DNA of 34,541 nt from Gammaproteobacteria bacterium (GCA_041623575.1 JBFJWO010000002.1:1-34541); one strand, 5' to 3'; positions 1-34,541 are shown, numbered from the stretch's first letter. Numbers and translations: made by a program. The notes: a model not told the origin generated them from the sequence alone.

Positions 1-738
1 CGCCGCCAGCGGGTGCGAGCCCGGAAAGGCGTCGTTGTGCTGGTAGTTGCAGCACACCGGCGCGTCGAGGCGCTCCGCCAGGTCGCGCGACGCCGCGATG
101 CCGTCGCTCAGCACCACGCCGGCGCCGTTCAGGATCACCGGGAACTTCGCCTCGGCCAGCAGCCTGGCCGCCTCGGCAATGGCGGCCTCGCCGCCACGCG
201 GGCGCTCCAGGCGCACCACCCGCGGCAGCTCGATATCGATCACCTGCGTCCAGTAGTCGCGCGGCACGTTGATCTGCGCCGGCGCCGACCCGCGCCAGGC
301 TTTGCCGATCACGCGGTTCAGCACCTCGGCAATGCGCGACGGGTCGCGCACCTCTTCCTGGTAGCAGACCATGTCGGCGAACAGCGCCATCTGCTTGATC
401 TCCTGGAAGCCGCCCTGCTCGATGGTCTTGTTGGCCGCCTGCGGCGTCACGAGCAGCAGCGGCGTGTGGTTCCAGTAGGCGGTCTTGACCGGCGTCACGA
501 AGTTGGTGATGCCCGGGCCGTTCTGCGCGATCGCCATCGACATCTTGCCCGTCGCGCGCGTGTAGCCGTCGGCGCTCATCCCGGCGTTGCACTCGTGGGC
601 ACAGTCCCAGAACCTGATCCCGGCGGCCGGAAACAGGTCGGAGATCGGCATCATCGCCGAACCGATGATCCCGAACGCGTGCTCGATGCCATGCATCTGC
701 AGCACCTTGACGAAGGCTTCCTCGGTGGTCATTTTCAT
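1..738 (-). CDS. xsc: Sulfoacetaldehyde acetyltransferase (Xsc)-like thiamine-diphosphate enzyme. Only the N-terminal 246 codons are here; the rest lies beyond the left edge.
   Basis: Absent from the ORF track because it runs off the window. Hand reverse-translation from ATG 738 gives [86 protein letters not shown]... This is a ThDP-enzyme N-terminal domain, and the N-terminus matches my memory of Xsc proteins. The 13..918 + ORF is its antisense shadow. Confidence 0.8.
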
Positions 739-849
739 GCGTCTACCCTCACGGACTCGATCTCGGGTCGCGGCGCCGCCGGCGAGCGACCTGTGTTGGC
801 GGCGACGGCGATGGACTCACCGTGCCCGCGCGGTTGGCTCGATCGGCGC

Positions 850-858
850 AGTATAGGC
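850..858 (-). promoter_or_regulatory. Candidate -10 element (GCCTATACT) for xsc
   Basis: The minus strand reads GCCTATACT, containing TATACT, about 110 nt upstream of the xsc ATG. The identical 9-mer occurs on the plus strand at 1042..1050. No convincing -35 element. Confidence 0.3.
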
Positions 859-1041
859 AAACCGCCGCCTGGCGCATGCGGCCAGACGGCGCCGATCGAT
901 GGAGCCAGATCGCTTTGATCGCCCCGCGCGCCGGCCCCGCCGCGCACTTGCCGGGTGCGTGCACCGTGGGTGAGGCACACCCCGCTGCTCGCGCCGGGCG
1001 GGTTCCACCGAAAGAAAACCCTACCGCGCGGGCCGTTTCAC

Positions 1042-1050
1042 GCCTATACT
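1042..1050 (+). promoter_or_regulatory. Candidate -10 element (GCCTATACT) for rhlE
   Basis: The plus strand reads GCCTATACT, containing TATACT, about 147 nt upstream of the rhlE ATG at 1197. It is the mirror partner of the 850..858 copy. No convincing -35 element. Confidence 0.3.
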
Positions 1051-1196
1051 CCTCGGCCTTGCGGCGCAGTCCGGTCTGTGCCGGGTTCTCGCGGTCGTCT
1101 CTCCCCACTTGCAAAGACTCCCCTCGAACAACCAATCAACTGCCCCCGACCGGCCGCACGAACCGCGGGTGGGCGCTACCCAGGAACCAGTCTTAC

Positions 1197-2537
1197 ATGC
1201 CATTCGAACAACTCGGCCTCGCGGCTGAACTACGACGCGCCGTGGCCGAGCAGAGCTACACCTCGCCGACACCGATCCAGGCCCGGGCCATCCCGCTGAT
1301 CCTCGCAGGACGCGACGTCCTCGCCGGGGCCCAGACAGGGACCGGCAAGACCGCGGCGTTCACCTTGCCCATGCTGCAGTTGCTGAGAGAGCGCCCGCGC
1401 GCTTCGGCGAGCGACGGCAAGGCGCCACGCGCGCTGGTGCTGACGCCGACGCGCGAGCTCGCCGCCCAGGTGGCGGAGAGCGTGAGCACCTACGGCGCGC
1501 ACCTGCGAATCCGCTCGGCGGTGATTTTCGGCGGTGTCGGGATCACGCCCCAGAAGGCCGCGTTGCGCCGCGGCGTCGACATCGTCGTGGCCACGCCCGG
1601 GCGCCTGCTCGACCACGCCGGGCAGGGCACTATCGACCTCTCCGCGGTGGAGATCCTGGTCCTCGACGAAGCCGACCGGATGCTCGACATGGGCTTCATT
1701 CACGACATCCGCAAGGTGCTCGCGCTGTTACCGCCGCTCCGCCAGAACCTGTTGTTCTCGGCGACCTACTCGAGCGAGATAAAGCGCCTCGCCGACGGCC
1801 TGCTGCAGCGCCCGGCGCTGATCGAGGTCGCGCAGCGCAACACCGCTGCGGAAACCGTGACTCAGCACGTCTACCGGGTGGATCGCGAAGCCAAGCGCGA
1901 TCTGCTCATCCACCTGATCGAAGACGGCCAGTGGTCGCAGGTGCTGGTGTTCACACGCACCAAGCACGGCGCCAACCGGCTGGCCCAGCAGCTGACCCGG
2001 GCCGGCGTGCAGTCCGCCGCCATCCACGGCAACAAGAGCCAGGGCGCGCGCACACTCGCGCTGGCCGGTTTCAAGGGCAACCGGGTACGCGTGCTGGTGG
2101 CCACCGACATCGCCGCGCGCGGCCTCGACATCGACGGGCTGCCCCACGTCGTCAACTACGAGTTGCCGAACGAGCCGCAGGCCTACGTGCACCGCATCGG
2201 GCGCACCGGGCGCGCGGGCGAGGAAGGCGACGCCGTGTCGCTGGTCGACGGCACCGAGCGGAAACTGCTGCACGACATCGAGCGCCTGCTCGGCAACGCC
2301 ATCCCGGTACTGGCGACGCCGCGCTTCGAGCGCCTGGCTGCGTCGGCCCCGGTGAGCGAGCCGCGCCCGGCCGGGACGAGCGCGTCCGGGCGAGGCGTGT
2401 CGCACCGCGCCCCCGGCACCGGGCAGGGCGCCGGGCAGCGCGGCGCGTCCGGCGAGGTCGCGCGCTTGTCGAAACGCCGGCGCCGCGGGAGGAATCGCCC
2501 CGGACAGGGCAACGGCAATCTGCGCCGCACGGCGTAG
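1197..2537 (+). CDS. rhlE: ATP-dependent DEAD-box RNA helicase (RhlE-like), 446 aa
   Basis: In frame with track ORF 822..2537; start trimmed to ATG 1197 (MPFEQLGL...). Motifs present: Q motif TSPTPIQ, motif I AQTGTGKT, Ia [30 protein letters not shown]. Arg/Gly-rich basic C-terminal tail. Confidence 0.9.
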
Positions 2538-2632
2538 GCAACAGGGTTCGCCAGCGATGGCAAACAGCTGGCGGGGACGCATTCGGCTCCGCCGCCAGTT
2601 TCTCTACTGCAACACCACAGGAACGATCGATC

Positions 2633-2917
2633 ATGAATATCTACGTGGGCAACCTGCCCTACAGCGCCACCGAGGACCAGTTGCGCGAGGCGTTCGCCGC
2701 TTTCGGTGAAGTCTCCAGTGTCAATGTGATCACCGACAAGTTCAGCGGTCAGTCCAAGGGGTTCGCGTTCGTCGAGATGGCCGACAACTCGGCCGCCGAC
2801 GCCGCGATCAAGGGTCTCAACGAGACCCCGATGGGCGGGCGCAACATCAAGGTGAACCAGGCCAAGCCGCGCGGCGATCGGCCGAGCCGTGGTGGCGGCG
2901 GCGGCGACCGCTGGTAG
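2633..2917 (+). CDS. RRM-type RNA-binding protein with glycine-rich tail, 94 aa
   Basis: ATG 2633 lies in frame within track ORF 1931..2917. Sequence starts MNIYVGNLPYSATEDQL... and carries RNP2 (IYVGNL) and RNP1 (KGFAFVEM). C-terminus is RGDRPSRGGGGGDRW. Confidence 0.9.
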   Translation: MNIYVGNLPYSATEDQLREAFAAFGEVSSVNVITDKFSGQSKGFAFVEMADNSAADAAIKGLNETPMGGRNIKVNQAKPRGDRPSRGGGGGDRW

Positions 2918-2930
2918 AGACCTGACGGCG

Positions 2931-2978
2931 GCCGCCCGACCGGGCGGCACGGCGGCAATGCCTCGCGGGGCATTGCCG
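2931..2978. terminator. Two tandem GC-rich hairpins between convergent RRM gene and mtrB
   Basis: Hairpin 1 is GCCGCCC-gacc-GGGCGGC (2931..2948). Hairpin 2 is CGGCAATGCC-tcgcgg-GGCATTGCCG (2953..2978, 10-bp perfect stem). Neither has a U-tract, so intrinsic termination is unproven. Confidence 0.45.
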
Positions 2979-3138
2979 GCGGACTGACAAGTGTGCCAAC
3001 CCGGCGCGGGGGCGCTGTCGCCGCCGCGCCGTGTCGGCGCACGCCGGCTGACCTGAACGGCGGCCGGTTCGCCCGACCGCGATCACGCGCGGCGTTTGCG
3101 CGCGCCCGGTCGCTGCCGGGCGCGGGTGGCCTGCACGC

Positions 3139-5295
3139 TCAGAAGCGGTAGCGAAAAGTCGCCATCACCGCGTGCAGGCTGTAGGACGGCGGCTCCTCGC
3201 CCAGGCTGAGCACCGTGGCCAGGGTGTCCGGCTCCACCGCGTCGAGCGCCCAGTCCTTCGACTCGTAGCGTTCGTACCACCAGGCTCCGTGCAGCTCGGG
3301 GCCCTCGTCGAACGTGTACGTGGCGTACAGCTTGACGGTGTGCAGGACGCTTTCGAGGTCCGGGAACGGCGCCCCGCCGACGGTGATCGCGCTGCGCGCG
3401 TTCGACACGGCGTAATCCACACCGACGTCGAGGCGCTTGCCCATAAGATCGCGGCGCTCGACACCGAAGCCGGCCGTGTCCACGGTGTCGCTCGTGCTCG
3501 CCAGCCAGTCCGGGCCGGCGAAGCTGCTGCTGCCCGCCTGGCGCGAATCGGTCTGCGTGCGCACGACGAACGCGTGCAGGCTCGTGTCGGGGGCGAGTTG
3601 CACGGCGAGATCGGCGTCCAGCCCGGTTTCGCCGGCCCGCGTGAGACCGACGGTGGAGTTGCTGTAGTCATCGCGGGCGACGCTCGCGCCGACGCCGAGA
3701 TCGACGCCGTCGCCCAGCAGCGTCGAAGTCCGCACGGCCATCAGCTCGCGGTCGCGATCGGCGAGATTGTACTTGCGCAGCGACGGGTTCTGCGGCGGGT
3801 CGGTGCTCGACAGCGGGTCGTAACCCGAGCCGTCGCGCCGTTCCCGGGCGATGCGCACATCGAAGCTCGTGCTGCGGGTCGCCCGCGCGGCGAGCTTGCC
3901 CCAGACGCTGTGCTCGCGCGTTTCCTCGACCTCCTGGAAGCTGCGCTGCACGGTCTCGCGATCGACCCCGGCGCTGACCCGCGTACCGCCCGCGAGCCGG
4001 TAGATGGCGCTGGCGCCGAGCGCATCCTCGGTGTAGTCGTAGGGCAGATTCGTGCGCGCGTCGCGCACCAGCGTATCGGTCGAAACCCACGGGAAGCTCG
4101 CCCGAGCGGTCTGGTTGTCGCGCTCGTTGCGACGCCACTCGGCATTCACCCGCAGTGCGTCGCTCAGGCGCGAGCTCACGCGCAGCGCGGCGTTGAGCGT
4201 GTCCACCCGCCCGTCCAGCGAATCGCGCGGCAGCGCCGCGACACCGAGGCCGTCGTTGGTGGTCGGCGCGAGAAAGTCCGCGTTCTGCTCCATGCGCCCG
4301 ACGGCGAGATCGCCGCTGAGGCGGGTCGCCTTGCTCAGCTCATAGCCGGCCGAGACCCGCAGCTGGTGGAACTCGTTGTCGGGTGGCAACGCCAGCTCAC
4401 CCTCGTCGGCGCCCGCCACCAGCGGCGTGAACGGGTTCTCCCAGCTGAGCGCCGGGTCGGCGTTCTCGAAGGCCGACCCGAGGTAGGCCAGGCGCAGCTG
4501 CCAGCGTTCGCGCGAATAGCCGGCGAACGCCTCGACTTCGCGCGTTTCATAGTCGATCGGCTGGACCAGTTGCGCGGCGTTGAACAGGAAGGCACCGGCC
4601 GTGCGCCGGCGGCCTTCCGTCGTCTCCCTGCGCACGTCGACGCCGAAGTCCCAGAACTTGGTGGCGATCAGCCGAACCCCGATCTCGGCGCGCCTGCGCT
4701 CGGTGTCGAGATCGACGCCGCGCAGGCTCGAGGCAAGCGCGCTCATCCCGGCGGTGCTGCCCGCCGTCACCCAGCCGGCCGGCAGGTCGAGGTCGGCACC
4801 CCCGCTGCCCACGTATGGCGTCCTGGCGCTGTCCGAGAGCAGGTGCGGAATCTCGTCGTAGCGCAGGCGCAGCCCGTAGCTGCCCTGCACGCCGCCCTCG
4901 ATGTCCACGGTAGTGCGCGGCGCGAACGGGCCCGGGTCGAGGGAAAAGTCGGTCACGCTCAGGTCGAGATAGCCGGCCTCCTCGCCACGCCAGCGCGCAC
5001 TGGCGCCGACCAGCGCGAACACGCCCTCCTCGTCGTAACCGGTGTACTCGCCGAACCTGGCCGAGTCGCGGGAGATCTGCCCGCCGGCGACGGAGACGGT
5101 CGCGTCGACACCGGTCTCGAACTCGCAGAACTTGCAGCGCCAGCCGGACGTGTCTACCGCAGCCGGCGCGGAGGCGGCGGACTCGGCCGCGTCCGGCTGT
5201 GCACTCTCGGGGGTGTCCGGTGCCTGGGCCAGCGCCATGCCACTCGCTACGGACAGCGCTACCGAGATCCCGGCCTTGCCAAGCGGGTACCGCAT
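3139..5295 (-). CDS. mtrB: MtrB/PioB-family decahaem-associated outer-membrane porin, 718 aa
   Basis: Signal peptide MRYPLGKAGISVALSVASGMALAQA. N-terminal CXXC (WRCKFCEF, Cys54/Cys57) as in MtrB. Long beta-barrel-like sequence rich in Y/G/D/R, with the OMP-type aromatic terminus ...ATFRYRF. The start lies 6 nt after the mtrA stop. Confidence 0.9.
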   Translation of the reverse strand: MRYPLGKAGISVALSVASGMALAQAPDTPESAQPDAAESAASAPAAVDTSGWRCKFCEFETGVDATVSVAGGQISRDSARFGEYTGYDEEGVFALVGASARWRGEEAGYLDLSVTDFSLDPGPFAPRTTVDIEGGVQGSYGLRLRYDEIPHLLSDSARTPYVGSGGADLDLPAGWVTAGSTAGMSALASSLRGVDLDTERRRAEIGVRLIATKFWDFGVDVRRETTEGRRRTAGAFLFNAAQLVQPIDYETREVEAFAGYSRERWQLRLAYLGSAFENADPALSWENPFTPLVAGADEGELALPPDNEFHQLRVSAGYELSKATRLSGDLAVGRMEQNADFLAPTTNDGLGVAALPRDSLDGRVDTLNAALRVSSRLSDALRVNAEWRRNERDNQTARASFPWVSTDTLVRDARTNLPYDYTEDALGASAIYRLAGGTRVSAGVDRETVQRSFQEVEETREHSVWGKLAARATRSTSFDVRIARERRDGSGYDPLSSTDPPQNPSLRKYNLADRDRELMAVRTSTLLGDGVDLGVGASVARDDYSNSTVGLTRAGETGLDADLAVQLAPDTSLHAFVVRTQTDSRQAGSSSFAGPDWLASTSDTVDTAGFGVERRDLMGKRLDVGVDYAVSNARSAITVGGAPFPDLESVLHTVKLYATYTFDEGPELHGAWWYERYESKDWALDAVEPDTLATVLSLGEEPPSYSLHAVMATFRYRF

Positions 5296-5301
5296 GCTTC
5301 G

Positions 5302-6270
5302 CTACCTCATCAGTTTCACGCCGGAGGGATGGTTGGACCCGTGCACCTGCGAGTGGCAGTTGAGGCAAGCGGCGCCCAGCAGGAACGCCGAGGGCGAACC
5401 GCCGCCGCCCACGACGCCGGCCGGACCGTGGGGCACACTGGGATGGCCGCGTTGCGAATGACACTGCTGGCACAGCAGCGGCGGGCGGCGTACCAGCAGC
5501 GCCGGGTGCACCGAGCCGTGCGGTGCGTGGCACAGCGCGCAATCCTCGGCGACCGGCGCGTGCTCCCACAGGAACGGCCCGCGCTTGTCCGCGTGGCAGG
5601 CGTAGCAGGTCTGGTTGAGCGTCGGCCGTGCCAGCAGGTCGTCGGTCATGGCGCCGTGCGGGTCGTGGCAATCGCTGCAGGCCAGGTGCCCGAAACGCAC
5701 CGGGTGCGCCGAGGGCTTGTGGAAATCGGCGCGGGCGCGGCGGTGGCAGGCGTAGCACACGTCGTCCTGCTTGGTGCGCGCAAGCACCGGGTCGGCGGTG
5801 ACGTGGATGCGGTGGCAGTTCGCACAGGCGACGTCGGCCCCCTCGTGGGCGCTGCCGTGCCAGCCGATGCGCGCCCCGCGCGTGTGGCAGTCGAGGCAGA
5901 TACCGTTCTCCGCCGCCGGGTCGTCGGGACGTGAGGCGCCGAAGTAGAGCATGGGCTGGCGAATCTCGCCGTCGCGCAGCTTGCGCTTGCCATGCTCGCC
6001 GACCGGCCCGTGGCAGGCCTCGCACTGCAGCCCGGCGAAGGGCGTGCGCCCGTCGGCGGGCTGCGCATGGCGGGTGGCGAAGATCGGCAGCACCGGGAAC
6101 TCGGAGTCCTCGTCGTGACAGCGCAGGCAGGTATCGGCGCCGCGATCGGAATACTCGCGCGGCGTCTGCGCGTCTTGCGGTTCCGATTGGGCGTGCGAGC
6201 CGGCAACGCCCGCCAACCCGGCAAGCGCCGCCATGACGACCAGCAGGCGCATCGGCTGTTTTTTGTGCAT
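5302..6270 (-). CDS. mtrA: Periplasmic decahaem c-type cytochrome, MtrA/DmsE family, 322 aa
   Basis: Signal peptide MHKKQPMRLLVVMAALAGLAGVAGSHA. Ten CXXCH motifs: CLRCH, CEACH, CLDCH, CANCH, CYACH, CSDCH, CYACH, CALCH, CQQCH, CLNCH. Size and position (between mtrC and mtrB) are canonical. Confidence 0.95.
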   Translation of the reverse strand: MHKKQPMRLLVVMAALAGLAGVAGSHAQSEPQDAQTPREYSDRGADTCLRCHDEDSEFPVLPIFATRHAQPADGRTPFAGLQCEACHGPVGEHGKRKLRDGEIRQPMLYFGASRPDDPAAENGICLDCHTRGARIGWHGSAHEGADVACANCHRIHVTADPVLARTKQDDVCYACHRRARADFHKPSAHPVRFGHLACSDCHDPHGAMTDDLLARPTLNQTCYACHADKRGPFLWEHAPVAEDCALCHAPHGSVHPALLVRRPPLLCQQCHSQRGHPSVPHGPAGVVGGGGSPSAFLLGAACLNCHSQVHGSNHPSGVKLMR

Positions 6271-6339
6271 CTACCGCTCTCGCGAAACGCGTGGCTGCAT
6301 CGACGGCGCACGCATCGCCGCTTCACCGACGCGACGCGC

Positions 6340-6365
6340 GGCGACGGTGGAAAAACACCGTCGCC
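6340..6365 (-). other. Intercistronic stem-loop between mtrC and mtrA
   Basis: Plus strand reads GGCGACGGTG-gaaaaa-CACCGTCGCC, a perfect 10-bp stem with a 6-nt loop. It starts 27 nt downstream of the mtrC stop on the transcript. No U-tract follows on the minus strand. Confidence 0.6.
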
Positions 6366-6392
6366 GCACGCCGGGAGCCTAGCGTACGCTGC

Positions 6393-8972
6393 TCAGGGGA
6401 TGTCCTCTCCGAACCCGCTCGAGTGCACCAGTTCGACGCTCGCGATCTTGCCGGGACCATGGCACACCGCACAGGTCTCGACGTTGGCCTCGATCGCCGC
6501 CTGGGTAACGCCGAACAACGCACCGTTGAGCTTCATGTGCTCTTCGGCGAGCGTGCCGTCGTGGCACGAGGAACACACCGCCGCGGTCGGCGAGATCTTG
6601 AGGTCGTCCGTGGGGTCGGCCACGCTGGCCGTCACCAGTTCCGCCAACGTCGGCGGGTTGCCCGGGTCGGGGTCGGTCAGGCCCGGCGGGACGCTGTTGA
6701 CGGTGCTGCCCTGGATACCGTTCTGGGCCGGCTCCGCCCAGTTCGCGCCGCCCTCGGCCGTGCGGTCCATGAGCTTGTAGGTGTCGGGCTCATGGCAGGT
6801 CTCGCACTTGGTGAGGTCGCCGGGGAAGCGCACCTCGGAGTAGTCGTGGATGCTACCGCGGAAACCGTACACCACGATGCCTTTCTCGCGGAAGCCGTGC
6901 GTCAGCGTACCGTCGGAGTTCGAGGACGCCGCCGCGTGCACGGCGTGGATCAGGCGCCGGAAGTCGATCGACTCCTCGGGCTTGCCGTCGCTGCCGCCGG
7001 TCGGCAGGCCGTCTCCGTCGCGCGGGCGGCGCGCGTAGTCGGTGCCGCTCGGGTTGTGGCACATCACGCACAGCTGTGCCTCGTCGCTGCGGTTGTTGCC
7101 GTGCAGGCTCAGCACGTCGTGACAGCGATCGCACTTGGCGACGATGTCCACCACCTCGCGCCGCGGCACCGGTTCACCGTCGTCGATGCCGAAGTAGGCC
7201 ACCACGGCCTTGACCGTGGCGCGCACGTCGTCCGACGGGTTCTCCGTCTGGAACACGCCGTCCACGCCCGCCCCCGCCGGGTGGCCCTCGATCGCGACCA
7301 CGCCGGTGCCCGACGCGCTGATCCCGGCGGGGTTGGCGGCGGTGACCGTACCGTCCGGCAGCGCCGGCATCGTCACGGTGTAGGTACCGTTACCGCTGAA
7401 CACGACCGAACCGGAGTTCCTCACGTTCACCGAGTTGGCGCGCGAGGGCCTGCTGCCGCTGCCACCGGCGTTGGTGTAGTCGACGGTGTTCCAGCTCGCC
7501 AGCACGTTGAGGCTTGCCGCGGGCGAGCGGAACTCGGGGTCGCCGTCGGCGCTGCGGATGCCGTAGGCGTTGCCGTGGAGATGGTTGGCCGCGCCCGTCG
7601 GGTCGGTGACGGAGAAGGTCACCGTGGGTGAGCCGCCCGGCTGGCAGGCGGCCTCGCCGTCGGTGTCCGCCCTGCCGTCGACAACGGCAATGCCGCAGAT
7701 CGACAGGATGTTGAACTGGAAGTTGGCCGCCGCGACCTTCTCGGGCACCTGGTGATCCGACGCCACGCTGCCGGCGATGATGCCGTTGGTGTGGCAGTTC
7801 ACGCAGGTGCTGTTGTCGGTCATGACGCCGCCGGGATGCCCGTCGACATCTGCCGAGGGGTTGAACTCGTTGCGGCCCTGCACGCCGAACTTGATGTGGT
7901 CGTGGCACGACCCGCAGGCCTCGATGCTCGGTGCGCTCTCCCAGTTGCCGCCCTGCGGCGTCTCGGGGTCGGAATCGCCGTGGCAGGTCGAGCAGTTGCG
8001 GATGTCCTGGGGAAAGACGATGTCGGAGAAGTCGTGCTTGGTGTTGCGGTAGCCCCAGATGGCGTACTCGCCCGTGCCATCGTCGCCGTTGCCCTCGACG
8101 AAGTCCGGGCCGCGTTCCACGCTCGGCAGGAACTCGCCGCGGTGGATCTTGTGGATCATGATCTTGAAGTCCACCGCGCCGCTGCTGCGCACGGCCGAGT
8201 GCGCCAGCCCGGGCGAGTTGTCCTTGGCCGGATCGATGCTGTCCGGATCGACCGAGCCGGGGTTGTGGCAGGTCACGCAGTATTTCACCTCGATGCGCGC
8301 GTCGTGCGCCTCGAGGCGGTCGTGGCAGTTGTTGCAGCGCGAGGTCTTGACGATCTCGCGGCTGGCGATCCCCGTGGTGGCGCCGTCCGACGGGCGGAAG
8401 GTGTACACGGCGTTGACCGCCGGCAGGTCGCCGCGGGTCTGGATACCGACCCGGTGGGTCAGCTGGGCGTCGAAACTCAGGTCGAGGGCGTTGCCGAAAG
8501 CGTCCACGCACGGCGCCGGACAGGTGACGTTGGCGACATCGGTGGCGAACGTGTAGCGGTACTCGCCGTCGCCTCGATCCACCAGGGTGCCGCTGTTCTC
8601 GCGCGTCGCCTGCACCGCGGTGCGGCCGTTGCCGGGGGCGCCGTTGGCCGACGAGGTCGCGGTGGTGACGATGTAGCTCTGCCAGTTGGGGCTCGGCGAG
8701 CCGGGCACGAGCTTGGCGATGGTGAATCGCAGGTCGTCGGTGCTCAGGCGATCGACGCCGAAGCCGTCCTGGTCGGTGACCCTGAACTCGACCACCGGCG
8801 CGCTGGCCACCGTTACCTTGCTGATCGTCATGGCCAGTTCGGTGGCTGCGCCCGCACCGCGCGGTCCCGCCGGGCCACGCTCCCCATCGCTGCCGTCGTC
8901 GCAGCCCGTCAGGGTGAGGGCGAAGGTCGCAATCGCGAACAGCGCCCGCAGCAGAACGTCATTGTTGGTCAT
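6393..8972 (-). CDS. mtrC: Outer-membrane decahaem c-type cytochrome lipoprotein, OmcA/MtrC family, 859 aa
   Basis: Track ORF 6393..8978 starts at a TTG. ATG 8972 is preferred because GAGGGGG lies 6 nt upstream of it. Lipobox is ALTLTG-C. Ten CXXCH motifs fall in two blocks of five: CNNCH, CVTCH, CSTCH, CGSCH, CVNCH, then CDRCH, CVMCH, CETCH, CSSCH, CAVCH. Each block follows a haem-free stretch of about 185-210 aa, which is the four-domain MtrC/OmcA layout. Confidence 0.9.
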   Translation of the reverse strand: MTNNDVLLRALFAIATFALTLTGCDDGSDGERGPAGPRGAGAATELAMTISKVTVASAPVVEFRVTDQDGFGVDRLSTDDLRFTIAKLVPGSPSPNWQSYIVTTATSSANGAPGNGRTAVQATRENSGTLVDRGDGEYRYTFATDVANVTCPAPCVDAFGNALDLSFDAQLTHRVGIQTRGDLPAVNAVYTFRPSDGATTGIASREIVKTSRCNNCHDRLEAHDARIEVKYCVTCHNPGSVDPDSIDPAKDNSPGLAHSAVRSSGAVDFKIMIHKIHRGEFLPSVERGPDFVEGNGDDGTGEYAIWGYRNTKHDFSDIVFPQDIRNCSTCHGDSDPETPQGGNWESAPSIEACGSCHDHIKFGVQGRNEFNPSADVDGHPGGVMTDNSTCVNCHTNGIIAGSVASDHQVPEKVAAANFQFNILSICGIAVVDGRADTDGEAACQPGGSPTVTFSVTDPTGAANHLHGNAYGIRSADGDPEFRSPAASLNVLASWNTVDYTNAGGSGSRPSRANSVNVRNSGSVVFSGNGTYTVTMPALPDGTVTAANPAGISASGTGVVAIEGHPAGAGVDGVFQTENPSDDVRATVKAVVAYFGIDDGEPVPRREVVDIVAKCDRCHDVLSLHGNNRSDEAQLCVMCHNPSGTDYARRPRDGDGLPTGGSDGKPEESIDFRRLIHAVHAAASSNSDGTLTHGFREKGIVVYGFRGSIHDYSEVRFPGDLTKCETCHEPDTYKLMDRTAEGGANWAEPAQNGIQGSTVNSVPPGLTDPDPGNPPTLAELVTASVADPTDDLKISPTAAVCSSCHDGTLAEEHMKLNGALFGVTQAAIEANVETCAVCHGPGKIASVELVHSSGFGEDIP

Positions 8973-9040
8973 CGCCAACCCCCTCTGAGTGGTTGTTCTT
9001 CCCCCCGCGTTACTTTCGGCCAGACGGCCGCACTAGCGCA

Positions 9041-9054
9041 CTGACTTGGATCAA
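9041..9054. promoter_or_regulatory. FNR/CRP-superfamily-like box (CTGAC-TTGG-ATCAA), proximal to mtrC
   Basis: Matches 8 of 10 positions of TTGAT-N4-ATCAA. The centre is about 75 nt upstream of the mtrC ATG. That fits a class II (-41.5) promoter with a short leader. Confidence 0.4.
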
Positions 9055-9085
9055 TCGCCGGCCAAGTACCCGACGCGTGACTTGC

Positions 9086-9099
9086 ATGATCTGGATCAA
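9086..9099. promoter_or_regulatory. FNR/CRP-superfamily-like box (ATGAT-CTGG-ATCAA), proximal to the cytochrome c4/cymA operon
   Basis: Matches 9 of 10 positions of TTGAT-N4-ATCAA. TATCCT at 9123..9128 sits where a -10 would be if the box is centred at -41.5. The centre is about 110 nt upstream of ATG 9203. Confidence 0.5.
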
Positions 9100-9202
9100 C
9101 CGTTGACCGGGCCACCCGGTCTTATCCTGCGTGCCGAGAAGATCGTCTTGGTCGCTCGAGCCATCGCACGCAGGGCGACCCCACCACAGGAGGAGTACTG
9201 CA

Positions 9203-9811
9203 ATGTCGACGCGCTCCCTGTCGCTGGTAGTGGCCGCAGGCTTGTTGGCCCTTGGCGGTGCGCTCGCCGCGGCCGAGGACATCGCCCGCGGCTGCATGGA
9301 CTGCCATGGCCAGGACGGCCTCAGCACCGAGCCGGACGTGCCGGTCATCGCAGGCTACTCGGCGCAGTACATCATCGACTCGATGATCGCCTACCGGGAG
9401 GGGGAGCGACCCGCGACCGAGTCCAAGTACCGCCACGGCGACACAAGCCGTGCGCCGACCGACATGAAGGCGATCGCCGACAAGCTCGGCGAGGCCGATA
9501 CCGAGGCGGCGGCCAAGTTCTTCGCCGCGCGCGAGTTCGTCCCCCGCAAGCAGACCTTCGATGCGGCCAAGGCGGCCCGGGGCGCGAAAATCCACGACGA
9601 CGAATGCGAAAAGTGCCACGAGGACGGTGGCACCGTGGCCGAAGACGACGCCGGCATCCTCGGCGGGCAGTGGATGAAGTACCTCGAGCACGCCTTCAGC
9701 GAATACGCCAGCGGCAAACGCTCGATGCCGAAAAAGATGCAGCCGAAGATGGACAAGCTGGACGCCGCCGACGTCGAGGCGTTGATCCACTACTACGGCA
9801 GCTTGCAGTAG
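9203..9811 (+). CDS. Exported dihaem cytochrome c, c4-like, 202 aa
   Basis: ATG 9203 lies in frame within track ORF 9131..9811, with AGGAGGAG 7 nt upstream. Signal peptide MSTRSLSLVVAAGLLALGGALAAA. Two CXXCH motifs (CMDCH, CEKCH). Each half ends with a c4-like helix (PVIAGYSAQYIIDSMIAYREGER; LDAADVEALIHYYGS). Confidence 0.85.
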   Translation: MSTRSLSLVVAAGLLALGGALAAAEDIARGCMDCHGQDGLSTEPDVPVIAGYSAQYIIDSMIAYREGERPATESKYRHGDTSRAPTDMKAIADKLGEADTEAAAKFFAAREFVPRKQTFDAAKAARGAKIHDDECEKCHEDGGTVAEDDAGILGGQWMKYLEHAFSEYASGKRSMPKKMQPKMDKLDAADVEALIHYYGSLQ

Positions 9812-9860
9812 ACGCCGCTCCGACACCACCCGAAGCCCGCAACAGCCGCGGAGACCAGCC

Positions 9861-10445
9861 ATGACCGACGACGATCAGACCGGGCGCTGGGCGCGGCTCT
9901 GGCGCCGCCCGAAATCACGCTGGCTGCTCGGCATCCCGCTCGGCGCGCTGCTGTTCTTCGCCGCCGGCGTGGTCGCCTGGGGCGGTTTCAACTGGTCGCT
10001 GGAGCTGACCAACACCGAGGCGTTCTGTATCTCATGCCACGAGATGCGCGACTTCGTCTACGAGGAATACAAGCAGACCAGCCACTACAACAATCGCAGC
10101 GGCGTGCGCGCCACCTGCCCGGACTGTCACGTGCCGCGCGAATGGGTGCACAAGGTGGTGCGCAAGATCCGCGCGAGCAACGAGCTGTATCACAAGGTGA
10201 TGGGGACGATCGACACGCCTGAAAAGTTCGAGGCCCAGCGCCTGACGATGGCCAAACGGGTGTGGGCGTCGATGAAGGCCACGGACTCGCGCGAGTGCCG
10301 CAACTGCCACTCGCTCGAGTCGATGAACCTCGAGCTGCAGGACAAGAGCGCGCGCCGCCGCCACGACGCCGAGCGCATGCGCGAGAAGGACGAAACCTGC
10401 ATCGACTGCCACCAGGGCATCGCCCACAAGGAACCCGAGGAGTAG
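9861..10445 (+). CDS. cymA: Membrane-anchored tetrahaem cytochrome c, NapC/NirT/CymA family (quinol dehydrogenase), 194 aa
   Basis: N-terminal TM helix WLLGIPLGALLFFAAGVVAWGGF. Four CXXCH motifs (CISCH, CPDCH, CRNCH, CIDCH) with family-typical spacing. GGAGA lies upstream of ATG 9861. Confidence 0.9.
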   Translation: MTDDDQTGRWARLWRRPKSRWLLGIPLGALLFFAAGVVAWGGFNWSLELTNTEAFCISCHEMRDFVYEEYKQTSHYNNRSGVRATCPDCHVPREWVHKVVRKIRASNELYHKVMGTIDTPEKFEAQRLTMAKRVWASMKATDSRECRNCHSLESMNLELQDKSARRRHDAERMREKDETCIDCHQGIAHKEPEE

Positions 10446-10478
10446 CGAGCGGCGCGACGGCCCACCGCAGGCTTCCTG

Positions 10479-10964
10479 CTAGGCACCCGCCCGCCGGTGC
10501 CAATGCGCGGTGAACACCAGTCGGACGGGCTCGTCGATCGCGACCCACAGCCAGGCGTTCTGGCCGAACGTTTCGGCCAGCGCGTTGGCCCGCTCGCGCT
10601 CGATGCCGGCGATCAGCACACTGTGCTCGGCGAGCCACCGCCCGCCCGGGTCGACGCCGCGGCCTTCGAGCCAGTCGAACCCCGCCTCGGCCAGCGCTTC
10701 GCACAACGCACGCTGGCGCTGCCGGTTCTCGCTGACGTTCAGCACCGTGCTGCCCGGATTCCATGCCGTAACGAAGGCCGCGCTCGCGGCGCCGCGCGAG
10801 CGCAACGCCCGCTGCAACGCCGCCGCGACACGATGCCCGACGCGCAGCACGACACGCTGCCCCTCGAGGTCGACCTCGTAGAGCGTCGCGACGTAGGCGT
10901 CGCGGAGTGTTTCGGGGTCGTGAGGCTGCTGCGTCACCGTTTCCCGCGTTCGTCTTGGGTGCAC
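10479..10964 (-). CDS. DUF3293-like hypothetical protein, 161 aa
   Basis: Track ORF with a GTG start and protein-like composition. The segment ...YVATLYEVDLEGQRVVLRVG...FVTAWNPGS... resembles DUF3293 from memory only. Confidence 0.55.
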   Translation of the reverse strand: MHPRRTRETVTQQPHDPETLRDAYVATLYEVDLEGQRVVLRVGHRVAAALQRALRSRGAASAAFVTAWNPGSTVLNVSENRQRQRALCEALAEAGFDWLEGRGVDPGGRWLAEHSVLIAGIERERANALAETFGQNAWLWVAIDEPVRLVFTAHWHRRAGA

Positions 10965-11020
10965 ACGTTACCGGGGCACCGCGGATTGCGCGGCCCGACG
11001 CGCGCGAATCGCGCGCCCGA

Positions 11021-12094
11021 CTACGCCGTTCCCTCGATCGCCTGCACCGCCCGCAGCAGCCCCCTGATGTAGCCCATGGCGTAGGCGCGGCCCCGGTGCA
11101 TCCACTCGCTGTCGCCGACCATGTGCGGGACATGATCGTCGATCAGGATGCCGTCGAAGCGCTCGCGCACCAGCAACCGCATCACCGCCACCACGTCGAC
11201 GTCGCCGTCGTCGATGAAGGTCTCCTCGAAGCGCGGCACCGTGCCGCGCACGTTGCGAAAGTGGATATAGGCAATGCGCCGTTCGGCGAGGAAGTGCCTC
11301 AGGCCCGCCAGCATCTCCTCCACGCCCATCTCGGCCCAGGTCCCCATGCAGAAATCGAGCTGGTGGAAAGCGCTCGGCGCGATCTCCTCCAGCGCCCGGC
11401 GAAACCCGGCGAGGTTGCGAAACACGCGCGCCACGCCCCCCAGGGCGGGCACCGGCGGATCGTCCGGGTGCAACGCGAGCACCACGCCCTCCTCCTCGGC
11501 GACGGGCAGGACCGCTTCGATGAAGTAACGATAGTTGGCCCACACCTCGTCCTCCGACAGGCGCACCGGGAAGGTATCGGGCGCCGCGCGGGCGAGTTCG
11601 TAGTCGAAGCTCGACACCTGCGCGCCGCCGCGCGTGCGCTCGTGCTTCGCCGTGCGCCAGACGCGGTTGGCCATCCAGTGATAACCGAGCAGGGGGATGC
11701 CGGCGCGCCCCAGCGCGCGCACCGTGGCGCGGTAGTTCTCGATCTGCTCGTCACGCCCCGGGCCACCGATCAGGCATTGCTCGTAGAAGTGAATGGGCAC
11801 GTTCTCGATCGCCTCGAGGCGCAGGCCGAACGACTCGATGCGCTTGCGCAGGTGCAGCAGCTCCAGGTAGTCCCAGCGGACCGGCACGCCGGTATCGCCC
11901 GGGTTGCGCCAGTAGGCGGTGCCCAGGGACTGCATCGAGCCGTAGGGCGCCTGGCCGCTCAGCGGCGGCGTGTTCAGGATGACGCCGGACAGCCCGAGCT
12001 GGGCGGCAAAGGCGAGCGTTTCGTCGTCCGCCTCGCGAATGCTGCCGGCGGCAACGCGTATGCCGGCGCTCTCGTTATCCATGTCCATCGCCAT
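11021..12094 (-). CDS. Mannonate dehydratase (UxuA)-family / xylose-isomerase-like TIM-barrel protein, 357 aa
   Basis: Track ORF. Segments ...GIPLLGYHWMANRVWRT...VLALHPDDPP...YIHFRNVRG...IDDHVPHMVGD... resemble the UxuA family from memory. No other hexuronate genes are adjacent. Confidence 0.7.
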   Translation of the reverse strand: MAMDMDNESAGIRVAAGSIREADDETLAFAAQLGLSGVILNTPPLSGQAPYGSMQSLGTAYWRNPGDTGVPVRWDYLELLHLRKRIESFGLRLEAIENVPIHFYEQCLIGGPGRDEQIENYRATVRALGRAGIPLLGYHWMANRVWRTAKHERTRGGAQVSSFDYELARAAPDTFPVRLSEDEVWANYRYFIEAVLPVAEEEGVVLALHPDDPPVPALGGVARVFRNLAGFRRALEEIAPSAFHQLDFCMGTWAEMGVEEMLAGLRHFLAERRIAYIHFRNVRGTVPRFEETFIDDGDVDVVAVMRLLVRERFDGILIDDHVPHMVGDSEWMHRGRAYAMGYIRGLLRAVQAIEGTA

Positions 12095-12145
12095 CGAGCG
12101 TGCCCACCCCGACCACCCGTCGTGGCTGCGATGCTGGTCGGGCGA

Positions 12146-12694
12146 CTAGAAGCGCTGCACGAACCCGACGTTGTAGAAAACGATGTCCTCGTCCTCGACC
12201 GGGATGAAGTCGATCTCGAAGCGCAGCAGCGAGCGGGCGCCGATCGCGTAGTTGCCACCGAAGCCGACGAAGGCCTCGCTGCCCGAATCGCTGCTCGACG
12301 CGTTGGCAACGCGCGAATCGCTGTCCCACTCGAGAATGCCGAGCTTGCCGAACAGCCCCGCGTCCGAGCGCAGGCTGGCCGTGGCGACCAGGCTCAGGTA
12401 GATCGCCGAGACCTCGAGCGAGGCGCCGTCGCCCTCGGCCTCGCCGTAGTCCTGGAAGCCCAACTCGGCAGCCAGCACTTCGGTGAAGGCGTAGCCGCCG
12501 AACAGGCTGAACCCGACATCGGAGTCGTCGGTGTCGTCGTAGCTCGCCAACCCGGCGGCACCGCCGACATAGAAGCTGCCGCCGCCGGCCCCGGGGCGGG
12601 ACACGCGGATGTCGCTCGAAACCGTCTGCGCCGACACCGCGGCGGTCAACAGAGGCAACAGGGCCAGCGTCAGCAATTGCAGGGTACGGTTCAT
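12146..12694 (-). CDS. Small outer-membrane beta-barrel protein (OmpA-like/opacity-type barrel), 182 aa
   Basis: ATG 12694 lies in frame within track ORF 12146..12769. Signal peptide MNRTLQLLTLALLPLLTAAVSAQ. Alternating beta-strand pattern, with the C-terminus ...YNVGFVQRF ending in Phe. Confidence 0.7.
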   Translation of the reverse strand: MNRTLQLLTLALLPLLTAAVSAQTVSSDIRVSRPGAGGGSFYVGGAAGLASYDDTDDSDVGFSLFGGYAFTEVLAAELGFQDYGEAEGDGASLEVSAIYLSLVATASLRSDAGLFGKLGILEWDSDSRVANASSSDSGSEAFVGFGGNYAIGARSLLRFEIDFIPVEDEDIVFYNVGFVQRF

Positions 12695-12788
12695 GATCGG
12701 TTCTCGCTCGTGATCGGTGTTGCATGGCACCGCGGGTTCCCGTGGCGACGCCACGGGAACACCGCGCAAGGGCGCAGCCGCGCTCTCG

Positions 12789-13397
12789 CTAGATGCCGAA
12801 CAGGGACTTCTTGGCCGTCTTGCGGATCTCCTGCTCGTCGGCCCACTCCACGATCCCCGTCTGCACGTGCAGCAGTTTCAACGTGAACTTGTAGTACACG
12901 TCCTTGTCGCCGGAATCGCGCTTGACGATGCTCGACAGGTTGCCGTACATCATGTACTCGGCACCGACCTGCTGGCCGCGCCGCGCCGCAGTGGCATCGC
13001 TGACGTTGCCGCTCTCGTTCTGGTAGTCGAGTTGTTTCTCCAGCGCCGCCACCTTGGTCATGTCGACGAAGCGGAACTTGCCCGAGCGCAGCAGGCGCGT
13101 GGAGATCGTGTCGGTGACCGACTCGGTGTCGATGTGCTCCGAGGTCTTGTTCTTGACGGTGTCGACGAACATGACCGGTCGGCGATCGGCCGTCACCTGG
13201 ACGATCGGCGGAAACGACAGCAGCGAGTCCACCATCTTGGTCGCGATCTGCTGCAGATCGGTGGAGCCGAAACCGGTGGTCGTGGTTTCGACCGCCCCCG
13301 CGTCGCCGTAGCGAACGGTACTGGAACACCCCGTGACACCACCTGCCAGCGCGGTACCGACCACGGCCAGGCCGAGATAGTTAACAAATCGCAACAT
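12789..13397 (-). CDS. lpoB: LpoB-family (COG3417) lipoprotein, 202 aa
   Basis: ATG 13397 lies in frame within track ORF 12789..13760. Signal and lipobox MLRFVNYLGLAVVGTALAGGVTG-C. The body (GSTDLQQIATKMVDSLL...VDTVKNKTSEHIDTESVTDTI...YKFTLKLLHVQTGIVEW) matches the LpoB family from memory. Confidence 0.75.
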   Translation of the reverse strand: MLRFVNYLGLAVVGTALAGGVTGCSSTVRYGDAGAVETTTTGFGSTDLQQIATKMVDSLLSFPPIVQVTADRRPVMFVDTVKNKTSEHIDTESVTDTISTRLLRSGKFRFVDMTKVAALEKQLDYQNESGNVSDATAARRGQQVGAEYMMYGNLSSIVKRDSGDKDVYYKFTLKLLHVQTGIVEWADEQEIRKTAKKSLFGI

Positions 13398-13813
13398 TAC
13401 AGTTCCCTCACGTTGACCTTGTACGTCGTTACCGTCGGGTTGGGGGCCAGCGCCCGCATGCCCTTCTGGCCGAAGCCGTTCAGCAACAGCGGCGTCCAGG
13501 CGCCCGACCCGGCTTCCACTTCGAAGTCGGCATCGTCGAACCAGGAGAAGCGATACTGGATGCGCTTGTCGGTCGACGTCAGGTTGGCCAGCACGACGTT
13601 GACCTCCAGCAGCCCGCCGTTGAGGCGCGTGCGCATGTCCCGGATGATCACGTTGTTGGCCAGCGATTCGTTGTGGATGACCAGGTGCTTGGCGAACTCG
13701 GGATCGGCGCCCGGCGTGCCCGTGGCCTCCATTCCCGACGTCGCGCAGCCCGCCAACCACAGCGCCGCCGCCAGCGGCGCGAGCGAGCGAATCAGTTTCA
13801 CGTTACACCTCAT
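13397..13813 (-). CDS. ycfL: YcfL-family (DUF1425) lipoprotein, 138 aa
   Basis: ATG 13813 lies in frame within track ORF 13397..14278. Lipobox ALWLAG-C. Contains ...LEVNVVLANLTSTDKRIQYRFSWFD... Its stop overlaps the lpoB start (TAATG). Confidence 0.65.
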   Translation of the reverse strand: MRCNVKLIRSLAPLAAALWLAGCATSGMEATGTPGADPEFAKHLVIHNESLANNVIIRDMRTRLNGGLLEVNVVLANLTSTDKRIQYRFSWFDDADFEVEAGSGAWTPLLLNGFGQKGMRALAPNPTVTTYKVNVREL

Positions 13814-13836
13814 TGGCGTTACGCCAGTGCGTCGAA

Positions 13837-15264
13837 TCATAGAACAACAGACGAAACACGCATCATACCACCCGTGAATACCACGTTCAGGATGGTGCGG
13901 CGCTGCTTCTCGACCACGATCGTCGCCGTGTCGCTGGCGACGCCGTTGCGCAGCGTCAACGTGTGCTGACCGGGCGGCAGCGACGCGCGCAGGATCTGCG
14001 CCTCGTTCGGCAGGGTCAGCCAGCTGCGCAGGTCCGCGTTCTCCGTGACGAGGTTGAAGATGTTCGCCGCCACGCTGCCGAGCAACCCGAACTGCTCGCC
14101 CGACTGTCGCGTCGTCTCGACCTTGGCCGCGACCCGCAGTACCTGGCGAGTCAGCATGCCCGGCAACTGTTCCTGCAGCGCTTTCGCCGCCAGCGCCTGC
14201 ACGTTCACGATCGGGCTGGTCGTGCCGAGCGCGCCCGACCCGGCCGCGGTCACCGTGAGCGGGGAGGTGTAGCGCCACTGGTAGGGGTAGGTCGGGAACG
14301 CCACCGCGTAGATGCCCCTGAAGGTGTAGATCGGGATCTTGACCTCCTGCTTCGCCGGCAGGTACCCGCTGTCGAAAAACACGATCAGCTCACCCTGCGC
14401 GGGGTCGAGCCCGACGTCCTGGCCGCCGAAGCGCTTCTCGAACAGCTCCAGGTCCTCCTGCATGGACAGGGCCCGCGCAAGGCGCAGCACGTCGCGCTGC
14501 AGGTAGCGATTGTCGGGAAAGATCTCCAGCGCCTTGCGGTAGTCGATGTAGGCGTCGTTGGGCTGCCCGGCGATCTCCCAGATGACCCCGGAGACGTAAA
14601 ACGTGTAGGCGTTCTGGAACGAGTTCTTGACCCGCCGGGCGACCTCGCTCACCTGCGAGAACGCGTCCATGAAACCGCCGTTGCCCGCCATTGCCTCGCG
14701 CTGCCTGGCAAGGCCCTTGTCCACCTCCTCGGCGTGCTCGGCGAGCGCCAGTTCCTGGTGCTCGTTGGCGCGGCGCACCTCGACCGTCGCCGCCTCGAGG
14801 TCGCCCGTGAACAGGTAGTTGAGGGCCTGGTAGTGATGCAGGAACACGCGCTCGTAGGGTTTTTCCTCGTAGGGGATGGCGTTGTCGTTGAGCAGGATCG
14901 CGGCCCCGCTGGCCATGGTGCCGGTGGCGGTGATGCGGGCCTTGCGCTCGTTGCTTTCGGCGACCGCGATGGCCGCCTTGTAGTCGGGGATGCTGGCCTG
15001 GTACTCGCGCACGATCTGCGAGCTGCGGCCGCGCTCCAGCAGGTAGAGGATGCGATCGGCGCTGTCGCGGTGTTTGTCGAGCGCCCGCTGCGCGGCCTGG
15101 TATTGCCCGCTGTCGAGCTGCCGCTTGACGGTCTCGATCTGCTGCGGGTAGGGAGTGAACACCGCGGTGCTGGCACAACCACCCGCCACGACCGCCAGCA
15201 GCCCGGCAGCGCAGACCGTGATGCACGGCGCGCAGCGCCTGGCGAAGCTGCCCACCGGGCTCAC
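13837..15264 (-). CDS. COG3014-like lipoprotein with TPR-like helical N-terminal region, 475 aa
   Basis: GTG 15264 lies in frame within track ORF 13837..16062; the upstream Arg-rich part was rejected. Lipobox LAVVAGG-C. Its start overlaps the stop of the upstream gene (GTGA). The family call is from memory of lpoB/ycfL neighbourhoods. Confidence 0.6.
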   Translation of the reverse strand: MSPVGSFARRCAPCITVCAAGLLAVVAGGCASTAVFTPYPQQIETVKRQLDSGQYQAAQRALDKHRDSADRILYLLERGRSSQIVREYQASIPDYKAAIAVAESNERKARITATGTMASGAAILLNDNAIPYEEKPYERVFLHHYQALNYLFTGDLEAATVEVRRANEHQELALAEHAEEVDKGLARQREAMAGNGGFMDAFSQVSEVARRVKNSFQNAYTFYVSGVIWEIAGQPNDAYIDYRKALEIFPDNRYLQRDVLRLARALSMQEDLELFEKRFGGQDVGLDPAQGELIVFFDSGYLPAKQEVKIPIYTFRGIYAVAFPTYPYQWRYTSPLTVTAAGSGALGTTSPIVNVQALAAKALQEQLPGMLTRQVLRVAAKVETTRQSGEQFGLLGSVAANIFNLVTENADLRSWLTLPNEAQILRASLPPGQHTLTLRNGVASDTATIVVEKQRRTILNVVFTGGMMRVSSVVL

Positions 15265-15983
15265 CACCGGATCGGTTGCTCGCTCGAGCCCGGCGTCGGC
15301 GCCGCGCCCCGGCGCGTGTCCGGTGGCGTTGCGGGCTCGCCGCCCGCCGGGCGGTTCTCGGGGAAGACACCGTGCACGATGCGCGTGACGATTTCCTCGA
15401 CCGTACGCGCCTGCAGCTCGGCGACGAAATCCGCACCGCGATAGTCGCTGTCGGATCCCGCGCGGCGCGTGTGCGTCACCGAGACGGTGTCGGCCACCGC
15501 TACGGCGCCGCCGCGGGAGGCGAGCAACCGGAAGCTGACGTCCATCTTGCCCGTGAACACGCTTTCCAGCGTTTCGGTGTAGGCGCGTGTGCGCTTTTCG
15601 CCCGCCGCGCGCATCTGCACGATGCGCCCGGTCAGCAGGTACTCGGCCCCGAGGCGCGAGCCGAGGCGCAGCACCGCATCGCCGGCGGCGGTATCGATCA
15701 GCGACGCTTCGTTCTCCAGTGCCGCGACCCGGTCGCGTTCCACGACCGTGAACCGCCCGCTGCGGGTCAGCGACACGATCAGGTCGTCGCTCAAGCGCCG
15801 CGTGGTCACGTCGACGTCGCCCACCACCAACACGTGGCCCGGGTTGACGAGAACCTTGGTGCCGCGGGTGTCGAACGACAGCACGGCCACGGTGGGACCG
15901 GCGGCGCTCGCCCACAGCGGCCAGGCGAGCGCCACGCCGGCCGCGAAGGCGCGAGCGGACCTGCACAGTGAAATCGATCTCAT
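15261..15983 (-). CDS. CsgG/HfaB-like exported protein, 240 aa
   Basis: ATG 15983 lies in frame within track ORF 15261..16046. Signal peptide ...ALAWPLWASA-AG, with no lipobox Cys. Contains PTVAVLSFDTRG...LIVSLTRSGRFTVVERDRVAALENE...GAEYLLTGRI, resembling the CsgG-family core. Pro-rich C-terminal tail. Confidence 0.6.
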   Translation of the reverse strand: MRSISLCRSARAFAAGVALAWPLWASAAGPTVAVLSFDTRGTKVLVNPGHVLVVGDVDVTTRRLSDDLIVSLTRSGRFTVVERDRVAALENEASLIDTAAGDAVLRLGSRLGAEYLLTGRIVQMRAAGEKRTRAYTETLESVFTGKMDVSFRLLASRGGAVAVADTVSVTHTRRAGSDSDYRGADFVAELQARTVEEIVTRIVHGVFPENRPAGGEPATPPDTRRGAAPTPGSSEQPIRW

Positions 15984-16339
15984 GCTGCCCCCCGCCGGCG
16001 GCGCTCGTGGTCGTTGGCTCGGGCCCGAACCTGTCGCGGACCGCACCCGGTAAATCTAACACGCGCCGGCAACGGCGTTCGGGCGAATCGGCTCACGCGG
16101 GGCACGGGCTGCGCATCTTGCCGGTCCCCGTTCGACGGGGATCGGCCCGAGTACTGACGACGCCAGACCCTTGCGGGCCACAGCCCGCGGCGAACGCTCC
16201 CCGGTCGCGCAGGGATCGCCTCGTCCACGACCGTCGCGGCACCGCCCGAGCGGCCTGGCGCCCGCGCATCGCGACCGCCCCTGCCCCGCCCGGGTCGCTT
16301 GTGCTATTTTTCGCCGCACCATCGTGGAGCGGCTCGCGC

Positions 16340-17020
16340 ATGAACGACGACGCCCGGAGCGGAGAAAGCCAGCGGGTCTCCTGGCAAAACAGGCTGCTGC
16401 CGCTGATGGCCTCCCTGCTGGTGCTCGCGGCGCTGTTCTTCGCCGTGGTCAGCGTCGTGGAACTGCGCGGTCTCTACGAGCGTCTCGAGCACCGGCCCTC
16501 GGACCTCCCGGCGAGGCTCGCCGAGTACGAGAAAAGCGCCGGCGAGCAGGCCCTGCGCAGCCTCGACTACCTGACGCTCAAGGTCCGCGCCACGCTCGAG
16601 GCCGACGCGCTGCAACGGCGTTACCACCAGGCGAGCGCCACCATGCTCGCCCGCCTGTGGACGCGCCAGCTCGGCTTCATCACCGGCATGCTGCTGGCGC
16701 TGGTCGGGGCGGCGTTCATCCTCGGTCGCCTCAGCGAGCCCGCGACGCGCCTGCAGCTCGAAACGCAGGGTGCCAAGGGCGCGTTGGAAACCTCCTCGCC
16801 GGGGCTGGTGCTGGCGGTGCTCGGCGCGGCACTGATGGCGCTCACCATCTGGGTGCCGTTCGAGGTCGAGACGCGCGACGTCAACATCTATCTCGTCGAC
16901 GCGGCCCGCCCGCTGCCACCGCCGGGCGGCACCCTGCCGGTGGAAATCGACCCCGACGCACCGCCGCCCGCCAACGAAAAGGAGATTCGCCGCCGTGAAG
17001 AAGCACTGTTCGGCCAGTAG
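16340..17020 (+). CDS. Hypothetical membrane protein with three predicted TM helices, 226 aa
   Basis: ATG 16340 lies in frame within track ORF 15968..17020. Hydrophobic segments are LLPLMASLLVLAALFFAVVSVV, LGFITGMLLALVGAAFILG and LVLAVLGAALMALTIWVPF. A helix-like stretch of about 75 aa separates TM1 and TM2. Pro-rich tail. I recognise no family. Confidence 0.55.
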   Translation: MNDDARSGESQRVSWQNRLLPLMASLLVLAALFFAVVSVVELRGLYERLEHRPSDLPARLAEYEKSAGEQALRSLDYLTLKVRATLEADALQRRYHQASATMLARLWTRQLGFITGMLLALVGAAFILGRLSEPATRLQLETQGAKGALETSSPGLVLAVLGAALMALTIWVPFEVETRDVNIYLVDAARPLPPPGGTLPVEIDPDAPPPANEKEIRRREEALFGQ

Positions 17021-18647
17021 GCCCGCGCCGCGCCGGCGCCCGGCAACGGCGGCGCACCGCGCGACCCGGGCCGTGTGGCGCGGCGCCACGCTCTGGGTTG
17101 CGCTCTCGGCCACCGCGTTCGGCCAGCCGCTGTACGACCTCGGGCGCCAGGCCTGGCAGGACGGCCGCTACCGCTTCGCGCACGAAACCCTGCTCGAGTA
17201 CCGCGCCCTGCCCTACGGCCGGCGTCCGGACGTCGACTTCATGCTCGGCACCAGCGGTTGCCGCATCCCCGAGCGCGTCGAGTGGGGCCACGGCGTGCTC
17301 GACTGGATGCTCTACGCCTATGCGCTGACCTACGAGAGCCGGTCGCTGGTCAGGGGCGAGCGCGACCTCTGCCGCGCGGCCGCGCAGCGCGTCGCCACCG
17401 ACATCGGCCGCATCGTCGAGGAACGCGCAGCCGGCATGACCGGCTACGGCAAGACCTTCTACTGGGCCGAGCGCGAGAACCAGCCGGTCGCCTCCTACCC
17501 CATCCGTCGCACGCGTGCCATGGCCCGCGAAGACATGACCGCCCGCCTGGTGCCGCTCGGCGAGCCGGACCGCGCGCTGGCGGTGGCGAAAGAACTCTCA
17601 CCGCGCGGGCGCGCGGCCGTGCACGGCCCGTTCCTGCTGATCTCCGAAGCCGGGCACGAAGCCGGCCAGCTGGCGTCGATCGGCCAGACCCTGTCGCGCT
17701 ACCTGCGGTTCCTGGGTACGAGCTACGACGTCACGCCGCCGGCGCATTTCGTGACCGTGTACCTGGTCGAGAGCCACTACGCGGTGCGCGGGCTCGCCGA
17801 GCGACTGCACGGGCTGGACGTCAGCGAGGCCACGGTGGGCTACACCTTCGTCGACGACGCCAGCGTGGTGGCGGCGGTTGCCGGCACCGCCGTCGGCACG
17901 GTGCTGCACGAGCTGTTCCACCTGCTGGTGCGCGCCGATTTCGGCGACATCCCGCAATGGCTCGACGAGGGCATCGCTTCACTCTACGAGGTCTCGGGGC
18001 GCAACGGCGACAACTACTTCGGACTGGAGAACTGGCGACGCAAGGTGCTGGAGGAACTGTGGGACCATCGCCCGAGCGTGGCGGACCTGATCCGCAGCGA
18101 GTGGTTCCTGTTCGACGACCCGCGCCAGGTGCGCGCGGTCGGCCGGCGCGAGACCGACATCCACGAGTTCTACGGGCGCATCGAGGGCCAGCGCCAGGCG
18201 GCAATGATGGCCATGGCGCGCTATTTCCTGCTGCAGCTGGAGCAGCGGGGCGAGCTGCCGGCGGTGTTTCGCGCGATCCGGGACCGGGGGCTCGAAGCCC
18301 CGGGCGAAGGAGCGCGCGAGCGCGCCCTGCGCCTGGTCGAGACCACCCTGGGTCGCACGGCCGCAACCCTGGACGCCGAGTTCGTGTACTGGTTCGAGTC
18401 GCGCGCCGCGGTACGGGTCGGCCAGGCCCGCCAGACGCTGGCGAGCGGCGGCACGCTCTACGTCGCCACCGCCAACGTCAACATCCGCACCGGGCCGTCG
18501 ACCGATTTCGAGAAGCTCGGCCTGCTCCCGCAGGGTCGACGCGTGGCCGTGTTCGACGAGCGCGACGGCTGGTACGAGGTCCGCTTCAGCGACGGTGCCA
18601 CCGGGTTCGTCTCCGGCGACTACCTGCGCAAGGTGCCGCAACCCTGA
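16995..18647 (+). CDS. Exported HExxH (peptidase MA-like) protein with C-terminal SH3b domain, 550 aa
   Basis: Track ORF with GTG start 16995, overlapping the upstream gene by 26 nt. An alternative start is in-frame GTG 17073. Signal-like segment ATLWVALSATAFG-QP. HELFHLLVRADFGDIPQWLDEGIASLYE matches the HExxH...E pattern of Peptidase_MA_2/DUF1570-type domains. The C-terminal YVATANVNIRTGPSTDFEKLGLLPQGRRVAVFDERDGWYEVRF...GFVSGDYL is a bacterial SH3. Confidence 0.7.
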   Translation: MKKHCSASRPAPRRRPATAAHRATRAVWRGATLWVALSATAFGQPLYDLGRQAWQDGRYRFAHETLLEYRALPYGRRPDVDFMLGTSGCRIPERVEWGHGVLDWMLYAYALTYESRSLVRGERDLCRAAAQRVATDIGRIVEERAAGMTGYGKTFYWAERENQPVASYPIRRTRAMAREDMTARLVPLGEPDRALAVAKELSPRGRAAVHGPFLLISEAGHEAGQLASIGQTLSRYLRFLGTSYDVTPPAHFVTVYLVESHYAVRGLAERLHGLDVSEATVGYTFVDDASVVAAVAGTAVGTVLHELFHLLVRADFGDIPQWLDEGIASLYEVSGRNGDNYFGLENWRRKVLEELWDHRPSVADLIRSEWFLFDDPRQVRAVGRRETDIHEFYGRIEGQRQAAMMAMARYFLLQLEQRGELPAVFRAIRDRGLEAPGEGARERALRLVETTLGRTAATLDAEFVYWFESRAAVRVGQARQTLASGGTLYVATANVNIRTGPSTDFEKLGLLPQGRRVAVFDERDGWYEVRFSDGATGFVSGDYLRKVPQP

Positions 18648-18648
18648 G

Positions 18649-18679
18649 CAGCGGCGGCGTTCCGCGCGGCGCGCCGCTG
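18649..18679 (+). terminator. GC-rich hairpin directly after the peptidase gene stop
   Basis: CAGCGGCG...CGCCGCTG forms an 8-bp stem with a 15-nt loop, starting 2 nt after the TGA at 18645..18647. No U-tract. Confidence 0.35.
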
Positions 18680-18886
18680 AGTGCTGCCCGTGGATGTCGT
18701 CACGCAAATCGACGACCATAGACGCCGGGCGTGTGCCGTGCAGCAGCACCGCGCGCGACCGAACGGGTACCGGACGGTACTCGTCCATCCTGCCAGGGAC
18801 GAGCGCAGCCGGCGCAGGCGGCCCGCTTCGACAAGGGGCGTCCCCGGCTGCGACGACGGCGCGGCTTTATCGAGGAGGAACATTGC

Positions 18887-19858
18887 ATGAAAAGGTTAGG
18901 ATCGACGGGCACGCGGTTGCTGGGTGCGACGGGTCTGACGCTGGCGCTGGCCGGCGCGGCCCTGGCGCAGCCGGTCGGTATCGCCACGTCCAACCCCGGG
19001 TCGCTGTTCCACAACATCGGCTCGGCGGTGGCCAAGGTCGCCAACGAGAACGGGCTCAACGCCACCATCCAGCCGGCCACCAGCCCCAACCAGTACCTGC
19101 CGCTGGTCAACGCCAACGAGATCGAGTTCGGCGTGGCGAACCTGCAGGAGTTCAACTACGCGCTCGAGGGGCGCGAGTGGTTCGCCGGCAACCTCAGCCC
19201 GGACCTGCGCGTGGTCGGCCTGATCATGCCGTTGCGCGAGGCGATCTTCGTGCGCAAGGACTCCGACATCCGCACCATCGCCGACCTGCGCGGCAAGCCG
19301 ATGGTGGACGGCTATACCGCGCAGCAGACGATCCTGCCGCAACTCGACGCTCACTACGCGACCGCCGGCATGACGCGGGCCGACATCAAGCCGGTACAGG
19401 TAGCGAGCGTGGTGGCCGGCGCCAACGCTTTCATGTCGGGCGAGAGCGTCGGTTTCATCTTTGCGCACGGGGCGGGCAAGGTGCGCGAGGCGGACGCCGC
19501 GGTTGGCGGCCTGCGGGCGCTGTCGATCGAAAACACGCCCGCCAACGCGGCCCTGATCAAACGCCACTGGCCGGTCGGCTACCTGGTGAAGATCGCACCC
19601 GGCCGCGGCGCGCCGGGGGTGCTGGAGGAAGGCTGGTACGTCGCCTACCCGCAGCTGGTGTTCACCAACCGCAAGGTCGCCGACGACACCGTCTACCGCA
19701 TGGCGAAGATCCTCTACGAGAACAAGAAGGGCATGGCCGCGGTGTTCGGTGCGTTCAACGGCTTCGACCCGGATCGCGACATGGTCGGCGACACCGCCCC
19801 GGGCGAGTACCACCCGGGCGCGGTCCGGTTCTATCGCGAGGTGGGTCTCTGGAAGTGA
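18887..19858 (+). CDS. TAXI-family TRAP transporter solute-binding protein, 323 aa
   Basis: ATG 18887 lies in frame within track ORF 18731..19858, with GAGGAGG upstream. Signal peptide MKRLGSTGTRLLGATGLTLALAGAALA. TAXI-like sequence (GIATSNPGSLFHNIGSAVAKV...YHPGAVRFYREVGLWK). It is followed by the fused permease. Confidence 0.9.
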   Translation: MKRLGSTGTRLLGATGLTLALAGAALAQPVGIATSNPGSLFHNIGSAVAKVANENGLNATIQPATSPNQYLPLVNANEIEFGVANLQEFNYALEGREWFAGNLSPDLRVVGLIMPLREAIFVRKDSDIRTIADLRGKPMVDGYTAQQTILPQLDAHYATAGMTRADIKPVQVASVVAGANAFMSGESVGFIFAHGAGKVREADAAVGGLRALSIENTPANAALIKRHWPVGYLVKIAPGRGAPGVLEEGWYVAYPQLVFTNRKVADDTVYRMAKILYENKKGMAAVFGAFNGFDPDRDMVGDTAPGEYHPGAVRFYREVGLWK

Positions 19859-19864
19859 GCGCGG

Positions 19865-21820
19865 GTGACTGAGCCCGCGCCGGGCGTCGGCGACGACCCG
19901 GCACCGGCCCGCTCCGCCTGGCACCCGGTGGCCTGCGCCCTGGCGGCGGTTCTCACCGTCGCCGCCGCCGCCTGGTCGCTCGGCCTGCCGCGATACCTGT
20001 CGCTGGGGCTCTATCCCCAGCAGTTTTTCGCCGGCGCGCTGGCACTGGCGCTGCCGGTGGCTTTCCTGCGTTTGCCGGCGCGGCGCGGCGCGGCGCGCGA
20101 CTCGGTGCCGTGGTACGACCTCGTCGCCGCTGCGCTCGGCTTCGTCGCCGCCGGCTACATCGCGGTCCGCTACCCGAACCTGGTCAACCAGATCTTCTTC
20201 CGCCCCCCGCAGGCCTACGTGCCCGGGGCCATCGTCACCGTGCTGGGTGTGGAGGCGCTGCGCCGCGCGACCGGGTGGGCACTGCCCGTCATCGTCGCCT
20301 GTTTCGTGCTGTATGCCCTGTTCGGCGACATCGTGCCCGGGCGACTGGCGAGCCGCCCCCAGGACTGGCAGAAGCTGGCCGGTTACCTGGCCTTCGACGT
20401 CAACGGGATTCTCGGCATCCCGCTGGCGGTGGCCGCGACCATCGTCATCACGTTCATCTTTTTCGGCAGCCTGCTGGCGGTGACCGGCGGTTCGGGTTTT
20501 TTCACCGACGCCGCGCTGCTCAGCATGGGGCGTTTTCGCGGCGGGTCGATGAAGATCGCGGTGGTGGCGTCCGGGCTGTTCGGCTCGATCTCCGGTTCGG
20601 CGGTGGCCAACGTGGTCGCCACCGGGGTCGTCACCATCCCCATGATCAAGCGCGCCGGCTACCCCGCCCACAAGGCCGGGGCCATCGAGGCGGTGGCGTC
20701 CACCGGCGGGCAACTCATGCCGCCGGTGATGGGGGCCGCGGCATTCCTGATGGCGGAGTTCCTGCAGATCCCCTACGCCGAAGTCGTCACCGCGGCGCTG
20801 GTGCCGGGACTGCTGTACTACATCGCGCTGTTCATCCAGGCCGATCTCGAAGCCGCGCGGCTCGGTATCGCCCGCGTCGATGCGAAAGACATCCCGCGCG
20901 CACGCAGCGTGCTGAGCGGCTGGCACTTCTTCGTGTCGTTCGCGGTGCTGATCTACGCGCTGTTCGCGCTCAACTGGCAGCCCGAGCGCGCCGCGCTGGC
21001 CGCCGCCGGCGCGGTGCTGGTCACCGCTTTCGGGTTCGGCTACCAGGGCCGCCGGCCGCGCCCCTGGCAGGTCGTGCAGGCCCTGTGGCGCACCGGCTTC
21101 GCGGTGATCGACATCGTTCTCATCTGCGTGGCCGCGGGCATCGTCATCGGTGTGCTCAACATCACCGGTCTCAGCTTCAACCTGACCTACGGCCTGGTGC
21201 AACTCGGCGACGGCGAGCCGCTCACCCTGCTCGCGCTGGCGGCGCTGGTGTGCGTCGTGCTCGGCATGGGACTGCCGACCCTCGGCGTGTACGTGATCCT
21301 CGCCGCACTGGTCGCACCGGCGCTGGTCGAGGTGGGGATCAACCCGGTGGCCGCCCACCTCTACGTGCTCTACTTCGGCATGATGTCGATGATCACGCCG
21401 CCGGTGGCGATCGCCGCGTTCGCCGCCGCGGGGATCGCCAAGTCCGCGCCGATGCAGACCGGTTTCGAGGCCATGCGCCTCGGCTGGACGGCCTACATCG
21501 TGCCGTTCCTGTTCGTCGCCTCGCCGAGCCTGCTGCTGATCGGCACCTGGCAGTCGGTGACGCTGGCAGTGCTGACCGCGGTGATGGGCGTGTGGCTGGT
21601 GTCGATCGCCATCGCCGGGCAGTTCACGCGCTCGCTCGGTGCGGCGCTCAGGATCGCCTTCGCGGCGGCGGGGCTGTGCGCGCTGATCCCGGCCGGCGCG
21701 TTCGCACTCGCGATCTGGACCGACATCGCGGGCGTGCTCGCCGGTACCGCCCTGATCGTGCGCGAGATCGTCGCGACCCGCGGCCGGGCCGCGCCGGCCC
21801 AGGAGGCCGACCGGCACTGA
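19865..21820 (+). CDS. TRAP transporter fused permease (TAXI-type), 651 aa
   Basis: Track ORF with a GTG start 6 nt after the binding-protein gene. Polytopic membrane protein whose sequence and pairing are typical of TAXI-TRAP fused permeases. Confidence 0.9.
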   Translation: MTEPAPGVGDDPAPARSAWHPVACALAAVLTVAAAAWSLGLPRYLSLGLYPQQFFAGALALALPVAFLRLPARRGAARDSVPWYDLVAAALGFVAAGYIAVRYPNLVNQIFFRPPQAYVPGAIVTVLGVEALRRATGWALPVIVACFVLYALFGDIVPGRLASRPQDWQKLAGYLAFDVNGILGIPLAVAATIVITFIFFGSLLAVTGGSGFFTDAALLSMGRFRGGSMKIAVVASGLFGSISGSAVANVVATGVVTIPMIKRAGYPAHKAGAIEAVASTGGQLMPPVMGAAAFLMAEFLQIPYAEVVTAALVPGLLYYIALFIQADLEAARLGIARVDAKDIPRARSVLSGWHFFVSFAVLIYALFALNWQPERAALAAAGAVLVTAFGFGYQGRRPRPWQVVQALWRTGFAVIDIVLICVAAGIVIGVLNITGLSFNLTYGLVQLGDGEPLTLLALAALVCVVLGMGLPTLGVYVILAALVAPALVEVGINPVAAHLYVLYFGMMSMITPPVAIAAFAAAGIAKSAPMQTGFEAMRLGWTAYIVPFLFVASPSLLLIGTWQSVTLAVLTAVMGVWLVSIAIAGQFTRSLGAALRIAFAAAGLCALIPAGAFALAIWTDIAGVLAGTALIVREIVATRGRAAPAQEADRH

Positions 21821-22027
21821 GCCTGGCGGCTCGGTTGCGGCCCCTCGTTTCCCTGCCCTCGAGGCGTCGCATGGACAGCGGCGCCGACGCGCAAACGCCG
21901 CAGCCCGTCCGTTGCGCCGGGCTGGTAGAATGCGCCGCCGGGCCGGGACGGCGCCGACGTCACCAGTAGCGAGACACGATGATCCACCAGTTGCGCATCG
22001 CTGCCGGTACCGGCAGGCGGATTCGAC

Positions 22028-23857
22028 GTGCCTGACGTCTCACCCGCGATACCCAACCTGCATGCCGCAGCGTCGCTCGTCCTGACGGCGCTGGCGCTGT
22101 ATCTGTTCTCGCGTGACAGGTACCGTCTGGAACTCACCGGCCTCGGCCTGCTGACGGTGCTCACGGTGGGTTTCTCGGTGTTCCCCTACACGGCCGTCGA
22201 CGGCCGGGTCCTCGACCCGGCACTGTTCTTCACGGGCTTCGGTCATCCGGCGCTGATCGCCGTGTGCGCGCTGATGGTGGTGGGCCAGGGCCTGGTGCAC
22301 ACCGGCGCGCTGGAACCGGTCGGACGGGTGCTGGCACGGGCCTGGAGCACGATGCCGTTCCTGTCCTTCGGACTCACCCTGCTGGTGAGCGCGGTGCTGA
22401 GCGCGTTCGTCAACAACACACCCATCGTGGTGCTGTTGCTGCCGATCCTGGTCAGCGTGAGCCTGCGCACCAGCATGTCCCCGGCCTCGGTGTTGATGCC
22501 GATGGGGTTCGCCACCCTCATCGGCGGCACGGCCACCACCATCGGCACCTCGACCAACCTGCTGGTGGTGAGCGTCGCGGCCGATCTCGGCGTGCCGCGC
22601 TTCGAAATGTTCGACTTCGTGCTGCCGGCCACCGTCGCCGGTTGCGTGGCCATCCTCTACCTGTGGCTGATCGCACCGCGCCTGCTGCCGGCTCGCGACA
22701 TCGGTCTCGACAACGTCTCCCCGCGCCTGTTCGATGCGCGCCTGCAGCTGGGCGAAGAAAGTGTGGCGGTCGGCAAGACCCTGGCCGAGGCCACGGCGCT
22801 GGCCGGCGGCATGCGCGTTGCGCGGATCCGCCGCGAAGGCGTGCTGGTGCAACCGCTGCCGGACGTCGTGTTGCGCGCCGGCGACCGGCTGCGCGTGCGC
22901 GACACACCCCAGAACCTCAAGGCTTTCGAGAGCGCCCTGAAAGCGCGGCTGTACTCCGGCGACCAGGTCGTCGACGAGGCTCACCCGCTGCGCGCCGAAA
23001 GCCAGCAGCTGGCCGAGATCGTGGTGGTGCCGGCCTCGCGCCTCGACGGGGCCAACCTTCGCTACGCGCAGTTTCTCGACCGCTACCAGCTGGCGGTGCT
23101 CGCGCTGCACCGCGCCGGCGAGGACATCTGGAAGCCGCACGAGGAGATCCACGACGTGACCCTCATGCCGGGCGACGTGCTGCTGGTGCAGGGCGCGCGC
23201 GAGCAGCTGCAGGGGATCAAGCGCAACGCGGAGTTCCTGGTTCTCGATGCGACCGTCGACCTGCCGCACACCGACAAGGCGTGGCTCGCCTTCGCCATCC
23301 TGGTGGCGGTGGTGGCACTGGCTGCGCTCGGCGTCATGCCCATCGTGGTCAGCGCCACCGCCGGCGCTGCGCTCATGCTGCTGACGCGCTGCCTGAGCGT
23401 CGGCGCAGCGATCCGTGCGATCAGCCCGGCGGTCTTCTTCGTCGTCGTCGCGAGCCTCGCGCTCGGGCGGGCGCTGGTGGAGACCGGCGCCACGGGCTAC
23501 GTCACCGACGTGTTCCTGGCGCTCACCGCCGGCGCCACGCCGACGGTCATACTGAGCGCGCTGATGCTGTTGCTGGCGTTGCTCACCAACGCCGTTTCCA
23601 ACAACGCGGCGGCGGTCATCGGCACGCCGATCGCGGTCAGCATCGCGCAGCAGCTGGGGTTGCCGCCGGAGCCGTTCGTGCTGGCGGTCCTGTTCGGCGC
23701 CAACATGAGCTACGCCACGCCCATGGCCTACCAGACCAACCTGCTGGTGATGAACGCCGGCAACTACCGCTTCGCCGAGTTCCTCAAGGTCGGTATTCCG
23801 CTGACCCTCATCATGTGGCTGGTGTTGACCTGGCTGCTGAGCGCGCTGTACCTGTAG
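22028..23857 (+). CDS. SLC13/DASS-family anion permease with two central TrkA-C (RCK C-terminal) domains, 609 aa
   Basis: Track ORF with a GTG start. Polytopic N- and C-terminal halves. The central soluble region contains two TrkA-C-like repeats (...GKTLAEATALAGGMRVARIRREGVLVQPLPDVVLRAGDRLRV... and ...LDGANLRYAQFLDRYQLAVLALHRAGEDI...LMPGDVLLVQG...). Confidence 0.85.
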   Translation: MPDVSPAIPNLHAAASLVLTALALYLFSRDRYRLELTGLGLLTVLTVGFSVFPYTAVDGRVLDPALFFTGFGHPALIAVCALMVVGQGLVHTGALEPVGRVLARAWSTMPFLSFGLTLLVSAVLSAFVNNTPIVVLLLPILVSVSLRTSMSPASVLMPMGFATLIGGTATTIGTSTNLLVVSVAADLGVPRFEMFDFVLPATVAGCVAILYLWLIAPRLLPARDIGLDNVSPRLFDARLQLGEESVAVGKTLAEATALAGGMRVARIRREGVLVQPLPDVVLRAGDRLRVRDTPQNLKAFESALKARLYSGDQVVDEAHPLRAESQQLAEIVVVPASRLDGANLRYAQFLDRYQLAVLALHRAGEDIWKPHEEIHDVTLMPGDVLLVQGAREQLQGIKRNAEFLVLDATVDLPHTDKAWLAFAILVAVVALAALGVMPIVVSATAGAALMLLTRCLSVGAAIRAISPAVFFVVVASLALGRALVETGATGYVTDVFLALTAGATPTVILSALMLLLALLTNAVSNNAAAVIGTPIAVSIAQQLGLPPEPFVLAVLFGANMSYATPMAYQTNLLVMNAGNYRFAEFLKVGIPLTLIMWLVLTWLLSALYL

Positions 23858-23870
23858 CGCGCGCGGCGTT

Positions 23871-25271
23871 TCAGTTCGCCCGCCCCCCGGGGTCGCGCCC
23901 GAGCACGGCCAGCATGGCCGCCACGTCGGTGAACTTGACGCGCGGTCGCCCGACGGCCTCGCCGGCCCGCACTTCGGCCGCGTCGATCGCACGCCAGTCC
24001 TCGTAGCGAACCACGCCCGCGACGCGCGCGGCGATCAAGTCGTCCATCGCCCGCGGATCGGGGCTCGCCGGTTGCAGGTGACGGGCGAGTGAGAGGTCCT
24101 CCAGCATGCACTCGACGGTGTCGCGCGCACAGGTCTTGTTGGTGCCGATCACGCCGCTCGGGCCACGCTTGATCCAGCCGGCGGTGTAGAGGCCCGCCAG
24201 CACCTTGCCGGCGTCGGTCACCCGCCCCCGCTGGTTCTCGATCGTGCCCCGTTGGCGATCGAACGGGACGCCCGCCAGCGGCTCGCCGCGGTAGCCGACA
24301 GCGCGGAACACCAGCCCCGCCGGCAGCGTCTCCTGCGCGTCGGTGCTCGTCACCTGCACCGAACCGTCCGGGTTCACCCGCGGGGCGTTGCGGGCGAGTC
24401 GCACGCCGGTGACCTTGCCGGCGCTCCCGAGCAACGCCGTCGGCGAGACGAAGAACCGCAACGTCACCCGCCGCCCGTCGCCGCGCGGGGCCGCGTTCGC
24501 GTAGCCCTGCACGCAGGCGACGTTCCTGGCGGCGTCGCTGTCCGCATCGCCCGGCACCGCGGGATCGAGCAGGAGGTCCTCGCGCAATGCGCTCACCTGC
24601 GCGCCCGGCAACTCGCCGAGCTCGCGGATCTCGCGCGGGGTGAAAGCCGCCTGCGCCGGGCCCCGGCGCGCCAGCAGGTATACGTTCCTGACGCGGCTTT
24701 GCCGCAACGCCTCGAGCGCATGGGCCGCGATGTCGGTCTGCTCCAGCTCGGCCGGGGTCCGGCACAGCAGGCGCGCGACATCGAGCGCCACGTTGCCCGC
24801 GCCGACGACGGCCACGTCGCGCACGCCCAGGTCGAAGCGGCACTGCGCATAGTCCGGGTGGCCGTTGTACCAGGCGACGAAGGCCGCGGCCGAGTGGCTG
24901 CCGGTCAGGCTCTCGCCGGGAACGTCCAGGGCGCGCTCCTGCTGCGCGCCGGTCGCGAACACCACCTGGTGGTAGTGCGCCTGCAGATCGTCCAGCACGA
25001 GGTCGCGGCCGTATTCGACGTTACCGAAGAAGCGCAGGCGCGCATCGCCGGCGATGCGCTCGAAAACGCGCGCCACCGATTTGTCCTTGGGATGGTCGGG
25101 GGCAACACCGTAACGCACGAGCCCGAACGGCGCCGGCAGGCGCTCGAAGAGATCCACTTCGAGGTGCAGATCGGGACACCTGAACAGATGGCCGAGCGTA
25201 TAGAAACCGGCCGGCCCGGCGCCGACGACGGCGACCCGCAACGGCCGCCCGGCGCTACCGACGCCGTTCAC
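23871..25271 (-). CDS. FprA/adrenodoxin-reductase-type NADPH:ferredoxin oxidoreductase, 466 aa
   Basis: Track ORF with a GTG start. FAD fingerprint VAVVGAGPAGFY. Contains GLVRYGVAPDHP. Second dinucleotide fingerprint VAVVGAGNVALDVARLL. Confidence 0.8.
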   Translation of the reverse strand: MNGVGSAGRPLRVAVVGAGPAGFYTLGHLFRCPDLHLEVDLFERLPAPFGLVRYGVAPDHPKDKSVARVFERIAGDARLRFFGNVEYGRDLVLDDLQAHYHQVVFATGAQQERALDVPGESLTGSHSAAAFVAWYNGHPDYAQCRFDLGVRDVAVVGAGNVALDVARLLCRTPAELEQTDIAAHALEALRQSRVRNVYLLARRGPAQAAFTPREIRELGELPGAQVSALREDLLLDPAVPGDADSDAARNVACVQGYANAAPRGDGRRVTLRFFVSPTALLGSAGKVTGVRLARNAPRVNPDGSVQVTSTDAQETLPAGLVFRAVGYRGEPLAGVPFDRQRGTIENQRGRVTDAGKVLAGLYTAGWIKRGPSGVIGTNKTCARDTVECMLEDLSLARHLQPASPDPRAMDDLIAARVAGVVRYEDWRAIDAAEVRAGEAVGRPRVKFTDVAAMLAVLGRDPGGRAN

Positions 25272-25355
25272 GCATCCGCCTCAACGCCAGTGCGCGCCGG
25301 CCCTGCGCCGGGCTGCCAGCTCCATAACCGAAGGAAAACAACAAGATAGGCGACT

Positions 25356-25377
25356 CTTTCTACGTTCTTTCTACGTT
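25356..25377. repeat. Perfect tandem direct repeat, 2 x 11 bp (CTTTCTACGTT CTTTCTACGTT); candidate operator
   Basis: Read directly from the sequence, in a locally AT-rich patch of the fprA-like/ybiI divergent intergenic region. It lies 85-106 nt upstream of the fprA-like start. Confidence 0.6.
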
Positions 25378-25481
25378 TGTCGGCGGCTCGCCAGGCGCTC
25401 GGCGACGGGTATCGGGCCTCACTGTCCCAAAATTGCAGGCGGACATAAAGCCCCGCGACAACGCGACGCGCCGGGCAGCCG

Positions 25482-25487
25482 TATAAT
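25482..25487 (+). promoter_or_regulatory. Perfect TATAAT -10 hexamer upstream of ybiI
   Basis: The context GCCGTATAATCGC lies 91 nt upstream of ATG 25578, and such a hexamer is rare in 70% GC DNA. No good -35 at 17-bp spacing. Confidence 0.4.
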
Positions 25488-25577
25488 CGCTCTCGATCGC
25501 GACGTCACGGCGACCGGTGCGGGGCGCCGCAGGGGCGACGCGATCGCCGGGAAAGGACCAACACACGGGAGCCCGAC

Positions 25578-25844
25578 ATGGCCGGTGGCTGGGCCCGCGA
25601 CGGGGCCGTACAGGAGCAGATCGACGCCAGCGTGCAGGACGCCGTCGAGCGGGCGCGAAGCCGCATACCGCACGGCGAAAGCCGGCAGCGCTGCGAGGAA
25701 TGCGACGACGAGATTCCCGAGGCGCGCCGCCAGGCGGTGCCGGGCGTGCGCCTGTGCGTCGCCTGCCAGGGCGAACACGACGAACGCCAGCGCGACCTCG
25801 GCGGCTACAACCGCCGCGCCAGCAAGGACAGCCAGTTGCGCTGA
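25578..25844 (+). CDS. ybiI: DksA/TraR-family C4 zinc-finger protein, YbiI-like, 88 aa
   Basis: Track ORF. MAGGWARDGAVQEQIDASVQDAVERARSRIPHGES..CEECDDEIPEARRQAVPGVRLCVACQ...GYNRRASKDSQLR is colinear with E. coli YbiI as I remember it, and the same length. CxxC...CxxC zinc finger. Confidence 0.85.
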   Translation: MAGGWARDGAVQEQIDASVQDAVERARSRIPHGESRQRCEECDDEIPEARRQAVPGVRLCVACQGEHDERQRDLGGYNRRASKDSQLR

Positions 25845-25895
25845 CGCGCCTGCGCCGCGTCTCGCGGGGCAACACGCGCGCCAGGGAGGAAGGAC

Positions 25896-26870
25896 ATGCT
25901 CGTCAAGGTCGGAACGTTCAACCTGAACAACCTCTTTTCGAGGTTCAATTTTCGCGCCGAGCTCGAGCGCGCGCCGGCCGGCGACGCGGGTGGCGTGACG
26001 CTGACGTTCGGCGCCGAGCAGGTGGACGTGCGCACCTTCGACGGCCACCTCGTGCGGGCCAAGGACCGCGACGACACGATCGAGGTCGCGCGGCGGATCC
26101 GCGACGTGATGGACGCCGACGTGCTCGCGGTCCAGGAAGTCGAGCACATCGAGATCCTCAAGCGTTTCAACCACGAACACCTCGGCGACCTCTATCCCCA
26201 CGCGGTCCTGATCGAAGGCAACGACCGGCGCCTCATCGACGTCGGCCTGCTGTCGAAGCTGCCCATCGGCCTGATCGCCTCCCACCAGGCCAGGGTCCAC
26301 GAGGACGACCCCGACAACCGGGTCTTCAGCCGCGACCTGCTGCAGGTCGAGATCCTCGACCACCGCCGCAGGAAGCTCTTCGACCTCTACAACACGCACC
26401 TGAAGAGCCACTTCGTGCCTTTCTTCGAAGACCCGGTGCAAGGCGCGATCGACGCCAACAACCGGCGCCGGCGCCAGGCGCAGACGATTTCGCGGGTCAT
26501 CACCCGCATGGAACGGCCGAACAGCCGGTTCGTGCTGTGCGGCGACATGAACGACCCGCCGGACTCCGAGTTCCTGCAACCGATGCTGAGCGCCGACAAC
26601 CGCCCGCTGGTGAACGCCCTGGAAAACCCCACCGAGACCCGGGCGCCGAAAGCCGAGGTCAGCGGCCAGGGCCCGGGGCCCGGTTCTCCCGCCTGGACAC
26701 ACCGCTTCAACCCGCCCGGTCCCGAGCCGCCGCAGTACCGCCTGTTCGACCAGATCTGGGTCAGCCAGGCCCTCGCCGGGCGCTTCGGGAATGCCACCAT
26801 CGACCGGCGCACCCGCCACGGCGGCGACGGCAGCGATCACGATCCGGCCTGGATCGAACTCGACCTCTAG
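25896..26870 (+). CDS. Endonuclease/exonuclease/phosphatase (EEP) family protein, 324 aa
   Basis: Track ORF with GGGAGGAAGG upstream. EEP signatures: N-terminal VGTFNLNNLF, then VLAVQEVE, LYNTHLKS, LCGDMND, and C-terminal SDHDPAWIELDL. Confidence 0.85.
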   Translation: MLVKVGTFNLNNLFSRFNFRAELERAPAGDAGGVTLTFGAEQVDVRTFDGHLVRAKDRDDTIEVARRIRDVMDADVLAVQEVEHIEILKRFNHEHLGDLYPHAVLIEGNDRRLIDVGLLSKLPIGLIASHQARVHEDDPDNRVFSRDLLQVEILDHRRRKLFDLYNTHLKSHFVPFFEDPVQGAIDANNRRRRQAQTISRVITRMERPNSRFVLCGDMNDPPDSEFLQPMLSADNRPLVNALENPTETRAPKAEVSGQGPGPGSPAWTHRFNPPGPEPPQYRLFDQIWVSQALAGRFGNATIDRRTRHGGDGSDHDPAWIELDL

Positions 26871-26890
26871 GCGCGAGCCGCGCCCGGCCG

Positions 26891-26925
26891 GCGCCGGTCC
26901 GTCGACGACAGCCCCGCACCGGCGC
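26891..26925. terminator. Hairpin between the convergent EEP and Lrp-family genes
   Basis: GCGCCGGT (26891..26898) pairs with ACCGGCGC (26918..26925), leaving a 19-nt loop. No U-tract. Confidence 0.3.
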
Positions 26926-27363
26926 TCACGCCGGCCGCGCCGCCCCTTTTCGCTCCGAGAGCAGCAGGCTGGTTTCGGTCGCGGCGATGCCGTCCAGCGC
27001 TCGGATGCGCCTGAGGGTCTCGTCGAAGGCCTCCAGCGAGTCGGTCTCGATCTCGGCGACGATGTCCCAGCGCCCGTTGGTGGTGCTGAGCGTGCGCACT
27101 TCCGGGAAGCCGTGCAGGCGCTTGAGCACGTGCTCCGCGCTCGGCCCGCTGACCTCGATGGTCGTGATCGCCCGTACCGGGCGCGCGCCGCTGCCCGCGC
27201 GCAGCACCACCGTGAAGCCCTGGATCACCCCGCGCTCGAGCAGGCGCTCGATGCGGGCGCTGACCGTCGCCCGGGAAAGCCCCAGTTCCAGTGCGAGCGA
27301 GGACGCGGGGCGGCGGGCGTCGGTGCGCAGCAGGGCGATCAGGCGCTGGTCGGTTTCGTCCAT
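26926..27363 (-). CDS. Lrp/AsnC-family transcriptional regulator, 145 aa
   Basis: Track ORF. N-terminal HTH (DQRLIALLRTDARRPASSLALELGLSRATVSARIERLLERGVI) followed by an AsnC-type ligand-binding domain. Confidence 0.9.
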   Translation of the reverse strand: MDETDQRLIALLRTDARRPASSLALELGLSRATVSARIERLLERGVIQGFTVVLRAGSGARPVRAITTIEVSGPSAEHVLKRLHGFPEVRTLSTTNGRWDIVAEIETDSLEAFDETLRRIRALDGIAATETSLLLSERKGAARPA

Positions 27364-27512
27364 GGTTTGGCATTATGGCGATCGAAGCCGTCATTATGCT
27401 TGCCATTGCTCTCTTTTTGAACAATTTGCCGGCTATTCGCCAACGCGGGATTGGGCTATCGTTCTCCCCTTCGCCGGCGTGGTCGCCGGCCCCGACCCCG
27501 GAGTGCCCGCCC

Positions 27513-28577
27513 ATGTTCGACCACCGCGAGTTCGACGGCCACGAGCGCATCGTGCACGCGTACGACGCCGACAGCGGCCTGCGCGCAATCGTGGCCATCC
27601 ACGACACCGCCCTCGGGCCGGCCTTCGGCGGCTGCCGGATGTGGCCCTATTCCGACCCCGCCGCCGCGCTCACCGATGCGCTGCGCCTGTCGCGCGGGAT
27701 GACCGCGAAGGCGGCGATCTGCGAGCTGCCCTGGGGCGGCGGCAAGTCGGTGATCCTCGGCGACCCGCGCACGCAGAAGAGCGAGCAACTGCTGCTCGCC
27801 CTGGGCCGGGTCGTCGACAGCCTCGACGGCAGTTACGTGATCGCCGACGACGTCGGCACGACGCTGGAAGATCTCGCGGTGATTCGCCGCGAGACCCGCC
27901 ACACCGCAGCCGCCACGCCCGGCTCGCGCGCGCCGCTCGCGGTCACCGCCTACGGTGTGCTGATGGCTATCGAGGCCAGTGCCCGGGAGCTGTTCGGGCG
28001 CAGCGACCTGGCCGGGTTGCGCGTGGCCGTGCAGGGCCTCGGCAACGTCGGCATGCCGCTGTGCCAGCACCTGCACGAGCGCGGCGCGGCGCTGATCGTC
28101 GCGGACGTCGACCCGGCACGCGTCGAGAGCGCGTGCGAGCGCTTCGGCGCGCGCCCGACCAGCCCCGAGGCGATCTTCGACGCCGAGGCGGACCTGTTCG
28201 CACCCTGCGCGCTGGGCGGCATCCTCGACGATACGAACGTCGCGCGCCTGCGGGTACGCGCCGTGTGCGGCGGCGCCAACAACCAGCTCGCCGAGCGGCG
28301 CCACGATGGCGTGCTCGCCGCCCGCGGGATCGCGTTCGTGCCCGACTTTCTCGCCAGCGCCGGCGGGGTGATCGACTTCCACCAGGAATCGATCGACGAC
28401 CGGCCGGAGGCGATCTTCGCCGCCGTCGAGCGCATCCGGGAGATCACCGCCGGGGTGCTGCGCCAGGCGGCCGAGCGCAGCCAAACGCCGCTGGCGGTCG
28501 CCGAAGGCATCGTCGCGGCCCGCCTGCGGGCGCCCCGCCGCGCCGCCGCGACACCGGCGGGCGGAGCAGACGCATGA
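27513..28577 (+). CDS. Leu/Phe/Val-type amino-acid dehydrogenase (Glu/Leu/Phe/Val dehydrogenase family), 354 aa
   Basis: ATG 27513 lies in frame within track ORF 27291..28577. Catalytic-Lys motif LPWGGGKSVI. Rossmann motif VAVQGLGNVGMPL. Contains CGGANNQL. Confidence 0.85.
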   Translation: MFDHREFDGHERIVHAYDADSGLRAIVAIHDTALGPAFGGCRMWPYSDPAAALTDALRLSRGMTAKAAICELPWGGGKSVILGDPRTQKSEQLLLALGRVVDSLDGSYVIADDVGTTLEDLAVIRRETRHTAAATPGSRAPLAVTAYGVLMAIEASARELFGRSDLAGLRVAVQGLGNVGMPLCQHLHERGAALIVADVDPARVESACERFGARPTSPEAIFDAEADLFAPCALGGILDDTNVARLRVRAVCGGANNQLAERRHDGVLAARGIAFVPDFLASAGGVIDFHQESIDDRPEAIFAAVERIREITAGVLRQAAERSQTPLAVAEGIVAARLRAPRRAAATPAGGADA

Positions 28578-30172
28578 CCACGTGCGGCGAGATCCTGCCG
28601 CGCCTGCTCGCGGGCTACGGCATCGACACCGTGTTCGGCATCCCCGGCGTGCACACCGTCGACCTGTACCGCGGGTTGCCGGACAGCGGACTGCGACACG
28701 TCACGCCCCGCCACGAGCAGGGCGCCGGCTTCATGGCCGACGGCTTCGCCCGCGCGGGCGCCCGTCCGGCGGCCTGCTTCATCATCTCCGGCCCCGGCAT
28801 GACCAACATCGTCACCGCCATGGGCCAGGCCTACGCCGACTCGGTGCCGATGCTGGTCATCTCCAGCGTCAACGCGACCCACGAGCTCGGGCTCGGCGAG
28901 GGGCGCCTGCACGAGTTGCCCGACCAGCAGGCGCTGGTTCGCGGGGTATCGGTGTTCAGCCACAGCGTGCTGCGCGCCGCGGAACTGCCGTGGGTGATGG
29001 CGCGCGCCTTCGCGGTGTTCGACAGCGCCCGCCCGGGGCCGGTGCACATCGAGCTGCCGCTCGACGTGATCGCGGCGCCGGCCGAGGGGCTCGACCTTGC
29101 GCCCCATCGCACGCTCGCACGACCGGGGCCGGACCCGGCGGCGGTGGCTCGCGCGATCGCCCTGCTGAGGCGCGCCGAACGTCCGTTCGTCGTTCTCGGC
29201 GGCGGCACGCAGGACGCGCCCGGCGCCGCACTCGCGCTGGTCGAGCGCCTGGGCGCTCCCACGGCGCTCACCATCAACGCCAAGGGCGTGCTGCCGCCGC
29301 GCCACCCGCTCAGCCTCGGCAGCACCCTGCCGCAGCCGCCGGTGATGGCGGCGCTGCGCAACGCCGACGTGGTGCTGGCAATCGGCACCGAGCTGGCCGA
29401 AACCGACACCTTGCTGTTCGCCGCCCGGCTCGAGCTGACCGGCAAGGTGATCCGGATCGACGTCGACCCCGGGCAACTGACGCGCAACGCCCTGCCCGAG
29501 GTTGCCCTCTGCGCCGACGCCGGCCTCGCCATGACCGCCCTGGCCGAGGCGCTGGAGGGTCACCGCCCGCTCGAGGACGCCTCGGAGCACGTCGCCCACC
29601 TGCGCGCCGAAGCCGAGGCCGCGCTGCCGGCAGCCTATCGCACGCACGGGCGGATTCTCGAGGCGGTCGCCACGACGCTGCCCGGGGTGATCCTCGTCGG
29701 CGACTCGACGCAACCGGTCTACGGCGGCAACCTCGCTTACGAGCCGCAGGCGCCGCGGCGCTGGTTCAACTCGTCCACCGGCTACGGGACGCTGGGCTAC
29801 GGGCTGCCCGCCGCGTTCGGCGCCAAGCTCGCCCGCCCCGAGGCGCCCGTCGTCGCCCTGATCGGTGACGGCGGGCTGCAGTTCACCATCGGCGAGCTGG
29901 CGGCGGGCGTGGAGCTGGGGCTCGCGGTACCGGTGCTGGTCTGGAACAACCGCGGCTACGGCGAGATCAAGCGCTACATGCTGGAGAAAGCGATCACGCC
30001 GCTCGGCGTCGACATCTACACCCCGGACCTGCTCGCCATCGCGGCCGGCTTCGGCTGTCGGACCGCGCGCCCGCCGGACCTCGCCGGGCTCGAAACCGCG
30101 TTACGCGAGGCGCACGGCGCCGGGCGCCCGACGTTGATCGAGATCGACGAGGCGACCGCGCTGGGCTGGTAA
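28574..30172 (+). CDS. ThDP-dependent 2-oxoacid decarboxylase, similar to 5-guanidino-2-oxopentanoate decarboxylase (AruI)-type enzymes, 532 aa
   Basis: ATG 28574 is the C-terminal third of the artefactual 1551-aa track ORF 25517..30172. Its start overlaps the stop of the dehydrogenase gene (ATGA). ThDP motif IGDGGLQFTIGELAAGVELGLAVPVLVWNNRGYG. N-terminal IDTVFGIPGVHTVDLYRGL. The substrate assignment is tentative. Confidence 0.8.
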   Translation: MTTCGEILPRLLAGYGIDTVFGIPGVHTVDLYRGLPDSGLRHVTPRHEQGAGFMADGFARAGARPAACFIISGPGMTNIVTAMGQAYADSVPMLVISSVNATHELGLGEGRLHELPDQQALVRGVSVFSHSVLRAAELPWVMARAFAVFDSARPGPVHIELPLDVIAAPAEGLDLAPHRTLARPGPDPAAVARAIALLRRAERPFVVLGGGTQDAPGAALALVERLGAPTALTINAKGVLPPRHPLSLGSTLPQPPVMAALRNADVVLAIGTELAETDTLLFAARLELTGKVIRIDVDPGQLTRNALPEVALCADAGLAMTALAEALEGHRPLEDASEHVAHLRAEAEAALPAAYRTHGRILEAVATTLPGVILVGDSTQPVYGGNLAYEPQAPRRWFNSSTGYGTLGYGLPAAFGAKLARPEAPVVALIGDGGLQFTIGELAAGVELGLAVPVLVWNNRGYGEIKRYMLEKAITPLGVDIYTPDLLAIAAGFGCRTARPPDLAGLETALREAHGAGRPTLIEIDEATALGW

Positions 30173-30253
30173 GTCCGCACGATCGCAAGGCTGGCGCGAC
30201 GTTTCCGCCTTCCACCCCCGGGCGCGGGACGCCGGGGCGCGTAGGCGCCCGGC

Positions 30254-30886
30254 TCACTGCAGTGGGTAGTTTCGCCCGGGGCGTGCGCGGTAAGCGGGCA
30301 GCGCCAGCCTGAGCCGGATCGCGAGCGCGCGCAGCACGAAGCAGGCGGCGAATCCCGCCAGCCCGGGTGCCGGCGCCGGGACGTCCGCCGCGATCAGTGC
30401 AACGTACACGCCGGACCCGAGCGCCGCCGCGGTCGCATAGATCTCGCGGCGCAGGATGAGCGGGATCTCGTTGCAGATGACGTCGCGAATCACGCCCCCG
30501 AAGGTCGCCGTCATCACGCCCATCAGCGTCGCTACCGGCCAGGCGACGCCCGTCTCGAGGGCCACCGCGGCGCCGGTGACGGCGAACAGCGACAGGCCGG
30601 CCGCGTCGGCCCACAGCAACACGGGGTAGCGGCGGTGGATGTAGGGGGCGGCGAAGAACAGCAGCGCCGCCACCGAGAAACACACCAGCAGGTACTCGGG
30701 CCGGGCGATCCAGAACACCGCGCGGTCGAGCAACAGGTCGCGCAGGGTCCCGCCGCCGACGCCGGTCACCGCGCCGACCAGCACGAACCCCACCGCGTCC
30801 ATCTCCTTGCGCGAAGCGACGAGTGCACCGCTGGCCGCGAAGACCGCGACGCCCGCAAGGTCGAGCCAGTGAACGACTTCGATCAA
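30254..30886 (-). CDS. TRIC-type cation channel / UPF0126 (YadS/YicG-like) membrane protein, 210 aa
   Basis: Track ORF. Two internal repeats each carry the glycine motif (GVGGGTLRDLLL and TFGGVIRDVICNE). Confidence 0.85.
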   Translation of the reverse strand: MIEVVHWLDLAGVAVFAASGALVASRKEMDAVGFVLVGAVTGVGGGTLRDLLLDRAVFWIARPEYLLVCFSVAALLFFAAPYIHRRYPVLLWADAAGLSLFAVTGAAVALETGVAWPVATLMGVMTATFGGVIRDVICNEIPLILRREIYATAAALGSGVYVALIAADVPAPAPGLAGFAACFVLRALAIRLRLALPAYRARPGRNYPLQ

Positions 30887-31090
30887 CGCCGAACGCTCCC
30901 GGCTGCGACAAGGGGGCGCAATATGCCACAGGCGACCGTCGTCATGAACCCTCCCCGACCGCCTGGCGCGCCCGGCGAGACCGACGACATTGCTCCGGGC
31001 CTGCGCGCGAGTCGCGCGTCGTCACGGCGGCGGCGCGTTTGGTCTATCATGGCGCCGCGTCGACGACACCTACACAAGCGAGGATGGGCG

Positions 31091-31681
31091 ATGCGAGCCA
31101 GTGCAATGAAGGCCCTGCTGCTGCTCGGCCTGGCGATCGGGCCGGCCGCCGCGGCCGAGAAGGCGACCTTCGCGGGCGGTTGTTTCTGGTGCATGGAGGC
31201 CGATTTCGAGGGCCTGCCCGGGGTGCTGGACGTGGTGTCCGGCTTCACCGGCGGCACGCTCGAGAACCCGACCTACAACGGCAACCACGACGGCCACTAC
31301 GAAGCCGTCGAGATCACCTACGACGCGAACGTCGTCAGCTACGAGCGCCTGCTCGACCACTACTGGGTGAACATCGACCCGTTCGACGCGCGCGGGCAGT
31401 TCTGCGACAAGGGCCACAGCTACCTGGCGGCGATCTTCGTCGCGACCCCGGCCGAACGCCTGCTGGCGAACCAATCGAAGCAACGGGTCGTGGACAGGTT
31501 CCCGGACCGGCGGGTGGTGACGCCCATCCTCGACGCCGGTGTCTTCTACCCGATCGCCGGCGACGAGAGTTACCACCAGGACTACTACAAGAAGTTCCCG
31601 ATCCGCTACAAGTTCTACCGCCTGACCTGCGGGCGCGACGCGCGGTTGCGCGATATCTGGGGCGATCAGGCCACGCACTAG
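31091..31681 (+). CDS. msrA: Peptide-methionine (S)-S-oxide reductase MsrA with N-terminal signal peptide, 196 aa
   Basis: ATG 31091 lies in frame within track ORF 30635..31681; an alternative start is ATG 31106. Signal-like segment MRASAMKALLLLGLAIGPAAAA. The catalytic GCFWC follows immediately. Confidence 0.9.
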   Translation: MRASAMKALLLLGLAIGPAAAAEKATFAGGCFWCMEADFEGLPGVLDVVSGFTGGTLENPTYNGNHDGHYEAVEITYDANVVSYERLLDHYWVNIDPFDARGQFCDKGHSYLAAIFVATPAERLLANQSKQRVVDRFPDRRVVTPILDAGVFYPIAGDESYHQDYYKKFPIRYKFYRLTCGRDARLRDIWGDQATH

Positions 31682-31721
31682 AGTGGCCTGTAACATCTGC
31701 TTCGGTACCGCACAGGCCACT
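31682..31721. terminator. Hairpin between convergent msrA and the antiporter gene
   Basis: AGTGGCCTGT (31682..31691) pairs with ACAGGCCACT (31712..31721): a 10-bp perfect stem with a 20-nt loop. It starts immediately after the msrA TAG. Confidence 0.4.
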
Positions 31722-31751
31722 CGGCCGGCGCCGATCCCACGCCGCAAGCGA

Positions 31752-32990
31752 TCACGACACCGTTTCGGCGTCCTGCTCGAGGGCGCGGGCGTCGAGGTAC
31801 TTCTTCAGCAACAGCGGGTTGACCACCAGCGTGAAGGCCACCGCGACGAAGACCAGGCACAGCATGCTCAGCTTGTGGGGATAGTCGTCGGGCACCATGA
31901 GCAGCAGCGCCACCGGGATTGCGCCCTTGGCGCCGCCGAGCAGTTGCACGTGCTGCCAGCTCATCGGCACCGGGTGGCGAAGCGCGCCCAGCACGAGGCC
32001 GCCGCCGTAGACCGTCGCGGCCCGGGCGAGCAGCAGCGTGACGACGATCCCGCCGATGGCCCAGACCAGCGGAAACGGATGCGATCCCGTCTCGACGCCG
32101 AGCAGGAAGAACAGCACGCTGCCCGCGAGCACGCTGATGTAGCGCCAGAATCCGTGAAACAGGTCGTCGTGCTGGCGCGTGCCGCCGGCGAGGCGCACGT
32201 GGCTGAACACGAGCGCCGCACACAGCACCGCTATGACCCCGGAGAGCGACAGCACGTGCTCGGCGAGCAGGAAACTCCCGTAGCACAGGAGCACAGTGAG
32301 CGTGATGCCGGTGAACCTGTTCTGCTCCTTCCACACGACCACCAGCTTGCCGGCGAACCAGCCCAGCGCCAGGCCGCACACGATGCCGCCGGCGAGGTTC
32401 CAGGCGAACAGCGCGAGCGTGCCGCGTGCGTCGAACGTTTCGCCCGCGAGCACTACCGCACCGAGCGCGGTGAACAGCACGATGGCGACGCTGTCGTTGA
32501 AGATCGACTCGCCCTCCATCAGCAGTTCCAGGCGCTGCGGAATGGAAAAGCGGTGAATGACGACGCTCACCGCGGCGGGATCGGTGGCCGCGAGCGCCAC
32601 ACCGAACCACAGACCGTGCACGAGTGCGAACCCGAGCATCCAGGCCACGGCCACACCGATCACCACCGTCGCGAGCAAGGTCCCGCCGATCGCCATCACG
32701 CCGAGGGGCAGCCATTGCCGGGCCAGCACCCGGCCGGGCAGCGCGGCGCCACCGGCGAAGACCATCGCCGGGAGCAGCAACAGGAAGACCGTCTGTGGCT
32801 CCATCATGAGCACCGGCAGCGCCGGCAACCAGTGATTGCGGGCCAGCGCGTAGGCGATACCCGCGAGCAGCAGCCAGGTCTCGGGCGGCAGCGGCGAAGT
32901 CCTGGTGTAGTGGCGCACCACCGCGGCCAGCAGCAGGAATCCGCCGATCCCGACCAGCGTGGTGGCCAACTCGCCGCCGTGCTCTAACAT
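31752..32990 (-). CDS. CPA1-family Na+(K+)/H+ antiporter (NhaP-like), 412 aa
   Basis: ATG 32990 lies in frame within track ORF 31752..33152. Polytopic. Contains the ...ALAATDPAAV... and ...EGESIFNDSVAIVLF... motifs typical of CPA1 exchangers. Confidence 0.85.
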   Translation of the reverse strand: MLEHGGELATTLVGIGGFLLLAAVVRHYTRTSPLPPETWLLLAGIAYALARNHWLPALPVLMMEPQTVFLLLLPAMVFAGGAALPGRVLARQWLPLGVMAIGGTLLATVVIGVAVAWMLGFALVHGLWFGVALAATDPAAVSVVIHRFSIPQRLELLMEGESIFNDSVAIVLFTALGAVVLAGETFDARGTLALFAWNLAGGIVCGLALGWFAGKLVVVWKEQNRFTGITLTVLLCYGSFLLAEHVLSLSGVIAVLCAALVFSHVRLAGGTRQHDDLFHGFWRYISVLAGSVLFFLLGVETGSHPFPLVWAIGGIVVTLLLARAATVYGGGLVLGALRHPVPMSWQHVQLLGGAKGAIPVALLLMVPDDYPHKLSMLCLVFVAVAFTLVVNPLLLKKYLDARALEQDAETVS

Positions 32991-33307
32991 CGCTGTCGCA
33001 TCGTTTCGCGCGGGGGACCGGGCAACGGCTGCGGGTCCGATGAAGCGCGGTGCCGTCGAGCGTAACGTGCCGGGCCGCCCGCGTCGACCGCACGGCGACC
33101 GGTCAGGCGTCGGGAAGGAATCGCCCGTGGCGAAGCGGCCAAGGTGCGGCACGATGGCGCGACGATTGCCGTCATGGCCGCGTAGTGGCCCATGGAATCG
33201 GTGGCGCCGGTCTTTGTCACGGTGCTCGGAGCGCTGTCCGTGCCGTGCGTTGTCCGGCTCGCAGGTTTGGTCTGCCGGACATTGCGCATTCCCGATGCTC
33301 GGTTAAC

Positions 33308-34258
33308 ATGCCACGCATGCGCGGCCTGTACCCGGCGATCGAACCCACGGCCACGCACCGCCTGGCGATCACCGACCTGCACGAACTGCACGTGGAAGAG
33401 TGCGGCACGCCCGGTGGCGAGCCGGTGCTGTTCCTGCACGGCGGACCCGGCTCGGGGTGCAGCGCCGATCACCGGCGCTACTTCGACCCGGCCCGCTACC
33501 ACATCGTGCTGGTTGATCAGCGCGGCGCCGGCAGGTCCACGCCGAGCGGCGAGCTGCAAGGTAACACCACGTCCGAGCTGGTCAGCGACCTGGAGACAGT
33601 GCGCGAGCACCTGGGCCTCGAGCGCTGGGTGCTGTTCGGCGGCTCCTGGGGGGCAACGCTCGCCCTTGCCTACGCGCAGGCCCATGCCGGGCGAGTCAGC
33701 GGCCTCATTCTGCGCGGCACGTTTCTCGGTACCCGCCCGGAGGTGCAGTGGTTGTTCCGCGACGGTGCCAACCGGGTGTTCCCGGACTACTGGGCGGAGT
33801 TCGCCGCTTTGCTCGAACCGGCCGAGCTGGCCGACCCGGTCTCGGCCTACCACCGCCTGATCACATCGGGCGACGAGGAGACGCGCCTGCGCGCCGCCGG
33901 CGCCTGGTCGCGCTGGACCGCGCGGGTCGCCACCTACACGCTGGTGGACGCAGGTTCGGGTGGCGCGGGCGATGTACAGGCGACGCTCGCCAGGTCCCGC
34001 ATCGAGAGCCACTACGCGGTGAACGGCTATTTCCTGGACGAGGGGCAGCTGCTGCGTGAGGCCGACCGGCTTGCGAGCGTGCCCACCCGCATCGTGCACG
34101 GACGTCACGACCTGACGTGTCTGCTGGAATCCTCCTGGCGGCTGCACCGGGCGCTGCCCCACTCGCACCTGCACATCGTGCCCGACGCCGGCCACCTGGC
34201 CGGCGAACCCGCGATGATCGACGCGCTGATCACTGCCAGCGACGCCCTGTTGCGATGA
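33308..34258 (+). CDS. pip: Prolyl aminopeptidase (proline iminopeptidase), alpha/beta hydrolase, about 316 aa
   Basis: ATG 33308 (alternative ATG 33317, MRGLYP...) lies in frame within track ORF 33050..34258. Motifs [13 protein letters not shown], nucleophile elbow GGSWG. Conserved C-terminal ...IVPDAGH. Confidence 0.9.
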
Positions 34259-34541
34259 TCTCGCCGTCCCTGCTGCGCCCGGCGAGGCGTTTGGAGTTGC
34301 GGGGATTGCGGAACACCAGCTCGTCGACCCGATCCGCCGCGCCCGTCGTGATGGCCGCCGTGACGACGTCGTGGTGGGGAGACAGGCTGCACACGGGGTC
34401 CGTGTTGCAGGCGTTGCCCGTCAGCATGTAGGCCTGACAGCGGCAGCCCCCGAAATCTTTCTCATGCTCGGGACAACTGCGGCACGGCTCTCGCATCCAG
34501 TCGAAGCCGCGGAAGCGGTTGAAAGCGTCAGAGTCTTTCCA
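34230..34541 (-). CDS. pqqE: PQQ biosynthesis radical-SAM/SPASM protein PqqE, C-terminal fragment (the N-terminus lies beyond the right edge)
   Basis: The frame stays open from the window edge: [57 protein letters not shown]... This matches the PqqE C-terminal Cys-rich region from memory. The track shows only the ATG-initiated part, 34230..34496. Confidence 0.85.

Follow-up and report, generated by a model that had tools for sequence, protein, structure and literature searches.

The locus examined here raises two questions: do five neighbouring genes in a bacterial genome encode a complete route for extracellular electron transfer (EET), and which way would electrons run along it? The window is the whole 34,541-nt (34.5-kb) stretch of DNA that was analysed, and its host, a gammaproteobacterium, is uncultured and GC-rich (about 70%). 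Our reading of the sequence, to which we assign a probability of roughly 70%, is that the region is an intact mtrCAB-pdsA-cymA EET module, native in composition, which would serve as an anaerobic electron outlet.

Gene content of the cluster

The five-gene set, which consists of mtrCAB, a dihaem cytochrome gene, and a tetrahaem cytochrome gene, occupies positions 3139-10445 of the window, and the open reading frames, as read in the sequence, are intact. The genes mtrC, mtrA, and mtrB follow one another on the minus strand, and the genes for the dihaem and the NapC/NirT tetrahaem cytochromes are divergent, on the plus strand. The features and their predicted roles are as follows.

3139..5295, minus strand: mtrB, outer-membrane beta-barrel sheath of the MtrB/PioB family, 718 aa
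5302..6270, minus strand: mtrA, periplasmic decahaem cytochrome threaded through MtrB, 322 aa
6332..6373, minus strand: GC-rich hairpin (inverted repeat) in the 122-nt mtrC-mtrA spacer
6393..8972, minus strand: mtrC, surface decahaem lipoprotein of the OmcA/MtrC family, 859 aa
8973..9202, no strand: divergent promoter region between mtrC and pdsA, 230 nt, non-coding, read directly
9086..9099, no strand: FNR/CRP-family-like palindrome ATGATCTGGATCAA, centred in the divergent promoter
9203..9811, plus strand: pdsA-like gene, periplasmic dihaem cytochrome c shuttle, 202 aa
9861..10445, plus strand: cymA, inner-membrane-anchored tetrahaem quinol dehydrogenase of the NapC/NirT family, 194 aa

This layout agrees with the first-pass annotation, which had given 26 haem motifs, five genes, the sizes of the three Mtr proteins, the mtrC-mtrA-mtrB order, and a 6-nt gap between mtrA and mtrB. 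The 26 CXXCH motifs (10+10+2+4) lie in four of the five genes, mtrB having none. On the shared minus strand, mtrC and mtrA are separated by 122 nt, and mtrA lies 6 nt (5296-5301) upstream of mtrB. The same arrangement recurs in a second assembly (GCA_041619775.1, locus L001), whose nucleotides are 99.6% identical over 12.6 kb, and an artefact of assembly is thereby ruled out as the source of the layout. Within this strain pair, cymA differs by four synonymous and no non-synonymous changes and pdsA is identical, a pattern consistent with maintenance of the genes. The module agrees with the remainder of the contig in both codon usage and tetranucleotide composition, a comparison that the first-pass annotation had proposed. 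Its report of no integrase, tRNA, or flanking repeats was likewise borne out: no integrase or transposase domains were found among the flanking genes scanned, no tRNA genes were found in the window, and no repeats flank the module, those detected being haem-motif codons or GC-rich low-complexity matches.

Protein families and conserved residues

Searches with the MtrB/PioB, DmsE/MtrA, and OmcA/MtrC family models, which had been suggested as a check on the assignment, all scored well above their curated cut-offs (TIGR03509, 514 bits vs 240; TIGR03508, 302 bits vs 192; TIGR03507, 505 bits vs 209), and the family matches of the cluster are far beyond chance. MtrB also matches the Pfam model PF11854 (MtrB_PioB) over profile positions 3-635 of 635 (E = 1e-167, 560 bits, cut-off 23). 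MtrA, with 10 CXXCH motifs and a Sec-type N-terminus, aligns over residues 38-321 with the Shewanella baltica protein 6R2Q_A (E = 5e-96, 50% identity), and MtrB aligns over residues 44-717 with S. baltica MtrB (6R2Q_B, E = 2e-96, 31% identity); the match of both to the S. baltica MtrAB crystal structure 6R2Q is thus nearly end to end. The mtrB product has no haem motif, ends in ...TFRYRF, and contains only two cysteines, which form an N-terminal C54-K-F-C57 (C54-x-x-C57). This CXXC is kept in 31 of 32 aligned gammaproteobacterial homologues, a Halioglobus protein being without it, and is missing from three betaproteobacterial homologues in the same alignment. An N-terminal MtrB CXXC was reportedly proposed by Wee et al. 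in 2014 as a signature of metal-reducing Gammaproteobacteria. In S. oneidensis MtrB, C42 of the CXXC is required for Fe(III) reduction (PMC12175506).

The TIGR03508 family model spans DmsE as well as MtrA, which is compatible with a porin-cytochrome module that does not perform EET, for example one dedicated to DmsEF-like delivery to a surface reductase, or with an unexpressed relic. We regard both as very improbable. The gene that adjoins mtrAB belongs to the MtrC family and is not dmsAB, a scan of window genes turned up no molybdopterin oxidoreductase domain, and all five ORFs are intact with every haem ligand conserved; native codon usage and conservation of the cluster in two strains further argue against a relic. 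A DmsEF-type module in particular is ruled out by the MtrC-family lipoprotein gene upstream of mtrAB and by the lack of a molybdoenzyme among the scanned genes, and the grouping with DmsEF against which the first-pass annotation had cautioned was not seen.

MtrC is 859 aa long from its ATG (861 aa if an upstream TTG is used) and carries 10 CXXCH motifs and a lipobox, L-T-G-C24. In addition to TIGR03507, it matches PF22112 and, in two stretches, PF22113. Its AF2 model (pLDDT 77.7, pTM 0.71, with low-confidence stretches between haems 2 and 3) was compared with the PDB by Foldseek and matched only OmcA, UndA, MtrC, and MtrF (E = 5e-35 to 5e-12), with TM-scores to full-length chains of 0.60-0.72 as normalised to the target. 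According to this model, MtrC is predicted to have the four-domain fold of the OmcA/MtrC family. Conservation across 44 homologues takes in the lipobox Cys, the haem ligands (20 Cys and 10 proximal His), and about 10 further His, with the ligands and the additional His invariant or almost invariant. The protein extends ∼190 residues beyond the 672-position family model, the widest spacing being that from haem 5 to haem 6, and its domain III contains a non-haem Cys pair (C426/C443) with a spacing of 16 residues. The residue at +2 after the lipid-modified Cys is Asp, and most relatives differ at this position. Under the E. coli sorting rule, Asp at +2 would keep a lipoprotein in the inner membrane. 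Between mtrC and mtrA, the spacer holds a strong hairpin with 18-nt arms, a 6-nt loop, and no U tract (−45.2 kcal/mol, z-score −5.0; none of 200 shuffles folds as well), which is possibly a processing, stability, or partial-termination element.

The pdsA ORF spans 9131-9811 on the plus strand, and its likely start is the ATG at 9203, as in the gene call on the twin contig. The product has two CXXCH motifs and a signal peptide. Its earlier description as an exported dihaem cytochrome stands, while the label "c4-like" gives way to a more specific one, as the protein matches NF049874 over profile positions 11-198 of 198 (E = 3e-49) with 167.6 bits, below the 330-bit cut-off of what is a narrow "exception" model. 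On the same model, pdsA of Sinimarinibacterium and Marinobacter W62, two genomes of Group 3 of Baker et al. (see below), scores 161-163 bits, and the cluster-linked dihaems including Group 3 pdsA score 161-177 bits. Moreover, an exported PdsA-profile dihaem of ∼200 aa beside cymA and mtrCAB is an adjacency repeated in at least 17 loci. From the profile match, the dihaem cytochrome is predicted to be a PdsA homologue specifically.

CymA contains four CXXCH motifs and a single N-terminal hydrophobic anchor, LLGIPLGALLFFAAGVVAWGGF, and matches PF03264 (E = 4.5e-74, 248 bits, cut-off 24). Assignment to NapC or TorC proper was rejected (260 bits vs 349 and 244 bits vs 478, respectively), and no nap, nir, or tor genes were found among the genes neighbouring cymA. 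The nearest homologues are cymA genes beside other mtrCAB clusters, e.g., 68% to that of Shewanella salipaludis.

Relation to known electron transfer systems

By gene content, the cluster corresponds to the hybrid CymA-PdsA-MtrCAB pathway of Vibrio natriegens, which has been demonstrated genetically, with the same five components and no others. The window differs in that PdsA scores 168 bits on the NCBIfam model (cut-off 330), the GC-rich host is no Vibrio, and MtrC is the longer by the residues noted above, a difference taken from the family model and not from V. natriegens MtrC. The claim of the first-pass annotation that every step from quinol to cell surface is encoded here matches both this pathway and the full EET suite described by Baker et al. 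By analogy, the five genes would cover the quinol-to-surface steps. Genes for cytochrome c maturation (ccm), for making quinones, and for type II secretion lie outside the window, a point counted against our preferred reading.

Baker et al. 2022 (mBio, PMC8805035) described mtrCAB/pdsA/cymA as a self-sufficient, horizontally spread unit. Their search took mtrC, mtrA, and mtrB adjacent in one cluster, and this adjacency is present in the window. The window resembles their clusters in gene content, gene orders, and unconserved flanks, especially those of Group 3, whose members are Marinobacter, Sinimarinibacterium, Thioalkalivibrio, Wenzhouxiangella, and unclassified Gammaproteobacteria; it shares with Group 3 equal PdsA model scores and the MtrB CXXC. 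At least 17 other genomes carry the complete five-gene cluster, arranged either divergently or collinearly and always with different flanks. In a neighbour-joining analysis with no bootstrap values and no Group 2 reference, the window groups solely with MAGs, in a clade whose sister contains the Group 3 references Marinobacter W62 and Sinimarinibacterium and which is far from the beta-type and Halioglobus clusters. MtrB is 34-36% and MtrC 40-41% identical to the counterparts in the Group 3 references. MtrCAB has previously been reported in sediment Gammaproteobacteria MAGs. The cassette is already described in many Gammaproteobacteria, and the cluster is an ordinary further example. The suggestion of a possibly unrecognised capacity for EET in the lineage was overstated, as the cassette and its patchy spread are published and MtrCAB is on record for both sediment gammaproteobacterial MAGs and thiosulfate oxidisers.

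The comparison with Shewanella (S. baltica 6R2Q; S. oneidensis MR-1) yields likenesses in MtrA (50%) and MtrB (31%, both to 6R2Q), the modelled MtrC fold, the mtrC-mtrA-mtrB order, the CymA-type quinol dehydrogenase, and the non-haem Cys pair of MtrC domain III. Unlike in Shewanella, the periplasmic carrier is PdsA rather than FccA or CctA, cymA lies within the cluster, mtrDEF and omcA paralogues are absent from the window (no mtrDEF, omcA, fccA, or cctA was found near the cluster), and the Cys pair is 16 residues apart instead of the CX8C of Shewanella MtrC. The Fe(II)-oxidising conduits MtoAB and PioAB share the MtrA/MtrB-type core, and some of them have a CymA-like partner. However, they are without MtrC and use MtoD/MtoC, not PdsA (PMC8805035), and the betaproteobacterial homologues lack the MtrB CXXC found here. 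A MtoAB/PioAB-type module is ruled out by the MtrC-family gene directly upstream of mtrA and by the PdsA-matching periplasmic partner.

Control and direction of electron flow

The divergent promoter region (8973..9202) contains no match to the sigma-70 consensus. The palindrome at its centre, ATGATCTGGATCAA, agrees with TTGAT-N4-ATCAA at 9 of 10 positions, with one mismatch, and is one of two matches to this FNR-like pattern in the whole 34.5-kb window, where 0.12 are expected. Of 33 mtrCAB loci, 7 have FNR-like boxes in the 360 nt upstream of mtrC, most relatives being without one; over the 33 loci, 10 such boxes were counted vs 0.58 expected, and the maximum in 300 shuffles was four. From these data we infer that both divergent units probably share a putative oxygen-responsive, FNR-type control site. 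The mismatch, the rarity of the box among relatives, and the Asp at +2 of MtrC are counted against our preferred reading.

The direction of electron flow is not readable from sequence, a caution that the first-pass annotation had rightly given, and MtrCAB can run in reverse (PMC8805035). Outward flow is likely, and is favoured because MtrC is present, MtrB has the CXXC, and an FNR-like box lies in the divergent promoter. Under inward flow, the donor would be Fe(II), Mn(II), reduced minerals, or a cathode, and electrons would pass through MtrC, MtrA, PdsA, and CymA to the quinone pool of a lithotroph. Such a host would suit the closest MtrCAB relatives, which lie in bins labelled Sulfuricaulis, Chromatiaceae, Ectothiorhodospiraceae, Thiogranum, Methylomirabilis, and Nitrospiria, and the flanking RhlE helicase, which is closest to homologues from sulfur-oxidising Gammaproteobacteria, e.g., Thiohalobacter. 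Nevertheless, we consider inward flow improbable, given that the oxidising conduits MtoAB and PioAB differ from this module in the partners described above, the MtrB CXXC missing from betaproteobacterial homologues is retained, the FNR-type box suggests anoxic induction and is a poor fit to aerobic metal oxidation, and the genes of the window include some of a heterotroph type (those for xsc, glutamate dehydrogenase, and transporters of the TRAP and CitMHS kinds).

The same RhlE affinity leaves unproven the earlier description of the surroundings as those of an ordinary aerobic heterotroph, and it bears on a variant of outward flow in which the host would be a sulfur oxidiser that uses sulfide or thiosulfate as electron donor and Fe(III)/Mn(IV) oxides as acceptor, as opposed to respiring organic carbon. 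MtrCAB is present in cultivated thiosulfate oxidisers of the Sulfurifustaceae, Thiohalomonadaceae, and Ectothiorhodospiraceae, for which Fe(III)-dependent thiosulfate oxidation has been proposed (PMC12545173), and the taxa of the MtrCAB clade fit as well. We hold this variant to be rather unlikely, since no sox, dsr, sqr, or fcc genes were found in the 34.5-kb window and the taxonomic signal comes from a single flanking gene. It is a sub-case of our preferred reading, as conduit and direction are identical. The lithotroph-labelled nearest relatives, the Thiohalobacter-like RhlE, and the sub-cut-off score of PdsA are also counted against that preferred reading.

With gene content, family membership, fold, and cofactor-ligand conservation in hand, homology to the characterized systems suggests that the carriers of the preferred, outward-directed module would act in the order CymA, PdsA, MtrCAB. 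CymA, anchored in the inner membrane, would oxidise quinol, and the soluble dihaem PdsA would serve as the electron carrier across the periplasm. Conduction through the outer membrane would fall to the decahaem MtrA within its sheath, the MtrB barrel, and at the surface the lipoprotein MtrC would deliver the electrons to acceptors that are insoluble or extracellular, such as Fe(III)/Mn(IV) oxides, electrodes, or shuttles. FNR-type control of both units would mean that the pathway acts as an anaerobic electron outlet for this gammaproteobacterium.

Gene content of the cluster and identity of its products

The window, which is the complete 34.5-kb NCBI contig, carries three minus-strand genes and two cytochrome genes transcribed divergently from mtrC. 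Their layout, established by ORF listing and motif counting, is exactly that described in the first-pass annotation.

3139-5295, minus strand: mtrB, 718 aa, with two cysteines only (C54-K-F-C57) and the C-terminus ...FRYRF
5302-6270, minus strand: mtrA, 322 aa, with ten CXXCH motifs
6393-8972, minus strand: mtrC, 859 aa, with the lipobox LTGC24 and ten CXXCH motifs
9131-9811, plus strand: ORF of an exported dihaem cytochrome (pdsA), 202 aa from a probable ATG at 9203
9861-10445, plus strand: membrane-anchored tetrahaem cytochrome (cymA), 194 aa

The spacers are 122 nt between mtrC and mtrA and 6 nt between mtrA and mtrB. The total of 26 haem motifs counted earlier is correct; however, they lie in four of the five genes and not in all five. 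An exact-match look-up of the MtrB protein gave no match. A second assembly, GCA_041619775.1, was located through a 99% twin of MtrC and shares this layout (99.6% nucleotide identity), with the same start called for the dihaem gene.

The family models proposed for these proteins all match far above their cut-offs. MtrB matches PF11854 (E = 1e-167) and TIGR03509 (514 bits, cut-off 240), MtrA matches TIGR03508 for DmsE/MtrA (302 bits, cut-off 192), and MtrC matches TIGR03507 for OmcA/MtrC (505 bits, cut-off 209). CymA scores 248 bits with PF03264 (NapC/NirT). Against the Shewanella baltica MtrCAB crystal structure, 6R2Q, near end-to-end alignments were obtained for MtrA (chain A, E = 5e-96, 50% identity) and MtrB (chain B, E = 2e-96, 31% identity). 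MtrC was modeled with AlphaFold2 from a 44-sequence alignment (pLDDT 77.7, pTM 0.71). A search of the PDB with this model returned only OmcA, UndA, MtrC, and MtrF, with E values from 5e-35 to 5e-12, and no other match below 1e-3. Across the 44 homologs, the lipobox Cys, the ten CXXCH motifs, and ∼10 additional histidines show no or almost no variation, and these histidines are plausible distal haem ligands.

The dihaem protein had been described as c4-like. It is indeed a dihaem, and its specific identity comes from the NCBIfam PdsA model, which it matches over its whole length (E = 3e-49) with 167.6 bits, a score under the narrow 330-bit cut-off of that model. Dihaems beside mtrCAB in genomes of Group 3, one of the MtrCAB groups of Baker et al. 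(2022), and in other relatives score 161 to 177 bits. Because the match is whole-length and the Group 3 dihaems score alike, we assign the protein as a PdsA homolog of the Group 3 type. A DmsEF reading of the cluster was rejected because an MtrC-family gene adjoins mtrAB and the scanned genes of the window gave no molybdopterin oxidoreductase domain, and an MtoAB/PioAB reading because an MtrC and a PdsA-type partner are present. A NapC reading was rejected on a NapC-model score of 260 bits (cut-off 349) and on the lack of nap, nir, or tor among the neighboring genes. With a probability of about 95%, we regard the cluster as encoding a genuine Mtr/PdsA/CymA conduit.

Some features of MtrC deserve separate mention. 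The lipobox Cys is followed by Asp at +2 (C-D-D-G; residues 24-25, window 8898-8903), a position held by Ser, Gly, or Thr in 35 of 43 homologs. The Lol-avoidance rule of Escherichia coli, which may not apply in this host, would have a lipoprotein with Asp at +2 retained in the inner membrane. MtrC also contains two non-haem Cys pairs. The first, 151/155 (CPAPC, domain I), is kept in the clade consensus. The second, 426/443 (domain III), has a spacing of 16 residues as compared to ∼9 in the consensus and may correspond to the domain III disulfide of Shewanella.

Relatives, ancestry, and mobility

A scan of GTDB representative genomes found 54 loci with MtrC relatives, and all five genes are present in at least 17 of them. 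The arrangement of the window, with cymA-pdsA divergent from mtrCAB, recurs in several Marinobacter, Ectothiorhodospiraceae, and Chromatiaceae bins, and a collinear mtrCAB-pdsA-cymA order is found in Sinimarinibacterium, Shewanella salipaludis, and a Steroidobacteraceae bin. The flanking genes of the window are common to none of the five-gene loci. Relatives of MtrC are abundant in metagenomes (1796 matches, the best 120 at ≥46% identity). Both the gene content and the patchy spread agree with the mtrCAB/pdsA/cymA cassette of Baker et al. (2022, PMC8805035). In their description, this gene cluster would equip its recipient with the full suite for extracellular electron transfer (EET). They reported pdsA from every member of Group 2 and from most of the Gammaproteobacteria in Group 3, and attributed the patchy distribution to horizontal transfer.

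In neighbor-joining trees, MtrA, MtrB, and MtrC of the window sit in a clade made up of MAGs only (unclassified Gammaproteobacteria, a Chromatiaceae bin, Sulfuricaulis, and bins labeled Methylomirabilis and Steroidobacteraceae). Its sister clade contains Marinobacter W62 and Sinimarinibacterium, which are Group 3 references. The betaproteobacterial (Ramlibacter-type) and Halioglobus clusters are distant from the clade of the window. We compared the loci of three MAGs (L002-L004) with loci L012, L013, and L027. The MtrC of the window is closest to that of the three MAGs (57-62% identity), in which the neighboring dihaem is just 30 to 34% identical to that of the window and no cymA lies nearby. 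The PdsA (57%) and CymA (68%) of the window are among the closest to their Shewanella salipaludis counterparts, with an Enterobacterales MAG likewise near. By these identities the ancestry is mosaic, with core and accessory genes seemingly recombined, which fits the modular evolution described by Baker et al. (PMC8805035). At L012 (Shewanella salipaludis) and L013, the collinear mtrCAB-pdsA-cymA order occurs in a Shewanella genome. The S. salipaludis MtrB is just 27% identical to that of the window, and the S. salipaludis MtrA is not one of those closest to the S. baltica 6R2Q chain. For a Shewanella, this Mtr cluster appears to be non-canonical.

We also considered that the module is a recently acquired island. 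In line with the first-pass annotation, no tRNA was found in the window, no integrase or transposase domain among the flanking genes scanned, and no repeats bounding the module. In the composition check that the annotation had proposed, the codon usage and tetranucleotide composition of the module were indistinguishable from the rest of the contig. On these grounds a recent island was rejected; if the module was acquired, the event was old or the donor had a similar composition. The patchy distribution and the non-conserved flanks in relatives point to old horizontal spread. In the regions around RhlE homologs that were compared (Thiohalobacter sp. COW1 and a JGI contig), only the RhlE-RRM pair is conserved before synteny breaks, and therefore no empty site can be defined. 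The sole PLSDB match was weak (26% identity, on a 2.1-Mb Photobacterium replicon), so plasmid-borne copies are without evidence.

Candidate FNR-type control and the direction of electron flow

The center of the mtrC/pdsA divergent promoter contains an FNR-type palindrome close to the consensus, ATGATCTGGATCAA (9086-9099). Searching for TTGAT-N4-ATCAA with up to one mismatch gave two matches in the window, where 0.12 were expected. The other match, TTGATCGAGATCGA at 30134-30147, is just downstream of a minus-strand gene (30254-31021) resembling PRK10578. Upstream of mtrC, 10 such boxes were found in 7 of 33 related loci (the window, L008, L013, L015, L017, L020, and L025) as compared to 0.58 expected (∼17-fold), and shuffles never exceeded four. 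L017, from Sulfuricaulis, has three, one of them perfect. We infer that 9086-9099 is a candidate FNR-type control site, and the enrichment suggests that some Mtr clusters are controlled in response to oxygen.

A sigma-70 consensus scan of the region gave no match, terminator-like sites were at chance level, and a hairpin after mtrB was not significant (z-score -1.45). The mtrC-mtrA spacer contains a highly stable hairpin that lacks a U tract (6332-6373, minus strand; z-score -5, -45 kcal/mol) and might set the ratio of MtrC to MtrAB transcripts.

The first-pass annotation held that direction cannot be read from sequence, and none of the present evidence proves it. The MtrC surface cytochrome, the MtrB CXXC motif, and the palindrome at 9086-9099 lean toward outward flow, from the quinol pool to the cell surface. 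In S. oneidensis, Fe(III) reduction depends on the first Cys of the CXXC motif (PMC12175506). Among the homologs aligned, CXXC is kept in 31 of 32 from Gammaproteobacteria, the Halioglobus protein being without it, and is absent from all three from Betaproteobacteria. Against outward flow stand the lithotroph-rich taxonomic neighborhood of the clade and the known reversibility of MtrCAB (PMC8805035). On balance, we favor a conduit that runs outward as an anaerobic electron outlet, with reasonable though not high confidence.

Host setting and significance of the cluster

The flanking RhlE helicase is 77 to 80% identical to Thiohalobacter and Thiosocius homologs and 78 to 79% identical to those of two Chromatiaceae MAGs, and the RhlE-RRM gene pair is kept in a related metagenomic contig. 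These affinities therefore place the host as an uncultured gammaproteobacterium near sulfur-oxidizing lineages. The window also encodes TRAP and CitMHS transporters, a glutamate dehydrogenase, and the following.

1-816, minus strand: xsc (sulfoacetaldehyde acetyltransferase, N-terminal 272 aa), running off the contig end
12146-16046, minus strand: envelope genes (OmpA-like barrel, LpoB, DUF1425, TPR protein)

The earlier xsc call is borne out by NF005713, which the fragment matches with 444 bits over 248 of 592 profile positions. Gene calls on the twin contig add a CsgG-like lipoprotein to the envelope run. At another locus, L042 (4829-6665), weak LpoB and TPR homologs (27-30%) lie upstream of an MtrC-like gene; the presence of LpoB/TPR genes near both MtrC genes is probably coincidence.

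The suggestion that EET may be unrecognised in this lineage does not hold as a claim of novelty. The cassette has been published (PMC8805035), and MtrCAB has already been reported in sediment Gammaproteobacteria MAGs and in thiosulfate oxidizers (PMC12545173). A broader joint reading, which we regard as unlikely, is that of a distinct unnamed MtrCAB subgroup, widespread among uncultured Gammaproteobacteria of sediments that are allied to sulfur oxidizers. The subgroup would combine an enlarged MtrC (∼830-860 aa) and FNR-type control with PdsA/CymA partners in varying combinations. Its role would be sulfur oxidation coupled to Fe(III)/Mn(IV) reduction, or electron uptake, rather than heterotrophic metal respiration.

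The cluster is thus a further example of an already published cassette and leaves knowledge of how Mtr systems work or spread unchanged. Leads beyond the literature consulted are limited to two, the FNR-like boxes that some clusters carry upstream of mtrC and the core/accessory mosaic ancestry. With five genes in a compact arrangement and native codon usage, it could serve as a portable part when GC-rich hosts are engineered for bioelectrochemical use. For the organism, it places one more uncultured gammaproteobacterial lineage among the possible electron exchangers with minerals, a point relevant to the cycles of iron, manganese, and sulfur in sediments.
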